Virus genome (UHGV): UHGV-0209830
From: a virus
Direction: 5' to 3' (one strand)
Length of the DNA stretch: 59,500 nt
In this document: positions 1-59,500 of the stretch, in pieces
Position numbering within the stretch: position 1 is the stretch's first letter
Layout of the letters: the number at the start of each line of letters is the position of its first letter
Translations under genes and position numbers: made by a program
The notes under the pieces: generated by a model
The model's database searches: none
What the model was told of the DNA's origin: nothing
What the model saw: the letters and a program-made list of their open reading frames with translations, nothing else

Positions 1-3000
1 TGTGGGGTTGTCGTAGCCGGAGCTGAAGACGCATAGCCCGCCATAGCCTGGCTGATTGCTAGAGACGGCTCCTGCTGAGGGGTGTTCGGTGATGGCGCTG
101 CAGATGAAAAGCCCTCCATAGCCTGGCTGATTGCTAGAGCCTGCTCCTGCTGGGGGGTTTTCGGTGCTGGCGCTGCAGATGAAAAGCCCGCCATAGCCTG
201 GCTGATTGCTAGAGCCTGCTCCTGCTGTGAAGTTTTCGGAGTAGAAGGGGATACTTGATCTCCCGGAAGTAGATCAATGATTTCTGTATCGTGATTAACA
301 GTGCGTTTTTGTTGTATGGCTGTTGCGATATCAGCCACTTGAGAAGCTTTTTTAAATCCAAAAGATTTACCGGTTAAGCCGGATATCTTTTCAGTAAGAG
401 CCTGATCCATTCCTTTCGCTTTTTCGGAAAGCGAAGATATAGAACCAAACGAAGTAGCCAACGCAAAATCCTTTACCAGGTCCAGACTTGTTCCAGCAAG
501 GCTGGTAGCCGCGCCGCCAAATAAATTACTTGCACCACTGATTCCGCTTTCATTTATTGCGATTAACCGCTCAAGCAAACTCGATGGAGAGCCGGTATTA
601 ACATCAGCGTTCTCTGGATTAATCGGTTGTGGTTGGTTACCTGTTTTTTGTGGCTTTTTGACTGCCTGGGCATGTTGTGCAACCTCAATTGGCTGTTGTG
701 TTGCTGTCGGAACGGCATTCAAAACTGGTTGAGCTGGAGATTTTCCATTAGCATATTTTACCTTGCGACCAACACTATATTGCGAATCGCGGGCAATTAG
801 CTGACCACCATTTTCTTTCTGAATTTTATTAATCCGCGCCAATGTTTCGTCAGAGAATTGTCCCTCCCATCGACCAGTGTTTGTGTTAAATGCTCCAAGT
901 GCGTTCTTAATGAACTCATTATTAACTGCCGGATTTCCGCCTTCTTTCGTCGCAATTGCACGAACTAATTGCGTCATAACCTCTGGTTTGCTGACATCTA
1001 TTTTTTCATTAGGCGATACACCAAGATATTTACTGACGTTATCAATATATTGGTTAGTATTGTTCTCATTTGGCGGTGCCCATTTTGAAATGATGCTGGA
1101 TACCGTCTGTAACTTCTGATATCCCGCTGCGGCACTGGTGCCGTTGTAATAGCTGGAAACCTGGTTTGCCAGTGCCCTGATCCCTTCTTCAGGTGTGTTA
1201 AATCGCGCAAAACGTTGTTCACCTTTTGCATTTGGCGATTCCAGCGTCGCCCCTTCCTGGTTGGCAAAAACAAGATTGCCGAGATTATTATTTCGGTAAT
1301 TGCGGTTTTTAGCGTTGCTGCCGCCAATATTCAGATCCGCTGCAATGGTGTTGTTGGCAGGTGAACTAAATTCAGTTGGAGAAGTATACCCGTGCTCACC
1401 AACTCCATCCTCGCCATTACGCCCACCTTGTAATTGTTCACCTAGAGAATGAATCGCATCGACAGTTTTTTTGGTGCCGTCTTCAACAGCTTTTTTTACT
1501 TGTTTCGTGTTTTCGTCAGTGGATAAAAATGTATCCTTAAGGCTACCAAAAACAGATTTGGTGACATCTACCGCGCCGTTAACACCACGAGCAATATCTC
1601 CGGTATCAAAATTCTGAAGTTTTTCACCTGCTCTTTCAAATCCTAGCGCAGAAATTCCTTTCCCTATCAAGTTCGTTGCGCCCGACACCAAGCCCCCCAT
1701 ATCGAGCACATTAGCTGTTGCGTAAGCCGTTTTTTGCTGTTCGGATACAGCATCATCGTCACTTAATCCAAAGGCTGCCTTTTGCGCATCTGTATCAGTG
1801 TAACCATCTATAGCGTCATATCCCGCCATAGCCAGCGATCCGATGATAGGGATAGCTCTTGCAGCTGTAGAAGCAGCTGATTTAACACCTATTTTTGCAG
1901 CACTTTTGAGGGCTACGGATTCGGTTTTTTTCTTTGCAACAGTTTCACCTGTTTTAACTGTGGCCTCTTCGGCAACAACACCTGCTGGCTTAACTGCCTT
2001 TGCTGTGTTTTTTGTTTCTTTAGCAATACCCTTAGATGCGTCGCTTGTGGTGCTGATGTCTTTGGCTTTACTAACCTTTGTTTTAACAGTCTTTGCAGCT
2101 CCGGCACCAGCTCCAGCAGCAGCGGTTCCGGCAGCGGCTTTTTCACCAACAGAAAGGGCTTTTTTCCCCAGATTGCGACCTTTCCTTTTCGGTTTGTTCC
2201 GTTTATTTTTACCAGCCTGATCGCCAATATTGATTTTATTTCTTCTGCTTGCTCGATTTCTCCAGAGATCACTTAAGCCGAACTTATTCCCAGAAGATAC
2301 TGATTTGCGTAGCTTAACTACTTCGTCGGAGACATTTTCCAGACCATCAATTATTTTGTTGTCATTGGTCTGAAGAATTTTTGTTTGCTCTTCTACTGCT
2401 TGTGCTGATTTTGTCTCAACAGCATTATTAAATGCTGTTGCAGAGGTTGCTTTTTGAGTATTAACCACCGCCGGATAAGTGATAGCTGGAGATGTCTCTT
2501 TCGAAGGTGAAGCCTCACCTTTCCCCTTTTCTACCCATTCTTTAAGAGATTCTGCTTTACCTGTGATCTCTTTAGTAATGTCGTACATGCCGCGAGCAGC
2601 CATCCACAACGGACCACCAGCGCCAACACCTGCGGCATCTGTTAAAGACTCTTCACTGGAAGACTGATTGCCATCTACCCCTATAATGGAGCCTAATTTC
2701 CGGAGGAAGCCTTCTTGTAGTTTGGCGTCGGCCTTATGTGCTTTCTGCCATTCTTTTTTTCTGGCTATATCTTCGTTGTTTTTCTGGGATACAAAGCGTC
2801 CGTTACTATCCCGAAGCGGTCCTTTTTGGCTTTGGGGGGATTGTGGTTCAAGAGGAGCAGAATTAGCGGCTACTGGCACAGAACCTTTCAACTTTTGGGC
2901 TGACTGGCGTGATGACGCAAAATGAACGCGCTCTGATGTGTTGGTTGCAACAATGAGACGTTCTTCTCCGTTGTTGATCAGCGTCCTCCCTTTTTTCATC

Positions 3001-3335
3001 GGAAGGCGTTTTATATATGGGTTAGCTTGGGTGTTCTTGGCATCATCAGAGACATAGGGTTCGCTTGCTATGAGTCTACGGGATAGTCTTTGACTTACTT
3101 TACCTTGATTTTCACCAAGTTGAGTTATAGACCCTCTACCAGAGAGAATGGCGTCTTTGATCTCAGCAAGAGCGTTAAGTTCGTTTGTGCTCGCCCCCTG
3201 AATAGCGTCAATTATTGCGATACGGTCTTTATTCTCTTTCAAAATAACCTCTCTTTTGCCAGCGGCGATCAACGTTTCCCGGCTTGAGCTTTGTATTTTT
3301 CTTCCAGGGCTTTTGACATATGGAGTGCTCGCCAT
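1..3335 (-). CDS. Large virion protein, 3' end outside window (over 1100 aa in window); tape-measure/injection (Sit-like) candidate
   Basis: Hand translation of minus strand from ATG near 3335 runs without stop to position 1; absent from ORF track because no stop in window; in-frame TGA just upstream of the ATG; C-terminal 25-aa tandem repeats. Confidence 0.6.
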   Translation of the reverse strand, partial: MASTPYVKSPGRKIQSSSRETLIAAGKREVILKENKDRIAIIDAIQGASTNELNALAEIKDAILSGRGSITQLGENQGKVSQRLSRRLIASEPYVSDDAKNTQANPYIKRLPMKKGRTLINNGEERLIVATNTSERVHFASSRQSAQKLKGSVPVAANSAPLEPQSPQSQKGPLRDSNGRFVSQKNNEDIARKKEWQKAHKADAKLQEGFLRKLGSIIGVDGNQSSSEESLTDAAGVGAGGPLWMAARGMYDITKEITGKAESLKEWVEKGKGEASPSKETSPAITYPAVVNTQKATSATAFNNAVETKSAQAVEEQTKILQTNDNKIIDGLENVSDEVVKLRKSVSSGNKFGLSDLWRNRASRRNKINIGDQAGKNKRNKPKRKGRNLGKKALSVGEKAAAGTAAAGAGAGAAKTVKTKVSKAKDISTTSDASKGIAKETKNTAKAVKPAGVVAEEATVKTGETVAKKKTESVALKSAAKIGVKSAASTAARAIPIIGSLAMAGYDAIDGYTDTDAQKAAFGLSDDDAVSEQQKTAYATANVLDMGGLVSGATNLIGKGISALGFERAGEKLQNFDTGDIARGVNGAVDVTKSVFGSLKDTFLSTDENTKQVKKAVEDGTKKTVDAIHSLGEQLQGGRNGEDGVGEHGYTSPTEFSSPANNTIAADLNIGGSNAKNRNYRNNNLGNLVFANQEGATLESPNAKGEQRFARFNTPEEGIRALANQVSSYYNGTSAAAGYQKLQTVSSIISKWAPPNENNTNQYIDNVSKYLGVSPNEKIDVSKPEVMTQLVRAIATKEGGNPAVNNEFIKNALGAFNTNTGRWEGQFSDETLARINKIQKENGGQLIARDSQYSVGRKVKYANGKSPAQPVLNAVPTATQQPIEVAQHAQAVKKPQKTGNQPQPINPENADVNTGSPSSLLERLIAINESGISGASNLFGGAATSLAGTSLDLVKDFALATSFGSISSLSEKAKGMDQALTEKISGLTGKSFGFKKASQVADIATAIQQKRTVNHDTEIIDLLPGDQVSPSTPKTSQQEQALAISQAMAGFSSAAPAPKTPQQEQALAISQAMEGFSSAAPSPNTPQQEPSLAISQAMAGYASSAPATTTP
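25..245. repeat. Tandem 75-bp direct repeats (about 3 units, phase 41/116/191), in-frame within the large virion gene
   Basis: Unit ccatagcctggctgattgctagag...gcgctgcagatgaaaagccc repeated; encodes repeats like PKTPQQEQALAISQAMAGFSSAAPA on minus strand. Confidence 0.8.
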
Positions 3336-3389
3336 TGTGGCAATTGTTCAACGTCACTAACGGGCTGATATCCATACAGAGTCAGGTTG

Positions 3390-4211
3390 TTAATAATGGT
3401 TAGCCATCCATTCAGATCTAATTGATGGGATAAACTCTCTATTGAGAAAGGGGACGTACAGTGTGGTTGTCACATCTGCACCCTCCTTAGCGTTTTTGCA
3501 ATGTTGCGGAGGCAGGATCAGTCGGCTTGAGCCTCTCTCAATAGACATTTTCAGGCCGTGGCGTAGGTCTTTTTGCATAAGCTGTATGCGAGCCACAAGC
3601 GGGGTAAATTCGGTTTCAAGCGCCATGCTTTCAATGATGTCAAAGCGTCGGTTAGCGGCCTGCGTGAAGTCCTCCGGATCGTCTTCAAGCGCCGTGCATA
3701 AAGCGAGTTCAGCAATTCGCATCCGTGCTACGCCAGCACTGTATTCGGGAGTTTTCATATCAGGAAGTGACGCTCGCATTCGTTCAAGGAGTTCCGCGCC
3801 TTTCCCGGTTAATGGTTTAAGTATCCAGTCAGTTGGTACTCCATTTACTGGTACGTTGGTTTTCACGTAAGGAGGTACAGTGAGTATTTCTACTGTTTGG
3901 GCCAGGTCGCTCAGGTTAATATCTGCATGATGCGTATTACCGCAGTGACTGCACTCATAGGAGTAGGTCATTACTGCATCGGGGCGCGAATTAACAAATA
4001 TCCACCAAAGAGCAGTTCTGCGGTCCTGAACTGTCCAGTTAGCACTGTCGTTAATTTCACCATCCTGCATAGAGTTAAGGTACTCTGTAGTCGTTGCCTC
4101 ATCTTCTGCCGGGTTCAGGTCAGAATATTTCAGCGCATCCTTCACGGTAGGGGCGTGGAACTGAATTTCTGTCTCAGGATGGGAAGGCAATGGGAATTTT
4201 GGAATGTTCAA
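3390..4211 (-). CDS. Hypothetical protein (273 aa)
   Basis: ORF track; TTG start as listed; between replicon and large virion gene. Confidence 0.5.
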   Translation of the reverse strand: MNIPKFPLPSHPETEIQFHAPTVKDALKYSDLNPAEDEATTTEYLNSMQDGEINDSANWTVQDRRTALWWIFVNSRPDAVMTYSYECSHCGNTHHADINLSDLAQTVEILTVPPYVKTNVPVNGVPTDWILKPLTGKGAELLERMRASLPDMKTPEYSAGVARMRIAELALCTALEDDPEDFTQAANRRFDIIESMALETEFTPLVARIQLMQKDLRHGLKMSIERGSSRLILPPQHCKNAKEGADVTTTLYVPFLNREFIPSIRSEWMANHY

Positions 4212-4339
4212 TTATTCCTCCGAAAAGCAGGTATCTGTTCATTTTCCAGAGGATAGGGAGTGTGTGATTTGCGATGGGGATTGAATGAAGATCTTTGCCG
4301 GTCGAGAAGCGATTATTGAGGGTGATTTTTACACCTTAA

Positions 4340-4450
4340 GTGACGCTACTCACATATCCACAGAGTATTTTTATAAACCTTTTTCCATTTTTAATCCTTT
4401 TTAGATCCTTTTTAGGCGTCGCTGGAGCCAGTAGTGGCGCGGGCTGTAGA
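4340..4450. promoter_or_regulatory. AT-rich origin region with DnaA-box-like atatccaca upstream of iterons
   Basis: AT-rich run with ccttttta repeats and 8/9 match to TTATNCACA immediately upstream of iteron array. Confidence 0.4.
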
Positions 4451-4457
4451 GGAGGCT

Positions 4458-4575
4458 GGTGTAAGATTTGCCCTCAATTAAATACGATCGGTGTAAGATT
4501 TGCCCTCAGAAGGTGTAAGATTTGCCCTCAAAAGGTGTAGTAATTGCCCTCAAAGTGGTGTAAAAATTGCCCTCA
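4458..4575. repeat. Origin iterons: five 19-bp direct repeats ggtgtaagatttgccctca (and variants) at about 22-32 bp phasing
   Basis: Copies near 4458, 4490, 4512, 4534, 4557 directly upstream of rep gene. Confidence 0.85.
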
Positions 4576-4599
4576 CCATTTGAAGGATCACACAGGGTT

Positions 4600-5355
4600 A
4601 TGAACAGAGCGGAATTAACAGCAAAAGCCGTCAGCCTGATTGAGTCAGCGACACCTATTAGTCGTAGTCTGGCACAAGCCAATGAGATCACGGAGGCTGC
4701 TTATCACCTGACTCGCGACCAAAAGCGACTGTTGTTTATTGTGGTGGGAAGACTTCGCTATGCTTCTAAGGATGGCGTTCTTGGTTCAGGTGCCTGTGAG
4801 TTGACGGTCAACGAATATGCAGAGATGTATAATTTGCCCTCTGCTGAAGCCAGCAAGGATATTCGTAAGGCCATTTCAGGGCTTAGCGAGAAGAAAGTTA
4901 CGATATATAACCCTGATGAATCGACCGAATCAGAAGACAGTTATGAGTCTTATCCCTGGATGATTAAGGATGCCTATTCACCACGGCGCGGGACTTACAT
5001 TATTCATCTTAATCCATATCTCATGCCGTTTTTTACTCTGCTTGATAAGAGATTCACAAGGCTGAATTTTACCGAAGTATCTCGCCTTACAAATCCTTAT
5101 TCTATGCGGCTTTATGAGTCCTTATGCCAGTACAGGAAGGATGATGGAAGCGGCTTTGCCATACTTGGCGTCGAATGGATGCGGGAGCGTTATGGGTTAC
5201 CAAAAAGCTATCAGCGGTATGCCGAATTTAAGAGAAGTTTTTTAACGAAGGCTGTAGCAGAGATTGAAAAAAATACAAAAATGAAAATAGTCTTCTCAGA
5301 GGTGACGGAAGGCGGCAAAGTTACCAGGATAAAATTTACCTATCAGCAGTCTTAA
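4600..5355 (+). CDS. repE: Replication initiator, F RepE-like (iteron-binding Rep)
   Basis: Recalled F RepE motifs conserved: EAAY..RDQKR, SAEASKDIR, ESYPWMIK, NPYLMPFF, NPYSMRLYESLCQYRK, LPKSYQRY; track ORF starts 4567 but ATG MNRAEL at 4600 lies after last iteron. Confidence 0.85.
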   Translation: MNRAELTAKAVSLIESATPISRSLAQANEITEAAYHLTRDQKRLLFIVVGRLRYASKDGVLGSGACELTVNEYAEMYNLPSAEASKDIRKAISGLSEKKVTIYNPDESTESEDSYESYPWMIKDAYSPRRGTYIIHLNPYLMPFFTLLDKRFTRLNFTEVSRLTNPYSMRLYESLCQYRKDDGSGFAILGVEWMRERYGLPKSYQRYAEFKRSFLTKAVAEIEKNTKMKIVFSEVTEGGKVTRIKFTYQQS

Positions 5356-5647
5356 GGGCAATTTTTACACCCCTCTCAAGGTGTAGAATTTGCCCTTAAC
5401 GATCGGCAATTGAGGGTAATTTTTACATCTTAATTGCATGTATCTTGTTATTAGCAAGTTGTGTTTTTATATAACGTATTGATATGTAAGGATTATGTAA
5501 AAATCGCCCTCAACCAATATCGTGCGTATCGTGCATTCTTATTGCGCTTTTTTATTATCATTCACTGTGTTAACTGATTGATATTATTGAAATATGTAAA
5601 GAATGCCTTCATTGCTGATGGATTGATGATGTAAAAAATGCCCTCAA
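5353..5647. repeat. Downstream iteron-like repeats in both orientations (incC-like copy-control array)
   Basis: taagggcaatttttacacc, ggtgtagaatttgccctta, tgagggtaatttttacatc, atgtaaaaatcgccctca, gatgtaaaaaatgccctca interspersed with AT-rich DNA. Confidence 0.7.
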
Positions 5648-5736
5648 CATTGCGCTACCTTCCCTACCCGCTATCGTTGAGGTCGTGGGTGCTGACGGGA
5701 AATGAGCAACCCTCCAGCACACATAATTAAAGCTAT

Positions 5737-6444
5737 TCAGAATTTGATCACTCCACTCACAGCCCCCTTTAACGCGCTTGTAGCCATGCCAGCGGCACCG
5801 TTGACCAAAGCAGAAACACCTGAGCCTGCGGATGTGTATTTCTGGAAAGTGATTGGATATGACAAGAACTCTGACACCTGGTCTCGTGAGCGGGTGATTT
5901 CCCCAAGTTGAGTGGGGAATACGCGCATTTCCTCTTCCAGTTCTTTACCGCCATCCTGAGTTACCCGGTAGAGCCGGATCTTCATTAGATATTCAGGAGG
6001 AAGGTTTATTGTTCCGTCCGGGTTTGTCACGCGGGAACGACGCTCTTTGAACCAGTTCATGATCTTGCCGTCTTCGGTATCCCTTACGGTCATCGTGACT
6101 GGTCCGGCGGTGACGTAGGTTGGCTTGCTGAACTCTACGCTACCTATCACCTTGTTTTCTGTCTCGATATTTCCGCTGCTGTAGGTGATATCCTTCACGA
6201 ACATATCGAAACCGTTCAGACCGTCCACTTCAACCGTCCACTGCCATCCCTGGGCGTAACGAATACGCATAGCGGCAGCAACAATATTTTTCCCGTAGGC
6301 AATATCGCTGCTGTAGTTCCCACTTACCCCGCCGCCGGATATTGCTTTATCCAGAATGTCGCTAATGAGGTTGCTGGTGAATGATTTTGTGTTAAATGAC
6401 AGTGCGGTGGTCAACGTTCTGCCAACGCTGCTGAAAATACTCAC
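5737..6444 (-). CDS. Hypothetical tail-associated protein (235 aa)
   Basis: ORF track; co-oriented in tail gene block. Confidence 0.45.
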   Translation of the reverse strand: MSIFSSVGRTLTTALSFNTKSFTSNLISDILDKAISGGGVSGNYSSDIAYGKNIVAAAMRIRYAQGWQWTVEVDGLNGFDMFVKDITYSSGNIETENKVIGSVEFSKPTYVTAGPVTMTVRDTEDGKIMNWFKERRSRVTNPDGTINLPPEYLMKIRLYRVTQDGGKELEEEMRVFPTQLGEITRSRDQVSEFLSYPITFQKYTSAGSGVSALVNGAAGMATSALKGAVSGVIKF

Positions 6445-6459
6445 TCTGCGCCTCCAGCG

Positions 6460-7020
6460 TTAAAAAATGGTAGCCCCCGGAATAATCGCCCGGTTTGAGG
6501 ACATTTTTTCTTCAATCTCCTGAACGCGGGCATATAACGTGGCTTCATCAGGTAGATCTGAGTAGTCAAATTTCCCGTCGATGGACGCTCGACGCTGGCG
6601 GGCGACATTTCTGACATTGATAAGCGCCTCCAGGTATTCTTCCAACATACCAATGATTGCAGGCGGCACTTGCCATTCGTCCAGTTTTCTGTCGCGGAGA
6701 TTAACCAGATACAGCATCCGAAAAGGCCATCGTTCTGAACCTGTCAGCTCTAATTCAATAAAGCCGGATAGTTCATCCGAATAGACCAAAAGGCCATTGC
6801 TGTCGGTGACGTGAACAAGGGATAGATAATCTTCCGGCAATGGGATTGCGGTGCCACCAGCTTTTTCGAGTTTTAGTGTCTTCACTACCCCGGCCCTGTC
6901 CTGATACGTGGTCAGCGCTTTAATCAGGAAGGCTTTCAGCGTGTCTTCTTCACGCACAAGCAGTGGGTTAAATCGCGTTTTAACGCTTTCTAATAATTCG
7001 GTTGGTGTCATCGTAGCCAC
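6460..7020 (-). CDS. Hypothetical tail-associated protein (186 aa)
   Basis: ORF track; tail gene block. Confidence 0.45.
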   Translation of the reverse strand: MATMTPTELLESVKTRFNPLLVREEDTLKAFLIKALTTYQDRAGVVKTLKLEKAGGTAIPLPEDYLSLVHVTDSNGLLVYSDELSGFIELELTGSERWPFRMLYLVNLRDRKLDEWQVPPAIIGMLEEYLEALINVRNVARQRRASIDGKFDYSDLPDEATLYARVQEIEEKMSSNRAIIPGATIF

Positions 7021-7065
7021 AACTCAAATTCAGAGGAAATCCCGTCCGGAAGGACGGGAAAGAGA

Positions 7066-7557
7066 TCACTCTACCCAGTTGTAAACAATACGCAGGGAAG
7101 GTTTCACGACTGCCGTTACGTCTTCGGAAGAGAAGTCCACGGCGTCGGAATACACTTTGCAGTGAGAGTAGGTACGAATCAGACCTTTGTGGTTGCCGCT
7201 GTTGGATTCAGCCGCCGCCTGGAAGGTGATATCAAGATACTCTTTGCCATAAACCATTTGTTTAACGGCTGCGAGTACATCCCCTTCGATTGTCTCAGAG
7301 CAGGTGACCTGGAACTCACCAGAGTTGCGCAATGGCCCGTGTTGGTTGAACTTCATGCCGCCGGGGGCATAATCCTCCACGTCTTCGCGTGTCATTTCCG
7401 GTAACTGAGTGGTACGAACAAGTACAGACAGTTTTTCGTAACCTTTAATAGTCATCCAGAATTCTGAACCAATAAGTTTTTCGCCTGCTGCCAGGTTTTT
7501 ATTAAACCGGGATTTCAGGAAGGCGATATCGGCTTTTGTATTTGCAAAACCGGACAT
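7066..7557 (-). CDS. Tail tube protein (T4 gp19-like)
   Basis: 163 aa, same length and C-terminal ..YNWVE pattern as recalled T4 gp19 (..DYWE); immediately downstream of sheath-like gene. Confidence 0.55.
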   Translation of the reverse strand: MSGFANTKADIAFLKSRFNKNLAAGEKLIGSEFWMTIKGYEKLSVLVRTTQLPEMTREDVEDYAPGGMKFNQHGPLRNSGEFQVTCSETIEGDVLAAVKQMVYGKEYLDITFQAAAESNSGNHKGLIRTYSHCKVYSDAVDFSSEDVTAVVKPSLRIVYNWVE

Positions 7558-7565
7558 AATTACTC

Positions 7566-8156
7566 CTACACAAAAACAGATGATATGTTGCTACGGTTAA
7601 TCGAGGTGTTTCCGCTGCATTGCAGGGTTACCGTGTTATGAGTGAAATAGCCTTCCGGTGTGCGCGGGGCGTCCAGTTGGTAACTCACGCTTTTGATAAC
7701 AACGTCGGTAAGGGCTATGTTCCTACCTATGTTTAACGTTACTGTCTCCGGGCGACGACCGAATGGCGCTACATTGTTCAGTTCCGGCGATTCCATCTTC
7801 AGCAATGCTGTAATGGCTGCGTTCACTTCAAGTTGCGCGTTCGTTGTCGCCATGAAATCAATTACCAGATTAAATTCAGGCGGTTGCTGACCTTCCCAAA
7901 CAAGCATTGAGTTGAAGAGGGTTTTTGTTGTTACGCCGGTTGCGGTCTGAAGCGTATCTGCAAGAGAGCCAGCCGCAGCGCTAATACCACCAAGCAAACC
8001 TCCTACTGACTGGTTTTCAAATGGTGATTGCCACATTGATGATAGTTCTGCGGTAGATCCTTCACCGATATAACCGACGACCATATCCTCTGAAGAGAGG
8101 ATATAAACCTTCATTAACGGACTTATTCCGTCAGGCATTATCGCGCCGCAAATCAA
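7566..8156 (-). CDS. Hypothetical virion protein (196 aa)
   Basis: ORF track; between sheath and tube genes. Confidence 0.45.
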   Translation of the reverse strand: MICGAIMPDGISPLMKVYILSSEDMVVGYIGEGSTAELSSMWQSPFENQSVGGLLGGISAAAGSLADTLQTATGVTTKTLFNSMLVWEGQQPPEFNLVIDFMATTNAQLEVNAAITALLKMESPELNNVAPFGRRPETVTLNIGRNIALTDVVIKSVSYQLDAPRTPEGYFTHNTVTLQCSGNTSINRSNISSVFV

Positions 8157-8205
8157 ACGCTATTTCTCCCTGGTAGAGGCCACCTTTGCAGGCGGCCTAT
8201 GTCAC

Positions 8206-8946
8206 TTACAAACCGCGTTTTTTGCGAATGCGCATTGATTTTTTGCGGTTGATATTCGCTACGGATGTATGTGCTTTGCGGCGTGCTTTTTTCAGCGCCT
8301 GTTTTTGCAATGACGTCATGCGGCGAGGACGCGGGCGTTTACGGATGATGGTAACCTTGCCATCACGAACCACTTTTTTACGTACCGCTTCCAGCATTGC
8401 GCTATCACCACCAGCAACGGTGTAAATGGCAATAGCTGTTTCCATCATGTCGGTGTCGCTTTCGGAAAGAGCGTCAAAAACACGTTCGGCAGCTGAGTCA
8501 TCTTCATCGTCGATCATTTCGGTTACATCGTCCTGATCAGCGCCAAGCGCAACAGCTGCATCAGCAAGAGCTGCGAGAGCATCGTTATAAGCATCGATTT
8601 GTTCATCGGTGAAATCGGTGCCTTCATCGATATCAGCCAGGCCAGCCATAGTGATTGCTAATGCATCAAATGAGTCAGCCTCCGGATCACCATCTTCAAC
8701 CCAACCAGCAAGCATGGACGCTGCCAGGCTGCGCATATCACCTTGTGCACGGGATTCAACCGCTTCCATCATCGCGGTTTCAATGTCGTCTTTGGGCTTT
8801 GGTTGAGTGTCCTTTCCTTTCTGTCCTGCGCTTTCCAGCATGGCGTTATCATTATTGTCCTGAGTGGATTTATCACCGCTTTCAAAGCAGCCAGAACCGA
8901 AAATCGCACGCATAAACGGATCAGCAGTATAATTTTTCATATTCAA
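8206..8946 (-). CDS. Acidic hypothetical virion protein with basic C-terminal tail (246 aa)
   Basis: ORF track; very D/E-rich with KR-rich C-terminus. Confidence 0.45.
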   Translation of the reverse strand: MNMKNYTADPFMRAIFGSGCFESGDKSTQDNNDNAMLESAGQKGKDTQPKPKDDIETAMMEAVESRAQGDMRSLAASMLAGWVEDGDPEADSFDALAITMAGLADIDEGTDFTDEQIDAYNDALAALADAAVALGADQDDVTEMIDDEDDSAAERVFDALSESDTDMMETAIAIYTVAGGDSAMLEAVRKKVVRDGKVTIIRKRPRPRRMTSLQKQALKKARRKAHTSVANINRKKSMRIRKKRGL

Positions 8947-8983
8947 ACCTCTCTCCCCCGCATCATTTAGCGGGGGTTATAAA

Positions 8984-10642
8984 TCAGCGCATCAGAATTG
9001 GCTTACCGACGATTCGGCGAGCTGTACCGGTCGGACAAACAGACCAGGCCACTTCCCACAGATCGATGTCCTTTTGGACAACCTGAACAACATATGGATC
9101 TTCACCCTGGGACTTGTCACGTGGAGTAACCAGCGCACCGGCTGCAACGTAACGGTCAAGCAATTCAGTCATTGCTTTCATTAGCGCTTCTTTGGTAATG
9201 CCATCCGGTTCGTGCTTAATCGCCTGAGCAACTTCGTAGAAATTGCGTGCGATAGCGTTCATCAGGGACGATACGTGCTGGAATCGCAGATAGTTGTTTT
9301 TGCTGTAAGTTGTTAAAGAGTCGTCAATGTAAACGGACCCGTCAGCAGCAACTGAAACTGGATTAATGCGCGCAAGAACGAACGCTTCACGATCAACTGC
9401 ACCGATATTTGGAATTCGGGCAATGTTCTGTCGTTCAATAATCGCGCGTGATATACCTGCCGGTGCGTAATGCCAACCACCAACATCCGGTACCAGCGCC
9501 ACTCCTTTTGCCTTCGCTACGAATGCGTCGCAGCTAATGCCATAGACGACATTCATTCCAGTGAAAGTATCTCGGCAGGAGAGCGGGAAGTAGTAACGGC
9601 TTGGTTGATGTGAGCCGCCAAAACTATGGCTTTTCGCTTCTGAAATAGCGTTTTCAGGTGTCTGGTTGCCCTTCAGGTCATAGAACATGTCTACGCGAAC
9701 ATCTTCAGCCAGCTTTTTGATTGCGGCTAAGGCGGATGCGTCATAACAACCCAATGACAGCAATGCGGTGTAATTAACCTCTGAAGCTTCGAGAACCTTT
9801 AATGCTTCCAGATAGTCTGCAGCGGCAATTTCGGACAGATTTCCATCAGTACCACCTTCAAAAGCCACATCCTCAAAAATGAGTTGAGCAGCGGATGCTT
9901 CTGCATTATCTGCCAGTACGGCACCAATGCGAGTGGACTGGCTTTCAAGCAGTGTCGGAATCCATGCTGGTTGGCCCATGTCGTTGGTGCCTTCTGGATT
10001 GAAAGACACCTGGTGGCTTTCCAGCACCTCAATGGACCCATCGGTTTGTTTTTCTTTCAGCGTCAGCGTAAAGAGTTTGCTTTCTTCATCATCGCGAGTT
10101 AGTGATAACGTGCGATTTTGAGATGCATCACCATCTTTGATGAAGAATAATGCCTTCTCTCCACCTTTAATCTGGGGCGTCTCTTTGGGTGTGAAGGTCA
10201 CTGATTGAGTCGTTGCAGTTGGAGCAACACCAACGCTTAATGTGTCACCTAGATTTGCTGTGGTTTCAGTAGGTTCAACGGAAAGTTCTTTGCTCGCCTT
10301 TGCCGCTTTTGCTTTGCCCACAACGGAAACAGAAATACCCGGCACCTTCATGTCTTTAGCGCAAACTCGAACGACATATCCAGAGCCGCCTTTTACTGCA
10401 CGCTCCACGTGGCGATATGGTTCAAATGCCGCGCCCAGGCGAGGGTGAATCGGTGAACCTAATACGCTTTGATAAGTCGTATCGTCAACTTTCAGTACCT
10501 TACCCGGTGCGCCACGACGCGATATTACAAGCCCAGCAAAGACGGATGCGCCACCGCTGGTATTGGTGAGGGTAGCGTCAGCATTTACTGACATTACAGC
10601 AACGCCAGCTGCCTGCCCTACCGAAAAACTAATCTTATTCAT
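8984..10642 (-). CDS. Putative contractile tail sheath protein (552 aa)
   Basis: Size, position upstream of tube gene, C-terminal region resembling sheath C-terminal domain pattern. Confidence 0.5.
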   Translation of the reverse strand: MNKISFSVGQAAGVAVMSVNADATLTNTSGGASVFAGLVISRRGAPGKVLKVDDTTYQSVLGSPIHPRLGAAFEPYRHVERAVKGGSGYVVRVCAKDMKVPGISVSVVGKAKAAKASKELSVEPTETTANLGDTLSVGVAPTATTQSVTFTPKETPQIKGGEKALFFIKDGDASQNRTLSLTRDDEESKLFTLTLKEKQTDGSIEVLESHQVSFNPEGTNDMGQPAWIPTLLESQSTRIGAVLADNAEASAAQLIFEDVAFEGGTDGNLSEIAAADYLEALKVLEASEVNYTALLSLGCYDASALAAIKKLAEDVRVDMFYDLKGNQTPENAISEAKSHSFGGSHQPSRYYFPLSCRDTFTGMNVVYGISCDAFVAKAKGVALVPDVGGWHYAPAGISRAIIERQNIARIPNIGAVDREAFVLARINPVSVAADGSVYIDDSLTTYSKNNYLRFQHVSSLMNAIARNFYEVAQAIKHEPDGITKEALMKAMTELLDRYVAAGALVTPRDKSQGEDPYVVQVVQKDIDLWEVAWSVCPTGTARRIVGKPILMR

Positions 10643-10709
10643 GCTGGTTCTTATCCTCTAAAGCGAGAGAACGAGGCAAGGCTGCCCACGGTTAATGGGC
10701 AGCCTCTGA

Positions 10710-10988
10710 TCAGGATTCGCTTACCGTGAAGGTATCGCCTACGGTTACTTCTTTCGTAGTTGGTTCAACACTGACGGTGCTTACGCTTTTATGTGCCTCC
10801 CTAACAGTGACTGTGCACTGTGCGGTTTTATTGCCGTCATTTGTTTTGATTGTCAGCACTGCCTCCCCGGCCTTAAGAGCGGTACATGTAGTGCCATCAA
10901 CCTGGACAATATCAGGGTGATCTGACTCAACAGTGAAAGATTTGTCTGTTGCGTCAGGTGGCGTGATAGTTACTTGAATGTTTGCCAT
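10710..10988 (-). CDS. Ig-like (Big_2-type) domain protein, possible decoration protein
   Basis: 92 aa beta-rich Ig-like sequence; good RBS aggag before ATG. Confidence 0.5.
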   Translation of the reverse strand: MANIQVTITPPDATDKSFTVESDHPDIVQVDGTTCTALKAGEAVLTIKTNDGNKTAQCTVTVREAHKSVSTVSVEPTTKEVTVGDTFTVSES

Positions 10989-11134
10989 TTTTTCTCCTGG
11001 ACGCCCCTTAATCAGGGGCGTGTTTTTGCCTTACTTCTGCTTTGTTTTTTTCTGTGCCTTTGAAGTGTTCGCGGCGATAGTTTCACCTTCATCTACGTCA
11101 AGTGACGTTGGTGATACCGACACGTTCGCCACCA

Positions 11135-12832
11135 TCACTTTTTTTCGTTAACCTTGCCTGTCAGCATGTCGATAGCACCTTCTTTGGCACGAGTCAGACG
11201 CAGGCGGGTGAAGTAGTTTTCACCGTTGCGAGGATGTACTTCGTTGATAGCACTGCCCCAGAGAGTGGTACGGTTAACGAGAGACGGATTGGTTTCGTGA
11301 ACGTAAGGGATTGCTGGGACTGCATCACCAGCAATCAGACCGGCTTTACCGATGCCTTCGCCACGCCCATAGAAGAAGATGTCATCCAGCCCGAAGTCAT
11401 ATCCCTGTGCCAGGAATTGCTCACAGACAGGTTGCGGCACTTCGTAAATACGAATCGTGCCAAACAGGGTGCCGATGTACTGTACATACGGCGACTGAAC
11501 GTAACCTGGTGCGATCTGGAAGTGCTGTGGAGGCAGAGAGCGCAGGAAGTTCGCGGCGTCACTACCAGCAAAGCCGCCACGAATACCCGTTGTCAGGGTA
11601 CGATTTGCCATTTCTTGAGACAGAGCGTTTACTGCGTGACGCAGGAGGCCGACCCAGGACTCATAGTTTTGAGCTTCCGGCAGAGCCACATCAAATTCAC
11701 GACCATAAACGGTATGGAATACCAGGGTGCGCAGACGCATGATGTCGGTTTCATGGGAGATCCAGTTACGCATCGCGGAGAACTGAAGTGCCGCTAATTC
11801 AAGGCCGTGCTCACGGCTTAAATCGGATGCGGACATTACCGTGTGTTCGGAAGCAAGTACGTACTGGGACGGACGAACTTCGTACTTACGCATAGCCTGG
11901 TTGATCACCGGAATCAGGCTTGGATTGCGCTCGATGTTAATTTCGACCTGAACAGCAATTTCAGTACCTACTGGCGGAGCCTGGGTAAATGTAATGTCAA
12001 TGACACCAGTGTCATAGGCAACTTTGGCAGTCGCTGAGAAAGTATTACCTTTGCTGTCTTTAGCATTGAAATAAAGGTTGCCATCGCCGTCGTCAACTTT
12101 GGACGGTTTGCGGTTGATCAGCAGTTTGTTATAACCAGCGCGAAGCGGGCAGGATTGTCCCTCAAATTGTTTGATGTTGAACTGGAAGGTTTTGGTGCTG
12201 CCATCCCCTTTAGTGGAAAGGGCATACAGGCGCTTCATTTGAGAATAAACACCAGCTGACTGCATATTCAGTTCGTCACCTTGGTTGAAGGTGCCGAATT
12301 TTGTGCCTGCTACGTTGACCAGTTCATAAATATTTGACTCGTCACGATCACAAGGAACAAAAGTACAGGCATCACTGGTAGCAGCGCCCAGAGAAGCAGG
12401 CAGAATTAGAGCAGCATATTGAGCAACTTTCATTACGCCGTCAGAGCTACGCATTGATTGCGCGACAGACTCAAACATTGCCTTACCCGTGCCTTCATGG
12501 GTATCACTGGCACATTCAGTCATCAGGCGTTCAAGAGCCAGGTGTGCGTTCGCCAGGATGTCACTTGCCGGGTAATGACCATGTTGACGTTTATACTCAT
12601 GCAGAGACATAGCCCACCCACCAGTGATCTGACGAGCGACCTCTGGATTTACGCCTTCAAACATAGGCACTTTCTGGATTGCTTTATCCAGGTTTTCCAT
12701 CATTACTGCCTGGTCAGCAATCATGTTGCCTGCTGCATCGGTGGTCGGATCGACGGTCATAGCCATGACGCTTGCCGCCCGATTCATAATCTCGCGCTCG
12801 CGATCACGAGCTGGCTGAATGTTTTTATTCAC
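11135..12832 (-). CDS. Putative major head protein precursor (565 aa); assignment tentative
   Basis: Large ORF heading the structural operon; GTG start; size compatible with the P1 major head precursor as I recall it. Confidence 0.4.
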   Translation of the reverse strand: MNKNIQPARDREREIMNRAASVMAMTVDPTTDAAGNMIADQAVMMENLDKAIQKVPMFEGVNPEVARQITGGWAMSLHEYKRQHGHYPASDILANAHLALERLMTECASDTHEGTGKAMFESVAQSMRSSDGVMKVAQYAALILPASLGAATSDACTFVPCDRDESNIYELVNVAGTKFGTFNQGDELNMQSAGVYSQMKRLYALSTKGDGSTKTFQFNIKQFEGQSCPLRAGYNKLLINRKPSKVDDGDGNLYFNAKDSKGNTFSATAKVAYDTGVIDITFTQAPPVGTEIAVQVEINIERNPSLIPVINQAMRKYEVRPSQYVLASEHTVMSASDLSREHGLELAALQFSAMRNWISHETDIMRLRTLVFHTVYGREFDVALPEAQNYESWVGLLRHAVNALSQEMANRTLTTGIRGGFAGSDAANFLRSLPPQHFQIAPGYVQSPYVQYIGTLFGTIRIYEVPQPVCEQFLAQGYDFGLDDIFFYGRGEGIGKAGLIAGDAVPAIPYVHETNPSLVNRTTLWGSAINEVHPRNGENYFTRLRLTRAKEGAIDMLTGKVNEKK

Positions 12833-12963
12833 GGTTAAGCCCTAAATTCGGGCGCGGCGTGAAGGTTCTTTTGACGGGCTAACAATACCTACTTTGTGAT
12901 TTAGTCAATAGTTTTAGTAAAATAAAATCTATTAACAGTCACGTTGTTATGTGATTTAATTTT

Positions 12964-12980
12964 AATTTTCTAACACAAAA
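12964..12980. promoter_or_regulatory. Operator-like motif copy (attttctaacacaaaat)
   Basis: Member of the dispersed TGTGTTAGAAAAT-like family, directly upstream of ORF at 12991. Confidence 0.45.
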
Positions 12981-12990
12981 TATTAGAGTT

Positions 12991-13383
12991 ATGGCGTATC
13001 GAATCTTTGTTTCGTATAAAAATGGCGCTAAGAGCCACTCTCTGAACACAACAAGTCGCTTTCTTGTTGAGGCGCAGTTGGCATCAATTCTTGCCGAAAG
13101 TGAGATACTCTCGCTCGCTGAACGGATCGTTATCCAGTTTTCTGGTAGAGATATACTCAATGTCCCCACCCTCACCCCGGCATCCGAAGTTATGGAATCA
13201 ATTAAATGGCCTGTATGCGGATGTCCTGCCAGGGTTGAAGAGCCGGTAACTGCAACGCTCTACATGCCGAAAGCTGTAAGAGATTGGCTTGCTATGGTTG
13301 GCAATGGGAAAGTCAGTGCTGGACTTCGCAAGTTAATTGAAATGGCAGATATTCCTGAGTTAAAAAATGCATGGCGACAATGA
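12991..13383 (+). CDS. Hypothetical protein (130 aa)
   Basis: ORF track; ATG start preceded by operator-like motif. Confidence 0.5.
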   Translation: MAYRIFVSYKNGAKSHSLNTTSRFLVEAQLASILAESEILSLAERIVIQFSGRDILNVPTLTPASEVMESIKWPVCGCPARVEEPVTATLYMPKAVRDWLAMVGNGKVSAGLRKLIEMADIPELKNAWRQ

Positions 13384-13399
13384 GTAAACAAGGGACAAA

Positions 13400-13858
13400 A
13401 TGAGTCACGTTAACCCCTCAAAAACACAATATCGCTTAATGCTGGCGATCGCGTCAGCTATACCAACCAGCCTGAATCCCCCGACAGGCTATCCCGCTGT
13501 TGTTGATGATTGTTTTCAGTATTACGGAGAAGACATCCTGAGCCAGTCAAAAGCGCTCAAGCAGTTATGTAAGGCAGGTATTCTTCACTGTATCGGAGAT
13601 CCGGACGATTTTGTTGTTATGCTGGCGGATCGTGACTCTTTTCTACTGTCCTGGAAAGCTGGTGCGCGCGAAGCACGTTTGGGGAATGGTATTGGTTACA
13701 TAGACTATAGCGATTGCCCGCTGGCATTTGCTGGTGGATATATGCATTGGCATGAGCGAAATAGGGGCCGTCAGCGTCAGTATCGTTTGAGTGACTTTAA
13801 CGTCTGTCACGGTTTCGAAGAAGCTGACAGCCAGGACATCTGGCTTCAGGAGCCTTGA
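13400..13858 (+). CDS. Hypothetical protein (152 aa)
   Basis: ORF track. Confidence 0.5.
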   Translation: MSHVNPSKTQYRLMLAIASAIPTSLNPPTGYPAVVDDCFQYYGEDILSQSKALKQLCKAGILHCIGDPDDFVVMLADRDSFLLSWKAGAREARLGNGIGYIDYSDCPLAFAGGYMHWHERNRGRQRQYRLSDFNVCHGFEEADSQDIWLQEP

Positions 13859-14154
13859 TCCCCCTTCCCTTCCCAAATCTCCCTGTTTTTTTGGTTATTC
13901 AGTGCGTTTCGTTGGTTGCATTCGTCGATCGTGCTGAATAACTGTTCAGCGTATGTCGGATACTTGTTTAACAGCACTGGCGTGTCTTCTGGCACTAAAC
14001 AAGGGGAGTAGTCAATCAGATTTGCCTGCGGCCTGCTGGTGGCTTCTACGGTAATTTTCACTGGCACGCTGGTTGATGGCTTTTGCCCGTTCCCGCTGCA
14101 TCCTGATAACGTCATCAGGCACACGTACATCGTTAATCCCAGCACGGCGTAACG
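13846..14154 (-). CDS. o-spanin (Rz1-like outer-membrane lipoprotein), overlapping the i-spanin gene
   Basis: Signal peptide with lipobox LSGC; starts inside and extends beyond the i-spanin ORF in another frame; track ORF 13846..14178 trimmed to internal Met. Confidence 0.6.
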   Translation of the reverse strand, partial: RYAVLGLTMYVCLMTLSGCSGNGQKPSTSVPVKITVEATSRPQANLIDYSPCLVPEDTPVLLNKYPTYAEQLFSTIDECNQRNALNNQKNREIWEGKGDQGS

Positions 14155-14470
14155 CATTTTCAAGACGAGTGATTTCATTCTGGCTTTCCTCCCGTTGTTT
14201 GATTAGGTTGGCATTCAGTTCTGCTGTTTTGCGTTGGTACTCCTTTTCCAGTGCTTTAATTCTTTCGTTTTCGGTCAGCATGGCTGAGCGAGCGTTCTCA
14301 CTTAACTGTAATGCTGTAGAAAGCGTGTTGTTCGTGCTTTCCAGTTGTGATTTTGAGTCTTCAAGCGATCGGACATACCTGATGTGTTCGATAACTGCCG
14401 TCGTTGTTCGGTAAATTCCAGAAATGGCTAAAAGAGCAATTACAATCAAAATTATCTTTTTCAAAACCAT
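14012..14470 (-). CDS. i-spanin (Rz-like)
   Basis: N-terminal TM helix, coiled-coil rich periplasmic part, overlapped by lipoprotein ORF. Confidence 0.65.
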   Translation of the reverse strand: MVLKKIILIVIALLAISGIYRTTTAVIEHIRYVRSLEDSKSQLESTNNTLSTALQLSENARSAMLTENERIKALEKEYQRKTAELNANLIKQREESQNEITRLENALRRAGINDVRVPDDVIRMQRERAKAINQRASENYRRSHQQAAGKSD

Positions 14471-14540
14471 CCTCTTCAGGTTTACTATTGGTGTTAAACA
14501 TGTACCAATTTACATCCTTTTGTGTTCCTAAGTGGTGTTG

Positions 14541-15344
14541 CTATTGTTCCTTTTTGGTGTTCTTTTGGAGCGCATCGATAACGCCTTGTGGCATGATTAA
14601 ACTGATTGCCGGACTCATTACTGCATCATCCAGTAGAGAACCAGTTAACGTGATGGCGACAGCGTTCTCTAAACCTTTGGTTGCCTGAGTGGTTGACGTT
14701 TTAATGCGACCTGTAAGGGCTACGACACTCTCACTTGCTGAGTTAATTTCGGAGAGTAAAACTTCGGCGGCTGTCACTGCTTCCCGTAGAGCATCAATTT
14801 CATCCTGAGTAATGACCGGAGCCTGAGCGCCCCCAGCACCACCCTGTCCACTATTGCTATCACCACCAGCACTTCCAGCAGCTTCTATTTTTGCGTTAAT
14901 GGCGTTCATGGCAGTTTTCAGAGCATCAAGTTTTAGCGCCGTCAATGCGTCCGTTAGAGATTGCGGAATGGAAACATTCCCCATCCCCTCAACAAGGGCG
15001 AAAGCAGGTATGGGGGCCAGCTCGTTACCTTTTACGTAGCATTCCCAGCCAATCTTCATCTGTAACAGCTCTGATGGCTTGGTGTATGGGGAAAGAGAAT
15101 CAGCCAGTAATGAAGACGCTTTGCTGGCCTCATTGAGCTGTTCAGAAAAGCCAAGCAATTGAGTAGTCCAGGCCGAAACAGAATCAGGATAGGTTTTATC
15201 GGCGTGAACTATTCCCTGTATGGCGCTGGCGAGTGATGAGGCTTTTACAGACGCTGCCCGGCTTATGGTTATAGATTCTGGTGTAGAGATACCGGCATCT
15301 GACAGAATTTTGAAGGCTTTAACTTCACCTATTGAATCAAGCAT
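14541..15344 (-). CDS. Hypothetical protein (about 267 aa)
   Basis: ORF track 14541..15443; likely start MLDSIGEV whose ATG overlaps the stop of the PAAR-like gene. Confidence 0.45.
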   Translation of the reverse strand: MLDSIGEVKAFKILSDAGISTPESITISRAASVKASSLASAIQGIVHADKTYPDSVSAWTTQLLGFSEQLNEASKASSLLADSLSPYTKPSELLQMKIGWECYVKGNELAPIPAFALVEGMGNVSIPQSLTDALTALKLDALKTAMNAINAKIEAAGSAGGDSNSGQGGAGGAQAPVITQDEIDALREAVTAAEVLLSEINSASESVVALTGRIKTSTTQATKGLENAVAITLTGSLLDDAVMSPAISLIMPQGVIDALQKNTKKEQ

Positions 15345-15628
15345 TATGCAACCTGAAAAATATCCTCGCCGTTGGCGATAACAGAACCACAAGAAAGCGG
15401 ATCGCCTACACAGACAACTCCCTTTCCACCTATCGAAAACCATACTCGCGTCGATACAGCTGCCCCTGGATGTGCACTGTTACCGTCAGTGTGACTGGGA
15501 AACATGGCACCATCTACAACAATTGGCTTACCGTTAACGGTGAACCAGGGAACAGTTTCAGCTACCAGTCGCGGCGGAAATCCTCCGTGACCAGAACAAA
15601 GGGTGTCGCTGGTGGCTATTGCGCTCAT
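15344..15628 (-). CDS. PAAR-like spike tip protein
   Basis: 94 aa with PAAR-type repeats (TVNGKPIVVDGA, CVGDPLSCGSVIANG). Confidence 0.55.
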   Translation of the reverse strand: MSAIATSDTLCSGHGGFPPRLVAETVPWFTVNGKPIVVDGAMFPSHTDGNSAHPGAAVSTRVWFSIGGKGVVCVGDPLSCGSVIANGEDIFQVA

Positions 15629-15699
15629 TCTTCACCTCCGGGTTATCCTCCTATTGTCATCACTTTGTTATTTCGTCATTCAAACTGAGAGTTAAATTT

Positions 15700-15800
15700 C
15701 GGAATATTTCTGTATTCTCACTTCATTCTCAAATAAATCTCACTGTCAGACCATAATTCATTGGGTGATTAAGGTATTCTCAAAATGAACTCAATAATCA
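15700..15800. repeat. parC-like centromere candidate: short attctca repeats upstream of parM
   Basis: attctca / atctcac copies at about 11-12 bp spacing directly upstream of parM. Confidence 0.35.
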
Positions 15801-15894
15801 CTCCTTTTTATCTCTTTTGGTGTGGATTTTTGGGTGCTTCTCTTTTAAAATTGCATTTTGGTTCTCAAATGTGTCTCAGAAGTGGAGCAAGAAG

Positions 15895-16851
15895 ATGCGC
15901 ATTTTTATCGATGATGGTTCAACCAATATCAAAATGCTGTGGGAGCACGACGGGGAAACTCGCACTCACATCAGCCCTAACAGCTTTAAGCGCGGATGGT
16001 CAGCAACATTTGGTGCTGGCAAGCCGTTTAACTATGTCATTGACGACGAAAAGTATTCGTATGATTTGATCTCGCCAGATGTTCTGCCGACGAATAACGT
16101 GGAATGGCAATACAGCCCGCTTAACGTCCTGGCTGTTCACCATGCCCTGCTGACAAGTGGCATTGAGCCGCAGGAAGTAGAAATTGTGGTCACGCTGCCT
16201 CTGGCGGAGTTTTACGACGACGACGCGCAATACAATCTCGATAACATCGAGCGCAAGAAAGCCAGTCTTATGCGCCCCGTCACGCTGAATAAAGGCAATG
16301 TGTTCACGATTAAGAAAGTTACGGTACGACCGGAGTCTATTCCGGCAGGAATTGGCCTGTGCGACAATCTGAACCCTGCCCATTCTGTTCTTATCGTCGA
16401 TTTGGGTGGAACTACCCTTGATGTTTCAATGGTCGCCGGGCAAATGACGGCAGTTTCCCGTGTTTTTGGCGATTCGAATCTTGGTGTATCACTGGTCACC
16501 AGGGAAGTAAGGCAAGCACTTGCAAGGGCCAATACCGAAACGTCAAATTACAATGTCGATCAGCTCATTATTAACCGCCACGATGAAGATTATCTGAACG
16601 ACAATATCAATGACCCATCAGCGATTGATGATGTGAAAAAGGCCATTGCCGCAAGCATTGACCGTTTGTGTACCCGCGTTCTTGATGTGATTGGCGACTT
16701 TAAAGGATATACGCATGTCATGGTGATCGGTGGTGGCGCACCGCTGGTGGCAGATGCAATTCGCGAGCAAGTTAATATTCGTGATGACCGTTTCTTCGTG
16801 GCGGATGACCCGCAACTTGCTCTTGTTCATGGCCTGAAAGCAATCGGTTAA
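15895..16851 (+). CDS. parM: ParM/StbA actin-like plasmid segregation ATPase
   Basis: Strong similarity to recalled R1 ParM (FIDDGSTNIK, HISPNSFK, ESIPAG, DLGGTTLD, GYTHVMVIGGGA); ATG at 15895 with RBS, track ORF over-extended upstream. Confidence 0.9.
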   Translation: MRIFIDDGSTNIKMLWEHDGETRTHISPNSFKRGWSATFGAGKPFNYVIDDEKYSYDLISPDVLPTNNVEWQYSPLNVLAVHHALLTSGIEPQEVEIVVTLPLAEFYDDDAQYNLDNIERKKASLMRPVTLNKGNVFTIKKVTVRPESIPAGIGLCDNLNPAHSVLIVDLGGTTLDVSMVAGQMTAVSRVFGDSNLGVSLVTREVRQALARANTETSNYNVDQLIINRHDEDYLNDNINDPSAIDDVKKAIAASIDRLCTRVLDVIGDFKGYTHVMVIGGGAPLVADAIREQVNIRDDRFFVADDPQLALVHGLKAIG

Positions 16852-16858
16852 CGAGGTA

Positions 16859-17203
16859 ATGTCCATGTCTCAGGAACGTAAGAAAGTGATGATTTATCTT
16901 CGCCCAGAGGCTTATGCCAATGAAAAGGCGGCGAGCGAGAAGATAAAAAAACATAGCGATATGGCAAGAACCGCATTGTTGGCAGGGCTTGCGCTGGGAG
17001 AAGTCGATAGCAGGCTTCCAGGATTACTGGCTTCCCTGCTGACCGAAGATAATAATCCGGAGCTGATCCGAAAAATGCTGGCATCCTTCCTGGAACTACC
17101 AGCTGCGGCTGAGGAGCGCCCTGCCTCCATTGAGCCAGCGAAGGAGCAAGTTGTTGCCAAAAGCGCGTCGGCGCGCAATCTGGCTGACTCTCTACCTGAT
17201 TGA
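16859..17203 (+). CDS. parR: ParR-like centromere-binding adaptor
   Basis: Small protein immediately after parM; RHH-like N-terminus; stop followed by terminator. Confidence 0.6.
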   Translation: MSMSQERKKVMIYLRPEAYANEKAASEKIKKHSDMARTALLAGLALGEVDSRLPGLLASLLTEDNNPELIRKMLASFLELPAAAEERPASIEPAKEQVVAKSASARNLADSLPD

Positions 17204-17221
17204 CAGAAGATGTGCTGGTTT

Positions 17222-17250
17222 AAGGCTGCAAATTGCAGCCTTTTTTATGC
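17222..17250 (+). terminator. Rho-independent terminator after parR
   Basis: ggctgcaaattgcagcc hairpin followed by tttttt. Confidence 0.7.
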
Positions 17251-17254
17251 CTTA

Positions 17255-17345
17255 ATGGTGCCTAATTGGTGTTAATCTGGCACCAGTTAGGTGCTGTTAT
17301 GGTGCAGTTTTGTATCTGGTTCCAATTTGGGGCTGATTTCGTGTT
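17255..17345. repeat. Centromere/operator-like repeat cluster upstream of parA (ggtgc, ggcacc, ggttccaatttgg, gtgttaaaca)
   Basis: Multiple short direct and inverted repeats between parR terminator and parA start. Confidence 0.4.
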
Positions 17346-17490
17346 AAACAGGATGCAATATAAGGTGTATTTGGTCTGATTGATGTTATACTTTGCCAAA
17401 CATTCATGACTCCATTATAGAGCCTGTCCCGCATCAAAAAGGCTCTTATCTGGAACCGTTTTGATACCAAAATCACACCGAGGAACGGAT

Positions 17491-18132
17491 ATGATTATAT
17501 TGGTAGCCAGCCAAAAAGGTGGCTGTGGCAAATCAACCACCAGCGTAAATATTTGTGCGGAGCTTGCCCGCGCAAATAAGGACGTAGTTCTACTTGATGC
17601 AGATAAGCAAGGAACATCTGCCCGTTGGGCATCGGACCGTAATGCGGCAGAGGTTTCTCCAGTAATTCATTGCGTCCAGAAGTTTGGGAATATTCGTGAA
17701 ACACTTCTTGATCTGGACAAGCGTTATGAATTTGTGGTTGTTGATACCGCTGGTCGTGATAGCAAAGAAATGCGCACCGGTATTACTGCGGCGGATGTTT
17801 TGCTTGTTCCATTCAGGCCATCTCAGCCAGATTTAGACACTCTGGCGCATTTTGTTGAAGTCTTTGAAGAGGCTTTGGATCTGATGCCTAATCCTAGCAT
17901 TAAGGCGTGCGCAGTCTTAACAATGGCCCCATCCAATCCGGTTGTGAATGAAGCCAATGAGGCCAAAGAGTACCTGGCTGAATATCCGCAACTGAAGTTG
18001 CTGAAAACCATCATTCGCGATCGCAAGGTTTACCGCGATTGTATGGCTGAAGGGAAGGGCGTTGTTGAGATGGACAACGGGAAAGCTAAAGGTGAAATCC
18101 AGATGTTGGTTAAGGAGTTATTAAGTGATTAA
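17491..18132 (+). CDS. parA: Small ParA-family partition ATPase (type Ib, ParF-like)
   Basis: Deviant Walker A KGGCGKST near N-terminus, about 213 aa from ATG at 17491 with RBS gaggaa. Confidence 0.85.
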   Translation: MIILVASQKGGCGKSTTSVNICAELARANKDVVLLDADKQGTSARWASDRNAAEVSPVIHCVQKFGNIRETLLDLDKRYEFVVVDTAGRDSKEMRTGITAADVLLVPFRPSQPDLDTLAHFVEVFEEALDLMPNPSIKACAVLTMAPSNPVVNEANEAKEYLAEYPQLKLLKTIIRDRKVYRDCMAEGKGVVEMDNGKAKGEIQMLVKELLSD

Positions 18133-18412
18133 GCCTCGTAAATCGGTAAAAGCCCCCGAAGTAAAAGACCTCGATCTTGAACGCCGAATTGAGGCTTTTG
18201 CCAGCAAAGCTGATTTGGTGCCGGGTGAGCAACCAGAAGACAACAAAGTGCTCGATAAGGACGCCCCACGTGATTTTAAATCCATTCGTGTTGGCTTCAA
18301 TGAATACGAGTACCAGGTACTTGATGCGTTAAGCAAAAAGCATAATCGCAGCAAATTGAATATGATCCGCCATGCTATCCTCATGTTAGCGGAGTCTGAG
18401 GAAGCAAAATAA
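18125..18412 (+). CDS. ParG-like small centromere-binding partner
   Basis: 95 aa, GTG start overlapping parA stop, helical C-terminal RHH-like region. Confidence 0.55.
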   Translation: MIKPRKSVKAPEVKDLDLERRIEAFASKADLVPGEQPEDNKVLDKDAPRDFKSIRVGFNEYEYQVLDALSKKHNRSKLNMIRHAILMLAESEEAK

Positions 18413-18680
18413 AGTCTTTCAGGGTGGTTTTAGAACTTAAAAAATCTTGAACCAAAGATGCACCAATACACTACTAATTTGGTGCACCTTTACATCCTTT
18501 TTGGTTCCAATTGTGTACCATTTGTCATTAATTTACTTATGCGCAAAAGTGGGCTTCATGAAAAAGCTCATTATTGAAATAACGATAGAAAGCAATTTCT
18601 AATCAACTAGTGGTTGTCAGCCTATTCGGCTTATAAGATCATACGCTGTTATACGTTTTTTACGCTTTGAGGAATCCACA

Positions 18681-20342
18681 ATGAGTGAGGCAGAAGCCCG
18701 CCCGACTAACTTTATTCGTCAGATCATCGATGAAGATCTGGCAAGTGGTAAGCACACCACAGTACATACCCGTTTCCCGCCGGAACCGAATGGCTATCTG
18801 CATATTGGTCATGCGAAATCTATCTGCCTGAACTTCGGGATCGCCCAGGACTATAAAGGCCAGTGCAACCTGCGTTTCGACGACACTAACCCGGTAAAAG
18901 AAGATATCGAGTACGTCGAGTCGATTAAAAACGACGTTGAATGGTTAGGTTTTCACTGGTCTGGTAACGTCCGTTACTCCTCCGATTATTTTGATCAGCT
19001 CCACGCCTATGCTGTTGAACTGATCAACAAAGGCCTGGCGTATGTTGACGAACTGACGCCGGAACAGATCCGCGAATACCGCGGCACCCTGACGCAGCCG
19101 GGTAAAAACAGCCCGTACCGCGATCGCAGCGTTGAAGAGAACCTGGCGCTGTTCGAAAAAATGCGTGCCGGTGGTTTTGAAGAAGGTAAAGCCTGCCTGC
19201 GTGCGAAAATCGACATGGCGTCGCCGTTTATCGTGATGCGCGATCCGGTGCTGTACCGCATTAAGTTTGCTGAACACCACCAGACTGGCAACAAGTGGTG
19301 CATCTACCCGATGTACGACTTCACCCACTGCATCAGCGATGCGCTGGAAGGTATTACGCACTCTCTGTGTACGCTTGAGTTCCAGGACAACCGTCGCCTG
19401 TACGACTGGGTGCTGGACAACATCACCATTCCTGTTCACCCGCGCCAGTACGAATTCTCGCGCCTGAATCTGGAATACACTGTGATGTCCAAGCGTAAGC
19501 TGAACCTGCTGGTGACCGACAAGCACGTTGAAGGCTGGGATGACCCGCGTATGCCGACCATTTCCGGTCTGCGTCGTCGTGGTTACACTGCGGCTTCTAT
19601 TCGTGAGTTCTGCAAACGCATCGGCGTGACCAAGCAGGACAACACCATTGAGATGGCGTCGCTGGAATCCTGCATCCGTGAAGATCTCAACGAAAACGCC
19701 CCGCGCGCAATGGCGGTTATCGATCCGGTGAAACTGGTTATCGAAAACTATCAGGGCGAAGGTGAAATGGTCACCATGCCGAACCATCCGAACAAACCGG
19801 AAATGGGTAGCCGCCAGGTGCCGTTTAGCGGTGAGATTTGGATCGATCGCGCCGATTTCCGCGAAGAAGCTAACAAGCAGTACAAACGTCTGGTGCTGGG
19901 TAAAGAAGTGCGTCTGCGTAATGCTTACGTCATTAAGGCAGAACGCGTCGAGAAAGATGCCGAAGGTAATATCACCACCATCTTCTGTACTTATGACGCC
20001 GACACCTTAAGCAAAGATCCGGCTGATGGTCGTAAAGTCAAAGGTGTTATTCACTGGGTGAGCGCGGCACATGCGCTGCCGGTTGAAATCCGTTTGTATG
20101 ACCGTCTGTTCAGCGTGCCTAACCCAGGTGCTGCGGATGATTTCCTGTCGGTGATTAACCCGGAATCGCTGGTGATCAAACAGGGCTTTGCTGAACCGTC
20201 GCTGAAAGATGCGGTTGCGGGTAAAGCATTCCAGTTTGAGCGTGAAGGTTATTTCTGCCTCGACAGCCGCCATTCCACGGCGGAAAAACCGGTATTTAAC
20301 CGCACCGTTGGGCTGCGTGATACCTGGGCGAAGTTAGGTTAA
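18681..20342 (+). CDS. glnS: Glutaminyl-tRNA synthetase
   Basis: Near-identical to recalled E. coli GlnRS; HIGH motif and VMSKR present; own leader and terminator. Confidence 0.97.
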
Positions 20343-20365
20343 TAGGTATTTCGCCACATAAAAAA

Positions 20366-20393
20366 GTAAACGCCGCTACTGCGGCGTTTTTTA
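20366..20393. terminator. Bidirectional rho-independent terminator between glnS and dam
   Basis: aaacgccgc-tact-gcggcgttt hairpin flanked by A-run and T-run. Confidence 0.75.
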
Positions 20394-21296
20394 CTTCATT
20401 ATTGCAATTATATCGTTAGCAACTACACGTGTTGACGCCTTGCAGGAAACCGACCGTCTGGCTGCCATATGATGTACTTTAAACCCGTTTCCTTCATATA
20501 GTTCACGGATGCTTGGCGCACCACTATTTGTAATCACTACCTTAGCGCCGCGCTGGTGGGCTTCCACCAATAGAGATACCAGCCGTTTCTGTTCGTCGAA
20601 ACGGAAGCTATTTCCTGAATAACTGGTAAACCCTTCTGTATCCGGCAGCGGTTCATACGGCGGATCGCAAAAAATCACATCGCCTTCACCAGCCGCCTCG
20701 ATGACGCCAGCAAAGTCACCTGATACAAAGGACGTGTTTTTGAGTACGTCATCAGCCAAAAATGCCTCCATCTCTGCATGTGGGAAGTAGGGCGCTTTGT
20801 ATTTGCCATACCCCACGTTGAACTCGCCATTTTGGTTGTACCGCGTTACGCCATTAAAACAGTGCCGATTAAGGTACAAAAAGGCGGCAGCATGATGTAG
20901 CTGGTCATACTTTCCTCTGTTAAATGCCTCACGCACTTCGAGGTAACCGTCAGCGTTGTTGTAATTTTGGAAAAAACTATATGACAGCGTGACGAGCGAA
21001 TGTCCTTCTCGCTGCAATGTCTGATAGAAGTTAATCAGGTCACCGTTAATATCATTAAGCAGGTTGTGGCGAAATCCTGCATTCGTAAATACAGAACCGC
21101 CACCAACGAACGGTTCTATTAACCGCTTGCCGTGTGGTAGATGCTCAAGCACTGTAGGCAACTCTGAGAATTTACCGCCTACCCATTTGAAGATCGGACG
21201 CTCATATTCATCCGGAGTCCGAATGGTGCGCATATAGCTAATTTCAGCCATCGTATCCTGTTTTTCTATGGCTATGCTTGCTATAGATTTACTCAT
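20391..21296 (-). CDS. dam: DNA adenine (N6) methyltransferase, Dam family
   Basis: KWVGGK, FVGGGSVF and DPPY motifs; track ORF 20391..21392 trimmed to MSKS start just after the upstream stop. Confidence 0.9.
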   Translation of the reverse strand: MSKSIASIAIEKQDTMAEISYMRTIRTPDEYERPIFKWVGGKFSELPTVLEHLPHGKRLIEPFVGGGSVFTNAGFRHNLLNDINGDLINFYQTLQREGHSLVTLSYSFFQNYNNADGYLEVREAFNRGKYDQLHHAAAFLYLNRHCFNGVTRYNQNGEFNVGYGKYKAPYFPHAEMEAFLADDVLKNTSFVSGDFAGVIEAAGEGDVIFCDPPYEPLPDTEGFTSYSGNSFRFDEQKRLVSLLVEAHQRGAKVVITNSGAPSIRELYEGNGFKVHHMAARRSVSCKASTRVVANDIIAIMK

Positions 21297-21969
21297 AGAG
21301 CACCCCCTTATTCGCTTCGAAAACTGCCTTTGCGAATCCATGTGGAGTAGCACTTCGAAAATTAGCCCTGTCAGGCCCTGGTGGCGCGGCATGGATTCTG
21401 TTATCTGGCTTGCCTAATGATTCGTCCATTAGGGCATCAGGCATGACAAAGCCCTGGCCGCTCCAGAGGCATGTTTTTTTGGTGTAGTTATCTTCCTGAC
21501 AATATGCAGTGAAGAAGTAAGGGTGAAAGATGTGATCTGGCTTACGCCAGAATGTCGATATTTTGCTGACCGGATTTTCAATCATGTACGGACAACCGAT
21601 CATCTTTGCAATGTCATAACACTGCCAGACAACCTGCATTGCTTTGAACTGGAAAACCGGATCTTTATTAGCCTTGTCCGAAAACCAGCGCGCGCCGGAA
21701 ACAGCCAGGTCAGTACACGGTGGGAACCCGGCCAGAAACACGATGCGCTGCAAATTCTTACGGAGAAAAGCGTATACTTCATCGCTATCGATGATCGCAC
21801 TAATACGCGTCAGAACGGCACCTGATTGCATCCGCTCGTCACTGGTCGATAAGTGCTGTGGATCGACGATAGCGGCATCGACACCGTATTCCAGCCAGGG
21901 GGCAACCATTGCCCCCGTAAAATCACACAGACTCACAACAAGCGGTCGGTTATTATCGTTCTGCTTCAC
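21289..21969 (-). CDS. Cytosine-C5 methyltransferase-like protein
   Basis: GFPPC motif (C5-MTase motif IV-like); track start overlaps rdgC and is probably over-extended; start uncertain. Confidence 0.55.
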   Translation of the reverse strand: MKQNDNNRPLVVSLCDFTGAMVAPWLEYGVDAAIVDPQHLSTSDERMQSGAVLTRISAIIDSDEVYAFLRKNLQRIVFLAGFPPCTDLAVSGARWFSDKANKDPVFQFKAMQVVWQCYDIAKMIGCPYMIENPVSKISTFWRKPDHIFHPYFFTAYCQEDNYTKKTCLWSGQGFVMPDALMDESLGKPDNRIHAAPPGPDRANFRSATPHGFAKAVFEANKGVLYE

Positions 21970-22858
21970 CGCCAATAGCCTCCACCAGCGCGTTAAACAG
22001 TGCAGATAATTCGCCCGTAAAGAGCACGAAATCAGCATCAAATCGTTGTGCTACATCCTCCCGGTCGATATCGTCGTTCTGGTCATAGAGATCATCACAG
22101 AATGTCAGGGCTTTGATACTCATATCATCGTTGACTCTGAACGACGCGCGGTCCATCCAGTTAATTGCAACGGTCGTAGCTACTTTCCCCGCCTCAATGT
22201 GAGACATAATCTCGTCGGACTGTAGATCAACTTTGTTGCAGCGAACGGCACCACCATTATCGAGCAGACCCTTTAATGTGGCGTCTTCACCTGCTGTAAA
22301 TCCGGCAGGGAAGCTTTTTTTAAACCACTCGGTCATTGTAATTTCCAGCGGTTCGCGTGGTGTGAATGGAATGACAGGCAGGCTACCGAGCGATTTTCGC
22401 AATAAAGCCAGCTGGTCCTCTGCCTTTTTGGCGCTGCTTGCCTCAACGAATACCAGATGGTTGCTGCGGTCGATCAGGATTTTTGCGAGTGATTTTCTCG
22501 TGAAAGCACGAGGAAGAAGAGAGTGAAGCACTTCATCCTTCAGCGAATCTTTTTCGGTCTTCTTCAGCTTTCTGTCTTGCTCTTCTTCAAGTTTCAGGAT
22601 TTTTTTCTGTAACTCTTCTTTGAGTACTTGAGAAGGCAGGATTTTTTCCTCTCGTTTATGCTGCATCAGAAGAAAACCCTGGTATTCATGGGTGAGGTTG
22701 TCGCCAAGAATTGGGGTCCAACCAGCTTTAGCCATATCCTGAGAACCGCATGGGGTAAACACAAACTTGCTAAGGGCTGCATTTACTACTGCGGTATCCC
22801 AGTTAACTTCGCGTGAAAGACGATAGATGAAGATATTTTTGAAAGCGACTGATCTCAT
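21953..22858 (-). CDS. rdgC: Recombination-associated protein RdgC
   Basis: YRLSRE, FTPCGSQDMAK, KKTEKDSLKDEVLHSLLPRAF, SAKKAEDQLALLRKSLGSLPV match recalled E. coli RdgC. Confidence 0.9.
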   Translation of the reverse strand: MRSVAFKNIFIYRLSREVNWDTAVVNAALSKFVFTPCGSQDMAKAGWTPILGDNLTHEYQGFLLMQHKREEKILPSQVLKEELQKKILKLEEEQDRKLKKTEKDSLKDEVLHSLLPRAFTRKSLAKILIDRSNHLVFVEASSAKKAEDQLALLRKSLGSLPVIPFTPREPLEITMTEWFKKSFPAGFTAGEDATLKGLLDNGGAVRCNKVDLQSDEIMSHIEAGKVATTVAINWMDRASFRVNDDMSIKALTFCDDLYDQNDDIDREDVAQRFDADFVLFTGELSALFNALVEAIGGEAER

Positions 22859-22868
22859 TTCTCACCAT

Positions 22869-22904
22869 TTGTGTTAGAAAATACGCGTTAATTATCTAAC
22901 ACAA
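22869..22904. promoter_or_regulatory. Palindromic operator-like site (tgtgttagaaaat-N-attatctaacaca) upstream of rdgC operon
   Basis: Inverted pair of the dispersed motif. Confidence 0.5.
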
Positions 22905-22917
22905 ATGGGTGCATTTT

Positions 22918-23571
22918 CTATCCTTTCTTGAAATCGAAGTTGCCAGCAGTGGCCTGAAAGGTTCCCCCTGCCTTGAAAGCTATGTCCCCGTTAGCGGTGA
23001 CAGCAATATTTTCCCCATTAACATTGATGTTGTTGGCTGATTTGACGTTAACACTCCCTCCTGCATTCACGATTACATCAGCCGGACCAATGATATATAT
23101 CTGCCCGGACTCATTCATGCCAATCCTTGAGCCTGCTGCCGTATTGGCAATTTCATAGCCGCCACCAGCAGTTCGTACTTCAAGAATATTGTTGCGGTGA
23201 ATAACGAAGTCTTTCGTTGCTGAGATTTGGGGGCGGGGAGGTGCTCCATCTACTTCCGGCGGCGTCCAGCCGCTACCATTGCCTGATGCCTCCGGCGCGA
23301 CGTTTGGAACTCCGCCAGGCGCATCCTGAGCCGCGCCAACTATCATTGGGCGTCTGGTGTCTATTCGACCGTTAACATCTAAATAAGGAAACTCTACCCA
23401 GACCAGGTCACCTTTGACTGTAGGTACAAAAGCGTTCCCGATGGGTAACAGGTATTCCGCCCAGGGTAGATCGTCATCAGGAACGCCATTCCAGTCAGGT
23501 AAAACACGGACTTGAGCACGCATAAGCCCTGCCGGGTGCACAGTTCCAACAATTTGCGCTCTACGCTTCAT
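22918..23571 (-). CDS. Baseplate central spike protein (gpV-like)
   Basis: N-terminal pattern VGTVHP..RAQVRV...P...LPWA.....G.....F.P.VGDLVWVEF typical of baseplate assembly protein V; Gly-rich C-terminal repeats. Confidence 0.65.
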   Translation of the reverse strand: MKRRAQIVGTVHPAGLMRAQVRVLPDWNGVPDDDLPWAEYLLPIGNAFVPTVKGDLVWVEFPYLDVNGRIDTRRPMIVGAAQDAPGGVPNVAPEASGNGSGWTPPEVDGAPPRPQISATKDFVIHRNNILEVRTAGGGYEIANTAAGSRIGMNESGQIYIIGPADVIVNAGGSVNVKSANNINVNGENIAVTANGDIAFKAGGTFQATAGNFDFKKG

Positions 23572-24548
23572 TTATTCGGCACTCCCAATATCATTCGTGT
23601 TGTGTAGCCTACGCGGTCCTCAAAGTGCGCAACATTTTTTACTATCAGCTTACGGGGCATTGATTCATCAATGCGGTTTTCCTGGTCATAGCGGTATACG
23701 ATAATCTCTATTACCATCCCCGGTTTTATATCAGGATTGCCTGCGACTTCTATATCCATTTTGGGGACGAGAGACAGCTGCATATTGCGAAGAGTTTCCA
23801 TATCAGAGTCGGATATATAACGCACTGGGAGTGAGCTATCGCCATATTCGACGTAGCCATCGGTCATGGAATACCCAACAAAACGATATTGATTCTTTGC
23901 TGTTGTCGCATGTTCCTGTTGGAGTAGGCGCATTTTGGACAAAGTGTATTCTGCTTTAGGGTTATTCCCCTCGTAGGTAAATGATGGCGTTTGCTTCATC
24001 AGATCAGCCAGGGTGTAAAAGTTAAATTCCCCCCGACATACCCAACACAATGCACCTTTGTCTCGCGCTATCTCCGAAAGCATTTTTGACGGTTTGTCAC
24101 CAGCATTCAGATGATATGTAACTGCGCGTTTTAGCACGCTGCTGGTAATTTTAAGTTTGCCGGAATATGCCTTGAATATAGCGTCTGGTGTTTTGTTGGT
24201 ATGTAAATTTGTGCGCGGGGAGGGGATCTTAAACCTGCGCACGTCTTCACTGACAGCAATAACGGTAACAACATCACCAGCCAGCATTGCAGACGTAACA
24301 AAGAAATCTGTTTTAAAAGTGCCAGCATTACCGTTTGGATCGCCCATTTCAGCCACCAGCGATGCACCGTATTTGGCTTTCCAGTCATCAATTACGGTGC
24401 CGGTAGCGTCATGAATTTCCAGTTTTAGCAAAGGGGCTTTGAGGCAGGTTTTTTCTACATATACTGCGGTAAAAATCCAGTCTCGTGGCACTTTGTTATC
24501 GTTAATGAGCACTGACTGTAGAAAATATTGTTGTAACTCCTGGGCCAC
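23568..24548 (-). CDS. Hypothetical baseplate-associated protein (326 aa)
   Basis: ORF track; overlaps neighbours by 4 bp in a baseplate operon. Confidence 0.5.
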   Translation of the reverse strand: MAQELQQYFLQSVLINDNKVPRDWIFTAVYVEKTCLKAPLLKLEIHDATGTVIDDWKAKYGASLVAEMGDPNGNAGTFKTDFFVTSAMLAGDVVTVIAVSEDVRRFKIPSPRTNLHTNKTPDAIFKAYSGKLKITSSVLKRAVTYHLNAGDKPSKMLSEIARDKGALCWVCRGEFNFYTLADLMKQTPSFTYEGNNPKAEYTLSKMRLLQQEHATTAKNQYRFVGYSMTDGYVEYGDSSLPVRYISDSDMETLRNMQLSLVPKMDIEVAGNPDIKPGMVIEIIVYRYDQENRIDESMPRKLIVKNVAHFEDRVGYTTRMILGVPNK

Positions 24549-24551
24549 TTA

Positions 24552-25319
24552 TCACCCCATAGATATCGAGGTTTCGGTAATAATACGTTTTGCGTCCAAC
24601 TCCCATGCTGTGATCACGTCTGCAATCACACTTATCGGCGCTTGTGTGGCATAAATACGCTCTTCTCCAATTGGTGCTGAAACATCCGTAAAGCCGACTT
24701 CTTTGGCATCCTGTATCGAGCAAATCAGCGGGACCGGGACACGAACAAGGTGAGTGGTTGCTTCAAATTGTGTACCTGTCATCAGGCGAAGCCGTGCGCC
24801 CAGCGAATTACACATCAGACTCATGGTCGCTTTATCAGTTGCCATTAACGTAACGTCATACGTCAGAATGGCCTGGGTGTATTCCAGTTCTGCTAAAGGC
24901 GTTCCGCTATCTGGTTCGCAAAAACTGGCTACTTTTTTGCGGTCAATCTGCTGATCATCGTTGATATAATTGATATCCATAGTGCGTGAGATATTGACCA
25001 GGGGGAGAGCATCCCGGTTAATGTTCTGGTTTTCAGGTTTTCTCCCTTGCCCGGCATTTGCGCGACGAACTGCTTTAAGAAACTCGATCGCATTGTCGAA
25101 ACGGGCCATATAGACACGCTCTGCTGGTGGACGATTCAGGAATGACGCAAAGCGTTTTTCTTCCGGCGCGGGGGCCACCAGTAAGATATCAGAAAAAATG
25201 TTGCTGATTAGCGTCGCAAACGCGTTATCCACGTTTTCAAAACCCGTGGTCTGGAATTTTCCTGTGCGTAAGGTTTGCCATTCACCGGTTCGCGCCAGGA
25301 GGGTTTTATTTGAAGTCAT
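24552..25319 (-). CDS. Hypothetical baseplate-associated protein (255 aa)
   Basis: ORF track; operon context. Confidence 0.5.
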   Translation of the reverse strand: MTSNKTLLARTGEWQTLRTGKFQTTGFENVDNAFATLISNIFSDILLVAPAPEEKRFASFLNRPPAERVYMARFDNAIEFLKAVRRANAGQGRKPENQNINRDALPLVNISRTMDINYINDDQQIDRKKVASFCEPDSGTPLAELEYTQAILTYDVTLMATDKATMSLMCNSLGARLRLMTGTQFEATTHLVRVPVPLICSIQDAKEVGFTDVSAPIGEERIYATQAPISVIADVITAWELDAKRIITETSISMG

Positions 25320-26149
25320 TCGATCACCCCGTTTTGAGTCGTATCAAAATTCCTGGCAGGTATGCAGTAGTAAAGCGAACCAACATGCTGTGTGCCGTAG
25401 CTAAAAATACGGTGCACGTACCACCAGCGGCGGGCTACGCCGTTTACCATCTCTTCATTCCATTCAAGAATTGAGCCGACGGGGACGTTATTTGCTGCAA
25501 TACGCAGAATCAGAACATCATCGGTTAAGCCATCCTGCTCACCGTCTGCGTCAATTGCATGGAAAGAGTCACGCCCGTCAGGGTTATCCAGCACATAAAC
25601 GATTTCAGGTTCCTGGTAAGTCAGTTCGCGTTGGTTGTTATCCAGTTCAGTGAATGACTCTTCTCCTGTTTCGTCGCTGACTACCCCATATGTGCCAACA
25701 TCTGGTCGATATAAGAGAGCCTGAAACGCGTCTGGGCTGGATTCAATAATCAGCATCCAGTCTGCGCGGATTTGGTCATTAAAGGCTTTATGCCCGTTAT
25801 AGCGTGCTTTTAACTGTGGAGTCGGTTCTCTGCCAGCCAGGGAAGGTGGAAGTATGGCTATATCTGATTCGCCAGCGTCCGGAGTAAGGCCACCGTTGCT
25901 ATCAGCAAAATTATCATGGCTATCAGCTTCGGCGGTGGATTGCTCTTCCAGAATGCTGAATGAATCCGGTCCGGCATTGCCATGTTCCGGCGCGCTTCCT
26001 GCATCCGCTTCAACCGTCGCTGGCGTTTCTCTCTGCGTGCTGTCATGTTCTGACTCCTTACTTGCCAGGTTTGCATCGTCAGCAAACCATTCGTCAAAAC
26101 GGCCCATAAGCATCCTCAAAGGTCGATTTATCAGGTATCGAGGGTGCAT
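25316..26149 (-). CDS. Hypothetical baseplate-associated protein (277 aa, start uncertain)
   Basis: ORF track; operon context. Confidence 0.45.
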   Translation of the reverse strand: MHPRYLINRPLRMLMGRFDEWFADDANLASKESEHDSTQRETPATVEADAGSAPEHGNAGPDSFSILEEQSTAEADSHDNFADSNGGLTPDAGESDIAILPPSLAGREPTPQLKARYNGHKAFNDQIRADWMLIIESSPDAFQALLYRPDVGTYGVVSDETGEESFTELDNNQRELTYQEPEIVYVLDNPDGRDSFHAIDADGEQDGLTDDVLILRIAANNVPVGSILEWNEEMVNGVARRWWYVHRIFSYGTQHVGSLYYCIPARNFDTTQNGVIE

Positions 26150-26252
26150 TATCTGGAGATTGTGATTTCAATTCATATCCCAGCATGGGACTAAAGTGCT
26201 TTACATTGTCCCATATTGGGACTACTCTGCTTACAGAGAAAAGGAATCTGTG

Positions 26253-26555
26253 ATGAAAATAATTTCGATAAAAACACTAAGGGATTTCTGGGCGAAGAAT
26301 CCCGATGCAGAACAGCCATTAAAGGCATGGGTTGATGAAGCAACAAAGGCTGACTGGAAAAATCCGGCTGAAATCAAAGAACAGTACCGGACAGCCAGCA
26401 TCCTTAAAAACAGGCGCGTGGTGTTCAATATTAAGGGAAATGATTACAGGTTAATTGTCGCAATTGCTTATCAGCGAGGATGGATGTTCGTTAAGTTTAT
26501 TGGAACACATAAGGAATACGATGCCATTGAAGCGGATACAATAGAACTGGAGTAA
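26253..26555 (+). CDS. higB: HigB-family mRNA interferase toxin
   Basis: VFNIKGNDYRLIVAI...FIGTHKEYDAI matches recalled HigB pattern; ATG at 26253 with RBS aaggaa. Confidence 0.8.
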   Translation: MKIISIKTLRDFWAKNPDAEQPLKAWVDEATKADWKNPAEIKEQYRTASILKNRRVVFNIKGNDYRLIVAIAYQRGWMFVKFIGTHKEYDAIEADTIELE

Positions 26556-26558
26556 ATC

Positions 26559-26918
26559 ATGAACATTAAACCTATCCGTACAGAACAAGATTATGAGGCC
26601 GCACTGCGTGCGGTCGAACCGATGTTCGATAACGAACCGGAAATGAACACACCGGAAGGCGATTTCTTTGAAATAATGTGCCTGCTCATTGAAGAGTACG
26701 AGAAAAAGCATTACCCAATTGAGCCACCATCACCTATTGAAGCCATTAAATTCCGTATGGAACAGCAAGGGCTGACCGTGAAGGATCTGGAACCGGCGAT
26801 TGGTAAGTCAAATCGTGTTTACGAAGTGCTAAATGGGACACGAAATTTAACGTTACCTATGATTCGTCGTTTACATTCCCAGTTTGGCATTCCTCTTGAA
26901 AGCCTGGTTGGTGTATGA
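26559..26918 (+). CDS. higA: HigA antitoxin (HTH, XRE-like)
   Basis: Immediately downstream of higB; C-terminal HTH segment. Confidence 0.75.
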   Translation: MNIKPIRTEQDYEAALRAVEPMFDNEPEMNTPEGDFFEIMCLLIEEYEKKHYPIEPPSPIEAIKFRMEQQGLTVKDLEPAIGKSNRVYEVLNGTRNLTLPMIRRLHSQFGIPLESLVGV

Positions 26919-26952
26919 GTTTGGCGGTCTGTATGACCGCCTTTGTTGTCAA

Positions 26953-28149
26953 TCAAGAACCTTTCTTCACGTACTCCATAAACATTTTTTCAGCTTGCTC
27001 AGGTGACGTTCCTGCCATGACCAGTGCATCAATGAACGCCTGCTTCTTCAGTGCGAACTGATCGGCAAGGCGTTGCTGAAGTTCCTTATTTTTCTGTTTC
27101 TCACGTTGCAAGGCCGCTTCTTTTGCAGCCGCCCGTTTTTTCTGTGCGTCTGACAACTTTCTGGCCCTGGTCAGCTGGTCACGTAGCTTGTCAATCTTCC
27201 CGTTGTCCTTTGCCAGTTTTGTACTTAAAGCGGCCTGGCGCTTCTGATAGAGCCTCCATTCGCGTTTGGCGGCTTCAACGTTCGTTTTACTGCTACGATT
27301 GCGATTAAACTCCTTCTCGTCTTCTTTTGAGAAGTGTTTAGTTGTACGGCGGCGATCGTCACCAAATGCAATTTGCGTTGCAGCCTTTTGTAGCGCACGA
27401 GCAATACTCATTTGCCAACTGGCGGACTGTAACCGCGTCATTGAGTGGATCACGTGTTTACAGGCGACGCCTTGCAGCTTCGGGTTGCGAACTTTTGGAT
27501 AGGCGTATTCTTTTGGCGGTGCCAGGGCAAAGTTACCCGCAGTGGCGATGTAACGATACCAGTATTGATGACGACCACAGTCACAATCGAAAGACACTCG
27601 CCCGGCGCACAGTGATTTAGTGATTTTGAGAGCTGATTTATCGTCTTCTGCGATGTCATCAACCATCTGATCCCATTCTTCAAAGCGTATCCGGACGATA
27701 TGGTGCTGGTGGACGGATATATCCGATGCTTCTACGCGGATATTAATCACATTGTGGCGAAGAGATACGGGGGTAGCTCTTTTGATACCAGATCCGTCAT
27801 CCACGGCGTTATTTGCACGCTTAATATCGATTGCCTGGCTGGATGCCACCAGCTGGGCGTATGTGATGCCAGCCGTCTTGCTGTCATATTTTTCGCGCGT
27901 TTTACTCCGTAGCTTTTCGAAACCTTTCAGGTCGTCTCGCGTGAAGAACGTGCCGCCTTTTTTCTTCCCTAACTTGAGAATATCTTCGGCGGATTTGTTC
28001 CTCAGTCTACCTGGCGTCAGCGTCCGGTGAGCTTGTCGGCGCTTACGGGTTTGTTCTTTCCTGATAATCTCGAATAAACGCGTGAAGTCCTTAGAGGACA
28101 GGCCGTCAGTGATATAGCGCCCGTCCTGTTTTTTCAGGAAATCAGGCAT
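26953..28149 (-). CDS. SWIM-type zinc-finger protein with coiled-coil C-terminus (398 aa)
   Basis: CDCGRHQYW...(32)...CKH pattern; KR/Q-rich coiled coil; function unknown. Confidence 0.5.
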   Translation of the reverse strand: MPDFLKKQDGRYITDGLSSKDFTRLFEIIRKEQTRKRRQAHRTLTPGRLRNKSAEDILKLGKKKGGTFFTRDDLKGFEKLRSKTREKYDSKTAGITYAQLVASSQAIDIKRANNAVDDGSGIKRATPVSLRHNVINIRVEASDISVHQHHIVRIRFEEWDQMVDDIAEDDKSALKITKSLCAGRVSFDCDCGRHQYWYRYIATAGNFALAPPKEYAYPKVRNPKLQGVACKHVIHSMTRLQSASWQMSIARALQKAATQIAFGDDRRRTTKHFSKEDEKEFNRNRSSKTNVEAAKREWRLYQKRQAALSTKLAKDNGKIDKLRDQLTRARKLSDAQKKRAAAKEAALQREKQKNKELQQRLADQFALKKQAFIDALVMAGTSPEQAEKMFMEYVKKGS

Positions 28150-28471
28150 TTTCTATCTCCGGTTCCGCGCTCGCGTAATCACGGATCTTGTTCCTCAGCC
28201 ATGCCACATCAGGAAGAGTTAACGTGGTCCCGGCGGGCATTTCTTCCATTTCTGACTCATGGCCCACCAGCACCCGGAATACCCAGCGCAAATCTGCATT
28301 GCCATACGCCCTGTAGGCTGCAAGGTCTGAACGATATACTTCATCAATCTTTATCGTGTACTGGAAATTATCAGAGTGATACTCCGATACCCGCTTAATC
28401 ATTTCCTGGTGAAACAGCGCACGAAAAATATCGTCTTCAATGTACCTATCGTCGAGTCTGCTATAGCCCAT
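28142..28471 (-). CDS. Hypothetical protein (109 aa)
   Basis: ORF track; start overlaps stop of next gene. Confidence 0.45.
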   Translation of the reverse strand: MGYSRLDDRYIEDDIFRALFHQEMIKRVSEYHSDNFQYTIKIDEVYRSDLAAYRAYGNADLRWVFRVLVGHESEMEEMPAGTTLTLPDVAWLRNKIRDYASAEPEIENA

Positions 28472-28664
28472 AACAAAGCCTCTCAGTCATAACCTGGGGG
28501 AAACTGTATGCAGGGTGTGAAATGCGAGAAACAGACAGGCCACCAGTTCAGGGGGATGTGGTTCATAAATCCCCTCACTGGTGACAAGTGACTTTCATTA
28601 ATCTTTATGCGGGGGCCAGCTTCATTTGCTGGCATTAGATTAAAAATTAAACGGAGTGAATGAC

Positions 28665-28802
28665 ATGGATGTTATCTTCGAATTATTAATGCTAATTGAT
28701 CTGTTTATGAACGCTTCATTGACCACGCAAATACTGGCGTCAATATTTTTGTTACTCTTCTACCTGGTATTGAGGGAGTTAACAAAGCTACTAATGTGAT
28801 CA
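28665..28802 (+). CDS. Small hydrophobic protein (about 45 aa) candidate
   Basis: ATG preceded by ggag RBS; not in track (under 60 aa); convergent with gene ending at 28800. Confidence 0.3.
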
Positions 28803-29453
28803 AAGTATCACGGTATCTTCATCAACTTCTTTCCCAGTCAGTGTCTTTGGCTGGGAGGTGCCTGCTTTAACTTTTTCATGCCCAATAATGGACAGGAACG
28901 AAGCGAGTATGCCTGTTTTTTGCTCTTTCTCGACTGTACCGGTCATCTGCTCTACGTAATCCGCACTGGCTACATTGTGGTATACGGTCGCGTAGCAACA
29001 CAGGATCATCAAAATATGCTCCGGCCTGATATCCTGCCAGTTCACCCGGTAGACTTCTTCTCCGTTACCGTTGTATTCGGTGTCAACGATGGAGTCAGGG
29101 ATTTCGAAAGCACCTTTGTTATTTTGCGGCAGGGATAATAGCTTCTGGAGTTTTAACTCTCTGTATCTTTCCATCCCGACGATGATTGCTGCTCTGCCAT
29201 CGGCATGACGGGTCTTGAGAGTCACCTGGCTTGCTCCGGTGCCAGCGGAGATCGTTGGCGTAATTTCGTCTACCAGTACCTTAAATTTGCTTTTCCGCAG
29301 GGCTGCTATAGCTGGAGGAATTTTTTGCTTTTGCTCCAATGCTGACGCGGGAAGGGGTTTTACTTCGTTAATAATGAGAGCACCGTCTTTCAGTATTGCA
29401 GTGAGCATTTGAGGCTTGCTGGTGGTCAGGCTGAATATTGCGATCTTTTCCAT
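28800..29453 (-). CDS. Hypothetical protein (about 217 aa)
   Basis: Track ORF 28800..29495 starts with GTG inside a hairpin; ATG MEKIAIF with RBS ggaggaagg is the more likely start. Confidence 0.5.
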   Translation of the reverse strand: MEKIAIFSLTTSKPQMLTAILKDGALIINEVKPLPASALEQKQKIPPAIAALRKSKFKVLVDEITPTISAGTGASQVTLKTRHADGRAAIIVGMERYRELKLQKLLSLPQNNKGAFEIPDSIVDTEYNGNGEEVYRVNWQDIRPEHILMILCCYATVYHNVASADYVEQMTGTVEKEQKTGILASFLSIIGHEKVKAGTSQPKTLTGKEVDEDTVIL

Positions 29454-29721
29454 TGTCCTTCCTCCACGGATGACGGATACAAAAAAAGGCCGCACATGGC
29501 GGCCTGCTTTGGCGTTATGACTCCCTACCGCGCTTCGGCTGAAAGTTAATCGTCAAAAGAACCTTCAACGGGAGCCGTTAGCGCGATGGATTATGTGCAG
29601 TTTGTGATTTCCAAAATAGTGTCAACCACTTTTGGTGGATTTTATTTTTTAACCGAAATTTGGCCTAAATCATGTTTATGTAGTTAATTGTTTTTATAAC
29701 ATAAAACTTCATTTTGTTTGC

Positions 29722-30345
29722 ATGAAGGATGGTGTAGTGAAGTTAAGGGCTTTAGGGGCCGCGCTCGCGGCTATGTTGGGATGCGTATCTGCTAATACTG
29801 CCAATGCAACTGCGTTACCTGCACAATTCAGGGCAGGGCAGCAGGTTATGAATAACGCTGGTGGAGATCATTCACAAGCGGCCATTATGGACTTTTGCAA
29901 GAGGGAGGGCATTCCATTACGGCCTGTTGGAACTCAGTTTATTGGTAAAACTGACTTTTGCGTTTTTGCATATACAGCATATCTGACGGACAAAGCTATA
30001 ACAAAAACAGGTTATTCAACCAAAGATACTCTTTCCAGATTAAGTCAGGGATGGCAGCAATTCGAAGTGTATCGCCAGCAAGGATTAGGTGAGTTATTGC
30101 AACCTCTTTTTATGCTTGCGTTGGTGCCAGAGGGGCAGCAATTTTTGGTTAAAAAGGGAATGCTTCGCCAAAGTGATATTGCCGGGTTCGATAGCATGAT
30201 GGCTTATGAGCGCAAACTAACCGAGCAGCGAAATAAAAAACCATCTGCTTCATGTGTGCAAAGTAAAACAGCAGAATACAGTGCAGTAGCCGGGCCTTTA
30301 GCCAAACAAATGGCAGAGCAATGGTGTAAAAAATACGGGCAATAA
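29722..30345 (+). CDS. Secreted/periplasmic hypothetical protein (207 aa)
   Basis: N-terminal signal peptide. Confidence 0.5.
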   Translation: MKDGVVKLRALGAALAAMLGCVSANTANATALPAQFRAGQQVMNNAGGDHSQAAIMDFCKREGIPLRPVGTQFIGKTDFCVFAYTAYLTDKAITKTGYSTKDTLSRLSQGWQQFEVYRQQGLGELLQPLFMLALVPEGQQFLVKKGMLRQSDIAGFDSMMAYERKLTEQRNKKPSASCVQSKTAEYSAVAGPLAKQMAEQWCKKYGQ

Positions 30346-30365
30346 GTTACGCAGCGGAGGCAGAA

Positions 30366-30758
30366 TTGAAAAGATTGGCTATTGCTTTACTGGCGTCTTT
30401 CCCTTTGATCGCGAGCGCCGGAAATTTACAAGTTAAGTGCGGTCGGTTTGATATAAAAATCTATCCAGATGCCATATTTCTGAATGGGAATAAGGTTGAT
30501 AACGCACACCGAAAAACTGAATCTGACGTAATGAGCTATGTGTTCCAGGAGTATGCGGAGATGGGGGGAACTTACACGCTGTACTCGCTGGATGTTCCTT
30601 CTCGCGGTGATATGACATTATCCCATCAATGGCAGAACGCCGATGGCGAAGCTCTGCGCGAGGTTAAAACAGAAAAATGTGGCACTTTCCATTCTTTTAA
30701 AGGGAAAGCGCCAAATGTTAAATCTGTGCTTGAAAAACAGCGCGCAGGTGAGCTTTAA
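30366..30758 (+). CDS. Secreted/periplasmic hypothetical protein (130 aa)
   Basis: Signal peptide MKRLAIALLASFPLIASA. Confidence 0.5.
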   Translation: MKRLAIALLASFPLIASAGNLQVKCGRFDIKIYPDAIFLNGNKVDNAHRKTESDVMSYVFQEYAEMGGTYTLYSLDVPSRGDMTLSHQWQNADGEALREVKTEKCGTFHSFKGKAPNVKSVLEKQRAGEL

Positions 30759-31145
30759 ACACCTTTAACCACGGAGATGCCGTTCCCTGCACGATAGCGG
30801 CGGGGAACGGAATTCTCCATCAGGTCACGAATTACTCCCGCCTCATGTAGTTCCACTGTTTCCCAGTATCTGTTTGTCACCAATTACGCCCCGTTCCGCC
30901 AGGGGAAGGTATGAACGAGCTTCTGCTTCGGTTGCAGCCATGACGCAGATATACAGGTGTTTTTGGCAGGAATAGAAACGCCAGATAAATTCAGAATGAG
31001 TTGGGGTGGGGATAGTAGCGATATTGGCAGCCTCCTTTGACTAAGTTAAGGAGCTACCGCGTGAGGTTCCAATTCCGGCACCCGTTTTTCTAAGGTGCCG
31101 TAGAAATATACCCCACGATAAGGCCAGGGCGCAAAAGTCAGTATT

Positions 31146-31313
31146 TTATGCTTTGGCGGATTTCTTCCGGGCTTGCTTGCAGGCGTAGGCCATTGCTTTA
31201 GCTTTCACTTCATCCAGCTTCCCGGTGATCACTTCTTTTCCGAGAGTGACAAACCAGTCATAGCAACCGCCAGTGATGTTCTGGATTTGAAAGTTGAGGT
31301 AGCGAACGGTCAT
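31146..31313 (-). CDS. Small basic protein candidate (55 aa)
   Basis: Hand-found ORF with ATG and SD-like ggggtg; below track size cutoff. Confidence 0.25.
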   Translation of the reverse strand: MTVRYLNFQIQNITGGCYDWFVTLGKEVITGKLDEVKAKAMAYACKQARKKSAKA

Positions 31314-31644
31314 TTTGACACCCCCAGCGCGAGTAAAGAATGCAGATTATCGCGTGAGTGGCGGACAACGAGTGACGGGAAAAGACAGTAGCTGTTCATA
31401 GTGTAGTGACTCCTTGCTTTCGGAGCCGCCATCGACTGTTCCACGGTCTGGTGGCGGCGCAATAAAGGCTGGAACACCGTGAGTCAACGGGGGCTTTTCA
31501 GCCACCTATATTGCGCCGCCATAGGTATGGCGGCGGCAATAATACGAAAAACTATACAGTTTGTCTCAAAAAGTTGACCGGTGTGCCAATCGGTAGTGAA
31601 TGTACATCGGAGAAATTTATAATTCAACTTAAAATGTTAGAAAA

Positions 31645-32262
31645 CTAATTCATCAATTCAATCGCCATCTGATACAACGTCATTTCATCAGCATTGTGCC
31701 GCCTGAAATCTGCTTTACCGCCTATTTTTCCATCAGCATGAACAGGAACCAACCAGGGGTATTGCTCGCGGATCTCTGCTGGCGCTGCGTGTTGATGGTG
31801 CCATTTACACAAAGGGAGGACGTATTTATGCGCGTTCTCTGCTGTTCTTCCGAAGATGTGGTGCAGGGATACCACAGGGCTATGCTGTCCGTGCATATGG
31901 CAGGCAATGCAGGGGAGAGCACCGATGGCAGTTTGTATCCGGCGCTCATCTGCTGTGAGTGTTCTGCCTTTCAGGCCGCGTGACGCGCGAGTTTTTTTGA
32001 CAGGAGCAGAAGCGGCCTTCTCTTTTCTTCGCTGTTCATATTGCTTCGCTTTTTCAATTTTCTTTTGCCGATATTCAGGCGATGCGGCTTTTTCTCGCGC
32101 ACGCTGCTGCTGGCGTTGAGCTTGCTGAAGACGCTTTGCCCTTTGTTCCTCCCGCCATTTCGGATCAGCCAGTTTTTGCAGGGCTTTTTGTGTCTGTTTC
32201 TCCCAATAGCTTTGCTTCATAGAAATACCCGGTTTGTCTACATAGCCGCTATGGTTGATCAA
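31645..32262 (-). CDS. HNH-type endonuclease with KR/Q-rich N-terminus (Ref-like candidate)
   Basis: C-terminal CIACHMHG...HH...CKWHH zinc/HNH-like motifs; disordered basic N-terminus; operator-like palindrome at its start, as for P1 ref. Confidence 0.4.
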   Translation of the reverse strand: MINHSGYVDKPGISMKQSYWEKQTQKALQKLADPKWREEQRAKRLQQAQRQQQRAREKAASPEYRQKKIEKAKQYEQRRKEKAASAPVKKTRASRGLKGRTLTADERRIQTAIGALPCIACHMHGQHSPVVSLHHIFGRTAENAHKYVLPLCKWHHQHAAPAEIREQYPWLVPVHADGKIGGKADFRRHNADEMTLYQMAIELMN

Positions 32263-32264
32263 AC

Positions 32265-32298
32265 ATGTTAGAAAATCAAAATTGATTTTCTAACACAA
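32265..32298. promoter_or_regulatory. Near-perfect palindromic operator-like site (gttagaaaatcaa-N-ttgattttctaac) in divergent promoter region
   Basis: Best palindromic copy of the dispersed motif. Confidence 0.55.
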
Positions 32299-32464
32299 AA
32301 TGAAGATACTTTTTTCAGACGCTATATCAGGAGGTCATGATGCTTGTCGCAATTAGTGCAATCCACCAGCAATCCGGTACAGAAATTGGGTTGCTATATG
32401 TCCTGTTTTTCACTGTCCTGGCGTTGTTTGAGCTGGGCATTGAACTCTTTGCTCTCATCAACTT

Positions 32465-33103
32465 TTGCGTAACGTTCCTGGGGAAACTTTGATGTCAAAA
32501 CGCATTATGAAAATTTACATCGCGGGGCCGATGACTGGTTATCCCGACTACAACCGCACAGCGTTTTTTTCGAAAGCAAAAGAGCTGATGGAGGTAGGGC
32601 ATATTGTTCTGAATCCGGCGCTGTTACCTGCTGGCCTCTGCGAGAGCGAATACATGGATATTTGCCTTGCAATGGTGCGTTCGGCTAATGCGGTCTATTT
32701 GCTCAAGGGGTGGGAGGAATCAGTTGGCGCTCGTGCAGAGCACGAGCTGGCTCAAAAGCTGGGGCTGAATGTAATTTATGAGTCACCAACCAACATTGAA
32801 TGCCAGGTTGCTCCGCATATTTACCGGGAACTGGTCAATGCACTGCGTGATATCGCTGCTGTATATCACGGCACAGAACAGCTTCGTGAGCGCTTAGCCC
32901 ATACCATTTCCTATTACCTTTCTTTATCTCATGAGCACAAGCTCCGCCAGAAGGTAATGATCAAATTTATCATGAGGTTATCGAAATCCCTGGCAAACGC
33001 CGATCCAAAGAATCCATTACCGAAAGAGGCAATGAATTACCTGAAGTCCTGCAACGTTGTTTCTGAAGATGGCGTTCTTTTGGTTAGAAGGAGTTCTGCG
33101 TGA
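32465..33103 (+). CDS. DUF4406-like (nucleoside 2-deoxyribosyltransferase-like fold) protein
   Basis: N-terminal MKIYIAGPMTG...NR.AF...A..L...G..V.NPA pattern; likely start at MSKRIM (about 32492). Confidence 0.45.
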   Translation: MRNVPGETLMSKRIMKIYIAGPMTGYPDYNRTAFFSKAKELMEVGHIVLNPALLPAGLCESEYMDICLAMVRSANAVYLLKGWEESVGARAEHELAQKLGLNVIYESPTNIECQVAPHIYRELVNALRDIAAVYHGTEQLRERLAHTISYYLSLSHEHKLRQKVMIKFIMRLSKSLANADPKNPLPKEAMNYLKSCNVVSEDGVLLVRRSSA

Positions 33104-33417
33104 GCTGGCGGGGATGGGGAAGGGCAGAAATCATGATACTCCGCCAGTGCGCCGGGACTATGACAGTCGAGGGTATTGGGAGACTGATCGGGCGTACCGG
33201 TGGTGCTGTCAGGACTAAAGCGCGGGAGTTGGGGATCAGCATGATTCTGAAAGGAGACTTTCATCCGTCAGCCAAATACCGGCAGAGCGATATAGAACTG
33301 GCACGGCAGCTTCATCAGTGTGGTGTTCCCCGCCGTGAGATCGCAGAAAAACTCGAAATGCCCCTGGGAATGATTAATCAGTACGTTTATTTCGAAAGGA
33401 GAGTGTATGAAGTCTGA
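33100..33417 (+). CDS. Small HTH DNA-binding protein
   Basis: Two HTH-like segments. Confidence 0.45.
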
Positions 33418-33763
33418 AGGTTTAACGCCCGCACAACTGGCAGAGCGTAACGCTGAATTACTCAGGATTACCCAGGAAAAAGCCTTCCACATACTCGAAC
33501 GATTAGAGACGCTCTCTACGGAGGAGGAGATATCCCCGGAGATGCTGGTTGAGTGCAGCCGTGTGATATTGCGTCGCAAGAACGACATCGCGCGGCTGAC
33601 ATCTGGCGCACTATCCGTATCAGCCAGTCCAACGCTTTATTGCAGCTTCTGCAACAAATCCCAGCACACCGTTAAAAAGTTAATTGCCGGGGACAACGCT
33701 TTCATATGCAACGAGTGCGTGAAAGATTGCAACAACATTATCCAGGAAGATCAAAGGGAATAA
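33407..33763 (+). CDS. Protein with C-terminal ClpX-type C4 zinc-binding domain
   Basis: [38 protein letters not shown] closely matches recalled E. coli ClpX N-terminal ZBD. Confidence 0.7.
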
Positions 33764-33765
33764 GC

Positions 33766-34461
33766 ATGAAATTTTCCAAATTTTCTGAGTTGGTGAATCG
33801 TATTTTGTCCAACAACCACAGCCATCGTCGCGATATGGATGTAACGATCGTTGTTCATTCGCCTGGCAGCATTGGTTCAACACCTTCAGTTGAGGTTCAG
33901 TCAATTCACGCTGGTTTTGATTGGGATTCCGGGAAAGTGCTGATTTTCCCAGCACAGCCACTGACCACGCTAACACCAGAACAGATTACTGATATTACTG
34001 ATAGTGTGCGCAAAGGTCAGTCCTGGCACGCATATCAGGAATACAAGAAGCATAAAGAGCAGTTGGAAAAATTATCGATTGAACTTGATGCCGCAAAACA
34101 GCGCATTGCAGAGCTGGAGGGTAATTGCGCGGCGCTGGCGGCGGAGAATGCGGGAATAAAGTCTGCAATTCCAGAATCACGGGATATTGAGGATGACAAT
34201 GACAATATGGATGACGTATCTCTCGCGGAAGACTTCGGGTTCAATCATGCAATAGAACGGATGAGGAGACAGATACCTGAAACGCCAACCACTGATGCTT
34301 TCCTGGCTGAAGTCCGGGCGCAGGGATTGGAGATGTTTGCACAGAAATGTAACTCAAAATCCGAACAGTCGCTTGCATCTGATATACGCGATAACTGGAA
34401 ACTACTCGGTGAACATGCAACTGACTTTGCCGATGAGCTTCGAAGAGGAAGCAGCAAGTGA
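33766..34461 (+). CDS. Hypothetical protein with coiled coil (about 231 aa)
   Basis: Track ORF 33706..34461 trimmed to MKFSKF; shares ETPTTDAFLAE motif with ORF 37345..38043. Confidence 0.45.
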   Translation: MKFSKFSELVNRILSNNHSHRRDMDVTIVVHSPGSIGSTPSVEVQSIHAGFDWDSGKVLIFPAQPLTTLTPEQITDITDSVRKGQSWHAYQEYKKHKEQLEKLSIELDAAKQRIAELEGNCAALAAENAGIKSAIPESRDIEDDNDNMDDVSLAEDFGFNHAIERMRRQIPETPTTDAFLAEVRAQGLEMFAQKCNSKSEQSLASDIRDNWKLLGEHATDFADELRRGSSK

Positions 34462-34733
34462 ATATCGACACGACAATAACGATCGATACGCTCCTGAATA
34501 CCGGTCTGGCGCTTCTCGGTTGGCTTTACATCATGTCCCGTACATGGCGATGGCTGGGTTCCATTTTCCTGAAACAGTGGAAAAAACGGCGCAAACAGGA
34601 ACTACGCCAGAAGGCATTAGAAGCGTTCTATGACGCATTTGAACTTGGCAGCATTGAACCAGGCACAACAGCGAGGATAGCGACAAAAGGCGACCTGATG
34701 ATAGTGATGTTCAGACAGGAGAAAACCAAATGA
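34458..34733 (+). CDS. Small membrane protein (91 aa)
   Basis: ORF track; hydrophobic segment. Confidence 0.4.
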   Translation: MNIDTTITIDTLLNTGLALLGWLYIMSRTWRWLGSIFLKQWKKRRKQELRQKALEAFYDAFELGSIEPGTTARIATKGDLMIVMFRQEKTK

Positions 34734-34954
34734 CAGAACAGACGATGACAAATCGCGAACTTGTTGATGCCGCGATTGAACTTGCTGGCGATTTTTATTC
34801 CATGATGGGGTACACGCATCGCCCAGGCTTCAAATATTGGGAGTCTCCGCACCCGCAAGAGCAACGGGTATTTCAAATGGCCTGCCGCGCTTTTGAAGTT
34901 ATTCGCGGTTCTGATGTGATGGACGCGGTTGCTGATTTGGAGGATGAAGAGTGA
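34730..34954 (+). CDS. Hypothetical protein (74 aa)
   Basis: ORF track; stop-start overlap with neighbours. Confidence 0.4.
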   Translation: MTEQTMTNRELVDAAIELAGDFYSMMGYTHRPGFKYWESPHPQEQRVFQMACRAFEVIRGSDVMDAVADLEDEE

Positions 34955-35262
34955 ACACAATTAAAGAAATGCCGGTAGAACGTGATGAATATGGCTGCTG
35001 GACACATCCGGAGTATGAAAAGTTTTGCGCAGGTCGTGAATATATATCCACTGAGGAATTTGACGCCTGGATGAAGGAAAATAATCTTCAGTGGACTATT
35101 CGCAGTATGGATGAAGATGATTTTAATCTGGACGCAGATGGTCCCGATATTGCCGCCTGGGAACCAGAGCGACCAGAGGGCGAAGGATGGTTTGTAGGCT
35201 CTATTCATGACACTGAAGATGGCCCGGTTTGTATCTGGCTGCGGGAGAAGGTTGCCGCATGA
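34951..35262 (+). CDS. Hypothetical protein (103 aa)
   Basis: ORF track. Confidence 0.4.
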
Positions 35263-35951
35263 ATCAGGCGCTGCATGAAGTGAATTTATATAGCCGTATT
35301 GATGGTTCAGGCTACAGAAACATATGGGTTGTTGGTGATTTGCACGGTTGCTGCACCCTACTTATGAATGAACTCCATCGTGTGGATTTTGACCCGACAC
35401 AGGATTTACTGATATCGGTTGGCGACCTTATCGATCGCGGCACCGAAAATGTTGAATGCCTGGAGCTATTGCAGATGCCCTGGTTTCGGTCGGTTATGGG
35501 AAACCACGAGCGATTAATGATCGATGCGTTAAGTCCCGCAGGCAATGTGAATAACTGGCTAATGAATGGCGGTCAATGGTTCTTCATGCTGGACACTGAT
35601 CAGGAAATATTAGCCAGGGCGCTGGTGGAGCTGGTAAAGCGTCTGCCCTATATCATTGAGCTGAACACCGGGCATGAAACTATCGTTATAGCCCATGCCG
35701 ACTATCCAGGTGGAGAGTACCAGTTCGGTAAGGAGGTGCCGCTTTTTGATGTTGTCTGGTCGCGCAGTCGCGTCGGTGATTCGATAGATGGCATTGGTGG
35801 AGAAATCACAGGCGCAGATCGCTTTATCTTTGGGCACACACCGGTACGAAGACCAAAAGCATACTGGAATCAGCACTACATAGACACGGGCGCGGTTTTT
35901 TGCGGAAATCTGACGCTAATGCAGGTGAAGGGAGGGCAGCTTAAAGTCTGA
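35259..35951 (+). CDS. Ser/Thr protein phosphatase (lambda-PPase-type metallophosphatase)
   Basis: GDLHG, GDLIDRG and GNHE motifs; track ORF 35229 trimmed to MNQALHEV. Confidence 0.8.
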
Positions 35952-35976
35952 TCAAATCATTTACGCACTCAAAAAC

Positions 35977-36010
35977 ACGTTAGAACGTTGATTTTAGTTT
36001 TCTAACATAC
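35977..36010. promoter_or_regulatory. Operator-like inverted pair upstream of ORF 36050
   Basis: gttagaacgttgattttagttttctaac. Confidence 0.45.
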
Positions 36011-36049
36011 TATTTTACCGCTCGGAACAAAACAGAGTCGGTATACATT

Positions 36050-37045
36050 ATGAGTGCAATAATCACACCTCATTTCGTAAACGGAGCTGGTGTGGCTGTC
36101 TTTCCGGTAGACAAGCCCACCAGCAACTACATTGGCGCAGGTCGCCGTTTCATTATCTCTCCACTTCCGCGCGAACAGGCTGAAAACACGCCAGATGGCG
36201 TAGTGGATCTGAACTATTCGCTGGTTGCCAACCAGTCTCTGAAAGCATTTTTTCAAAGCGAGCGCGTATTTAACGCATTAGGCGGTGAAGATTCGCTTGT
36301 TCATTGGGTAAGTTCCAATATCCACGATTGCCAGGCGCACGATAAGCGCGATTGCAGCCACCAGCTAACCACTCATTTCTATAACGGCTCTGCCGTTCGC
36401 CTGTGCTGGAAGCATGATGCGGAATACATGATGAAGGGGTACGGCAAGCTGGATGACCAGTTATCCCTGAATCGTGCCAACTGGGTTATGAACTGGGCTG
36501 CGAGCGAGTTAAAACTACCGCCAGAACGCGATCTGAGCATGGTTGAACTCACTTTTTGGGCCATTCGCCGGAATCTGAAAGACGAGCTGCCAGATGAAGC
36601 CGGTCGCATTGCATTTTGTCAGCCAAAACAGGAAATCCCTACCGGCACACTGAAAGAATCGGATATCACCTGGGAGCACAGCACCCGTGAGCTGGTGGAC
36701 ATAACCGCAGAACAGATCGTCAACCTGTCTGTAGATGAGGATTCCGGCCTGCTGTATATGCGCCGACCAAAAGCGGTCCTCGGTAAAAGCCCGGCTTATC
36801 TCCGGTTTGTGGTTTCTCGTCCGTGCATCGGATGCGGTGGCAAAGTTAACCACCCGTTCATGTACCGCGCCCGCTCGTTAAACGAACACGATCGCTGGGC
36901 CGTTCCTCTTTGCGATGAATGCGCCAGAAGCGCAGAAAACGATGTCCGGGCATGGGAAAAAGCACATGGCATACGCCTTTACGTAGCCGCCAACCAGCTT
37001 TTCGACTTCGCCATCGAGCGCGGAGTGATCACGTTCAATAACTGA
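36050..37045 (+). CDS. Hypothetical protein with C-terminal Cys-rich zinc-ribbon-like region (331 aa)
   Basis: ORF track; CIGCGG...CDEC. Confidence 0.5.
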   Translation: MSAIITPHFVNGAGVAVFPVDKPTSNYIGAGRRFIISPLPREQAENTPDGVVDLNYSLVANQSLKAFFQSERVFNALGGEDSLVHWVSSNIHDCQAHDKRDCSHQLTTHFYNGSAVRLCWKHDAEYMMKGYGKLDDQLSLNRANWVMNWAASELKLPPERDLSMVELTFWAIRRNLKDELPDEAGRIAFCQPKQEIPTGTLKESDITWEHSTRELVDITAEQIVNLSVDEDSGLLYMRRPKAVLGKSPAYLRFVVSRPCIGCGGKVNHPFMYRARSLNEHDRWAVPLCDECARSAENDVRAWEKAHGIRLYVAANQLFDFAIERGVITFNN

Positions 37046-37058
37046 TGGGAACAATGCA

Positions 37059-37358
37059 ATGAGTCAAGGTAATGGTGACGGAGCTGCAAAGTGCAGAATC
37101 TCCACTTGTTTGATTAATGACAAAAAAATAGAACCGTGCGCGGCGTTGGCACAATCCCTGGAGCAGGATGCTGAATACACGACGCGGAAAGGTCTGCTGA
37201 AATACAAAATCTATAACCATGAATTAATTCATTCACAAGACCTGATCATGCTGCGGTCAGGCGAGCTTTCTAAATCGCCGATTCGAATTTCATTTTGCCC
37301 GTTCTGTGGTGAAAGTCTGAAAACGTGGGAAGCGGAGGCAACCAGTGATCAAAATTAA
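37059..37358 (+). CDS. Hypothetical protein (99 aa)
   Basis: ORF track. Confidence 0.4.
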   Translation: MSQGNGDGAAKCRISTCLINDKKIEPCAALAQSLEQDAEYTTRKGLLKYKIYNHELIHSQDLIMLRSGELSKSPIRISFCPFCGESLKTWEAEATSDQN

Positions 37359-38043
37359 CTATCAAGAACTGCGCGAGGCGGCGGAACAGGCAACGCAAGA
37401 TGAATGGGTAGCATATATTTTGCCGGGTCATAACGGCATTTATCCTGCGCGCACGTCTGAGGGTAGGCATTGCGGATACTTTATTGACTGGCCTGGCATT
37501 GATGGACAAAGGAATGCTGGTGCTAATGCCCGTTATATCGCGGCTATCCCACCAAAAGTTGCGCTGGCACTCCTGGGCGAAATTAAGCGCCTGGAGGACA
37601 CAAATATTGATGCTATGTGCCGAATAGCACCGCTTGAGACTAAGCTCGCGGCTCTGGTGGCAGAGAACGCCGGGCTGAAACTCGCAATGGCTGTAACTCT
37701 TAATCATGTGTCGGTCACGGATGCAGGGCAGGCCGGAGTTGCTGCAATGATAATCAACGATGCTCTGCACCACAGCGAAACCCCAGCCACCGATGCTTTT
37801 CTGGCTGAAGGGAAGACTGAAGCACGCAAGGAAGGCGCTTATTTTGTGGCGAACAGAATGTTGGCAGCCTGGAAAGCTGGTTTTATTGATGATACTGCGA
37901 AGAACGCCGCGGATATTGCCCGGATGATCCTTACCTCTACTGAGTTTATGGCTAATGCGCCGGAAGGCGATTTTGATCGCTCATTCTCTGATGGCGTTCT
38001 CGAAGATATCGCCGAACAGCTTCGTAAAGGAGTCATCCAATGA
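37345..38043 (+). CDS. Ea22/Ead-like protein
   Basis: N-terminus MIKINYQELREAAEQA and coiled coil; paralogous to next ORF. Confidence 0.4.
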   Translation: MIKINYQELREAAEQATQDEWVAYILPGHNGIYPARTSEGRHCGYFIDWPGIDGQRNAGANARYIAAIPPKVALALLGEIKRLEDTNIDAMCRIAPLETKLAALVAENAGLKLAMAVTLNHVSVTDAGQAGVAAMIINDALHHSETPATDAFLAEGKTEARKEGAYFVANRMLAAWKAGFIDDTAKNAADIARMILTSTEFMANAPEGDFDRSFSDGVLEDIAEQLRKGVIQ

Positions 38044-38753
38044 GCAAGATTGATTATCAAAAGCTTCGTGAAATCGCTGAAAAAACAAAAATTGCTGGTG
38101 AAGCACCTGTAATGCCTTTCGATCAGCGAATTAATGCGCTTAACGATTTTATGAAGCACTTTTCGCCAGATATCGCGCTGGCATTGTTGGATGAATGGGA
38201 AAGAAACCAGCAATACATAAAACGCCGCGATCAGGAGAACGAGGATATTGCGCTAACGGTAGGGAAGCTGCGCGTTGAGCTGGAAGGCAAAGACAGCAAA
38301 ATAGCCAATCTTACCGCCGAACGCGATGCTCTTCGTGAAGGTGAGATGGGCGACGCTAGGCATAGCAACACACGGGCCGCAGCTGATATCTACTTCCAAC
38401 TGGTCGAGGAGTGCGAAATTCCTGCTGGCGGTTCTCTGGTCGAGTACGTTGACGATATGCGCGAGAAGCTGGAAGCCGCAGAGAAGCGCATTGCAGAACT
38501 GGAAAGCAACGAAGTCCGTGAAGTCGGAAATCAGTTTCTTGTTGTTCGCCATCCTGGGAAAACTCCTGTCATCAAGCACTGCACTGGTGACCTGGAAGAG
38601 TTTCTGCGGAAGTTAATCGAACAAGACCCGTTAGTAACTATCGACATCATTACGCATCGCTATTACGGGATTGGCGGTCAATGGGTTCAGGATGCAGTTG
38701 AGTATCTGCATATGATGTCTGACGCTGGCATTCGCATCAAAGGAGGTGAGTAA
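38040..38753 (+). CDS. Ea22/Ead-like protein
   Basis: N-terminus MSKIDYQKLREIAEK; coiled coil. Confidence 0.4.
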   Translation: MSKIDYQKLREIAEKTKIAGEAPVMPFDQRINALNDFMKHFSPDIALALLDEWERNQQYIKRRDQENEDIALTVGKLRVELEGKDSKIANLTAERDALREGEMGDARHSNTRAAADIYFQLVEECEIPAGGSLVEYVDDMREKLEAAEKRIAELESNEVREVGNQFLVVRHPGKTPVIKHCTGDLEEFLRKLIEQDPLVTIDIITHRYYGIGGQWVQDAVEYLHMMSDAGIRIKGGE

Positions 38754-39116
38754 TGCGTGTGGCATGTATCGGCTTGTTACCGTACCCGACTCGTTTTTGG
38801 GCTTCTGCGCTAATTGCAAAGCCGCATGTCCTGATGGCTGACAACATCATCCCGGCACCAAAGCGCCGCCATACCGGTATTGCATCGGCACGACGAGCAG
38901 CAAAGAAACGCAGGAGAGCAAAACGATGAAAAACCGTAAAGCAAAGATTCTGTTAGTTCGTAGAAACGCTCCTGGCGTCTGGCAGTGGGTGAGACTCAGC
39001 AACCGACGGGCGGGGTTAATGAAACATTACGGGATGATGGATTGTGGTTTTTGCAAAAAGCCCAGCGCGGCGCAAAACCGCTGGAAAAACCACTTGCGTA
39101 CTAAAGGAGAGTGATA

Positions 39117-39325
39117 TGGCTATTGCCGCAAGTTACACCATGCATCTCTATTGTGACTGCCGCCAGTGTACGGAAGGTGTATATCCAGTGCCAGACTTCG
39201 GAGAGTATATCGGCACGTCATGGGCTGGTTGTGCAAAAGAGGCGCGTAAGGATGGCTGGCGAATAAGCAAAGACAAAACACGTGCTTTTGCGCCTGGGCA
39301 TAAAGTTTTGAGGAGTAACAAATGA
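39117..39325 (+). CDS. Small Cys-containing hypothetical protein
   Basis: Internal ATG MAIAASYT of track ORF 39044..39325. Confidence 0.3.
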
Positions 39326-40023
39326 CCACTATTACCAGAGAACAAGCTCTGAAAATTATTGAGGCAGCCGATGAGGTTATTAGTGCGCTTGCCGGAACTA
39401 ACGAGGATGTTCACCCTGGTAGCGATAACATGCTACGCCTGTGGGATGACCTGAATGACCGTTACGCGCCGCCGGAAGTTGTGCGTGAGCTGGCACGGAT
39501 TGCACTGGCATCGCTGGAAGCAGAGCCTATTGGTGAAGTTTCAGAGAAGCGACACGGCCTTGTTATGGATGGAACGGTAGACCTTGGCGGGAAATCAACT
39601 TATCGCATCATTAAGGGAGAAAAAGCGATGAAGTTGTTGCCGTTGGGGACGAAGTTTTATATCGCACCGCCAGCGCCGGTAATACAGGCTGATGTCGCGC
39701 AAGCAATTGAAAATCTCAAGCAGAAATTAGTGGAATGCAATCGCTATAACTACTGCGCAGATGCAGTTAAGGGCGTCGAGGATGCCTGCCGCGCAGTCAT
39801 GCTTCAGTCCGGAAACTTTCGGGAAAGCGACGTTATTACACCAGATCATCATAAACAAGCCGAGAAAAGTGGCCTGGAAAGGTGTCACCTTGAGACGGCA
39901 TTAAACATTAAGCCGGGGCATACGCTTGGCATTATTGATGCACTATTGGTTCATAAGATGGCCAGGGCTTTATTGCCGCTGGTGGCTGAAAAGCATGAGG
40001 CGGACCATGCCAACGAAAGCTGA
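39322..40023 (+). CDS. Hypothetical protein (233 aa)
   Basis: ORF track. Confidence 0.5.
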   Translation: MTTITREQALKIIEAADEVISALAGTNEDVHPGSDNMLRLWDDLNDRYAPPEVVRELARIALASLEAEPIGEVSEKRHGLVMDGTVDLGGKSTYRIIKGEKAMKLLPLGTKFYIAPPAPVIQADVAQAIENLKQKLVECNRYNYCADAVKGVEDACRAVMLQSGNFRESDVITPDHHKQAEKSGLERCHLETALNIKPGHTLGIIDALLVHKMARALLPLVAEKHEADHANES

Positions 40024-40291
40024 ATTACAGGTGCGCGTAGATGAGCTTGAAAAAGAGAACGCGAGCCTCAAAAAAATGCTGTCGCGGGCGGAAAGGGAAT
40101 TATCAGGCAAATTATTGCCAGAAGAACTGCCACCAGCAGATATACCTGATCGAGTGTCCTGGTGGATGAAGTATTTCCGTGCACCGTGGGAGGCGTTTTG
40201 GTGCTACGACCATCGCAGATGGTGTGATGAACTTGATAGCAGTTTTCCCTACTTTGCGGAAGGGAACACCTGCCCTCAATGCAGGGGATAG
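40007..40291 (+). CDS. Hypothetical protein (about 94 aa)
   Basis: Internal ATG MPTKAELQ of track ORF 39926..40291. Confidence 0.3.
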   Translation: MPTKAELQVRVDELEKENASLKKMLSRAERELSGKLLPEELPPADIPDRVSWWMKYFRAPWEAFWCYDHRRWCDELDSSFPYFAEGNTCPQCRG

Positions 40292-40626
40292 CATTTGACG
40301 AAATCGATCACCCTATCCTGAACTTCAGAAAGAAGGTCTTTTTCACGCGCCAGGACGTCAGGATATTGACGTTCTGGCCTTACCAGATGCCGGAGCTTCC
40401 CATTAAGCAGAATGGCCTCAGAAAACACTTTTACGCTGTGCTTTATCCCCTCTGTTTCACTTTTCAGCGTCAAAATAAAGCGCAATTGCTTATTAGCCTG
40501 ATTCGGATTCAATACACGAATTTGCAGTTCGTCTATGCTGTTTCGCAATGGGATTGATGCCACCACACTGGTGCAGTCCCTGATTGTCTGAATTGAACGG
40601 CTAACATTGAGAACGTTATTGTGCAT
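40276..40626 (-). CDS. Hypothetical protein (116 aa)
   Basis: ORF track; opposite strand to neighbours. Confidence 0.4.
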   Translation of the reverse strand: MHNNVLNVSRSIQTIRDCTSVVASIPLRNSIDELQIRVLNPNQANKQLRFILTLKSETEGIKHSVKVFSEAILLNGKLRHLVRPERQYPDVLAREKDLLSEVQDRVIDFVKCYPLH

Positions 40627-40658
40627 GTGCCTGATCCACTAACTCCTGGAGGTTTCTT

Positions 40659-40910
40659 GTGTCAGATCGAAATATAGCAGCTAAAAGCCAGGAAGAGCGA
40701 GACAAGGTGAACGTAGACCTTGCCGCCAGCGGCGTTGCTTACAAAGAACGGCTGAATATACCTGTGATTGCAGAGCAGGTGGCCCGTGAGCAACCGGAAA
40801 ACCTGCGCGCCTATTTCATGGAACGGCTACGGCACTACCGGCAGTTAAGCCTCCAGTTGCCAAAAGGGAGCGATCCGGTGTATCAGAAAGAAGATATAGC
40901 CAAAAAATAA
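40659..40910 (+). CDS. hot: Hot, homolog of DNA polymerase III theta subunit (HolE-like)
   Basis: [43 protein letters not shown] matches recalled HolE; GTG start with ggagg RBS. Confidence 0.8.
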
Positions 40911-40969
40911 CGCACCACCAGGCGAGCGCAAAGCATCGCGCTATTGCACACTTCAAGCATCTTTAATGT

Positions 40970-40989
40970 ATACTGTATGAATAAACAGT
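40970..40989. promoter_or_regulatory. LexA box (SOS operator) upstream of humD
   Basis: tactgtatgaataaacagta fits CTGT-N8-ACAG consensus about 20 bp before humD. Confidence 0.75.
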
Positions 40990-41008
40990 ATCATTGAGGT
41001 AAAACGCT

Positions 41009-41398
41009 ATGGGCTTCCCTTCTCCTGCGGCGGATTATGTTGAAAGCCGAATTTCTCTTGATCAGCAACTAATCAGGCATCCATCAGCAACCTACTTCAT
41101 GCGGGCAGCTGATAGCCATCACCGTGAGGGAATATTGCAGGGTGCTTTGCTGGTGGTTGATTCCTCGCTTACTCCGGTTGATGGTTCTCTGCTTGTGTGC
41201 GCTATGGAGGGTGAATATCGCATAAAGAGATACAGGAAGTATCCGCGCCAGCACCTGGAGGATTTAAGCACCGGGAGGAAAGAGGCGTTACCAGTGGATG
41301 ACGATGGATGCACGGGGAGTAATGCTGTTTTTGGTGTGATCACTCATGTCATCAATGATGTCCGAAGTGGGGAATTTGATGATTGTCCGGTGATTTAA
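41009..41398 (+). CDS. humD: HumD (UmuD-like)
   Basis: UmuD-like sequence; LexA box upstream; hot and phd-doc on either side. Confidence 0.75.
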   Translation: MGFPSPAADYVESRISLDQQLIRHPSATYFMRAADSHHREGILQGALLVVDSSLTPVDGSLLVCAMEGEYRIKRYRKYPRQHLEDLSTGRKEALPVDDDGCTGSNAVFGVITHVINDVRSGEFDDCPVI

Positions 41399-41470
41399 GC
41401 TGCAAAGTGCTGGTGCTTTATACCTGTGAAGTTTATAGTTGTGTACACATAACAAGTACATGAGGTGTTT

Positions 41471-41692
41471 ATGCAATCCATTAACTTCCGTACCGCGCGC
41501 GGCAACCTTTCTGAAGTGCTCAACAATGTTGAAGCCGGGGAAGAGGTTGAAATCACCCGCAGAGGCCGAGAGCCAGCAGTAATTGTCAGCAAGGCTACTT
41601 TTGAAGCCTACAAAAAAGCGGCGCTGGATGCTGAATTTGCATCCCTGTTTGACACCCTGGACTCCACCAACAAGGAACTGGTTAACCGATAA
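41471..41692 (+). CDS. phd: Phd antitoxin
   Basis: [49 protein letters not shown] matches recalled P1 Phd; track starts 2 codons upstream at GTG. Confidence 0.9.
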
Positions 41693-42072
41693 TGAGGCAT
41701 ATATCACCGGAAGAACTTATTGCGCTTCATGATGCGAATATAAGCCGCTACGGCGGCCTGCCGGGAATGTCAGATCCGGGTAGGGCAGAGGCCATTATCG
41801 GGAGAGTTCAGGCCAGAGTTGCCTACGAAGAGATCACCGACCTTTTCGAAGTCTCCGCCACCTACCTGGTGGCTACGGCGAGAGGGCATATATTCAATGA
41901 TGCCAATAAGCGTACCGCGCTAAACAGTGCGCTGCTATTTCTACGCCGTAACGGTATACAGGTATATGATTCTCCCGTGCTGGTGGAACTTGCGGTGGGG
42001 GCCGCAACTGGTGAAATCCCCGTATCTTCAGTAGCGGAAAAACTACGTGAATTATTTGGTTCCAATATTTGA
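41692..42072 (+). CDS. doc: Doc toxin (Fic-fold)
   Basis: Overlaps phd stop; matches recalled P1 Doc with a divergent C-terminus. Confidence 0.9.
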
Positions 42073-42155
42073 AAAGAAGCCCGCTCAACCAGGCGGGCTT
42101 CCTACTATCACTCAATGATTTTTTCTGCTGTCAGCCAGCTAATTCGGTGATGTTT

Positions 42156-42956
42156 TTAGGCGTCAGCATCCTCCGCTACCTCTGCTTCAACATCAGCCAC
42201 GGCTTCATCGGACGGTTCTTCTTTGGCCTGCTCTGCAATCGCCGCACGGCATTTGGCCCTTGCTGTGGCGATTGCTTCAGCACGCACATCATCAGGAATC
42301 ATTGACGTGATATACATATCCAGTTCTTCGGCGCGGAACACTGTTTGGTCCAGATATTCGCGTAGCATCCAGGTAAATTCGAAATCACACGCGATAATCT
42401 CTGCGCTACCTTCTGCACCATTTGGGAAATGAATAAAAGCCTGTTTAGCCAAACCGATAACACGACATGCGGTTGCCAAAACAGCGGCAACCAGGTTTAC
42501 ATTTTCACACGCTACGGGCTGATTAACGCCGGAGATTACTCCATTTAACTGTCGGTTATATGGAAGGTAGTTTGAGATGCGTTCTACGCGCCATGTGCCA
42601 GTCAGGCTGCCATTCTTAAAGATAATTGGTGTAACGGATAGCCCAAGCTCGCGTATAAGTCGTTGCGCTATAGCAGGATCATTAAACATGTCTAATGCTA
42701 CACATTCGAAAGACTGTGCAAGGGTAAACAGTTCTTCCAGAGAGTAGTCTTTGCCCCTGGCGGTGATGTAACGATGAACGCCGCTTTCTGCATCACTCCA
42801 TATAGCTACGCCATGCTCTTCATTCAGCTCTTCATTAAAGCCGAGATACGTCATGATAGTACGTTCAATCGTGTCAAACGGCAGTGACATGTCGGCGTTA
42901 ACAGCCACCAGCAGGCCATTACGCAAGCGGTATTGAATTGCTTTAGTATTTTCCAC
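42156..42956 (-). CDS. Hypothetical protein (266 aa)
   Basis: ORF track. Confidence 0.5.
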   Translation of the reverse strand: MENTKAIQYRLRNGLLVAVNADMSLPFDTIERTIMTYLGFNEELNEEHGVAIWSDAESGVHRYITARGKDYSLEELFTLAQSFECVALDMFNDPAIAQRLIRELGLSVTPIIFKNGSLTGTWRVERISNYLPYNRQLNGVISGVNQPVACENVNLVAAVLATACRVIGLAKQAFIHFPNGAEGSAEIIACDFEFTWMLREYLDQTVFRAEELDMYITSMIPDDVRAEAIATARAKCRAAIAEQAKEEPSDEAVADVEAEVAEDADA

Positions 42957-42962
42957 GTTAAA

Positions 42963-43625
42963 TCACTCCACTACAAACCAGTCACATGCCAGCAAGTCGC
43001 CTACAGAAGGCAACCACGGAACAACTACACCTTGTGCATTTTTTAAGGCGAAATAAGCACCATACGGAACGAGATCGCCGGGGAAATATCCCTTAATGGC
43101 TTCCATTCGTGCCGGGTACTGTCCTTCAGGAACCAGCCAGCAGAATTGGTTTTCGCCGTTCCACCCGCGCCGGGCAACTTTCTTGCCATCCTTCAGCCAC
43201 ATCAGCGCGTCAGAAAAGTCGGCTGCTTCAAGGTCGATTTCTTCTTGTAGAGTAGCGATACCGCCAGCAGAAATAGTTACGTCCCTGGCTGTAATGAATG
43301 TCACCCCATTGTGACCTTCAATGCTGAGCGATACCCCATTTTCGGAGGCGTCGTTAACCCGGCTATAGCATTTTTCAAATGCTTTCTCTGGCACATAGAC
43401 CAGATAGCCATTTTCAGCAGTGACGAGATATCCTCCTATTTGCGGTCGGAATTTTTCCAAGAACACACCATCAACACGAAGCGCCATTCCTTTTGGCTCA
43501 ACGACTTCGATACTGCCAAAAATGGGCGCATAAGCTTTGCCGACAATAACAATATCTTTGATTTTCGATGCCCGAATGATGCTGTGGCATTTGTATTTGG
43601 GGAACACCTGAAAAGTGCTGACCAT
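42963..43625 (-). CDS. Hypothetical protein (220 aa); C-terminal W-rich domain
   Basis: ORF track; C-terminal WLKDGKKVARRGWNGENQFCWLV...DWFVV. Confidence 0.45.
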   Translation of the reverse strand: MVSTFQVFPKYKCHSIIRASKIKDIVIVGKAYAPIFGSIEVVEPKGMALRVDGVFLEKFRPQIGGYLVTAENGYLVYVPEKAFEKCYSRVNDASENGVSLSIEGHNGVTFITARDVTISAGGIATLQEEIDLEAADFSDALMWLKDGKKVARRGWNGENQFCWLVPEGQYPARMEAIKGYFPGDLVPYGAYFALKNAQGVVVPWLPSVGDLLACDWFVVE

Positions 43626-43639
43626 AATCCTTCCTCTAC

Positions 43640-44134
43640 TTAAAACTTTGCGTACTGAAGCGGTGTACGCTTGATTTCAACGCGGTCTTCCGATGTGCTA
43701 CCAAAGCCACCAGCGCCTCGCTCTGTTTCATCGAGTTCATCAACTTCTACCAGCGATACCGGTTCAACACGCTCAAAAATGCCTTGCATGACCGCCATTC
43801 CTGGCTTGAGGCAAACGCCTTCACCACCGGGATCTGTAATCAGTTTTGCCATGATTTCACCGCGATAATCGGAGTCGATAATTCCTACGCAGTTAGCCAG
43901 GCGAGTATGTTTTTTGCAGCCCAATCCGGAACGCGGATAGAGTTTCAGACACCAGCCGGGCGGGATCTCCATAGCCAGTCCGGTGTACACCCACCAGCTT
44001 GAGGAAATTGCACCATTGCTATCGACACATGGTTTTATTTCAACAGCCTCAAAATCCATCGCCGCCGATCCGGAGGTGGCATAAGCTGGAAGTTTTGCTG
44101 CCGGATGTAGGCGTTTCACTTTTACGTAAATCAT
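43640..44134 (-). CDS. dut: dUTP diphosphatase (dUTPase)
   Basis: RSGLG, GIIDSDYRGE, RGAGGFGSTS motifs. Confidence 0.85.
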   Translation of the reverse strand: MIYVKVKRLHPAAKLPAYATSGSAAMDFEAVEIKPCVDSNGAISSSWWVYTGLAMEIPPGWCLKLYPRSGLGCKKHTRLANCVGIIDSDYRGEIMAKLITDPGGEGVCLKPGMAVMQGIFERVEPVSLVEVDELDETERGAGGFGSTSEDRVEIKRTPLQYAKF

Positions 44135-44607
44135 TGTTTTTTAGCTCTCTGCGTGAAGGTGTAAACCCGACGTTTGATATGTGGAACGGTAGGAACAGGA
44201 ATACAGGAACTTTCAATAACTCCTTGCTCCTCCAGCGATCGCACCGCCCGCAAGAACTGCGACGTGTCGCCGCCAAACTGGCGGGCATAGGTGCTGCCGT
44301 TATGAAGTATTTGAGCTATTACCCGGGCTTTTGTCTGGCTGTCACGATATGCGAATAGCCGCACGGCCTCTTCTGGCGCAATCGATAACTGATAGCCTTT
44401 ACCGGCACGGTGTCGAATGAATCCATGCGCCAGTAGGTTTTTGAGTTCGTTACGAGTGCGAACAGATCCGTAATCCAGGAAGTGTGGATTGATAACGACT
44501 GGCTTAAACCATTCCGTAGGTGCTTTAGCTAATAGAGCTAACAGCTTCCCGGACAATCCTGGATAGGAAGACGGGTAACAATTCAGAGATGGGTAATAAG
44601 TTTTCAC
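44131..44607 (-). CDS. Hypothetical protein (158 aa)
   Basis: ORF track; 4-bp overlap operon. Confidence 0.45.
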   Translation of the reverse strand: MKTYYPSLNCYPSSYPGLSGKLLALLAKAPTEWFKPVVINPHFLDYGSVRTRNELKNLLAHGFIRHRAGKGYQLSIAPEEAVRLFAYRDSQTKARVIAQILHNGSTYARQFGGDTSQFLRAVRSLEEQGVIESSCIPVPTVPHIKRRVYTFTQRAKKQ

Positions 44608-44960
44608 CGACGCCCCCTTGCCGGATATCGACCTGCATTAGTATCCGGTGCAATAAAGCCGGTAGTGGGGCGAGTGAAAGCGAGATTAATCTTCTCGACC
44701 ATAGTGCGATAATTTTCCTGATAGTGGGCCAGGAGTTTTTCGGCGGCAATGATGGTTACTTTCCGGACGTAGCTTTCTGCTTCCTCCAGATTTCGCCAGT
44801 TTTTTTCGAGGGTAAACACAGGGACGGCCTCAAGCCCGGTCATGATGCCGAATACAACGACAGCATGACTGTTCTTAACACCAGCGGCGAAGGTTACGGT
44901 GTAACCATCCACCGTGAAGCGTCTTGATTCCGTGATTTGACTCTGCAAAGCACCCTCCAA
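44604..44960 (-). CDS. Hypothetical protein (118 aa)
   Basis: ORF track. Confidence 0.45.
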   Translation of the reverse strand: MEGALQSQITESRRFTVDGYTVTFAAGVKNSHAVVVFGIMTGLEAVPVFTLEKNWRNLEEAESYVRKVTIIAAEKLLAHYQENYRTMVEKINLAFTRPTTGFIAPDTNAGRYPARGRR

Positions 44961-45002
44961 AATAGGCGAGGGTACTTTACAGCAAAGATATCAATCTAAA
45001 AA

Positions 45003-45019
45003 GATGTGTTAGAAATTTA
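45003..45019. promoter_or_regulatory. Operator-like motif copy (gatgtgttagaaattta)
   Basis: Dispersed motif family, upstream of ORF starting 44960. Confidence 0.4.
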
Positions 45020-45021
45020 AT

Positions 45022-46050
45022 TTACGAATCCATCAAGCGGCTATTAGCCCCCACAGACACACCGCCACGGCGCAGATACCGCATAAGTGTTTCCGGTTTC
45101 TTCCAGGTTCCTTCCTGCATGATCTCCACCATAGACACCTGCTTTTCAGCCATATCAATAGCGGCCCCGACGCGTGCACTATGCCCGGTCCACGTCCGGT
45201 ATCTTCCTTTGTTTGGCGTAGCATCTCTTTTATTCAGCAACCCCCAGGCGTCGCTGAATATTTTCTCCATTGCAGGTGCAGTAAGGGGCGTTGTCGTAAT
45301 CCTGGCCTTATTGCTACGGTGTATCGGCGGGAACAGCACCGCGTCAGGATGTTCACGAAGCCCGGAAACATCCAGCCAGTCATTCAGCACAGCAGTAGTG
45401 CGACGGGAAAGCACCTTATCAAGCCCGGCGGCGGTCGTTATTGTCTTCGTGTGTGAAATATGTAGCGTGACAGTGTCACCTGTTTGGTCCAGATCTCCTA
45501 CACGAATACGCGAGATTTCCGACATACGCATCAGCGTATTGTATGCAACAAAGAGAAAAGCCCGGTTGCGCTGGTCCACCAGCCGTTCTGACCTGGACAG
45601 CAGGACGTCGAGCAGTTTCAGGTCGTCCCACCGCAACGGTATAGCCTGGCCTGTTCGCTCGCCTTTTTCCGTTGCCGCTTCACGCCGGATGCGCCGCATG
45701 GCCAGAGACACACTTTTATCGTCCGACAGCGGCGGGAGGCCACATTGCGAAAGCAGCATGTTAAGCATGGCATAGTGCTTATCAATGGTGGTCGAAGCCA
45801 GATCGGCATCATGCAACTGAAGAAAATACTCGCGGGCCATTTCTGGTGAGATCGGAAACCAGGCAAGCTGGCGAGCGTGACACCAGCGCGCCCAGGAATG
45901 AAACACCAACCGGAGGTCGCGCAGAGTATTCGGCGCATAAGCCCCCTGGTCATTCATGAACCGCATAAAGTTTTCTGCGGCTTCCTGGTACTCTTTGCCA
46001 ATGTTGCGCAGAAAACCACCGGAACTGCCAGAGATAATCAACTCACTCAT
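45022..46050 (-). CDS. cre: Cre-like tyrosine site-specific recombinase
   Basis: Roughly half-identical to recalled P1 Cre including WTGHSARVGAA.DMA and RIRV.D motifs. Confidence 0.85.
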   Translation of the reverse strand: MSELIISGSSGGFLRNIGKEYQEAAENFMRFMNDQGAYAPNTLRDLRLVFHSWARWCHARQLAWFPISPEMAREYFLQLHDADLASTTIDKHYAMLNMLLSQCGLPPLSDDKSVSLAMRRIRREAATEKGERTGQAIPLRWDDLKLLDVLLSRSERLVDQRNRAFLFVAYNTLMRMSEISRIRVGDLDQTGDTVTLHISHTKTITTAAGLDKVLSRRTTAVLNDWLDVSGLREHPDAVLFPPIHRSNKARITTTPLTAPAMEKIFSDAWGLLNKRDATPNKGRYRTWTGHSARVGAAIDMAEKQVSMVEIMQEGTWKKPETLMRYLRRGGVSVGANSRLMDS

Positions 46051-46201
46051 GGAACTATTTCACCTCTATATACAGATGACGCTACGCGAAAAATATAAAA
46101 ATGACAGGGTAGCTATAAGTTAATTTTCAAAATACAAGCCTTTGATTCGAAGCACGTATTTTCAGTGATGTCAATACTGTTCATCTACACATGATTATAG
46201 T

Positions 46202-46235
46202 CTAACTTTAAATAATGCCAATTATTTAAAGTTAT
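46202..46235. other. lox-like recombination site (13-bp inverted arms around 8-bp spacer)
   Basis: ctaactttaaata-atgccaat-tatttaaagttat; arms share TAACTT and TA with recalled loxP arm ATAACTTCGTATA; about 170 bp upstream of cre. Confidence 0.65.
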
Positions 46236-46415
46236 AAAATGCCGATTTTTTTGTAATCCATCATAGATTGATGATGGACAGTAACACGTTGCCTTCATGG
46301 TCTTTAATTTGCGAAGTGTGGTTTCAACGGTTGGTTTTCTAACGTTGATGACAAAAAAATCATAGTCCGATCCTTTACTCGCTCTGTTATTCGACATAAA
46401 TTTGTCATAGTAATT

Positions 46416-46432
46416 TTATGTTAGAAAACTAA
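46416..46432. promoter_or_regulatory. Operator-like motif copy upstream of ORF 46444
   Basis: ttatgttagaaaactaa. Confidence 0.4.
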
Positions 46433-46443
46433 ATCGCGTAGGA

Positions 46444-47484
46444 ATGATGAGTATGAAGTCGATCGAGAAAGAGTACAAACGGTTCCTGCAAACCGCAGAA
46501 CGGTGGAAAGAGCTGGTGGTCGCAAACTCTGTTTTCCATGATACCAGTTATGCTGGTGAGGAATTCCGCCATGTTGCATTAACGCATGACCAAAACATAT
46601 TAGAAGAAGCTGAAAAATGTCTTGCTGAATGGAAAGCCTTCGTTGACATGTGCCGCGATGCCGACGGCAAAGCGTCGAACATTGTTGAGTCCGTATATTC
46701 TCCGATCCCATTCATCATTGAGGACACCAATCAAAGCACGCATGTCGTTGTGCAAAGCGCTACAACAACACGTGCATTTACACGTGAACAATTGCTAAAA
46801 AAATACGACAAAATCATAAAGAAAAGCCTGAAAAATAGGGTTTTTTCTCAAATCGTAGGTGCTCTTGAAGAAGAACAGCGCTTCTTTGAAGCTGAGCCTG
46901 AAGGCGAGATCTACCGGGCGCGTAAAGAGGCATATACAGATGTTGTGCTGACAACAAACATCGAAGGCAGTAATGCCCTTTCTCGCTTTAGAGTTGGCGC
47001 ACATGGCGCATTGGTTTTCGCAAGACTACCGAAGACAACGATCCCCGTTGTCAATAATGTTGGTGAACGCCGGAGCATTACAATTTATTCTGGCGTCGAA
47101 TCGGTACCTTGCAGCCTTCTCGGCGATTTTAACTTATATCGTGTTCGTGACCTGGAAAAACACCAGCCAAGCTACGTTGCGAAGTCGTATATCTTAAGGA
47201 ACATCGATATTCGCAATGAAAGCCTTAAGCAGAAATCCGCTAAGATGCTGGAGGATGCCGATCCGGCTATTCGCCATATCATTGAGCGTAAGATACGCAC
47301 ATCACGTGAAGCAATGGCAAGGCTGGATAAAATGGATCTGGAATTGTTAGACGTAATGATGGCCTCTGGAGACGACCTGACCGGCATTAAACTGAATGAA
47401 GCTCGTAAAAAATACGGCAAAGCAATCGAAGAACGTTACGGATACACATTCCCCCAAACGCAGTACGCCGCGAAGCTCTGGTAA
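46444..47484 (+). CDS. Hypothetical protein (346 aa); candidate C1-type repressor by position only
   Basis: Between lox/cre and pacB, convergent with pacB, operator-like motif upstream; no sequence-level confirmation. Confidence 0.3.
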   Translation: MMSMKSIEKEYKRFLQTAERWKELVVANSVFHDTSYAGEEFRHVALTHDQNILEEAEKCLAEWKAFVDMCRDADGKASNIVESVYSPIPFIIEDTNQSTHVVVQSATTTRAFTREQLLKKYDKIIKKSLKNRVFSQIVGALEEEQRFFEAEPEGEIYRARKEAYTDVVLTTNIEGSNALSRFRVGAHGALVFARLPKTTIPVVNNVGERRSITIYSGVESVPCSLLGDFNLYRVRDLEKHQPSYVAKSYILRNIDIRNESLKQKSAKMLEDADPAIRHIIERKIRTSREAMARLDKMDLELLDVMMASGDDLTGIKLNEARKKYGKAIEERYGYTFPQTQYAAKLW

Positions 47485-47511
47485 TCACAACCGGCCCCGC
47501 ATCGCGGGGCT

Positions 47512-49020
47512 TTATATATCCAGATCCGGCATTTCGATATCCGCCAGAACCTGATCTCGGAAAGTTGCCATTTCGGCACCAATATCTTCATTAGCAGGCA
47601 CATAGTCCACCAGCATAGTGAAGCAGTAGGTATCCCATCGGTCAGGCGATTTGATGTTTAGCTTTTGCCGCATGTGCTCTTTGCGCATCATCGCCATTTT
47701 CCCTTCTTCATTCAGTAAAAAGGGGATTTTTGACGCTTGCTCTGCCGTTTTAGGGTCACTGTCTATCCGCATACGCCCTGACTTTATGGCATCACGCGCC
47801 ATGATATTTGCGTAGGCACGCTGATTAACAAATCGCTCCCTGTCTTTGTTCGCAAACATGGGTTTTCCCCACCGAATACGTACCGGGTTCGCACCACGAC
47901 GCACCAACTGCGCACACGTATCAGAACCAAAACCATCAGCATCAACCGCGATTGTTATATTCGGGTATTTTTCCGGCGTACATTCGTTATATATGAAGTC
48001 AGCAAAGGCCAATGGGTCCATAGTGCCAGGCATCTCCATTACCTTAAAGTTAACAACGCGCCGCTTATCCCTGTGACCTGATACCTTGCAGATGTTGAGG
48101 ACCGACTTATCTCGCCCATTACCAACGTCAGCCGTTGCCACCCATCCCCAGTTTTTCTCCAACAACACCTTGCGGCGAGCAGAGCGATCGCATTCATCAC
48201 GACCAAGCAAATAGCCGTTAATTTCTCGTGGGAACTGACCAAGCACCTTGACCATGTACTCAATAGAATCGCGCCCGCCATATTCCAGAAGCTTCTCCTT
48301 GATGAATTGTGGTGTGACGAACGGTGATTCTTCCGAGTTAAGAACAATTGCTGTCCAGATCCCTTTCGGGTTGTCTGGGGTTTTTGCTCGAGAATGGTGC
48401 GAATCGTAGAAATAACCACTTGGCCTTGTTGGCTGGGATAGCATCAACATCCGGTTATCTTCTTCAGTAAGAGCACCGGTCATTACGCCGATCGCCTTAT
48501 CAGATATACCAGATGCTTCATCCAGAATTAGAAGCAAATGTGCCGCGTGTTCCCCCGCCAGCGCTTCTTCGTTGCCGAGTCGATAACCTTTGCAGAGAAC
48601 TTCCCAAATCCCCTTACGGGAGCGCTCATAAAACATGGTGTCAGAGAGGACAAAATAGGTCTGCAACCACCCATGACGCTTAACTGCATTCGCCCAATAC
48701 TGTTTAACGTATTTGAATACGCCTGTTTTTACCTGGCCTATCTTGTTAGCAACAATGATGACACGGGCATCGGGGAACAGGATCATAAAAATCAACAGCA
48801 ACATCGCGGTAAGGGACGACTTCCCCGTTCCGTGTCCGGACGTGACGGTAGTCCTACTCCCCGTTTCCTGTACGGACTGAATGATCTGCTGCTGCTGCGG
48901 GGAGGGGAACATCCCAAAAATATCGACAACAGCCTGGGTAAAGTTGTAGCGGTATTTGATTACCATATCGCGCCAGCGTGGATCTCTGGTGACGCATTTA
49001 ACCTTGCGCCCGCCAGCCAT
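47512..49020 (-). CDS. pacB: Terminase large subunit (PacB-like)
   Basis: Walker A GHGTGKS, large-terminase size, directly downstream of pacA-like gene. Confidence 0.8.
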   Translation of the reverse strand: MAGGRKVKCVTRDPRWRDMVIKYRYNFTQAVVDIFGMFPSPQQQQIIQSVQETGSRTTVTSGHGTGKSSLTAMLLLIFMILFPDARVIIVANKIGQVKTGVFKYVKQYWANAVKRHGWLQTYFVLSDTMFYERSRKGIWEVLCKGYRLGNEEALAGEHAAHLLLILDEASGISDKAIGVMTGALTEEDNRMLMLSQPTRPSGYFYDSHHSRAKTPDNPKGIWTAIVLNSEESPFVTPQFIKEKLLEYGGRDSIEYMVKVLGQFPREINGYLLGRDECDRSARRKVLLEKNWGWVATADVGNGRDKSVLNICKVSGHRDKRRVVNFKVMEMPGTMDPLAFADFIYNECTPEKYPNITIAVDADGFGSDTCAQLVRRGANPVRIRWGKPMFANKDRERFVNQRAYANIMARDAIKSGRMRIDSDPKTAEQASKIPFLLNEEGKMAMMRKEHMRQKLNIKSPDRWDTYCFTMLVDYVPANEDIGAEMATFRDQVLADIEMPDLDI

Positions 49021-50384
49021 TAATCATCCTCCGGCGGTTCTATCGCGATATCATCATCTCCGGCGTCATACCCTGCATCAGATGCATCATAATCACCGTA
49101 AATTTCAGCCGTTGCCGAAGGGTCAATATCCAGCTCTTCGTCGTTGGCCTCGAATTCTCCAGCTTTACGCTCGCCATTGCGGTCATAATCTCCGCACCCC
49201 AATTCTTCAACAATGGTTGCCACATCCGCCCGGCGCTCTGCCAGCCATTGCGGATGGTTAGCCTGAAGCGTTGCAAACTCCCTTGCCTCTTTGTCCAGCT
49301 GTTCATCATCAACATCATTGACGTCAGAAACAGGTGGTTCGAGAAGAGTGATAGCTTTCGCCGCGCGCGCCGCGAGGATAGCCGGGACGCTGACCCCCTG
49401 GCGCTCGATGTATTCAGCAACACCGATATCATCCAGTTCCTCGCGCTCACGCATACGTATAGCGGCGGCGATAACTCTGGCTGCGCGTGCGTCAGCGCCA
49501 ATGCGATATTCAATCTCTTTGCCACGCTGTTCGGCCTGTAGGCGTGCTAATTCGAGTTTTTCTCTGGCCTCAGCCTCTTTGAATGCTTGCTGGCGAGCGC
49601 TCTGACGAAGCTTTTCATCCCCCTGTCGCAGCTTTTGTTCGGACTGATATATAGCTGCCAACCTACTGATAAAATCATTCATGTAGTAGGCCGCGTCACT
49701 GATTAGACCGAGAAGGCGCTGCCCAGGGTGCATTCCTTCTGGCTCTTTATCGCCCAGGGTGTCTATTTCCGCCTGTAGACGTTCGGCCTCCTGATCAACA
49801 ATGCTTTGATACTGAAGTGCGCGCTCTTGCGCCATTTGAATTGCTAACCGCAGGTGTTCTTCTGCGCCGTTCTTCATCATATCGCGAGCAACATTCGTAG
49901 TTGGCAATGTGGCACGCTGCACAGCACCGTCAGGGATCATTGCAGAAGATCCCTCAATTTTTGGGGCGCTTTTATCTTCTTCGGGGATCATTTTCGCCAT
50001 TTTTTCGCGCAATGATCTCCTGACGGATTCTTTTATCTCATTGTTATTATTTGAATTATTTTCATGATCCGAAGTTTTCTTTCTCGGCATACTTCGGAAA
50101 GAACCTGCGCCCTGCGAATTGTCAATTTCTGTAAATTTTGTTTTTTCTGCACCCTCTTCCTGCTTTTTTGTTGCTCTTCCTGCCCGTTTTTTTTCAGGTG
50201 ATTTGGTGCTTTTTTTTGTTGTCTTTACCTGCGACCGCACCTCATTTTTTTTCATATTGAGATGCTTTCTGGCTGTATTGAAGCTAAGGCCATGCTCCTC
50301 ACAGTATTCCTTTACAGTGATCCCTTTTTCTTCACGCAACGCTATAAAGCGGGCGCGGTGCTCCTCCCAATTAACCAGACTCAT
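49020..50384 (-). CDS. pacA: Terminase small subunit / pac-recognition protein (PacA-like)
   Basis: Synteny with pacB, acidic C-terminus, GATC cluster inside the gene. Confidence 0.55.
   Translation of the reverse strand: MSLVNWEEHRARFIALREEKGITVKEYCEEHGLSFNTARKHLNMKKNEVRSQVKTTKKSTKSPEKKRAGRATKKQEEGAEKTKFTEIDNSQGAGSFRSMPRKKTSDHENNSNNNNEIKESVRRSLREKMAKMIPEEDKSAPKIEGSSAMIPDGAVQRATLPTTNVARDMMKNGAEEHLRLAIQMAQERALQYQSIVDQEAERLQAEIDTLGDKEPEGMHPGQRLLGLISDAAYYMNDFISRLAAIYQSEQKLRQGDEKLRQSARQQAFKEAEAREKLELARLQAEQRGKEIEYRIGADARAARVIAAAIRMREREELDDIGVAEYIERQGVSVPAILAARAAKAITLLEPPVSDVNDVDDEQLDKEAREFATLQANHPQWLAERRADVATIVEELGCGDYDRNGERKAGEFEANDEELDIDPSATAEIYGDYDASDAGYDAGDDDIAIEPPEDD
49925..50075. other. 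Candidate pac site: five GATC-containing hexamers within about 135 bp inside pacA
   Basis: GATC at about 49935, 49948, 49986, 50014, 50066 in TGATC(C/T)-like contexts. Confidence 0.4.
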
Positions 50385-50773
50385 AAAGCAACACCACGCT
50401 TTTTAACGGCGGCATTCCACAGCTTATTCGCCATGTCCACCAGCTCTCGTTGCTCTTTTCGCGCCTGTTCGACTGATTTCCTGCTACAGTTTTTAACCAG
50501 TAAACTGCCGTATTCAGGGGTTCGCCCACGCACCTTGAACTGATATCCGTTCAGGCCATGCAACCAGTATTTTCGTGGGTAAACGCGATCATCAAGCTCA
50601 CAGATTGCCCTGCTTGAACGAACAAAATGACGAATGATGTTAGTTACACTTACTCGTGAGACATGGAGATGAGGGTATTTTTCTTTGGCGAGAATGGTAA
50701 TTTCAGTGACTGTCAGATAGCAGTCAGCCCTAATCATGATATCCGCAATTTCTGCGCTGCTGATTTGTTCCAT
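50381..50773 (-). CDS. Hypothetical protein (130 aa); Lpa-like late-promoter activator candidate by synteny
   Basis: Immediately upstream of pacA with operator-like palindrome upstream; no sequence-level confirmation. Confidence 0.35.
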   Translation of the reverse strand: MEQISSAEIADIMIRADCYLTVTEITILAKEKYPHLHVSRVSVTNIIRHFVRSSRAICELDDRVYPRKYWLHGLNGYQFKVRGRTPEYGSLLVKNCSRKSVEQARKEQRELVDMANKLWNAAVKKRGVAL

Positions 50774-50848
50774 TAATCCCCCGGGCAGGAAATGACCGAG
50801 GGGATGATAATGAGAATGTTAAAATTGTATAGACTGGCAAAAAGATGA

Positions 50849-50882
50849 TTGTATTAGAAAATTAATACTAAATATCTAACGC
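50849..50882. promoter_or_regulatory. Operator-like inverted pair upstream of Lpa-like gene
   Basis: ttgtattagaaaattaatactaaatatctaacgc. Confidence 0.45.
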
Positions 50883-51274
50883 TACCAGCGAGACAAACGA
50901 ACAACATGTTTCACTTTTGCGATCCACTTTCCGCGACAACTATTGATTACGGCCTGTGCCAGCTTCAAATTGGCTTCAAAATCAGCCTTACTACCATCTG
51001 ACTCCACCAGCATTCCGCCATCTATTTCTGGTAAACATAGATAATCCTGCTCAACCTGCAGCGGCATTGATGGCTCTCTGAATGGCGTTACTTGCTCTGC
51101 TTTCCAGCGAAAGCTAACCCTCATCCCCCTGGTGGTCATTACCAGATAGCCTGTTATAGTGCTTTTATGGCCCACATCAGTACGCGTGGCATTGCATGAC
51201 ACGATCTTACAGTTAGCGATAGACCACTCCATATTGGTGGCCTGTTGAGTGCTTAATTTGGTAGTCCCGTACAT
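50882..51274 (-). CDS. Hypothetical protein (130 aa)
   Basis: ORF track. Confidence 0.45.
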   Translation of the reverse strand: MYGTTKLSTQQATNMEWSIANCKIVSCNATRTDVGHKSTITGYLVMTTRGMRVSFRWKAEQVTPFREPSMPLQVEQDYLCLPEIDGGMLVESDGSKADFEANLKLAQAVINSCRGKWIAKVKHVVRLSRW

Positions 51275-51849
51275 CAGAAAGCCTCCCAGTCAGTCGCGAT
51301 AATATCCACACCAGTTGCAAACCAGTCTGTCTGCGCCTGTAAATCACCATTCATCATTACCAGGCGAGGCATCACCATCACATCGCACCCTTCCACAATA
51401 TCGAATGCCTCTTCCGGCAAGAATTCGAAGAGCTTTTCTTTGCTGCCAATGCTGCCACGGAACATCGATATATAGCTCCCTTTAGGCCATGATGTCCGCC
51501 GGGCATCAAGCCCTTTCATCATCCAGTAAAAAGCCGAGGAAAAAGGGATATTCTTTTTGCCAATGATTACATTATTCGCTTCTGTGTACTTCAGGAACTT
51601 AACTAACCTTACCATTGACTCGGATAACGCAACGTATGGCTCATGATTGATTGCTGACACGCTTACACCGTGCAATCCAACGCTTACCACTGTCATATCG
51701 CCGCTCTGTGCGGTTTCGATATTGACGCCTTTGCGAACTAATGAGGCGTAAAGTTCCTCTCGCTTTTGGGTCCAGCGTTCCCGCTTCCCTATGAAGTCAC
51801 TCAAAATGAGATCTTCTTCTGCATATGCGTTATCGTTCGCCATTAACAT
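51274..51849 (-). CDS. Hypothetical protein (191 aa)
   Basis: ORF track; strong RBS aaaaaggag. Confidence 0.5.
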   Translation of the reverse strand: MLMANDNAYAEEDLILSDFIGKRERWTQKREELYASLVRKGVNIETAQSGDMTVVSVGLHGVSVSAINHEPYVALSESMVRLVKFLKYTEANNVIIGKKNIPFSSAFYWMMKGLDARRTSWPKGSYISMFRGSIGSKEKLFEFLPEEAFDIVEGCDVMVMPRLVMMNGDLQAQTDWFATGVDIIATDWEAF

Positions 51850-51969
51850 AACGTCTCCTTTTTACACACGCGACCATCTCTCGGTTAAACCGATAGAGAT
51901 GTCGAAACTTCGTATTAATTAAGGGTTACAGCCTGAGCGGCTATATGATGAATTGAAAGGAGTTGTGGC

Positions 51970-51984
51970 GGTGGTGCCTCCACC
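51970..51984. other. Conserved-loop hairpin, copy A (ggtgg-tgcct-ccacc)
   Basis: One of three hairpins with identical loop and covarying stems. Confidence 0.5.
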
Positions 51985-52302
51985 TGCCAGGTTAGCCACT
52001 CCTGGCGACGTCACTTATCAGAACGTAGTGAATGAAAATGGCTTCGTCACGAGCGCATAGCCGCAATTACCACAACGGAAACGGCGCTCGCGTTAATTAA
52101 ACGCCTTTTCCTGTTGTGCGCCGTACTCTTCCGGCTGTCACACCGAATCGCCAGGGTGGTGAGTCCTCGGTCCGACGATATGAACGGGGCTTGCACATTC
52201 CGGCTACCTGGTTTGTTGCCTGAGCAAGGGGAAAAGGTAACCCCTTTAACGTCACCAGACCGCTAACGACGCATGTGCCATACGCCGTGTTACAACCAAA
52301 TA

Positions 52303-52378
52303 TGGTGGCCCCTACCGGACTTGAACCGGTGACCGTGCGATTATGAGTCGCCAGCTCTAACCACTGAGCTAAAGGGCC
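52303..52378 (-). tRNA. tRNA with CAT anticodon, tRNA-Ile2 (lysidine) type
   Basis: 76 nt cloverleaf with encoded CCA; anticodon loop CTCATAA; near-identical to recalled E. coli ileX; Met not excluded. Confidence 0.8.
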
Positions 52379-52532
52379 AGATTACTGTTAATTCCGCTTA
52401 CGCTTTTTGCCAGGACCGCGTAAGGCTTTTGCTGCTTGCTCGACCCCATATGCAACCACCAGCAGAAATAAAAATGTCCACCAAGGGTTCTTGTCGGCAA
52501 ACGTCCAAAATTCCATCATGTTCTCTATTTGG

Positions 52533-53360
52533 TTATTTCACCGGAACAAACGGTACAGCGGTATTACTGGTCATATACTGCGGTAGCGTTCCGTTCCATT
52601 TGTTGATCGCTTCCAACTCCATAACGCCGGGGTTCTGGCGCAGAGCTTCACCGCGTAAACGAATGGCATCAGCTTCAGCCTGGGCTTTTGTGCGAATGGC
52701 ATCGGCCTGTCCGGCAGCTTCTGCGCGCAGCATGTTGGCTTCTGCTTCGCGTTGCTTGACTTCCTGCTCGCGTTGCAGAGTTTTCTGGTTCGCCGTGACT
52801 TTGGCATTAATGCTGTCGATAACGGTTGGCGGGTACTCCGGCTTGCCCACATATGAGAGGCTCATTACCTGAATACCGATGGGCGTCATTTCTTCCTGGA
52901 TGTCTTTAAGAGCTGCATCCAGTAGTTCAGACTTGCCACCGTCGATAAATTTGTCGGTGGTCATTTTGCTGGCCAGTCGGTTAAGTGCGTCGGCAATCTT
53001 CTGGCGCAGGTCGGTGTCGGTAATGTCATCCACGCCTTTGCGGTAGGTCTGAAATACAGTTGTGACTTTTGCCGGATCAACCTTGTAAGCTACACCAATG
53101 TGGTAACCAATTGTTGTCCCGTCGCTCATTTGGAAGCTGAACGGATCATCATAGGTCTTCATTTGCTTAAAGGTCGGGAAGATATAAACTTCTGTGTTCC
53201 AGCCTGTCCAGTAGCGACCAACGCCAACTACTTCGCCGACACCTTTATCATCCCCCAGCTTATTTACTTTGATCCCTACATTGCCTGGTTCTACCCGGTC
53301 GCATCCGGTCAGACATAAAGAACCAAAAATAATCGCTGCACTAATCAACGTTTTTTTCAT
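52533..53360 (-). CDS. SPFH/band-7 domain lipoprotein
   Basis: Lipobox LTGC signal; SPFH-like core followed by A/E/Q-rich coiled coil. Confidence 0.55.
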   Translation of the reverse strand: MKKTLISAAIIFGSLCLTGCDRVEPGNVGIKVNKLGDDKGVGEVVGVGRYWTGWNTEVYIFPTFKQMKTYDDPFSFQMSDGTTIGYHIGVAYKVDPAKVTTVFQTYRKGVDDITDTDLRQKIADALNRLASKMTTDKFIDGGKSELLDAALKDIQEEMTPIGIQVMSLSYVGKPEYPPTVIDSINAKVTANQKTLQREQEVKQREAEANMLRAEAAGQADAIRTKAQAEADAIRLRGEALRQNPGVMELEAINKWNGTLPQYMTSNTAVPFVPVK

Positions 53361-53578
53361 TAATCAATTTCCTGGATTTTTTTGCGAAAAAAGACTACTG
53401 CAAAAGCCGGGTAAATGAGCGCGAGAAGGACTCCCAACAATACAAGTATTGTGCTGTCAGATGAGATCATATTTGGCAAAAGCCAAACATACAGAACCAT
53501 TGACACAATCAAACAGAGGACGACATAAATATATAGCCGCACCCATAGCGTTCGACATTTGTTCGGATTGTTCTGCAT
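53360..53578 (-). CDS. Small two-TM membrane protein (72 aa)
   Basis: ORF track; stop overlaps start of SPFH gene. Confidence 0.45.
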   Translation of the reverse strand: MQNNPNKCRTLWVRLYIYVVLCLIVSMVLYVWLLPNMISSDSTILVLLGVLLALIYPAFAVVFFRKKIQEID

Positions 53579-53618
53579 CCTCTCACTCCATTGTTTAACG
53601 AATAAAAAAGCTGCGGTG

Positions 53619-53633
53619 CCTGGTGCCTCCAGG
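53619..53633. other. Conserved-loop hairpin, copy B (cctgg-tgcct-ccagg)
   Basis: Same loop as copies A and C, stem covaries; about 45 bp upstream of small membrane gene. Confidence 0.5.
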
Positions 53634-53841
53634 TGACGTTAACCAGTTAACAATTAACGCCGGGATGTTTGATTTAACCACTAATAAGGATTGTTTTAAC
53701 TGTTCCGCGTGCGCTTAGCCGCATTCACCGCAATGGTAAGAGCACTTGGCTGGCTGGGCGGCGATGACGCCTGTACGCATTTGGTGATCCGGTTCTGCTT
53801 CCGGCATTCGCTTAATTAGCCAAATACTCTTAACGTTGCGC

Positions 53842-53928
53842 TGGCGGAGAGTAATGGAATCGAACCATCATCGCTTGCGCAATGGGACGGTTTTCAAGAC
53901 CGCTTGAGCACCATGCTCCCTACTCTCC
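53842..53928 (-). tRNA. Atypical type-II tRNA-like gene with TGA anticodon (tRNA-Ser(UGA)-like)
   Basis: 87 nt; acceptor GGAGAGT/ACTCTCC, G discriminator, CCA, T-loop TTCGATT, anticodon loop CTTGAAA; D-arm shortened and variable arm irregular. Confidence 0.45.
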
Positions 53929-54393
53929 GGCCGTTGTGGTGGCCGGTACTGAATCTCCGGCATACGGTGCAGCCAATTAGGACTACGGACGATCACCGCT
54001 CGCGAAAGGGAAGATTTGCGGCCGCATTTCCCTAACATCCAAGAAAGCTATCGCATCAGTCTGCGAATCCACCACAACGTTGAGAACACTGGTTGTCACG
54101 CTGCCTCGCGACCTTTATTCATAGATTGGGATATGACCCCGTTACGCCAATGTTCTCAACGTTGTAGTGCCGGTTACGGTTCCGGCCAGGCTTCTTCCTC
54201 AACGGGGTGTTCTCCATACGGACTACCGTTTATTGGTCGTTCCTGCGGTTTATGTTGTGAAGCCAGATGCTTATCTTCTGGTTGCTTCAAAGAGCTGCAC
54301 TTCATCACAACGGTAAGGGTACTTCGTAGGGATTCGAACCCTCTGCCAAGCTCGGCGATCTCCGACGTCGCAAAATACCCTTACCTGTTGTGT

Positions 54394-54469
54394 TGGTGCC
54401 GGTTAACGGACTCGAACCGCTGACATCCTGCTTACAAGGCAGGCGCTCTACCAACTGAGCTAAACCGGC
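54394..54469 (-). tRNA. tRNA-Thr (TGT anticodon)
   Basis: 76 nt cloverleaf, anticodon loop CTTGTAA, T-loop TTCGAGT, encoded CCA. Confidence 0.8.
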
Positions 54470-54471
54470 AT

Positions 54472-54547
54472 TGGCGATGGTGGATGGATTTGAACCATCG
54501 ACCCGTTGATTAACAGTCAACCGCTCTAACCGCTGAGCTACACCATC
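54472..54547 (-). tRNA. tRNA-Asn (GTT anticodon)
   Basis: 76 nt cloverleaf, anticodon loop CTGTTAA, T-loop TTCAAAT, encoded CCA. Confidence 0.8.
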
Positions 54548-55257
54548 ACTTGCCGGGTACGTCTCCGGCGAGGGCTTCCACCTCCGTATGCTTTTCGGCG
54601 CACCGCGCCCTGGCTGCAATTCGGTAACAGGGGATGCATAACCCTGGCTTCCAGCGTGATTAGCGCCTTCAGCATGACGGGATATACCCGTTGCAAGACA
54701 TTATCCCAGAAAGCCATTAACCAATGGCTGTTACGCGGGAGGGACGTAACAGGTAAGGGCGCTGACCAGAAAGACCTGACCCTTCTCATTCATCTGGTTA
54801 ATCACACCAGCGCCCTTGCCTGTTATGCCTCCCCGTTCCCTAATACACAGACGGGGACACTCTGCGGTCGATTTTTTGACGGGGGACGACTCATACCCCG
54901 TGGCGTCAGGCTTCTTAGGCCGCTACCATCATCAGATCATCGTTTGCATTTACTTTAATGGTCGGTTTCTAAACCGCCGCAAAGTCGCTAACCATGACGA
55001 AAACCCTAAAAAAGCCCACCCGAAGATGGGCAAATACGCTACGTATCACACAAGAAAGAAGCCGACTGCCTGAACTGGATTCACTTTCAAATGCCCGCTG
55101 AAAGGGATCACAAGTCGGCTTCTTTCTTGATGCGGCACTCTCTCCGCCCGTCACCGCTCTGTCTCGGTTGTCGCGTTTGCCACGCCAGCCATAACGAGGT
55201 TTAAAGTCTTTGCACGTTCCCATCACTCGACTGCCGTCTGAGGCTGTTCGTTGCAGC

Positions 55258-55272
55258 GGGGGTGCCTCCCCC
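55258..55272. other. Conserved-loop hairpin, copy C (ggggg-tgcct-ccccc)
   Basis: Same loop, third stem variant. Confidence 0.5.
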
Positions 55273-55755
55273 TGGGGATATCCCCGGCCTTACCCCATTC
55301 TTTCAAGACACAATGCAAGGCCACATCCGCATAGGTGCATTACCGCAACATTAAGGAGGCATAGGGCGGTTACCTTTTGCCCTGAGTCTCCTTAATGTTG
55401 AAGATGTGCATTGATGATTAGATGCAGCATGTACCGTTACTCTCTGCCGGACCATCATCAATGAACACCTTAAAAAGACCTTCCGTGGCTCAACATGGAC
55501 TGTCGTTTACTCCGCAAAGTGCTCTCTCTGAAACCACTTTCCGCACTAAACCTGCTGAACTTTGGCCTGCACGGTGCCAAAGCGTGCTCTTGCATTGCTA
55601 TACTTTTCTAACGCTTTAATTTGTTAAATGCTGGTGGGCGAACAATAACCAATAAGTGACTATCAAGCCCAGCAAGCGAAACGTGGGTGCCGCCCACCAG
55701 CAAGGAAAATTCTATGTTAAGTTACCTTCACAATCAATACGTTCGAATCGTAATT

Positions 55756-55774
55756 TTAGATTTCTAACACATTA
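55756..55774. promoter_or_regulatory. Operator-like motif copy at upstream edge of the RNA island
   Basis: ttagatttctaacacatta. Confidence 0.4.
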
Positions 55775-56995
55775 TTTCCCGTAAAGATCTTCTACACCCC
55801 CATTCTTCTTATCCCATTCGTTCGCCCATACCCGGCAAGCGTCAATGATTTCCTGACGACGATCTCCTTGCATGAACGGAATGCTTTCATGGAAACAGCT
55901 TGGAATGCAGGCCACACTGAATACAGTATCAAACTCCGTCTGCTTGATTGCCTCCAGCGTCTCCGGACGCATTTTTAATTCATCGATTGGCGCATCCTTA
56001 GAGTCCATAATCCGGCGATATAAGCGCGGAAAATCCGTCTCCAGGTACGCCATAATTTTATCTGCGAGACATTCGTCTATGTCGGTATTCCAGTCCTTTT
56101 CGAAGCCCGGCAGGCGATAGTAAAGCGGCGTTCCCCATACCGATGGGATCACATCCATCGTTAACAGGCGATTGGTTCTGATTTGTTGATGGTAATTAGC
56201 CGTCAGCAGTGCTTCGCCACGCTGCCCAGTTTCCGCAACCAGGCCGTGCGGATACTCATGGATGTAGGCAATGGCATCCCGCCCATCATACATAAGTGGA
56301 AATGTCTCTGGTCTTTGTCCCATGCCACAAGCACGGTTCAGATCGTGACCAAGCTGTGAGCACTCTCGCTTTAATGTTTCGATAATGCTCTGTGCTGTAG
56401 CCAACTTTTTACGCAGTGTGACGCCTTCGCCTTGATAATCAATGCATTGCTGATTGAGCTTGGTTAAACGCTCTTTTAGTTCCCGGCGCTCTCTTTTCAG
56501 CGTGCGGTTATCCTTCTCCGCAACATCCAGCCGCTTTGTCAGGCTGGGCGGATAGTCTTTTTTGTAACGGTTCAAATCGGCTTCGGCAGATTTACGCAGT
56601 GTATTTGCCTGTTCAAGACGCGCTTCCAGATTGCCGATCTCATTACGCATATTCACGGCAAATTGATTAACTGCATCACCCAGGCTTTCAACTGTCGCTG
56701 ATACGCCTGTGACTTGTGAAAAACGGATCAAGCCATCATTAACGGCTTGTTGGTATTCCTCAAACTGATCCACCAGCTTATTGTAATCAACTGCCCCATC
56801 ATCAAGCAGCTTGTTGATTTCCGCCACCAGGTTATCTGTAGTGGCAATGACACTCTCGTGCAGTCGCTTTGACAGGTCATCACCCGGATTCCGTTTCTGT
56901 ATAAGAGCGATTTGTGTGCGCAGCGTTTCAATTGCTGTCGAGATAATTTCCAGATTAGAAGTATCAGTGTGTTGACTCATTGCTGTTCCCGTCAC
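55772..56995 (-). CDS. Hypothetical protein with coiled coil (407 aa)
   Basis: ORF track; operator-like motif just upstream. Confidence 0.55.
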   Translation of the reverse strand: MTGTAMSQHTDTSNLEIISTAIETLRTQIALIQKRNPGDDLSKRLHESVIATTDNLVAEINKLLDDGAVDYNKLVDQFEEYQQAVNDGLIRFSQVTGVSATVESLGDAVNQFAVNMRNEIGNLEARLEQANTLRKSAEADLNRYKKDYPPSLTKRLDVAEKDNRTLKRERRELKERLTKLNQQCIDYQGEGVTLRKKLATAQSIIETLKRECSQLGHDLNRACGMGQRPETFPLMYDGRDAIAYIHEYPHGLVAETGQRGEALLTANYHQQIRTNRLLTMDVIPSVWGTPLYYRLPGFEKDWNTDIDECLADKIMAYLETDFPRLYRRIMDSKDAPIDELKMRPETLEAIKQTEFDTVFSVACIPSCFHESIPFMQGDRRQEIIDACRVWANEWDKKNGGVEDLYGK

Positions 56996-57005
56996 CTTGT
57001 TAAAT

Positions 57006-57022
57006 TAGTTTTCTAACATATT
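57006..57022. promoter_or_regulatory. Operator-like motif copy upstream of ORF 56995
   Basis: agttttctaacatattt. Confidence 0.4.
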
Positions 57023-57060
57023 TTATTAGTTTGATGACGGTATCGGAAGATGCAATAAAC

Positions 57061-57088
57061 AAAAAACCCGCTAATTGGCGGGTTTTTA
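57061..57088. terminator. Rho-independent terminator (bidirectional-type)
   Basis: aaaaaacccgc-taattg-gcgggttttt. Confidence 0.7.
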
Positions 57089-57093
57089 TGCAA

Positions 57094-57408
57094 TTACTGT
57101 GTTGCAGCCTCATAAATAAGATACGCGATAAATACAGGTACGATGGCCCATTGCAGCAATGAAAGTAGCCTCATTACTGTTATTGGGGTAACTCCATCCA
57201 CGTATTGTTTCTCTGACATTTTCCCTAACCAACTAACCGACAACAGTGCCGAGTTTTCACCCAATTCCAGCTCTCTGAGAGCTTCACGGATTAACGGCGC
57301 TGTCACAGCCTTAACCGGTGTGCTCAACGTGATACTCCGCGTCCTCCCCGCATCGTCAGCGAACGCCAGACTCACATAATATTTTTTGCTCAATGTACAA
57401 ACTCCCAA
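57094..57408 (-). CDS. Hypothetical protein with C-terminal TM helix (start uncertain)
   Basis: ORF track; possible shorter start at MSEKQY; followed by terminator. Confidence 0.35.
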   Translation of the reverse strand: MGVCTLSKKYYVSLAFADDAGRTRSITLSTPVKAVTAPLIREALRELELGENSALLSVSWLGKMSEKQYVDGVTPITVMRLLSLLQWAIVPVFIAYLIYEAATQ

Positions 57409-57590
57409 TCATCAGCGCTTGCACTTTCCGGGGTTATGTGAACCTTATCGCCAGTAACAATATTGCGAGCTTCAAAACTTCCATTGATACGTTTCGAGAT
57501 CTCAATACATAGAGCCTGTTGCCATGAGCGACGCCGAGCGATAGCATTAGTTCCTGCAGGGATAAGTTCAGCCACGTTAAGTAAACGCAA
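57390..57590 (-). CDS. Hypothetical small protein (66 aa)
   Basis: ORF track. Confidence 0.3.
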   Translation of the reverse strand: MRLLNVAELIPAGTNAIARRRSWQQALCIEISKRINGSFEARNIVTGDKVHITPESASADDWEFVH

Positions 57591-57604
57591 AACGATTTCT
57601 CCGT

Positions 57605-58048
57605 TTAATCAAGATTTACATATTCCGTGATAGCTTTTATGGCTTCATCGGCACTGCGCGCCTCAAAGCAGTAATAGCCTGCTTCCGTGAGGCGAGTCAT
57701 CCAGACGAGCTGTTCGGGAGTCAGACGGTTTCTCCCGTGCTTCATCTCAATGCGCATTCCGTGATACCCACCACGAGCAAGGTCAATAGAAAGGTCCGGA
57801 TAGCCCTTCTTCTGACCTTCTGCCACCATCTTAATGGCTGTCCTTTTGCCTCTCAGGCCGCCGTTCGGTGTTGAGTGTGTGTGCTCATACACGTATCGCA
57901 TGTTGCGATACAGCCAATCCAGAACGCGAACCTGTTCGTAATGTTCGTAATTCCGTTTTAATAAGTCAGGATTTCTTTCTAACTCTCTCAGTGCAGCAGC
58001 GTGCGGGGATATTTCAGAATACGCACTATGATGCCTGCGTCTTCGCAT
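57605..58048 (-). CDS. VRR-NUC domain nuclease
   Basis: GYPDLSIDL...GYHGMRIEMKHG...LTPEQLVWM pattern. Confidence 0.6.
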   Translation of the reverse strand: MRRRRHHSAYSEISPHAAALRELERNPDLLKRNYEHYEQVRVLDWLYRNMRYVYEHTHSTPNGGLRGKRTAIKMVAEGQKKGYPDLSIDLARGGYHGMRIEMKHGRNRLTPEQLVWMTRLTEAGYYCFEARSADEAIKAITEYVNLD

Positions 58049-58066
58049 CAGTTTTCTAACACAAAG
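58049..58066. promoter_or_regulatory. Operator-like motif copy abutting VRR-NUC start
   Basis: cagttttctaacacaaag. Confidence 0.4.
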
Positions 58067-58258
58067 TTCCTTAAATCATGAACACGATAATAACAAGATC
58101 GTTAGCTTTATCAAAATCGAGGGGAATACTACTAAAGAGATAGGTGAATGCAACAGGTCGGACTTGTTTTTAGAATAAATGGTGATGCGGGTCAACAAGC
58201 CGGGTAAATTGTATGTCATTTACCCAACTTGTTATTTTTAATGGTTTACTTTATCCGG

Positions 58259-58498
58259 TTAGTTAATTTCCGTAACCGCCTTGTCGATAGCAATCATCCA
58301 TCCTTCATAGGATAAATCATCAACAAGCCCCACCAGCTTATCGTCAGTGTGCGGAAAACAAATCCATCCCCATTTCGAAGGGTTTTCTATATGCCGCAGG
58401 GTAAATACTCGCTTATAACGGTGGTATTCAAGGGCGTATCCCTTCCCTTGTGAGTACGCTTTTAAGTCGTCGATCGTAAACCTACGATTCTTTCGCAT
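58259..58498 (-). CDS. Hypothetical protein (79 aa)
   Basis: ORF track. Confidence 0.4.
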   Translation of the reverse strand: MRKNRRFTIDDLKAYSQGKGYALEYHRYKRVFTLRHIENPSKWGWICFPHTDDKLVGLVDDLSYEGWMIAIDKAVTEIN

Positions 58499-58500
58499 GG

Positions 58501-58935
58501 CTACCCCACGATTCGATATTTCTCTATAGACTCGTCGTAACTTGTGTATACGTATGGCTCTGTATCATCAGCATAAAGCGCGACTTCCAGAGCATGAACA
58601 GGATTGTATACCGCGTCATTTTCCAGGCGATCGCTCGAATACAGATGCCCAGCCAAAACCGTAAGCGCCGGGCGACTCATTTTGTAGATCTCTGCCACAT
58701 CACTATCTACAACTTGTCCAAATGATATGTCGCCGCGCTCCAGCAATAACGTTTTAAGCGCAGGCCACCACGGCCCATAAAGGTGATAAAGCTGTGGATC
58801 TCGTTTCAGCCTTTCCACCATGCCATTCAGATATGCATCCAGAAATGCCTCTTCACTCCTGCCATTGAGCGCCTGCGGCAAAATGTCCTCAAGGTAGGAT
58901 TCCGTTGGTTTTACTGTGTCGATCAATGTTGTCAT
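58501..58935 (-). CDS. Hypothetical protein (144 aa)
   Basis: ORF track. Confidence 0.45.
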   Translation of the reverse strand: MTTLIDTVKPTESYLEDILPQALNGRSEEAFLDAYLNGMVERLKRDPQLYHLYGPWWPALKTLLLERGDISFGQVVDSDVAEIYKMSRPALTVLAGHLYSSDRLENDAVYNPVHALEVALYADDTEPYVYTSYDESIEKYRIVG

Positions 58936-58971
58936 TTTAATTCGGCCTCTTTCGAGGCCGCTCCATATCTG

Positions 58972-59487
58972 TTAAGCCGCCGCTTCAATGATTTTACGCA
59001 CTTCATCAATTGAATAGCGCGTCGATACCATCCAGGCCGGACGGTCAAAGTCCACATCGGCAACCGGGTTAACTTCGAAGTTCCAGAAACGCCCACCGAT
59101 TTTCTTGATGGCATCTTTTGCGTTGCGAATAGATGAAGATCCGGGCATATCTGCAATGAGATAAACAGCACCAGCGTCTTCACTTACGCTCCACCAGCGA
59201 CCGCGGACACGTGCTTTGGCGCGAATAGGCTTATCGTTTACCACGATAATGTAATCATCATTTGCTGCCTCGTCAGCCTTGTTCTCAGCAGCATCAGCCT
59301 GTTCTTCCCGTTCAGTCTTAGCCGCCGCAAGACGTTCAGCAATCTCTGACTCCGTAGCGCCACTATTTTTAAGCGACACAAAGTCATCCCACGTTGCAGA
59401 TTTCAGAGCATCAGGCAACTCTTCCACATACCCGCCCGCTTTTAAGGCGTTAGCATGGCGTATAGCCATCCCGACAAGACGATTCAA
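58972..59487 (-). CDS. Hypothetical protein, start uncertain (frame stays open to window edge)
   Basis: ORF track; no stop between 59487 and 59500 in frame. Confidence 0.4.
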   Translation of the reverse strand: MNRLVGMAIRHANALKAGGYVEELPDALKSATWDDFVSLKNSGATESEIAERLAAAKTEREEQADAAENKADEAANDDYIIVVNDKPIRAKARVRGRWWSVSEDAGAVYLIADMPGSSSIRNAKDAIKKIGGRFWNFEVNPVADVDFDRPAWMVSTRYSIDEVRKIIEAAA

Positions 59488-59500
59488 GCTATCTGCATCT

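Follow-up and report, generated by a model that had tools for sequence, protein, structure and literature searches.

Our analysis suggests that a cluster of five GATC-containing repeats, located within the pacA gene of a D6-like P1-family phage-plasmid, is probably the recognition part of the element's pac site. The window (the whole 59,500-nucleotide stretch of DNA that was analysed) has ~97% identity to Escherichia phage D6, and over most of its length it is collinear with that genome (90-98% identity). The preliminary description had proposed a candidate pac site here, and that reading is strengthened by the invariance of the five sites, by a motif that is maintained at the level of DNA, and by the presence of GATC clusters at the same place in every PacA clade examined. 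The site would be a diverged relative of the classic P1 pac and represents no new kind of element or biology.

The pacA locus, its GATC repeats and the methylase gene

The genes and sites that bear on packaging are the following.

50381-50773, minus strand: lpa, late promoter activator (PF25716, E=4e-56), with a 4-nt overlap with the pacA start
49020-50384, minus strand: pacA, small-terminase-like pacase subunit (454-aa ORF, 1365 nt)
47512-49020, minus strand: pacB, large terminase (phrog_2 terminase large subunit, E=3.4e-40)
46203-46234, plus strand: rox recombination site (exact 32-nt match)
20391-21392, minus strand: Dam-family N6-adenine DNA methyltransferase (coordinates of the longest ORF; start annotated 32 codons further downstream in D6)

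The pacA ORF is 98.6% identical at the DNA level to the gene that both D6 records name pacA, and its product matches terminase family phrog_1711 (E=2e-184), with weaker matches to small-terminase families. P1 PacA aligns with the product from end to end (21% identity, E=4e-11, BLASTP, residues 4-433), and it is this full-length similarity, together with the placement of the gene between lpa and pacB, that identifies it as a PacA. The P1 gene order is kept in the window (lpa-pacA-pacB-c1-rox-dre), with rox lying ~3.8 kb from the GATC cluster, downstream in the pacA direction. At the DNA level, 121 plasmids in PLSDB match the window pacA, with identities from 99% to 67%; D6 was the sole match in a tblastn search of phage records, and a scan of genome contigs returned three P1-like loci only.

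The preliminary description had reported five GATC sites in ~135 bp inside the pacA-like gene, and we located them on the plus strand at 49935, 49948, 49986, 50014 and 50066 (five sites in 135 bp, 49935-50069), corresponding to pacA nt 447, 434, 396, 368 and 316, respectively. They all lie within the interval 49925-50075 given there and fall in the variable, basic linker-coding part of the gene, and the spacings from site 1 to site 5 are 52, 28, 38 and 13 bp.

49934-50070, minus strand: candidate pac recognition region with five GATC-containing repeats (pacA nt 316-450)
50064-50070, plus strand: site 1, ATGATCC (pacA sense GGATCAT, codons S-D-H)
50011-50019, plus strand: site 2, AATGATCTC (pacA sense GAGATCATT, codons R-S-L)
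49985-49991, minus strand (pacA sense): site 3, ATGATCC (codons M-I-P)
49946-49953, plus strand: site 4, AAGATCCC (pacA sense GGGATCTT, codons G-S)
49934-49940, minus strand (pacA sense): site 5, ATGATCC (codons M-I-P)

All five sites share one oriented motif with the consensus AATGATCCC, each containing the Dam target GATC, and a repeat finder picked up this motif independently as direct and inverted repeats. Its base frequencies, taken over sites and sequences, are A 97% and T 84%, then GATC, then C 83% and C 80%, and its orientations at sites 1-5 are, in pacA sense, reverse, reverse, forward, reverse and forward. In relatives of the window, site 2 reads AATGATCCC (codons G-S-F) and site 4 reads ATGATCCC or ATGATCTC. 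The site hexamers are TGATCC (three sites), TGATCT and AGATCC, and neither TGATCA nor TGATCG is present at the five sites on either strand. As a 7-mer, ATGATCC is about as frequent in the window as expected (9 observed vs 8.7 expected), and three of these nine copies lie inside the cluster. The one physical hint of a cut here, a single anecdotal case, is a contig break at pacA nt 320-329 in one IMG assembly.

The preliminary description had named a GATC density here equal to the genome average as an outcome that would refute the site; measured against the window, the cluster contains 37 GATCs per kb, 10.5 times the window average of 3.5 per kb, and it is the tightest cluster of three, four and five GATC sites in the window. 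Across the window as a whole, GATC is not over-represented (209 observed vs 229 expected). An equally tight five-site cluster arose somewhere in a window of the same size in 19% of random placements, and five sites within 135 bp arose anywhere in the window in 23.5% of first-order Markov simulations; the probability of five GATCs falls to P=1.3e-4 only if the 135-bp stretch is named in advance. With a raw clustering P of ~0.19-0.24, therefore, the cluster alone is weak evidence, and it exceeds chance only by virtue of its location and its conservation.

The element's own Dam methylase, placed by the preliminary description ~29 kb from the cluster, is borne out by the ORF at 20391-21392, the counterpart of D6 orf63. 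The ORF matches PF02086 (E=1.7e-56, 192 bits against a cut-off of 22) and TIGR00571 'dam' (247 bits, cut-off 115); the E. coli Dam equivalog model gives 239 bits, under its cut-off of 441. Among PDB structures it is closest to E. coli Dam 2G1P (E=4e-58), followed by DpnM (E=3e-46); a DPPY motif is retained, and the enzyme is of the D12 class. Scoring above the curated cut-off and having GATC methylases as its closest solved relatives, the protein belongs to the Dam (D12-class) methyltransferases, and on the strength of this family membership it is presumably GATC-specific. The E. fergusonii plasmid carries an intact Dam ORF with 85% amino acid identity to that of the window, and the E. hormaechei plasmid encodes a fused 682-aa Dam-family protein adjoining rdgC. 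Within a methyltransferase family of 779 positions, the window methylase aligns to the C-terminal part, a match that parallels a statement about P1 Dmt in the D6 annotation.

Conservation of the five sites within the D6 group

We compared pacA among three deep lineages of the D6 group, represented by the window and D6, by E. marmotae (L007), and by S. dysenteriae, HX138 and E. fergusonii (L008-L010); the pSa1423 copy (L006), which has 18 in-frame stops and many indels, was left out. Identity of pacA among the three lineages is 70-75%, and the GATCs at nt 316, 368, 396, 434 and 447 are identical in all three. No part of the gene varies more than the one that contains the cluster, nt 136-500, with 47% of columns and 13% of 4-mers unchanged across the lineages. 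Of the synonymous third positions of conserved codons in this part, 34% are invariant; against that background, none of the five GATCs varies at its degenerate position. The other GATCs in pacA (nt 589, 681, 1032, 1086, 1147 and 1261) are each confined to a single lineage. As a genome-wide control, we followed the 154 window GATCs that could be aligned with the E. fergusonii plasmid, where 47% are retained overall and 44% in segments of comparable divergence.

The same pattern extends to IMG/VR, where 22 of the 24 distinct D6-group pacA sequences have all five sites. A GATC-to-GACC change removes site 2 in one of the others (L034) and site 3 in the second (L049), indicating either that no single site is indispensable or that those copies are impaired. 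A local recombination tract was considered as the cause of the conservation and rejected: divergence between the sites exceeds the average for the gene (47% invariant columns in the cluster stretch vs 58% for the gene), so a recent tract of this kind does not explain why the GATCs are conserved.

The P1 pac site and GATC clusters in other PacA clades

A packaging signal inside the small-terminase gene has precedents. In P22 (gene 3), SPP1 (gene 1 region) and Sf6, pac lies within the small-terminase gene whose product recognises it, and the candidate described here would be embedded in the same way. To our knowledge, the pac sites of those three phages are not made of Dam targets and are under no known methylation control, and we know of no sequence relationship between their small terminases and PacA.

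The P1 pac site spans 161 bp, within which an IHF site and the cleavage site accompany seven TGATCA/G hexamers (HEX4 and HEX3) that are Dam sites; synonymous changes in the hexamers cut P1 titre ~9-fold, and pac cleavage is reported to be methylation-dependent (PMC10028697). In the P1 record, the hexamers are at pacA nt 195-351 and the cut points at nt 276-285, such that the IHF site and the cut points (nt 256-285) lie between the two hexamer groups. Like the D6-like cluster, P1 pac (161-162 bp) is located in the 5' third of pacA, within the layout lpa-pacA-pacB-c1-recombination site, and the distance from pac to lox in P1 (~4.0 kb) resembles that from the cluster to rox. Both consist of short repeats that each contain a Dam GATC, and both elements carry a Dam-family methylase. 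The D6-like cluster therefore shares with P1-type pac sites its position in the 5' part of pacA upstream of pacB and its possession of several GATC repeats.

The arrangement of the repeats is different. The seven TGATCA/G hexamers of P1 form two tight arms (4+3, spacing 7-15 bp) around ~90 bp containing the IHF site and the cuts, whereas the five sites of the window are asymmetric, of AATGATCCC type, and differ in orientation, with spacings of 52, 28, 38 and 13 bp; the window cluster is also ~100 nt deeper into pacA than that of P1, and the two PacA proteins are only 21% identical. The five-site cluster has neither the TGATCA/G hexamer nor 4+3 arms around a central cleavage region. The likeness to P1 pac is looser than the preliminary description had implied: the GATC repeats and their location are shared, and the hexamer, the 4+3 layout and a conserved match to the IHF consensus are absent. 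Judged by this comparison, the D6-like cluster does not count as a strict P1-type pac, and the likeness resides in its position, its GATC core, the Dam gene and the order of the genes.

A scan within the cluster for the IHF consensus WATCAANNNNTTR, allowing one mismatch at most, gave no hits. Between sites 1 and 2 is an A/T-rich 48-bp spacer with the following feature.

50034-50046, minus strand: A/T-rich block TAACAATGAGATA, partly conserved, a possible IHF site

This block resembles the annotated P1 IHF site AAACAAAGAGTTA and has two mismatches to the IHF consensus. A perfect match to the consensus at 49799-49811 was also considered, and we treated it as a chance occurrence because it is missing from the other lineages.

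Every PacA clade examined has a GATC-repeat cluster at pacA nt 140-480, and the enrichment of GATC within the gene is significant in most of them. The clusters within this interval are as follows.

P1: 4 + 3 (+1) TGATCA/G
Pantoea: 6-7 TGATCA exactly 12 bp apart, plus 2
Serratia: 5 + 3 GATC repeats
Xenorhabdus: 3 + 2 GATC repeats
Leclercia and Citrobacter: smaller GATC sets
IMG/VR L055/L056 (34% amino acid identity): 5 + 1, with the D6-type flank TGATCCC/GGGATCA
E. hormaechei (56% amino acid identity): 3 upstream sites 12 bp apart, plus 5 downstream, mostly ATGATCC
D6 group: upstream arm absent; 5 downstream sites

Clades other than the D6 group all have a tight upstream arm at nt 140-260, with 3-7 sites that are often 12 bp apart, plus a smaller downstream group; Citrobacter freundii, with a single GATC at nt 140-260, is the exception. 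The D6 group, by contrast, has the downstream group only, expanded to five sites, and in the alignment the upstream arm of E. hormaechei falls at a short insertion that is missing from the D6 group. The E. hormaechei clade and the two IMG/VR sequences share the D6-type flank (ATGATCC or TGATCCC) with the window. In the literature, we found no experimental test of the pacA GATC clusters of these other phage-plasmids. The GenBank records of D6 annotate rox and genes and no pac site, and we found no description of a D6 pac in the open full-text literature; the primary D6 papers lie outside that scope, and a prior description is possible.

Alternative explanations and a proposed route to packaging

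Clusters of GATC sites also serve in regulation, as at oriC, P1 oriR and the cre promoters, and the cluster in pacA could instead be a Dam- and SeqA-sensitive element that times pacA/pacB expression or marks replication, the true pac being elsewhere. The missing P1-type two-arm layout would fit such a role. We consider it unlikely, however: a promoter scan gave no promoter-like site overlapping the cluster, the corresponding place in P1 is where pac has been mapped, and the sequences flanking GATC in the motif (AATGATCCC) are conserved as well. Those flanks would not be needed by Dam or SeqA, and their conservation points to a sequence-specific protein.

The same flanks, as a sign of recognition extending past GATC, would also be expected of a true pac that is cleaved independently of methylation, with GATC as just one part of the pacase recognition sequence and Dam serving anti-restriction or some other purpose. 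This is quite improbable given that GATC is the one invariant core among PacA clades whose flanks differ (TGATCA vs TGATCCC), and that Dam is carried both by P1 and by the D6-clade relatives that were checked. Methylation dependence has, moreover, been reported for the cleavage of P1 pac (PMC10028697).

It is very improbable that the cluster arose by chance, or that it is a decaying, non-working vestige of an arm from an ancestral pac of the P1 type, even though ~20% of random windows contain an equally tight cluster and the E. hormaechei relative retains an upstream arm that is gone from the D6 group. The five sites are invariant despite 25-30% divergence, for which a naive estimate is 0.13^5 (~4e-5), and the retention of all five in 22 of 24 distinct sequences indicates continuing selection rather than decay.

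Equally hard to credit is the idea that the GATCs are kept only for the PacA linker peptides they encode (D-H, G-S and M-I-P) and have no cis-acting role as DNA. In the protein alignment, M-I-P and D-H do stand out as islands of conservation, and protein constraint accounts for another GATC, outside the cluster at nt 63, where pacA encodes the conserved N-terminal domain. At the cluster, however, a single DNA motif is read in three registers and in both orientations to give unrelated peptides: GGATCAT codes for D-H at site 1, a shift of register makes it G-S at sites 2 and 4, and the forward motif codes for M-I-P at sites 3 and 5. Such use of one motif, irrespective of frame and strand, indicates that the constraint acts on the DNA. 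Residues at sites 2 and 4 vary among lineages (R-S or G-S) while GATC is unchanged, and the GATC clusters of other clades encode different peptides. With residues that change, registers that differ and degenerate GATC positions that are invariant, we rejected constraint at the protein level. These alignments indicate that purifying selection holds the five repeats at the level of DNA.

We therefore return to the five repeats as the probable recognition part of pac. In the model of Sternberg & Coulby and Skorupski et al., the P1 pacase reportedly recognises the repeats, leaving hemimethylated DNA bound and uncut and cutting DNA that is fully methylated, a cut with which headful packaging begins. 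In P1, packaging runs from pac to lox. The P1 model of Sternberg & Coulby and Skorupski et al. is summarised in PMC10028697. By analogy with P1, the PacA/PacB pacase of the D6-like element would bind the repeats and begin headful packaging at the cluster, which would act as a cis sequence, and cleavage would require GATCs methylated on both strands. Fresh, hemimethylated copies would stay uncut until late in infection, when the Dam enzymes of host and element complete their methylation. The cut may occur within the five-site array or beside it, with the A/T-rich spacer that separates sites 1 and 2 as one possible place. Based on the direction of packaging in P1 and on the synteny of the two elements, we propose that packaging would follow the direction of pacA, which runs leftwards here, via pacB and c1 to rox. 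The rox site would thus be included in the terminal redundancy of the first headful, where it could serve for Dre-mediated circularisation.

More tentatively, the D6 group may have a rearranged, one-arm pac, built from the asymmetric AATGATCCC motif in mixed orientation and derived from a two-arm ancestor resembling that of E. hormaechei, although we hold this history to be somewhat less probable than not. If it is true, PacA clades would have clade-specific flanks around a common methylatable GATC core, and the packaging specificities of P1 and D6 would be mutually independent and both under Dam control.

A P1-like pac in D6 is what a specialist would expect, and the new points are modest: a flank that is specific to the clade, an arm that is missing, and a rule for locating pac across the family. 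In practical terms, the rule for this terminase family is that pac can be recognised by repeated GATCs clustered where pacA encodes its linker. E. coli, Salmonella and Shigella commonly carry D6-like phage-plasmids, and the location of their pac would reveal where packaging starts, along with any transduction driven by pac. A known D6 pac would permit the construction of D6-based phagemids that are not packaged by P1, and it would provide a second, diverged example of how Dam methylation gates cleavage by a terminase.

Segments that lack a D6 match, and some further genes

A 1.1-kb segment of the window, 52520-53612, has no match in D6. It holds an ORF for an SPFH/Band 7 protein, whereas D6 carries tciA and tciB at this position. 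Matches to D6 are also missing for several short segments of the window (29779-31070, 33750-34442 and 39325-39827), and the stretch around two neighbouring Ead/Ea22-like ORFs matches D6 only partially. These ORFs, together with the counterpart of D6 orf6, are as follows.

37345-38753: two Ead/Ea22-like ORFs, side by side (PF13935)
51274-51849, minus strand: counterpart of D6 orf6, whose C-terminus carries a domain like Tad2, Thoeris anti-defence 2 (PF11195, E=1.1e-9)
52533-53360, minus strand: SPFH/Band 7 protein (PF01145, E=8e-31)

Dam-family and methyltransferase-like genes, and a second GATC-dense stretch

In the window, the Dam-family methylase gene and another methyltransferase-like ORF overlap, and together they span 20391-22041. 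The annotation of D6 compares the Dam-family ORF with the C-terminal half of P1 Dmt; the other ORF matches phrog_757 and has no Pfam match. An E. hormaechei relative, in contrast to the two overlapping ORFs of the window, encodes one fused Dam-family protein of 682 aa. The stretch that ranks second in the window for GATC density (18637-19245, with 7 sites in 404 bp) falls at the 5' end of a phage-borne glutaminyl-tRNA synthetase gene.

18681-20342: glutaminyl-tRNA synthetase, phage-borne
20391-21392, minus strand: Dam-family methylase
21289-22041: second methyltransferase-like ORF (phrog_757)

Surroundings of the GATC cluster

A perfect IHF consensus, TATCAAAGCATTG, lies at 49799-49811 on the minus strand, 125 bp downstream of site 5, the last GATC site of the five-site cluster in pacA. 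This consensus was not found in the other lineages checked of the D6 group, and the match is therefore probably due to chance.

We also observed that pacA is interrupted in two D6-like contigs of IMG assembly 2537562191: L054 ends at pacA nt 329 and L043 starts at nt 320, such that the two overlap by 10 nt. The break, the sole physical discontinuity noticed close to the cluster, falls in the A/T-rich spacer immediately 3' of site 1 (equivalent to about 50056-50065 in the window), and could reflect chance or an assembly artefact.

Variation of the cluster among relatives

In two natural variants of the D6 group, both IMG/VR sequences whose pacA ORF is intact, a single site of the cluster is missing through a change of GATC to GACC, at pacA nt 368 in L034 and at nt 396 in L049. 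The Salmonella plasmid pSa1423-90k (L006) was left out of the conservation counts because its pacA copy contains many indels and 18 in-frame stops, indicating that either the gene is degraded or the assembly is of low accuracy. Three E. hormaechei-type relatives (L011, L051 and L053) and two IMG/VR sequences (L055 and L056) share the flank type of D6 (TGATCCC or ATGATCC), and all of them retain an upstream arm, composed of either three sites 12 bp apart or five sites at nt 142-226. As judged from these sequences, the type of flank and the layout of the arms seem to have had separate evolutionary histories in pacA GATC clusters.

Follow-up and report, generated by a model that had tools for sequence, protein, structure and literature searches.

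The STnc100 family, which ranks with the most abundant 'sRNAs' of bacterial genomes (PMC9029176), is very common in enteric bacteria. In Stx2 phages STnc100, a gammaproteobacterial prophage sRNA, is located 105 nt downstream of stx2B (Rfam RF02076), and the Hfq-bound sRNA EcOnc27 overlaps a family copy downstream of this gene. Eleven transcribed family copies have been described in EDL933, one of which was confirmed by Northern analysis (PMC5331693). PasD is related to STnc100 in structure and ancestry according to the authors of a recent preprint (bioRxiv 10.64898/2026.05.13.724894). The PasD1 and PasD2 RNAs of EPEC are Hfq-bound, lie beside the antiterminator Q gene, and resemble the STnc100-type domain in occurring as multiple diverged copies per genome. 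In a canonical family member, which is a free sRNA, the domain stands between its own promoter and a linker (median 25 nt) that leads to a terminator. The common core of STnc100 comprises a closing stem, a GGUGAAU joiner, a P2 hairpin, a penultimate hairpin, and the hairpin CCGGG-AGGCA-CCCGG, which is stacked on the closing stem. In the Rfam consensus the hairpin reads CCGGGAGGCACCCGG; behind it stands CACCAug, the pairing partner of caUGGUG.

Some other phage RNAs have features in common with the locus described here. The boxB element of lambda nut has a 5-bp stem and a pentaloop, the loop being conserved while the stem varies between copies, and acts as nascent RNA. The put RNA of HK022 acts in cis in early operons downstream of PL-type promoters and needs no phage protein. 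The species 1 and 2 RNAs of T4 are structured molecules of about 120–140 nt with no assigned function which are co-transcribed with the phage tRNAs; their likeness to the domains described below is an analogy of context alone.

Hairpins in the tRNA island of a D6-like phage-plasmid

The window analysed here, the whole stretch of 59,500 nucleotides of UHGV virus genome UHGV-0209830, is a D6-like, P1-related phage-plasmid. It contains an island of four minus-strand tRNA genes, which ARAGORN called as Met, Ser, Thr, and Asn. A first-pass annotation had claimed three 5-bp hairpins with a common pentaloop in this island, and a search of the whole window for the stem-tgcct-stem pattern confirmed three perfect hairpins, a number above chance. 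On the plus strand they read ggtgg-tgcct-ccacc-tg (hairpin 1, 51970–51986), cctgg-tgcct-ccagg-tg (hairpin 2, 53619–53635), and ggggg-tgcct-ccccc-tg (hairpin 3, 55258–55274). The minus-strand reading of each is CA-stem-AGGCA-stem, which yields GGUGG-AGGCA-CCACC at 51970–51984, CCUGG-AGGCA-CCAGG at 53619–53633, and GGGGG-AGGCA-CCCCC at 55258–55272. The 9-mer GGTGCCTCC occurs three times in the 59.5 kb, always on the plus strand and always within one stretch of 3.3 kb. In 1000 dinucleotide-preserving shuffles the mean number of perfect Watson-Crick 5-bp hairpins around this loop was 0.151 per window with a maximum of 2, three never being reached, and this mean dropped to 0.007 when the flanking CA/TG was demanded as well. 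The weaker pattern TGCCTNNNNNTG by itself was found at chance level (7 observed vs 9 expected), so the significance of the hairpins stems from the pairing. The same three copies are present in phage D6. Two of them lie upstream of minus-strand genes, as had been annotated, hairpin 2 ending 41 bp upstream of the start codon at 53578 and hairpin 1 ending 121 bp upstream of that at 51849. The claim that the stems covary could be upheld in part: pairing is kept and the outer three pairs covary among the hairpins, but the inner two (GG/CC) never change.

Identity, architecture, strand, and covariation of the RNA domains

The hairpins are real, but they are not autonomous units of 15 nt, each being the terminal helix of a domain of 100–125 nt. 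A lead to STnc100 came from a permissive Rfam scan (E≤5), and with a probability of about 0.9 the three hairpins are the P5 helices of diverged paralogous copies, named E1 to E3, of one STnc100-family domain. The motif is not new, as CCGGG-AGGCA-CCCGG was already contained in the Rfam consensus. E1 to E3 each fold independently into one common multi-helix shape. The 5' and 3' ends of the domain form a closing stem P1 of 7–9 bp, which is followed by a 3-nt joiner (G)AAU, a short hairpin P2 whose loop is conserved, a middle part that varies, and a hairpin P4. P5 then abuts the 3' strand of P1 with zero nucleotides in between and stacks directly on P1, and the nearly invariant GGAGGCACC spans the P5 loop. 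A tertiary kissing interaction of the P2 loop UGC with the loop of P5, GCA, is unsupported, since loop variants (AAGCA in phage P1, UAGCG, and CAGCA) occur without a matching change in P2. The P1 5' strand GUUGUGG can alternatively pair with an upstream CACAAC which closes the preceding long hairpin; this alternative pairing is present in the window and in the phages LASTA and LLS and is absent in lambdoid copies.

E1 (51962–52076, minus strand, 115 nt) has the P1 strands GUUGUGGU/GCCACAAC and hairpin 1 as its P5, and ends 112 nt upstream of the start codon of orf6 (51849). Its homologues, with 68–79% identity, are found in Klebsiella phages LASTA and SopranoGao and in Escherichia phage LLS. 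E2 (53610–53734, minus strand, 121–125 nt), with UGCGGUG/CACCGCA as P1 and hairpin 2 as P5, ends 33 nt upstream of the start codon of upl (53578). E3 (55250–55349, minus strand, 100 nt) is closed by GUUGCGGU/GCUGCAAC and contains hairpin 3; its homologues are confined to D6-like plasmids, and the nearest intrinsic terminator follows 218 nt downstream. In E1 and E3 the P1/P5 junction is one base shorter, which is uncommon in the family, as are their stems GGUGG and GGGGG, the GGUGG form occurring in one of 109 copies. A divergent fourth copy, E4 (53932–54078, minus strand), has a predicted fold with the same architecture, with GUUGUGGUGG/CCACCACAAC as P1, and is separated from the 5' end of tRNA-Ser by 3 nt. 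Its match is weak (14 bits, E 0.012 with model R1 and filters off, full length), and its subtype is also present in phage P1, in an E. fergusonii plasmid, and in SopranoGao. As the P5 of E4, GCCGG-AGAUUCAGUA-CCGGC, has a loop of 10 nt, the annotated identity of the loops holds within the island for three family copies out of four.

The Rfam scan of the window at the gathering threshold reported three tRNAs only. E2 aligned to STnc100 model positions 31–147 with 40.4 bits (E 2e-7), below the RF02076 gathering score of 47, and E1 and E3 were not reported even at E≤5. E2-type copies of P7, D6, Rac, and mEp460 likewise yielded 39–44 bits with this model, as compared with 83–208 bits for canonical Stx-phage copies. 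Model R1 yielded 73 bits for E1, 114.8 for E2, and 62.4 for E3. A second covariance model, R2, was built from 109 copies in other genera, whose alignment had been fitted with R1, and contained no sequence from the window or from D6; at E≤10 its matches in the window were E2, E1, and E3 only, all in full length (91.1, 45.1, and 44.9 bits, with E≤1e-8 throughout and 9e-9 for both E1 and E3). The core structure of STnc100 (model positions 31–147) is present in the window copies, as seen in the Rfam alignment of E2, in the folds of E1 to E3, and in the joint alignment with its pair counts. Like STnc100, the window copies reside in a prophage habitat and have the same orientation relative to the operon. 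Unlike STnc100, they have no 5' flank, no linker (about 25–30 nt), no terminator, and no promoter of their own: the 3' linker and Rho-independent terminator (positions 148–206) do not follow E1 or E2, and no -10 box ending 4–7 nt before P1 was found at the window copies. PasD RNAs differ from them in being free sRNAs with described seed regions, a comparison made by description.

Covariation was assessed in two alignments. In the one with 18 sequences 95.6% of the cells pair, as compared with 77% in shuffles and 29–49% in slid controls, and compensatory changes occur in 12 pairs. In the one with 109 sequences, which was gathered by a pattern requiring GGAGGCACC and the P2 motif and then fitted with R1, 96.0% of the cells pair, 17 of the 22 pairs have compensatory changes, and the pairing values were reached by none of 500 shuffles, the motif conservation and part of the pair counts being inflated by this pattern and by R1, which had included the window copies. 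G-U pairs appear in the minus-strand reading only, the model score of E2 is 114.8 bits on the minus strand vs 6.2 on the plus strand, and all copies are co-oriented with the flanking genes, all of which points to a minus-strand RNA. Of the earlier suggestion that the hairpins act as RNA or single-stranded DNA, the RNA part is borne out by this pairing constraint on one strand; the single-stranded DNA alternative found no support.

Genomic contexts of the family and organisation of the island

E2-like copies are carried by 86% of the complete E. coli genomes (4682 of 5426), and none of the sampled E. coli matches carried an RNA annotation in RefSeq. K-12 has one copy in the dicF-dicB spacer and another between kilS and kilR, at positions 1649454–1649581 and 1418262–1418390 of NC_000913.3; the element is not described in papers on dicBF and kilS, and a literature search with the motif string gave unrelated primer matches only. 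The unrelated genes upl, tciA/terB, kilR, and dicB are each preceded by an E2-type copy, with 28–38 nt between it and the start codon. In Pantoea the domain forms tandem arrays of 4–6 copies with spacers of 10–20 nt, and copies 3–6 nt before tRNA genes occur at E4/tRNA-Ser, in LASTA (tRNA-Arg), and in C. braakii (tRNA-Met). Copies are located at mosaic junctions in many phages. The -10 boxes of copies from other genera form a peak at -7 and -4 in 55 of 108 copies; with about half of the 109 copies having a -10 box of their own 4–7 nt upstream, the family generally behaves as free sRNA genes.

The sole sigma-70-like promoter match in the island, TTGATT-17-TAGAAT at 55709–55737 on the minus strand, lies upstream of E3 and, being a consensus match only, is a candidate for the start of the island transcript. 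Downstream of E3 an intrinsic-terminator-like hairpin GCCCAUCUUCGGGUGGGC followed by U6 (55014–55031, minus strand) falls in a stretch homologous to the annotated 'dicF-like region' of P1. Identity of the tail behind E3 with DicF was rejected, since Rfam gave no DicF match in the window and the similarity of this tail is confined to the terminator and the 'dicF-like region' of P1. At 53612, the 3' end of E2, the window ceases to be homologous with D6, P7, and the E. fergusonii plasmid, and it is precisely at this edge that the upl-plp cassette gives way to tciA-tciB. Taken together, STnc100-type domains in a long minus-strand island transcript, with a degenerate fourth copy, are the probable explanation for the locus as a whole.

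Possible roles of the embedded copies

As the domain is conserved across unrelated phages, it appears to be an autonomously folding module with the invariant P5 and P2 loops being read by a host factor, and our best guess is that such binding gives the downstream RNA stability or a processing point. For the window copies an action in cis, as stabiliser or boundary for the RNA which follows, is tentatively put forward. It is suggested by the position of E2-type copies 28–38 nt before unrelated start codons, by the break of homology exactly at the 3' end of E2, and by the lack of a canonical-position promoter box and of a terminator adjoining E1 or E2. The minus-strand transcript, long and mostly untranslated, would carry tRNAs, accessory genes, and domains, and each embedded copy would mark a processing boundary of the RNA after it or give this RNA a stable, structured 5' head. 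E3 would head a DicF-like, terminator-ended RNA, E4 tRNA-Ser, E2 the upl-plp mRNA, and E1 the orf6(Tad2-like)-orf5-lpa mRNA. Sequestration of the downstream ribosome-binding site by an anti-Shine-Dalgarno segment was rejected, as no conserved CCUCC or anti-RBS segment was found. Against the cis reading stands the general behaviour of the family as free sRNA genes. The cis stabiliser idea also leaves unexplained the tandem Pantoea arrays and the copies 3–6 nt before tRNAs, which suggest an independent function of the domain. The domain might be the functional unit itself, a tRNA-shaped RNA with GGAGGCACC and the P2 loops binding a host protein or RNA, which we regard as rather unlikely. Such a unit could serve as a decoy or sponge, as a substrate of a maturation enzyme, or as a new cis-regulator, and might be deployed as free genes, in tandem arrays, as tRNA neighbours, and as leader of toxic or anti-defence genes (kilR, dicB, terB, and the Tad2-like gene). 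If true, this would make it a near-universal E. coli prophage element which includes the dicBF and kilR leaders of K-12.

Alternatively, processing of the polycistronic RNA could release the copies as Hfq-dependent sRNAs which base-pair in trans, in the manner reported for STnc100, EcOnc27, and PasD. This would fit the arrangement of canonical members, the reports that EcOnc27 and PasD bind Hfq and have distinct sets of targets, and the terminator-ended DicF-like tail after E3, which is also seen in phage LLS. A discrete, Hfq-associated small RNA has been shown for other family members only. Hfq-class sRNAs normally require a terminator or U-tail. E1 and E2, however, have neither and run straight into ribosome-binding sites, and the copies share no conserved seed, their only invariant single-stranded bases being those of the P5 and P2 loops; a role in trans is thus doubtful. 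Punctuation of the island transcript by tRNA-shaped signals which are cut by RNase P or other tRNA-maturation enzymes is unlikely. The C4 RNA of P1/P7, which is matured by RNase P, offers a parallel, helices P1 (7–8 bp) and P5 (5 bp) form a contiguous stack of 12–13 bp comparable to acceptor and T arms, the helix order P1-P2-P3-P4-P5 is that of a class II tRNA cloverleaf, and copies lie 3–6 nt upstream of tRNA genes or in tRNA-like tandem arrays. ARAGORN, however, called no tRNA at E1 to E4 and the Rfam tRNA model had no match there (E≤5), the P5 loop has 5 nt instead of the 7 nt of a T-loop, no conserved 3' NCCA follows the domain, and many copies begin at their own promoter and need no 5' processing. 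The likeness of E1 to E4 to tRNA is limited to the helix topology and the stack of P1 and P5.

A cis antitermination or anti-Rho element of the HK022 put, EAR, or nut type, acting on terminators and long untranslated stretches, is a very unlikely explanation. P5 recalls lambda boxB in its 5-bp stem and pentaloop, the elements lie within long untranslated operons holding intrinsic terminators (E3 precedes that at 55031–55014), the LLS element is found just after PL and before a terminator, and a boxA-like UGCUCUUA (~53745) occurs 5 nt upstream of E2. The AGGCA loop, however, is not GNRA-like, in contrast to the GAAAA or GACAA loops of lambda boxB, the hairpin forms part of a larger fold, and no free boxA CGCUCUUA is present a few nt upstream; the boxA-like string sits about 110 nt upstream of the hairpin, where it falls within a predicted long stem, and lacks conservation beside other copies. 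The put element is a V-shaped pair of stem-loops of about 70 nt without closing stem and without sequence similarity to the domain, which is a closed multi-helix junction. In Rac and Qin, furthermore, the DicF terminator comes before the element, and free-standing copies end at their own terminators. Sites acting at the level of DNA, such as palindromes bound by proteins, sites of recombination or cassette boundaries, or signals for single-strand initiation, would account for the cassette exchange at the 3' edge of E2 and for the copies at mosaic junctions. They are nevertheless highly improbable, considering the loop that is fixed while the arms vary, the G-U pairs on one strand only, a conserved unit which is an RNA fold of 100–125 nt with long-range covariation, and the promoters and terminators of family members detected as RNA; recombination at the junctions is more simply a by-product of conserved sequence. 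That the hairpins are Rho-independent terminators has almost no probability: they are short and GC-rich and a U6 run is found 9 nt past E2 in the window, but none of the three stems is directly followed by a U-tract, D6 lacks the U run after E2, and a terminator scan left the hairpins uncalled. Promoters at the hairpins were rejected as well. P1 Lpa-type late or sigma-70 promoters would need a -10 box at a suitable distance, which is lacking. N4-type hairpin promoters require a 3-nt loop, whereas the loop here has 5 nt, and the window is not an N4-like genome.

The 3.4 kb of seemingly 'empty' DNA of the tRNA island resolve into a series of recognisable RNA modules, with an exchangeable gene cassette bounded by E2 and tRNA-Met. 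For the family as a whole, most embedded copies escape the Rfam model, the scores of the E2 type lying below its cut-off, and the element sits in the leaders of well-studied toxic loci, dicF-dicB and kilS-kilR. With the structural definition of P1 to P5 and the invariant loops, and with the contexts collected here, the function of the domain becomes testable.

The hairpins as part of an STnc100-type RNA domain

The three hairpins with an identical pentaloop reported by the first-pass annotation lie at precisely the positions it gave (51970-51984, 53619-53633, and 55258-55272), and the same three copies are present in phage D6. The window contains the 9-mer GGTGCCTCC three times, on one strand only and all inside 3.3 kb. 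In 1000 shuffles that preserved the dinucleotides, the mean number of perfect 5-bp hairpins around the loop was 0.151 per window, with no shuffle containing three, and it was 0.007 when the flanking CA was also demanded; the looser string TGCCT-N5-TG alone, in contrast, stays at chance level. The surrounding 5 kb share 97.7% identity with Escherichia phage D6, which is a plasmid prophage related to P1; P1, P7, RCS47, and SJ46 are more distant relatives. As all four tRNAs (Met, Ser, Thr, and Asn) and every credible reading frame in 49-57 kb are carried by the minus strand, the hairpins were read as minus-strand RNA of the form CA-stem-AGGCA-stem.

A permissive Rfam scan matched 53612-53732 (minus), the domain called E2 here, to model positions 31-147 of STnc100 (RF02076) with 40.4 bits (E ~2e-7), which falls below the Rfam gathering score of 47. 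In this alignment the hairpin corresponds to the STnc100 consensus CCGGG-AGGCA-CCCGG; directly behind it stands CACCAug, the pairing partner of a caUGGUG some 110 nt upstream. Inspection and folding found the other two hairpins in the same setting, in E1 (52076-51962, minus, GUUGUGGU...GCCACAAC) and E3 (55349-55250, minus, GUUGCGGU...GCUGCAAC). Folded singly, E1, E2, and E3 yielded one common shape. A closing stem P1 leads over a joiner of 3-4 nt to a P2 hairpin whose loop is conserved; a variable middle and a P4 hairpin come next, and the reported hairpin forms P5, which in the predicted folds stacks directly on P1.

BLAST homologues of E2 were found in P7, Rac-type and Qin-type lambdoid phages, Stx phages, and Klebsiella phages, those of E1 in Klebsiella phages LASTA and SopranoGao and Escherichia phage LLS, and those of E3 in D6-like plasmids only. 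In an 18-sequence alignment 95.6% of the consensus-structure cells were paired (shuffles 77%, slid controls 29-49%), and compensatory changes occurred at 12 pairs. Scanning one genome per species for a sequence pattern gave 80 loci, nearly all from Enterobacterales, with 109 copies. Pairing is kept in these relatives (96.0% of cells, compensatory changes in 17 of 22 pairs, values reached by none of 500 shuffles), with loop invariance and part of the pair statistics overstated, since both GGAGGCACC and the P2 motif were compulsory in the pattern, a model that had contained the window copies served to fit the alignment, and the sequences are mutually related. A model from the 109 sequences alone, run over the whole window, retrieved only E2 (91.1 bits), E1 (45.1 bits), and E3 (44.9 bits), each at full length. 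G-U pairs are frequent when the domain is read in minus sense, and the model scores 6 bits on the plus strand versus 115 on the minus strand; the strand is not in doubt. Of the two options in the earlier proposal, a structure acting as RNA or as single-stranded DNA, the RNA one is borne out: E1-E3 are structurally constrained, one-strand RNA copies of an STnc100-type domain within the minus-strand island transcript.

A fourth copy and the surrounding island

The first-pass annotation covered the three copies with the shared pentaloop; a further copy has a different loop. E4 (54078-53932, minus) has a P1 stem GUUGUGGUGG/CCACCACAAC and a P5 hairpin GCCGG-AGAUUCAGUA-CCGGC, and ends 3 nt ahead of tRNA-Ser. 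Its model match is weak (14 bits, E 0.012, search filters off), but the alignment is full length and the predicted fold has the architecture of E1-E3, so that the island has four family members. This P5-loop subtype, AG(A/U)UCAGCA, was found by inspection of loop variants in phage P1, an E. fergusonii D6-like plasmid, and SopranoGao. In phage P1 (AF234172, L001 5160-5729) the upl and plp reading frames are annotated on the strand opposite to the operon; as the operon strand there carries a tRNA-Thr as well as an E4-type domain (5283-5384, 20 bits), both of which they overlap, these calls may be spurious.

A promoter and terminator scan found neither an own promoter nor an adjacent terminator for E1, E2, and E3. 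The sole promoter-like site for the window copies is at 55737-55709, and the sole good terminator at 55031-55014, 218 nt past E3. The latter region (55008-55130, minus) contains a long hairpin AAGAAAGAAGCCGACU...AGUCGGCUUCUUUCUU and a terminator GCCCAUCUUCGGGUGGGC-U6. This terminator resembles the DicF-like tail that phage LLS has past its E domain, and it overlaps the annotated "dicF-like region" of phage P1; Rfam DicF had no match there. An 85-amino acid reading frame overlapping it (54969-55226) is probably non-coding. Directly upstream of E3 a 36-bp segment (55365-55400), flanked by 10-bp inverted repeats CATTAAGGAG / CTCCTTAATG (~55351-55410), is inverted in D6 (100% identity to the reverse complement), where a 9-bp indel is also present and the hairpin stem is retained with its loop flipped.

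E2-type copies end 28-38 nt ahead of the start codons of unrelated genes, namely upl (window), tciA/terB (D6, P7), kilR, and dicB, and some E1-type and E4-type copies lie 3-6 nt in front of tRNAs. Homology to D6, P7, and the E. fergusonii plasmid stops exactly at the E2 3' end (53612) and restarts at tRNA-Met, so E2 and tRNA-Met flank a swappable cassette. The exchanged part (52384-53612), with breakpoints at the E2 3' end and in the tRNA-Met neighbourhood, holds upl, an SPFH/Band-7 lipoprotein (plp), and a 43-amino acid reading frame in the window, and tciA(TerB)/tciB in the other three. The first gene past E1 is orf6 (51274-51849, minus), with orf5 and lpa downstream of it. Its product contains a Tad2-like domain of the Thoeris anti-defence type (Pfam PF11195, E 1e-9); the E. 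fergusonii homologue of orf6 carries the RefSeq label "MW1434 family type I TA system toxin".

Long near-perfect minus-strand hairpins (16-21 bp) with CACAAC...GUUGUG at their bases occur at 54070-54170, 53735-53835, 52070-52115, and 54305-54390. Their 3' GUUGUG overlaps the P1 5' strand of the neighbouring E domain, making the two pairings mutually exclusive, an arrangement also seen in phages LASTA and LLS; they may be RNase III sites or switches. The tRNA-Ser(UGA) called by ARAGORN (53842-53928, minus), which the D6 annotators also regarded as atypical, has tRNA-Sec as best Rfam model (46.6 bits, cut-off 47). A tRNA-like sequence at 54316-54385 (minus), called by neither ARAGORN nor Rfam, contains a canonical T-arm GGGUUCGAAUCCC within a 10-bp stem GGUAAGGGUA/UACCCUUACC; a comparable element is present in LASTA.

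The domain in other genomes

In its canonical form, STnc100 has a ~30-nt linker and a terminator after the domain; the window copies E1-E3 have no such adjoining terminator. In Stx2 phages STnc100 starts 105 nt past stx2B in the late operon. In EDL933 transcription of 11 copies is documented, and a Northern blot confirmed one of them (PMC5331693); EcOnc27/sRNA103, an sRNA bound by Hfq, overlaps a domain copy (PMC12711010), and a 2026 preprint (bioRxiv 10.64898/2026.05.13.724894) relates STnc100 to the EPEC sRNA PasD. Of 5426 complete E. coli genomes, 4682 contain an E2-like sequence (median two copies, maximum nine), and the sampled matches carried no RNA annotation. In K-12 one unannotated copy fills the dicF-dicB spacer of Qin (100.6 bits; L016 2955-3082, NC_000913.3 ~1649454-1649581) and another the kilS-kilR spacer of Rac (88.2 bits; L017 3763-3891, NC_000913.3 ~1418262-1418390), both ending ~28-32 nt ahead of the start codon of the toxic gene; the accessible literature on dicBF and KilS does not mention the domain. 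A -10 box whose end lies 4 or 7 nt ahead of P1 is present in about half of the 109 scan copies (55 of 108, background ~2-3 per position), and ~29% are followed by a strict terminator, the median distance being 25 nt. In Pantoea and Superficieibacter, three to six copies form arrays, in some cases with spacers of 10-20 nt; arrays with four to six diverged copies in tandem were located in Pantoea genomes and a Pantoea plasmid (L093 4137-4755 and 5821-5927; L082 6400-7018; L087 2064-3601; L057 949-1989). One Pantoea array adjoins a tRNA-like gene with a 4-nt "anticodon".

Possible roles

The domain is kept across unrelated phages (P1-like, lambdoid, and Lastavirus), and the GGAGGCACC and P2 loops are constant while every stem covaries, which suggests that a host factor recognises these loops or that they make a tertiary contact. 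E1-E3 lack a promoter and an adjacent terminator, and the copies of the island lie just ahead of other RNA units: the DicF-like tail (E3), tRNA-Ser (E4), and two mRNAs (E2 and E1), that after E1 encoding the Tad2-like protein. A role in cis is therefore tentatively favoured, in which the domain would give the RNA behind it a stable, structured 5' head or mark a processing boundary (probability roughly 0.3). Processed trans-acting sRNAs are an only slightly less probable alternative. A tRNA-shaped punctuation of RNase P type is rather unlikely and an antitermination RNA improbable. DNA sites are still harder to accept, as the constraint is at the RNA level and on one strand, and a function of the copies themselves as terminators is hardly credible. 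Beyond the cis-acting head and these alternatives, the arrangement of copies in tandem and their placement beside tRNAs speak for an intrinsic function of the domain which none of these readings fully captures.

The element belongs to an already described family; in one survey STnc100 ranks with the most abundant bacterial sRNA annotations and has no assigned function (PMC9029176). New with respect to annotation and accessible literature are the embedded, promoter-less form of the domain, the divergent E1, E3, and E4 subtypes missed by the Rfam model, and the copies in the K-12 dicB and kilR leaders. The finding would gain importance if a factor-binding function of its own were shown for the domain.

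Follow-up and report, generated by a model that had tools for sequence, protein, structure and literature searches.

Covariance searches for tRNASec have recovered, as false positives, transfer RNAs in which the 12 bp of the acceptor/T branch are divided 8/4 or 9/3 (Mukai et al. 2017, Nucleic Acids Res 45:2776; PMC5389517). Their variable arms are long, position 73 is G or U, and their compact D-arms resemble those of tRNASec; (8/4) tRNASer have been reported in bacteriophages, proteobacteria and rumen bacteria (PMC5389517). In E. coli, one (8/4) allo-tRNA with serine identity was shown to be processed and serylated and to reach the ribosomes (PMC5389517). Among coliphages, D6 (MF356679) annotates a tRNA-Ser gene, and the serine tRNA gene of rV5 (trnS, NC_011041) was found by ARAGORN only and missed by tRNAscan (PMC3606486). 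Phage P1 carries Asn, Thr and Ile tRNAs only (trnA, trnT and trnI, the last for Ile2, in the region of the ban operon) and no tRNA-Ser(UGA). Our literature search on D6 and P1-like tRNAs returned nothing specific, and the records of D6, rV5, P7 and the PGAP-annotated plasmids carry no comment on an 8/4 fold. Both the gene, which is annotated in D6, rV5 and RefSeq, and the 8/4 structural class, which is published, are already known; what we add is an explicit 8/4 assignment of a widespread coliphage gene, with support from covariation among its relatives.

The window that we analysed is the whole stretch of 59,500 nucleotides. ARAGORN called four tRNA genes in it, all on the minus strand, for Asn(GUU), Thr(UGU), Ser(UGA) and a CAU anticodon:

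54394 to 54547, minus strand: canonical tRNA-Thr(UGU) (54394-54469) and tRNA-Asn(GUU) (54472-54547), upstream of the tRNA-Ser gene on the same strand (ARAGORN; RF00005, 74.9 and 74.5 bits).
53842 to 53928, minus strand: tRNA-Ser(UGA) gene, 87 nt including the encoded CCA (53844-53842) and the discriminator G (53845) (ARAGORN; RF01852 score; identical sequence labelled tRNA-Ser in RefSeq plasmids).
52303 to 52378, minus strand: tRNA with a CAU anticodon, downstream on the same strand, whose P1 homologue is annotated tRNA-Ile2 (ileX-like) (ARAGORN, Rfam, P1 annotation).

Read as the reverse complement, the 87-nt gene is GGAGAGUAGGGAGCAUGGUGCUCAAGCGGUCUUGAAAACCGUCCCAUUGCGCAAGCGAUGAUGGUUCGAUUCCAUUACUCUCCGCCA. 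An initial annotation had placed a tRNA-Ser(UGA)-like gene at 53842-53928 without stating its strand and had named ARAGORN scoring as a check; ARAGORN indeed called tRNA-Ser with anticodon tga at the same coordinates, on the minus strand. The G discriminator, encoded CCA, T-loop, UGA anticodon loop and 4-bp D-stem with a 5-nt loop that it had described could all be seen in the reverse complement, together with the acceptor strands GGAGAGU/ACUCUCC. The gene thus has many canonical traits (a four-arm cloverleaf, GG in the D-loop, a T-loop of the UUCGAUU type, a 7-nt anticodon loop with U33 and a 3′ CCA), but it lacks U8 and the 7/5 division between acceptor and T-stem, position 8 being A or G in 30 of the 30 family sequences described below.

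Ordinary tRNA models respond poorly to this gene. When the window was searched at the gathering score (29 bits), the general Rfam tRNA model RF00005 did not report it, while the three neighbouring tRNAs scored 65-75 bits. The best Rfam model, in a search of 401 nt at an E-value threshold, was that of tRNA-Sec (RF01852, a member of the same clan as tRNA), with 46.6 bits and an E-value of 2e-8, which is 0.4 bit below its gathering score of 47. Missing both gathering scores fits the failures of tRNAscan on the rV5 and D6 homologues; in D6, tRNAscan-SE left the copy without an amino-acid assignment. The single-sequence fold had an MFE z-score of -2.97, and the identical 87-nt gene occurs in hundreds of public records. 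The feature is real, beyond chance, and atypical to ordinary tRNA models. We also considered an artefact of coding sequence, which we rejected: the overlapping ORFs (53868-54038 on the minus strand, 56 aa, and 53882-53980 on the plus strand, 32 aa) are short and unsupported, and D6 and P7 annotate no CDS there.

The arms of the molecule, as we read them, are as follows:

53921 to 53928, minus strand: 5′ strand of an 8-bp acceptor stem (GGAGAGUA), pairing with 53846-53853 (UACUCUCC), the eighth pair being A8-U at 53853 (covariation, RNAalifold).
53906 to 53918, minus strand: D-arm, with a 4-bp stem GAGC/GCUC (53918-53915 with 53909-53906) and a 5-nt loop AUGGU that holds the GG dinucleotide (compensatory changes).
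53887 to 53903, minus strand: anticodon arm, with a 5-bp stem GCGGU/ACCGU, loop CUUGAAA and anticodon UGA at 53896-53894 (ARAGORN, sequence, alignment).
53869 to 53886, minus strand: long variable arm, with two unpaired C, a 6-bp stem CAUUGC/GCGAUG and a GCAA tetraloop, directly adjoining the T-stem (RNAfold of V regions, covariation).
53854 to 53868, minus strand: T-arm, with a 4-bp stem AUGG/CCAU and loop UUCGAUU (alignment, RNAalifold; three of the four pairs changed on both sides).

Relatives of the gene were collected with two pattern scans of IMG/VR, in which about three quarters of the matches were due to chance (the pattern had 14 specified bases) and were removed by a filter for T-loop and acceptor pairing. 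Two further IMG/VR scans required a base other than A at position 8, and together with phage records the set came to 30 distinct sequences. Because G9, G11, C14, AUGG, AAGC and a portion of the anticodon arm were prescribed by the search patterns, their invariance is built in; variation was allowed in the acceptor stem, at position 8, in the inner D-stem pairs and in the variable arm and T-arm. The sequences come from P1-like and other coliphage contigs, rV5, the T5-like Klebsiella phage Sugarland, Pseudomonas phage Pyxpy02 and diverse metagenomic phages.

When the cloverleaf was laid over an alignment of 27 of these sequences, 95.1% of cells were paired, against 82.4% in shuffles, and 11 of the 22 pairs had changed on both sides; none of 500 shuffles reached the observed values, and control structures slid by 1-3 columns paired 40-60% of cells. 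The small D-arm is kept in at least 30 distinct relatives with many compensatory changes. At its two inner stem pairs both bases have changed in compensation in 13 and 11 of the 27 sequences, respectively, and, for example, the GAGC/GCUC of the window stands as GCUC/GAGC in Sugarland. The UGA anticodon, G73 and CCA are conserved in the family, with the exception of an AGA anticodon in Pyxpy02, and most relatives share the discriminator G of the window. Where phages have arrays of 17-22 tRNAs, the sole tRNA-Ser(UGA) is a member of this family (contigs L045, L164, L146, L097 and L014), which is hard to reconcile with a decoy or a pseudogene; the other Ser isoacceptors in large phage arrays are heterogeneous. 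Some arrays that hold an 8/4 tRNA-Ser also contain odd tRNA-like genes, to which ARAGORN gave 4-base or 2-base anticodons (rV5, L004, 1690-1788; IMG/VR contig L151, 1741-1830; L097, 5245-5320); they are perhaps further non-canonical tRNAs, perhaps miscalls.

The initial annotation had left open a degenerate gene or a decoy, next to a functional tRNA. A non-functional relic, or a tRNA-like RNA with a role outside translation (a decoy, a processing signal of the operon transcript or a recombination hotspot), would fit the poor scores with general tRNA models, the position of the gene where P1-like, other plasmid and rV5-like genomes meet in mosaic joints, and the existence of a D6 variant that breaks D-stem pair C12-U23 and of RefSeq variants typed tRNA-OTHER. 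However, the four stems and the variable arm are kept by compensatory changes and the anticodon, G73 and CCA are conserved, which is not expected of a relic, and the gene is the only one for Ser(UGA) in near-complete phage tRNA sets. We therefore consider a relic or a non-translational RNA very improbable, and the family-wide compensatory conservation, which contradicts the degenerate-gene option, marks the tRNA-Ser(UGA) as belonging to a conserved family; the decoy option gained no support.

The arms listed above assume an 8/4 division of the acceptor/T branch. The same sequence could be drawn as a canonical 7/5 tRNASer with a weak core, that is, as a divergent class II tRNA with a 7-bp acceptor stem, a 5-bp T-stem closed by G49-U65 and an unpaired A8 in the place of U8. 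Such a structure pairs 94.6% of cells, with G-U or G-C at 49:65 in 27 of the 30 sequences, and the standard cloverleaf model of ARAGORN calls the gene as tRNA-Ser. However, positions 8, 49 and 65 behave otherwise (pair 8:65 in the tRNA numbering scheme is A8-U76 in gene numbering). Position 8 is A in 25 of the 30 distinct sequences and G in 5, and U8 is missing family-wide. Its partner, the base immediately 3′ of the 4-bp T-stem, gives A-U in 25, G-C in 4 and G-U in 1, so the pair is broken in none of the 30, and C65 occurs only together with G8. In contrast, the 49:65 pair, which would be the fifth T-stem pair of a 7/5 fold, is G-U in 24 sequences, G-C in 3 and broken (A-C or C-U) in 3. In those three, base 49 stays Watson-Crick with the 5′ base of the variable arm (U-A in L138, G-C in L172 and L233), and the outermost variable-arm pair, when base 49 is included, is C-G in 25, G-C in 2 and U-A in 1. 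RNAalifold, working from the alignment alone, chose eight acceptor pairs and four T-stem pairs, which leaves the branch at the normal total of 12 bp.

We thus consider the 8/4 fold of the tRNA-Ser(UGA) very likely and the 7/5 fold unlikely. Our confidence stops short of certainty because the independent events that decide between them are few (at least two switches from A-U to G-C at 8:65 and three changes at position 49). Two statements of the initial annotation change accordingly. It had called the acceptor stem canonical: the seven pairs are there, but the stem is better read as 8 bp with A8-U76 added. It had also called the variable arm irregular, whereas assigning base 49 to this arm turns it into the regular 6-bp stem closed by a GCAA tetraloop; in the close relatives L037, an E. 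coli variant, and L125, the loop-closing pair of this arm is compensated from C-G to U-A (RNAfold of V regions). In the remaining arms, a G10/A25 mismatch holds the D-stem of the window at 4 bp, whereas Sugarland-type relatives with U10-A25 have 5 bp and a tetraloop AUGG. A sixth anticodon-stem pair would be A-C, a mismatch in the RF01852 alignment, and this stem is 5 bp long.

With this fold the phage gene resembles the (8/4) tRNASer class in having a 12-bp branch split 8+4, a serine anticodon, and a long variable arm and G73, which are SerRS identity features, as well as in a compact D-arm with a pyrimidine after GG (Y20; loop AUGGU here), in its occurrence in phage tRNA clusters and in a tRNASec-model score just below threshold. 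It differs from the allo-tRNAs in its 5-bp anticodon stem, where theirs is extended, and partly in its D-stem, which is 4 bp with a 5-nt loop in the window and 5 bp with a tetraloop in Sugarland-type relatives, where theirs is long with a tetraloop. It probably belongs to the published 8/4 tRNASer class. The best Rfam match would by itself suggest a selenocysteine-type, selC-like tRNA, and the RF01852 score close to gathering, the compact D-arm, the long variable arm and the long acceptor stem go with that suggestion. However, the anticodon is UGA, which reads UCA, and not UCA, which reads UGA; the branch has 12 bp and not 13, the D-stem 4 bp and not 6; and tRNAs of this kind have been reported as false positives of tRNASec searches (PMC5389517). 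We give a selC-like identity practically no chance, and tRNASec identity is ruled out by the UGA anticodon, the 12-bp branch and the short D-stem.

The genomic setting of the gene is that of a mosaic. Of the surrounding 24.5 kb, half aligns at 96% identity with phage D6, its closest match, and P1-like sequence is found in other parts. Between 53612 and about 54698, identity is 98.3% with D6 and 94.9% with P7; positions 54054-54691 match P1 at 97.5%. Judging from these identities, the window is around the tRNA-Ser gene a D6/P7-like relative of P1, and not P1. Two segments next to the gene can be distinguished:

53745 to 54053, no strand: 309-bp segment with the tRNA-Ser gene, without counterpart in P1, where its place is taken by upl and the first bases of plp; D6 and P7 both have the segment (blastn against the P1, P7 and D6 loci; annotations).
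53753 to 53817, no strand: 65-nt flank just 3′ of the tRNA-Ser gene, matching lambda 44867-44931 at 98.5% identity; in rV5-like phages, trnS is likewise followed by such a sequence, about 83% identical (sequence comparison).

The lambda stretch, taken from a record without annotation, lies in the late-operon leader between Q and S, and the 65-nt flank may be a conserved flank or the recombination joint of a mobile tRNA cassette. As to the P1 tRNA set, the initial annotation gave it correctly. The novelty that its comparison with P1 implied is not borne out, the window being D6/P7-like here and the gene being already annotated in D6 and in RefSeq plasmids.

The P1 tRNAs (Asn, Thr and Ile2) agree with those of the window in locus and orientation, the Thr and Asn genes being homologous at 97% identity, and the two sets share a proposed role in serving A-ending codons that the phage over-uses. 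P1 differs from the window in having upl in the place of the tRNA-Ser segment, tciA/B where the window has a gene for an SPFH-domain protein, and P1-type C1 operators. D6 and P7 resemble the window in having the tRNA-Ser beside tRNA-Thr and tRNA-Asn. P7 carries the gene (99.8% identity over 401 nt) without annotation. The D6 copy (L001, 2731-2817) differs by 1 nt, a C for A at position 12, which breaks the D-stem pair (C12-U23), and a few RefSeq variants are typed tRNA-OTHER; some copies of the gene may be drifting.

In complete E. coli genomes, the 87-nt gene was found in 331 of 5426, and 334 of its 336 places were on plasmids. Among the matching E. coli records, 218 of 335 are at least 99% identical, and the PGAP label of the gene is tRNA-Ser. 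The tRNA-Ser genes of D6, rV5 and the E. coli plasmids are the same gene, with 100% identity in many RefSeq plasmids, but their neighbours differ. In rV5 these are Arg/Tyr on one side and Thr/Met/Pro on the other, while plasmids of about 95-110 kb have the order Asn-Tyr-Thr-Ser; in two of these, of 110 kb and 95 kb, the cluster lies between a DNA ligase gene and Gp49/GrxA/tyrosine-recombinase genes. Both are presumably SSU5/pHCM2-type phage-plasmids. In rV5 (trnS) and its relatives the homologue is about 83% identical, including 89 nt of 3′ flank. Taken as genome comparisons, these occurrences indicate that the tRNA-Ser gene sits on a small mobile cassette common to P1/D6/P7-type phage-plasmids, other E. 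coli plasmids and rV5-like phages.

The rare 8/4 architecture, so far discussed mostly for metagenomic and soil-bacterial sequences, would thus be found in a tRNA of a textbook phage group (P1, P7, D6 and plasmid relatives, about 6% of complete E. coli genomes). Such phages make 8/4 tRNAs accessible to E. coli genetics, so that one can ask if they become charged and take part in translation, what purpose their shape serves and why standard finders under-call them. For the annotation of phage tRNAs it recommends more than one tool, as the gene is still without annotation in P7 and was missed in old tRNAscan runs. Nothing fundamental is changed by the finding.

Codon usage points to a role in translation. 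When 59 crude ORFs of the window (13,774 codons) were compared with 41 ORFs from a single 50-kb sample of E. coli K-12, UCA stood at 12.2 per 1000 codons against 5.2, a 2.3-fold enrichment, and ACA and AUA were enriched 2.6-fold and 4.5-fold, respectively. Three of the six most enriched codons are those read by the phage Ser(UGA), Thr(UGU) and CAU tRNAs; the remaining three encode Arg, and in some relatives a tRNA-Arg(UCU) belongs to the cluster. The initial annotation had suggested comparing UCA usage of phage late genes with that of the host, and the excess appears here over the 59 crude ORFs of the window. Its option of a functional serine tRNA for UCA is strengthened by this enrichment, by the compensatory changes, by the role as sole Ser(UGA) gene in large arrays and by the features shared with the serT gene of the host.

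The host serT sequence was matched in 5426 of 5426 E. coli genomes, at an identity of at least 99% in 5391 of 5428 records and 100% in chromosomes. The phage tRNA shares with it the anticodon loop CUUGAAA, which is identical, four of the five anticodon-stem pairs, the long variable arm, the acceptor pairs G1-C72, G2-C71 and A3-U70, G73 and CCA. However, E. coli serT has a canonical 7/5 fold with U8, a 10-nt D-loop and C11-G24, whereas the phage tRNA has a paired A8, a 5-nt D-loop and G11-C24, so that the whole D-arm and core differ. The exchange of C11-G24 for G11-C24 in the D-stem speaks against a full fit to SerRS, for which C11-G24 is a minor element.

We propose that the gene encodes a functional phage-borne tRNASer(UGA) with a non-canonical 8/4 cloverleaf, which raises the capacity for decoding UCA; on the data above we think this likely. 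The gene would be transcribed from the minus strand, in the same direction as the tRNA-Asn and tRNA-Thr upstream and the tRNA-Ile(CAU) downstream and together with these neighbours, and RNase P and 3′ processing would yield a CCA-ended RNA. Host SerRS could charge it by way of the long variable arm, G73 and the pairs G1-C72, G2-C71 and A3-U70, and delivery by EF-Tu would be possible because the acceptor/T branch is still 12 bp. The tRNA would then decode UCA and probably UCG and UCU, adding capacity for a codon that the phage uses about twice as often as its host, by the same logic as the tRNAs for ACA and AUA. It is most likely a SerRS-charged isoacceptor for UCA that works alongside the phage tRNAs for those two codons. 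P1 does without a tRNA-Ser(UGA), so any benefit must be dispensable.

Phage tRNAs have been reported to rescue infection from tRNA-targeting defences, and the gene might likewise supply a chargeable tRNASer that keeps UCN decoding going when the host tRNASer is cleaved, depleted or disabled in infection, with a non-canonical body (no U8, small D-arm, 8/4 branch) on which the enzyme directed at the host tRNA would act poorly. Conservation of so unusual a body in phage groups that are unrelated, and its movement among them as a cassette, would fit this idea, as would the location of the tRNA cluster in a variable accessory region beside a Tad2-like ORF (51274-51849). However, the anticodon loop is the same as in serT and four of the five stem pairs are shared, so a nuclease acting on the anticodon loop would probably cut both tRNAs; we know of no defence that targets tRNASer; and the match to codon usage already explains which tRNAs are carried. 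We regard such a counter-defence or back-up role as doubtful. Slightly less probable still is that the 8/4 body is an adaptation by which the tRNA escapes a factor, of the host or of a competitor, recognizing the canonical core (U8-A14, large D-loop), for example a tRNA nuclease, a modifier or a decay pathway, while staying good for SerRS, EF-Tu and the ribosome. If this were true, it would explain the spread of the cassette among P1-like and other phage-plasmids and rV5-like, T5-like and Pseudomonas phages, and the gene would be a portable, defence-resistant serine tRNA. The supply of a UCA-reading tRNASer(UGA) to phage translation remains our preferred reading.

Several features of the neighbourhood deserve mention. 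Just downstream of the tRNA-Ile(CAU), the ORF at 51274-51849 on the minus strand (191 aa) matches the Pfam family Tad2-like (Thoeris anti-defence 2-like) with an E-value of 1e-9; this candidate anti-defence gene and the tRNAs lie in one accessory region. Between the tRNA-Ile(CAU) and tRNA-Ser genes, positions 52533-53578 on the minus strand encode a 275-aa SPFH/Band 7 protein (E-value 8e-31) and a 72-aa ORF without a Pfam match; this region occupies the place of the TerB-like tciA/tciB of P1, P7 and D6, and the similarity to D6 and P7 starts at 53612.

Upstream of the tRNA-Asn gene there is a leader of about 1.2 kb (54548-55780, minus strand), in which D6 has no annotated genes. The corresponding part of P1 is annotated as dicF-like; here, Rfam searched by E-value over 54540-55800 returned sub-threshold noise only, and we rejected a DicF-like element in the leader. 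A promoter search of 52000-55600 found none. The sole sigma-70-like match, TTGATT-17-TAGAAT at 55737-55709, agrees at 9 of 12 positions, and between this promoter-like site and the tRNAs lies a strong hairpin followed by a T-run (GCCCATCTTCGGGTGGGC-TTTTTT, 55031-55008). A weak hairpin at 54066-54051 is found upstream of the tRNA-Ser gene on the same strand. These two hairpins, and a search that gave no strong promoter near the gene, count against our preferred reading. Terminator-like hairpins were not clearly above chance.

The P1 C1 operator consensus, ATTGCTCTAATAAATTT, had no match with three or fewer mismatches in the whole window. We rejected the placement of the tRNAs in a C1-controlled ban operon, P1-type control being unsupported with no C1 operators in the window, and the absence of P1-type operators indicates an immunity specificity different from that of P1/P7 despite the shared ban-region tRNAs.

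Finally, the tRNA-Ser segment stands in the place of upl of P1 and of the initial 8 nt of plp, so that the plp start codon is missing. The body of plp follows at 97.5% identity from 54054 on, in an ORF (54016-54423, plus strand) that has a TTG start only and overlaps the tRNA-Thr gene on the opposite strand. Since D6 and P7 annotate no gene at 54016-54423, this ORF is probably a plp remnant.

Follow-up and report, generated by a model that had tools for sequence, protein, structure and literature searches.

What is the function of about 1.2 kb of phage DNA that holds no credible open reading frame, is rich in long inverted repeats and lies immediately upstream of tRNA genes? This question is raised by positions 54548-55771 of the viral genome UHGV-0209830, whose full 59,500 nt are referred to below as the window. 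The window is a D6-like phage-plasmid (96.5–98.9% identity). An initial annotation had proposed a structured RNA, a second origin or a recombination site for this region. We consider it rather likely that the 1.2 kb constitute a heavily folded, non-coding leader of the tRNA operon of a P1/D6-type phage-plasmid, and that its tRNA-proximal part descends from tmRNA.

Genomic context of the region

All elements of the leader are read from the minus strand, to which all feature coordinates given below refer. They point toward tRNA-Asn (GUU; 54472..54547), the first tRNA of an operon that continues with tRNA-Thr, further tRNA-like modules, tRNA-Ser and tRNA-Met/Ile2(CAU) and corresponds, in the D6 lineage, to the ban operon of P1. 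The assumption that the region is transcribed toward the tRNA genes agrees with our analysis: the promoter-like site, the terminator, the tRNAs and the conserved module share this strand.

The region consists of two parts. Part A (55771-55008) was found only in D6-like phage-plasmids, that is, in one plasmid lineage. Part B (55006-54548) is common to P1, where it lies inside the leader of the ban operon. Positions 54548-55034 of the window correspond to P1 68855-69347 with about 90% identity; position and orientation relative to tRNA-Asn and tRNA-Thr downstream agree as well, and in P1 this stretch sits between Pban/Op72 and trnA. The core of part B matches unrelated phages by BLAST. It occurs in T1-like, N4-like and Vi01-like phages as well as in lambdoid prophages, which carry it between Q and the holin gene; in Gamaleyavirus and Ackermannviridae phages it adjoins tRNAs. 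The 460 nt next to tRNA-Asn, which we regard as a tmRNA-derived module and as the main content of the region, had escaped the initial annotation.

The D6-specific leader

Part A begins just 3' of the stop codon of a pmgS-like gene with the motif GTGTTAGAAATCTAAAAT (55753..55770; alternatively given as GTGTTAGAAA..TAAAAT), which had already been noted at 55756 as operator-like. Six copies exist in the window, compared to 0.11 expected ones, and the motif is conserved in seven relatives. A second, weaker copy, GCGTTAGAAAAGTATAGC (55596..55621), forms a direct repeat, of which GTTAGAAA is conserved in the D6-type alignment. The motif is a putative operator- or promoter-type element of the D6 lineage. 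Two candidate assignments were rejected: it has no matches to the P1 C1 operator and does not resemble the -22 box AAGTTACTT of P1 late promoters. The C1 operator ATTGCTCTAATAAATTT, which overlaps the promoter of the ban operon in P1, has no match anywhere in the window with up to three mismatches allowed; its place is taken here by this different recurrent motif. A predicted sigma-70-like promoter, TTGATT - 17 nt - TAGAAT (55709..55737), follows and is the sole promoter-like site in 53500-57200. All seven D6-type relatives share TTGATT without a change, and their -10 hexamers differ only slightly.

Downstream of the promoter, the leader contains a series of hairpins. The first (55629..55702; arms 55629-55640 / 55691-55702) has a perfect 12-bp stem and an interior of 50 nt; two of its pairs changed on both sides in relatives (CG->GC, GC->AU). 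The hairpin at 55401..55471 has arms of about 18 bp (inverted repeat 55398-55418 / 55454-55474), and 95.8% of cells are paired in relatives. The adjacent one (55346..55400) harbours the 12-bp repeat 55347-55358 / 55388-55399 with a nested GGGC/GCCC, which had been reported previously and turned out to be the core of the longer pair 55346-55367 / 55379-55400 (22 nt, 86% complementary). Here, 96.2% of cells are paired in relatives, and three pairs show double changes. A near-invariant block of several hairpins (GGCCUU..AAGGCC, GGGGAUAUCCCC, GGGGGAGGCACCCCC) spans 55245..55345; it is the best-conserved stretch of the D6-specific leader and is kept even in a divergent Shigella plasmid (L137). The 17-bp perfect hairpin at 55051..55129 (arms 55051-55067 / 55113-55129, 45-nt loop) was found exactly as described before, and four of its stem pairs changed on both sides in relatives. 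The intrinsic terminator GCCCAUCUUCGGGUGGGC plus UUUUUU (55008..55031, hairpin 55014-55031), conserved in P1 and D6, closes the lineage-specific leader, and the homology to P1 starts there. Thus, the first leader hairpin, the pair 55398-55418 / 55454-55474 and the terminator hairpin add three inverted pairs to those known from the initial annotation.

The idea of a structured RNA was substantiated by two results. The minus-strand RNA 55008-55705 folds with an MFE of -270.3 kcal/mol, compared to -229.5 +/- 5.7 for shuffled sequences (z = -7.16; 0 of 20 as good). Moreover, pairing of the inverted repeats is kept in relatives with compensatory changes: for the five leader hairpins in seven D6-type relatives, 92.8% of cells are paired and eleven pairs changed on both sides. 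None of 500 shuffles reached the observed values, and slid controls were paired to at most 51.5%. Part A comprises the motif and the sigma-70-like promoter, some 700 nt of conserved hairpins and the terminator. We infer that it sets the transcription reaching the tRNAs, or is cut by RNases, or both; additionally, it may release small RNAs.

The leader of the P1 ban operon (Pban/Op72, 'dicF-like region', trnA, trnT) resembles the window over 54548-55034. In contrast, the C1 operator, the promoter and the 'dicF-like' segment of P1 are replaced in the window by an unrelated leader of 740 nt that has a motif and a promoter of its own. The P1 record leaves the tmRNA-like stretch unannotated, except for the 'dicF-like region' over the terminator hairpin and the first few bases of the module. 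A DicF-type sRNA, as suggested by this label, was rejected: the Rfam model of DicF gave no match at E <=1 in 51500-57500 nor at E <=10 in 54530-55140, and only the terminator hairpin of the P1 'dicF-like region' is common to the window. Long, structured, ORF-free RNAs located beside phage tRNA genes include species 1 and 2 of T4, GOLLD and ROOL. GOLLD, ROOL or any other family had no Rfam match in the region and, unlike these RNAs, the D6-specific leader occurs in a single plasmid lineage only.

A tmRNA-like module adjoining the tRNAs

The segment 54821..55006 of part B resembles the mRNA-like part of tmRNA. It consists of a 5' conserved domain (GGUUUUCGUC..GCGACUUUGCGG..UUUAGAAAC), a tag frame, a hairpin around the stop codon and two pseudoknots. 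The resume context UAAAU (54952-54948) is followed by the frame GCA AAC GAU GAU CUG AUG AUG GUA GCG GCC (54947-54918), which encodes ANDDLMMVAA, and by the stop codon UAA (54917-54915). According to RNAalifold applied to the family alignment, the stop codon lies in the loop of a short hairpin, GGC-CUAAGAA-GCC (54909..54921), similar to helix 5 of tmRNA; a GC -> AU change is found in seven sequences. In pseudoknot a (54867..54901), the loop GUCG of the stem ACGGGG/CCCCGU pairs with a downstream CGAC. In pseudoknot b (54830..54866), the loop UCCCCG of the stem CGCAGA/UCUGUG pairs with CGGGGA. On the 5' side of the tag, no pseudoknot (PK1) could be confirmed. For the 5' segment GCGACUUUGCGG, the best complementary sites in 20 loci were at inconsistent positions and none was conserved; an 8-bp match to 54012-54022 was likewise not conserved and was treated as chance.

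The tag frame is conserved at the codon level across phage families. It occurs in 32 distinct DNA sequences and always consists of 10 codons plus stop, with third positions varying in nine of the ten codons; the peptide ANDDVVLMAA alone is encoded in eight ways. The pN/pS value is 0.60, compared to 0.99–1.89 in shifted frames. In addition, the tags are similar to those of confirmed permuted phage tmRNAs (e.g. ANEERFLMAA versus ANDERFLMAA). Regarding the possibility of a coding frame conserved in relatives, which would have contradicted the initial annotation, no gene emerged; the sole conserved frame is this tmRNA-type tag of 10 codons beginning with GCA.

The pseudoknots covary. In type A relatives, 96.4% of cells are paired, and double changes affect 10 of 18 pairs, those of the crossing pseudoknot stems among them; both stems of the equivalent of pseudoknot a covary. 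None of 500 shuffles was as good, and slid controls reached at most 51%. For window-type relatives, 91.2% of cells are paired, with eight pairs changed on both sides. The stem of pseudoknot b shows 100% pairing in 17 sequences; three of its pairs changed on both sides, and the pairing of its loop with the tail amounts to 89% with two double changes. Folding of the minus-strand RNA 54548-55005 gave z = -3.67, a value reached by 0 of 100 shuffles.

In order to detect this family, a covariance model (R1) was built from 33 family members outside P1/D6. It matches 54821-55004 (minus strand) with 97.2 bits and an E-value of 2.3e-18 over model positions 1-172 of 172, and this is its only match in the window. 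R1 also matches confirmed permuted tmRNAs (E 7e-5 to 3e-3). Conversely, the Rfam model of permuted tmRNA (RF04321) scores the window with 24.4 bits, which is below its gathering score of 47, whereas a genuine permuted phage tmRNA reaches 130.5 bits; such sub-threshold matches on the correct strand occur in eight of ten other loci scanned as well as in the window. RF01850 yields 12.4 bits (threshold 84). Apart from this, an Rfam scan at permissive E-values, of the kind envisaged by the initial annotation, yielded only tRNAs, a sub-threshold STnc100 match outside the region and chance-level microRNA matches on hairpins. ARAGORN called no tmRNA at the element. Standard tools such as ARAGORN, Rfam thresholds and PGAP miss this tmRNA-like family, and R1 recovers it.

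The module is homologous to phage tmRNAs confirmed by ARAGORN and Rfam. Very probably, the module in part B is derived from tmRNA, and we are nearly as confident that it represents a functional RNA family under selection. Apparently, 54821..55006 is an undescribed tmRNA relative, which kept tag frame and pseudoknots and has no recognisable tRNA-like end.

Comparison with known tmRNAs

Like permuted two-piece tmRNA (RF04321/ssrA), the window copy possesses the resume context UAAAU-GCA-AAC-GA, a tag of about 10 codons with an ANDx or ANEx start and a hydrophobic plus Ala-Ala (or Val-Ala) end before the stop, pseudoknots after the tag and a location adjoining tRNA genes of a phage genome; the models cross-match in both directions. 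In contrast to permuted tmRNA, no acceptor stem, G3-U70 pair, canonical T-arm or T-loop, CCA end or upstream acceptor piece was found for the window copy, which in addition scores below the Rfam gathering threshold, is not seen by ARAGORN and is flanked by long-stem cassettes. A further difference is that the RNA of T1-like relatives starts at a promoter at the 5' conserved domain. In these phages, the module has its own promoter, TTGACA-17-TAGATT, with a start at about GAUAGUUUUCG, right at this domain, which argues for a discrete expressed RNA.

The tag of the standard one-piece tmRNA of E. coli (ssrA, RF00023), ANDENYALAA, shares the ANDx start and the AA end with the tag of the window. Both RNAs have the stop codon in a helix 5-type loop, the 5' motif UUUUCGUC..UUUGCG of the window resembles GGAUUCGAC..UUUGCG, and a GGAA element precedes the hairpin in T-arm position. 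Unlike ssrA, the window has two pseudoknots after the tag instead of three, and no end that could be aminoacylated. Note that the match to this ssrA sequence is limited to the first 8 nt of the tag frame; the module is therefore not a captured fragment of the host gene.

The flanking cassette and the 3' tail

Downstream, the module is followed by a long-stem cassette (54738..54834) of the type CACAAC-AGGUAAGRGC ... GCYCUUAYCG-UUGUG. This is the element named hairpin copy C earlier, and we located its arms at 54738-54764 / 54808-54834 (27 nt, 81%); its base overlaps pseudoknot b by 5 nt. Cassettes of this type also flank the module in lambdoid and T1-like phages, and a compensatory UA -> CG change distinguishes D6-type and P1-type copies. 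In the MFE structure, 54646..54664 pairs with 54987-55005 to give a long-range closing helix (predicted, P2-like), of which it is the 3' strand. The 17 pairs of this helix are 97.7% paired in 11 P1/D6-type sequences; five pairs changed on one side and are still paired, with zero double changes.

Two hairpins recall T-arms. The first, AGGG-UUAUGCAUC-CCCU (54629..54645), follows UGGAAGCC and occupies the T-arm position in a by-eye alignment to the canonical T-arm GAUGGAAGCC-GGUUCGAUUCCGG of a lambdoid relative (L003); it has no T-loop, and in the variant L084 the loop is shrunk to GGA. The second, GCCGG-AGACGUAC-CCGGC (54552..54569), lies 4 nt 5' of tRNA-Asn and belongs to a recurrent T-arm-derived type: elsewhere, GCCGG..CCGGC is found where tRNA-like modules have their T-arm, with covarying stems and, in some cases, the canonical loop UUCGAUU. 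In the window, both hairpins have non-T loops of 8-9 nt, and no acceptor strand follows them. Some relatives carry canonical T-arms nearby. The T-arm of L003 pairs with a strand beyond the second cassette and consequently belongs to a separate tRNA-like module. A one-piece tmRNA was rejected, since a by-eye search found no acceptor stem joining the 5' end to the sequence after the T-arm-like hairpins in the window.

Proposed mode of action

No acceptor stem, canonical T-loop or CCA was found in this copy, and a role in trans-translation is therefore proposed with caution. In series, the RNA comprises the 5' domain, UAAAU-GCA, the ANDDLMMVAA tag, the stop codon in a loop, two H-type pseudoknots, the cassette and a tail of 190 nt; in the predicted fold, this tail pairs with the 5' end, and it extends to the RNase P site of tRNA-Asn. 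Cleavage by RNase P at tRNA-Asn would create the 3' end of the upstream RNA. RNase P and other RNases would release the tmRNA-like RNA from the tRNA precursor. The released RNA could serve as the message half of a phage-specified trans-translation, which would mark nascent chains on stalled ribosomes for degradation with a tag specific to the phage. A partner RNA, for which the modules at 54306-54392 and 53933-54078 are candidates, or a domain too diverged to be recognised might provide the tRNA-like function. Whether the module is active in tagging in the phage of the window is somewhat doubtful. An efficient terminator directly upstream would limit its expression unless read through. A literature search for P1/D6 transcript data, tag peptides or tmRNA-like RNAs of enterobacterial phages yielded nothing relevant.

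A broader scheme is conceivable, and we regard it as tentative at best: at least five kinds of enterobacterial phages (P1/D6, lambdoid, T1-like, N4-like and Vi01-like) would carry a split tmRNA system in their tRNA operons. One RNA would contain only the tag message and the pseudoknots, and the acceptor function would come from separate tRNA-shaped modules, some with canonical T-arms and a CCA end. The long-stem cassettes would punctuate the array as processing signals. During infection, the phage could then rely on a trans-translation and a degradation tag of its own.

Alternative explanations

The most serious alternative is that the P1/D6 module is decaying and represents the remains of a phage tmRNA that was once complete, with the region now acting only as a leader and processing scaffold for the tRNAs and downstream genes. 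The missing tRNA-like domain of the window copy fits this view, as does the terminator hairpin, which stands where other lineages have an upstream cassette or a T-arm. Within the P1/D6 lineage, the tag variants are all non-synonymous (D to N, V to A, A to P; zero synonymous), and relatives like L084, which has lost pseudoknot a together with the 5' domain, and L134, which is rich in indels, persist. However, the module is the best-conserved part of the stretch shared by P1 and D6 (96-97% identity over about 245 nt, compared to about 90% over all 487 nt), the 10-codon frame and both pseudoknots are intact in 39 of 44 sampled P1/D6-type copies, and the substitutions in the divergent L137 keep the pairing. 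Note that the high P1-D6 identity may stem from a recent exchange of the module rather than from constraint. Taken together, we judge decay to be unlikely.

Less probable still is a functional RNA without tagging, which would modulate the trans-translation of the host by binding SmpB, ribosomal protein S1, RNase R or stalled ribosomes, or would stabilise or process the tRNA precursor. A tmRNA-like message domain with pseudoknots and no acceptor end would suit such a decoy or regulator. The mycobacteriophage DS6A is reported to encode a tmRNA without CDS that inhibits the host tmRNA (PMC11915505); on this account, modulatory partial tmRNAs exist and phages keep active incomplete tmRNA derivatives. 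DS6A represents the opposite half: it possesses a tRNA-like domain and no tag frame, whereas the window has a tag frame and no tRNA-like domain. A pure decoy leaves unexplained why synonymous codon variation, the fixed length of 10 codons and the stop codon in a loop are found across phage families.

It is very improbable that the inverted repeats act at the DNA level, as part of a second replication origin or of a site for site-specific recombination, as the initial annotation had considered. Long perfect palindromes are present, and the cassette stems (CACAAC...GUUGUG, bulged base, variable tip) may loosely resemble integron attC sites. The sole hint at recombination is the core of the hairpin 55346-55400 (about 55359-55387), which is inverted relative to D6 and four other relatives; no recombinase gene is adjacent. 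An origin found no backing when the region was searched for repeats, C1 operators and changes in composition: neither iterons, tandem repeats, P1 C1 operators nor an origin-like repeat architecture were detected, the GC skew is negative throughout without a change (GC content 0.45-0.54), and direct repeats are limited to short ones in two copies. Moreover, G-U wobble pairs and strand-specific pairing fit RNA, and all elements are co-oriented with promoter, terminator and tRNAs.

A missed protein-coding gene can practically be dismissed: short ORFs of 30-100 aa do exist on both strands, but among twelve ORFs checked in six relatives none is intact across all of them, alignment indels are not multiples of three, and neither D6 nor RefSeq plasmids carry an annotation there. 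In agreement with the earlier view that no credible ORF exists, ORFs of at least 30 aa in 55000-55771 are broken by stops or frameshifts in at least two of the six relatives, with one exception, a 30-aa frame in the near-invariant stretch, which is still frameshifted in two of the six.

Implications

tmRNA is a universal quality-control RNA of bacteria that rescues ribosomes. In phages, tmRNAs had been considered rare; ARAGORN detects them in about 2% of phage genomes, mostly in marine phages and mycobacteriophages (PMC9004378). If our interpretation as a tmRNA relative is correct, a divergent tmRNA derivative has gone unrecognised in P1, which belongs to the best-studied phages of all. Lambdoid prophages of pathogenic E. 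coli would likewise carry it, located between Q and the lysis genes, as would common genera of therapeutic phages. Three questions could then be addressed: do phages re-programme the rescue of ribosomes and the tagging of proteins, is a tag message able to function when no tRNA-like domain is covalently attached to it, and which role do the repeated long-stem cassettes play in phage tRNA clusters?

Location and relatives of the region

The region 54548-55771 (1224 bp) is read here on the minus strand. Its upstream neighbor is a pmgS-like gene for morphogenesis (55772-56995, minus), whose stop codon borders it; downstream it extends to tRNA-Asn (54472-54547, minus), which is followed by tRNA-Thr, tRNA-Ser(UGA) and a tRNA with a CAU anticodon. 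BLAST aligned the region to Escherichia phage D6 with 96.5% identity and to some 100 non-mobilizable plasmids of E. coli, Salmonella, and Shigella with up to 98.9%; judged by sequence identity, the window is therefore a D6-like, P1-related phage-plasmid. The D6 and RefSeq records contain no annotation for the region. The initial annotation had noticed a lack of credible ORFs combined with long inverted repeats, and this observation was confirmed: 0 of 12 ORFs of at least 30 aa are intact across six relatives (76-95% identical), and all listed repeats were located, together with three additional ones. With respect to its interpretation, a structured RNA transcribed toward the tRNA genes is supported; a second origin is not, as iterons, tandem repeats, and a change in GC skew are all absent from the region.

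A BLAST breakpoint at 55034/55035 divides the region into two parts with different histories. The stretch 55035-55771 occurs in D6-like plasmids only (120 records, 80-98% identity). The stretch 54548-55034 is about 90% identical to P1 68855-69347, which carries no annotation and lies between trnA (tRNA-Asn) on one side and the ban promoter, controlled by C1, and its 'dicF-like region' on the other; this label reaches no further than the terminator hairpin and a few bases at the start of the module described below. For its core (~54830-55005), BLAST gave 292 phage records, with 70-85% identity to unrelated phages (Ackermannviridae, Gamaleyavirus, and siphoviruses of roughly 47 kb); the core is also found in lambdoid prophages of E. 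coli chromosomes, where Q, encoding the antiterminator, and the holin gene flank it.

Three observations concern the neighboring genes. In the D6 GenBank record (MF356679, locus 3295-4000), tRNA-Ser, tRNA-Thr, and tRNA-Asn are annotated on the plus strand; ARAGORN places them at almost identical coordinates on the minus strand, and the deposited strand is probably wrong. The tRNA with UGA anticodon (53842-53928, minus) is a tRNA-Ser according to ARAGORN, and its best Rfam score, just below threshold (46.6 versus 47), is to the selenocysteine-tRNA model. At 53612-53732 (minus), there is a sub-threshold Rfam match to the enterobacterial sRNA STnc100 (40.4 bits, gathering score 47, E 2.5e-6), a family described in a 2026 preprint as frequent in prophage Q-holin regions.

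A tag reading frame in the conserved core

Aligning the core across phages revealed a fixed minus-strand frame (54952-54915), in which UAAAU precedes GCA AAC GAU GAU CUG AUG AUG GUA GCG GCC and the stop codon UAA; the predicted peptide is ANDDLMMVAA. The ssrA tag of E. coli is ANDENYALAA. In a pattern scan of viral contigs, the context UAAAU-GCA-AAC-GA was found in front of the tag in many phage-borne circularly permuted tmRNAs called by ARAGORN (tags ANDERFLMAA and ANDNVAFALAA, for example); for the enterobacterial group, ARAGORN made no call. When the 5' conserved domain was used as the key in a second scan, 133 units were collected, whose tags comprise 32 different DNA sequences. Three features are signs of selection acting on the tag peptide: the length is exactly 10 codons plus stop in all collected sequences, the third position varies in nine of the 10 codons (first position: 6, second: 5), and the peptide ANDDVVLMAA is encoded in eight different ways. 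A simple Nei-Gojobori count resulted in a pN/pS of 0.60 for the tag frame versus 0.99-1.89 for four shifted frames, and the overlapping AUG frame is not conserved.

Fold and descent of the module

The minus-strand RNA 54548-55005 folds better than shuffled sequence (z = -3.67). Downstream of the tag are two H-type pseudoknots, which exist in two versions. In type A (33 diverse relatives: lambdoid, T1-like, and others), 96.4% of the cells are paired, and 10 of 18 pairs have changed on both sides, including both varying pairs of the crossing stem, which switches from GC to AU in 11 sequences and from AU to GC in 6. None of 500 shuffles reached this pairing, and slid controls remained at or below 51%. 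The window belongs to type B, as do P1, Gamaleyavirus, and Erwinia phage phiEa2809. Here, all 17 sequences keep the first stem of pseudoknot b fully (100%) paired, with three compensatory pairs, and its loop-to-tail stem adds two more; the overall value is 91.2% of cells for these 17 sequences, some rows of which were misaligned by MAFFT. RNAalifold also proposed a three-pair hairpin carrying the stop codon in its loop, as in tmRNA helix 5, with a GC to AU exchange in seven sequences. Note that GGGGA (54830-54834) is needed by both the loop-to-tail stem of pseudoknot b and the base of a long-stem cassette (hairpin C, 54738-54834), so that the two are mutually exclusive; in type A relatives the cassette begins after the pseudoknot and there is no overlap.

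A covariance model (R1) was built from type A sequences only, with no P1/D6 member. It produced one match in the window, at 54821-55004 (minus), over the full model length (97.2 bits, E 2.3e-18), and matched five ARAGORN- or Rfam-confirmed permuted tmRNAs at the resume and tag segment (E 7e-5 to 3e-3). Conversely, the Rfam model of permuted tmRNA, RF04321, hit the element on the right strand with 24.4 bits and eight of 10 other loci scanned, also on the right strand, with 23.6-39 bits. These scores are below the gathering score of 47, and the window element was not filed as a curated member; a genuine permuted phage tmRNA scores 130.5 bits. On the basis of these matches, we regard the element with high confidence as tmRNA-derived. 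By comparative evidence, the family is conserved, structured, and tmRNA-derived, its tag frame is under codon-level constraint, and the window copy is intact.

Flanks of the module and nearby tRNA-like elements

A working tmRNA requires a tRNA-like domain. None was found for the window copy in the sequence up- or downstream of the module, nor did a search identify a conserved pairing partner for the 5' domain. Upstream of this domain the window has only the terminator hairpin; many other lineages have a long-stem cassette in this position, Gamaleyaviruses a canonical T-arm (UUAGG-UUCAACU-CCUAA) 25 nt upstream, and T1-like phages a strong promoter with a predicted RNA start right at GAUAGUUUUCG. 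Downstream, hairpin C is followed by a 190-nt tail. In the MFE structure, 54646-54664 of the tail pairs with the 5' end (54987-55005) at 17 positions, a predicted helix resembling helix 2, which closes the tmRNA molecule. It is 97.7% paired in 11 P1/D6-type sequences, with five one-sided changes that keep pairing (three in a divergent Shigella plasmid) and no double change. Later tail hairpins occupy the place of the T-arm; one is preceded by UGGAAGCC, where a lambdoid relative has GAUGGAAGCC before its canonical T-arm. These hairpins have 8-9-nt loops and neither acceptor strand nor CCA; 4 nt separate the final hairpin from tRNA-Asn.

Two tRNA-shaped modules lie further downstream. The first (54306-54392, minus) lies between tRNA-Thr and the following module; it consists of a long-stem cassette, CACAAC-AGGUAAGGGUA ... 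UACCCUUACCG-UUGUG, enclosing an element with a canonical T-arm (GAGGG-UUCGAAU-CCCUA) and a 7-bp acceptor-like stem UAUUUUG/CGAAGUA with U3-G70, followed by C-CC. ARAGORN did not call it; in P1, the plp ORF is annotated across its counterpart on the other strand. The second module (53933-54078, minus), immediately 5' of tRNA-Ser, is closed by GUUGUGGUG/CACCACAAC and has the hairpin GCCGG-AGAUUCAGUA-CCGGC in T-arm position. Among 42 variants of the latter in the fetched loci, the T-stems covary, some loops are canonical (UUCGAUU), and six have CCA directly after. Relatives of both modules in other phages show canonical T-loops, covarying T-stems, and encoded CCA. The 53933-54078 module is a possible acceptor partner for the tag RNA.

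Further members of the cassette family are located at 54074-54165 and 53730-53839 (minus) and in the fetched loci L003, L006, L034, and L087. Their stems differ in sequence and keep pairing (ACAACGUUGAGAACA/UGUUCUCAACGUUGU; GCAACGUUAAGAGUA/UGCUCUUACCAUUGC); constant are CACAAC/GUUGUG-type ends, a bulged base, and a variable tip insert. Such cassettes punctuate the tRNA clusters of several phage families and could be RNase processing signals; their stems may bear a loose resemblance to integron attC sites. Downstream of its tag module, L087 encodes a tRNA-like RNA of roughly 165 nt (locus ~5680-5850, minus) with a canonical tmRNA-type T-arm (GCGGG-UUCGAUU-CCCGC), an acceptor stem GGGUGAU/GUCACUC, and a vestigial resume-like AAAU-GCA-AAU lacking a stop codon. 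This RNA resembles a degenerate one-piece mini-tmRNA. The same contig has a sub-threshold match to the Yersinia sRNA Ysr251.

The D6-lineage part, a proposed leader RNA

The minus-strand RNA 55008-55705 folds far better than shuffled sequence (z = -7.16). In seven aligned D6-type sequences, five hairpins are 92.8% paired and 11 pairs have changes on both sides; 0 of 500 column shuffles reached these values, and slid controls were at most 51.5% paired. With seven related sequences, this evidence is good but not overwhelming. Reading from 55771, the first element is the recurrent motif GTGTTAGAAATCTAAAAT (55753-55770, minus). Allowing up to two mismatches, GTGTTAGAAANNTAAAAT occurs six times in the window (0.11 expected), with sites at 12959-12976, 32265-32282, 35991-36008, 45006-45023, and 55753-55770. 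It resembles neither the P1 C1 operator nor the P1 late-promoter box, and the C1 operator consensus has no match in the window. It is probably the D6-lineage repressor operator or class-specific promoter element replacing P1's C1 operator consensus. There follow, on the same strand, a promoter-like site TTGATT-17-TAGAAT (TTGATT identical in all seven relatives, the -10 hexamer nearly so), a hairpin with a 12-bp stem and compensatory changes in its two innermost pairs, another, weaker motif copy, two adjacent long hairpins, one of them the 12-bp repeat noticed initially, a near-invariant 100-nt multi-hairpin block (55245-55345), a 17-bp perfect hairpin, and a textbook intrinsic terminator, GCCCAUCUUCGGGUGGGC plus U6 (55031-55008), which closes the array. 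In our reading, this part is a leader RNA that would control read-through into the tRNAs and may also give rise to small RNAs. As a separate observation, hairpin 55346-55400 has an inverted interior (~55359-55387): relative to D6, it is reverse-complemented and lacks ~9 nt; the D6 orientation is seen in five relatives. This flip of the DNA is flanked by the 12-bp inverted repeats AACATTAAGGAG.

Possible function and novelty

The function of the tmRNA-like family is plausible but unproven. From its position, the module RNA would be part of the tRNA transcript; its 3' side would be freed by RNase P at tRNA-Asn, and it may also be released by RNase cuts at the cassette stems. Our tentative proposal, for which the odds are somewhat below even, is that the RNA serves as a message for trans-translation in this phage, stalled ribosomes of infected cells or lysogens adding a phage-specified tag; the putative tRNA-shaped modules at 54306-54392 and 53933-54078 of the same operon might supply the acceptor function. 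The main rival, that the P1/D6 copy is a relic, is rather unlikely. Two caveats on the main reading are that within this lineage tag variants are few and all non-synonymous, and that one truncated relative (L084) has lost part of the module. A decoy role is improbable and leaves the codon pattern unexplained.

Searching 185,579 species, each represented by one genome, with a strict pattern gave six contigs, four of them from Enterobacterales (Escherichia, Pseudocitrobacter, Pantoea, Rouxiella), which fits a mobile, phage-borne element. In published surveys based on ARAGORN or Rfam, about 2% of phage genomes are reported to have tmRNA, and two-piece forms come mostly from marine phages (PMC9004378); in the 2025 tmRNA database paper, the CDS-less DS6A form is the only context in which phages appear (PMC11915505). 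None of the five commonest tag peptides occurs in the literature searched. Therefore, and given the limited extent of the P1 label, the family appears to be undescribed as far as this literature allows. The main result is a tmRNA-like RNA family that is new and divergent and has its P1/D6 representative in this region.
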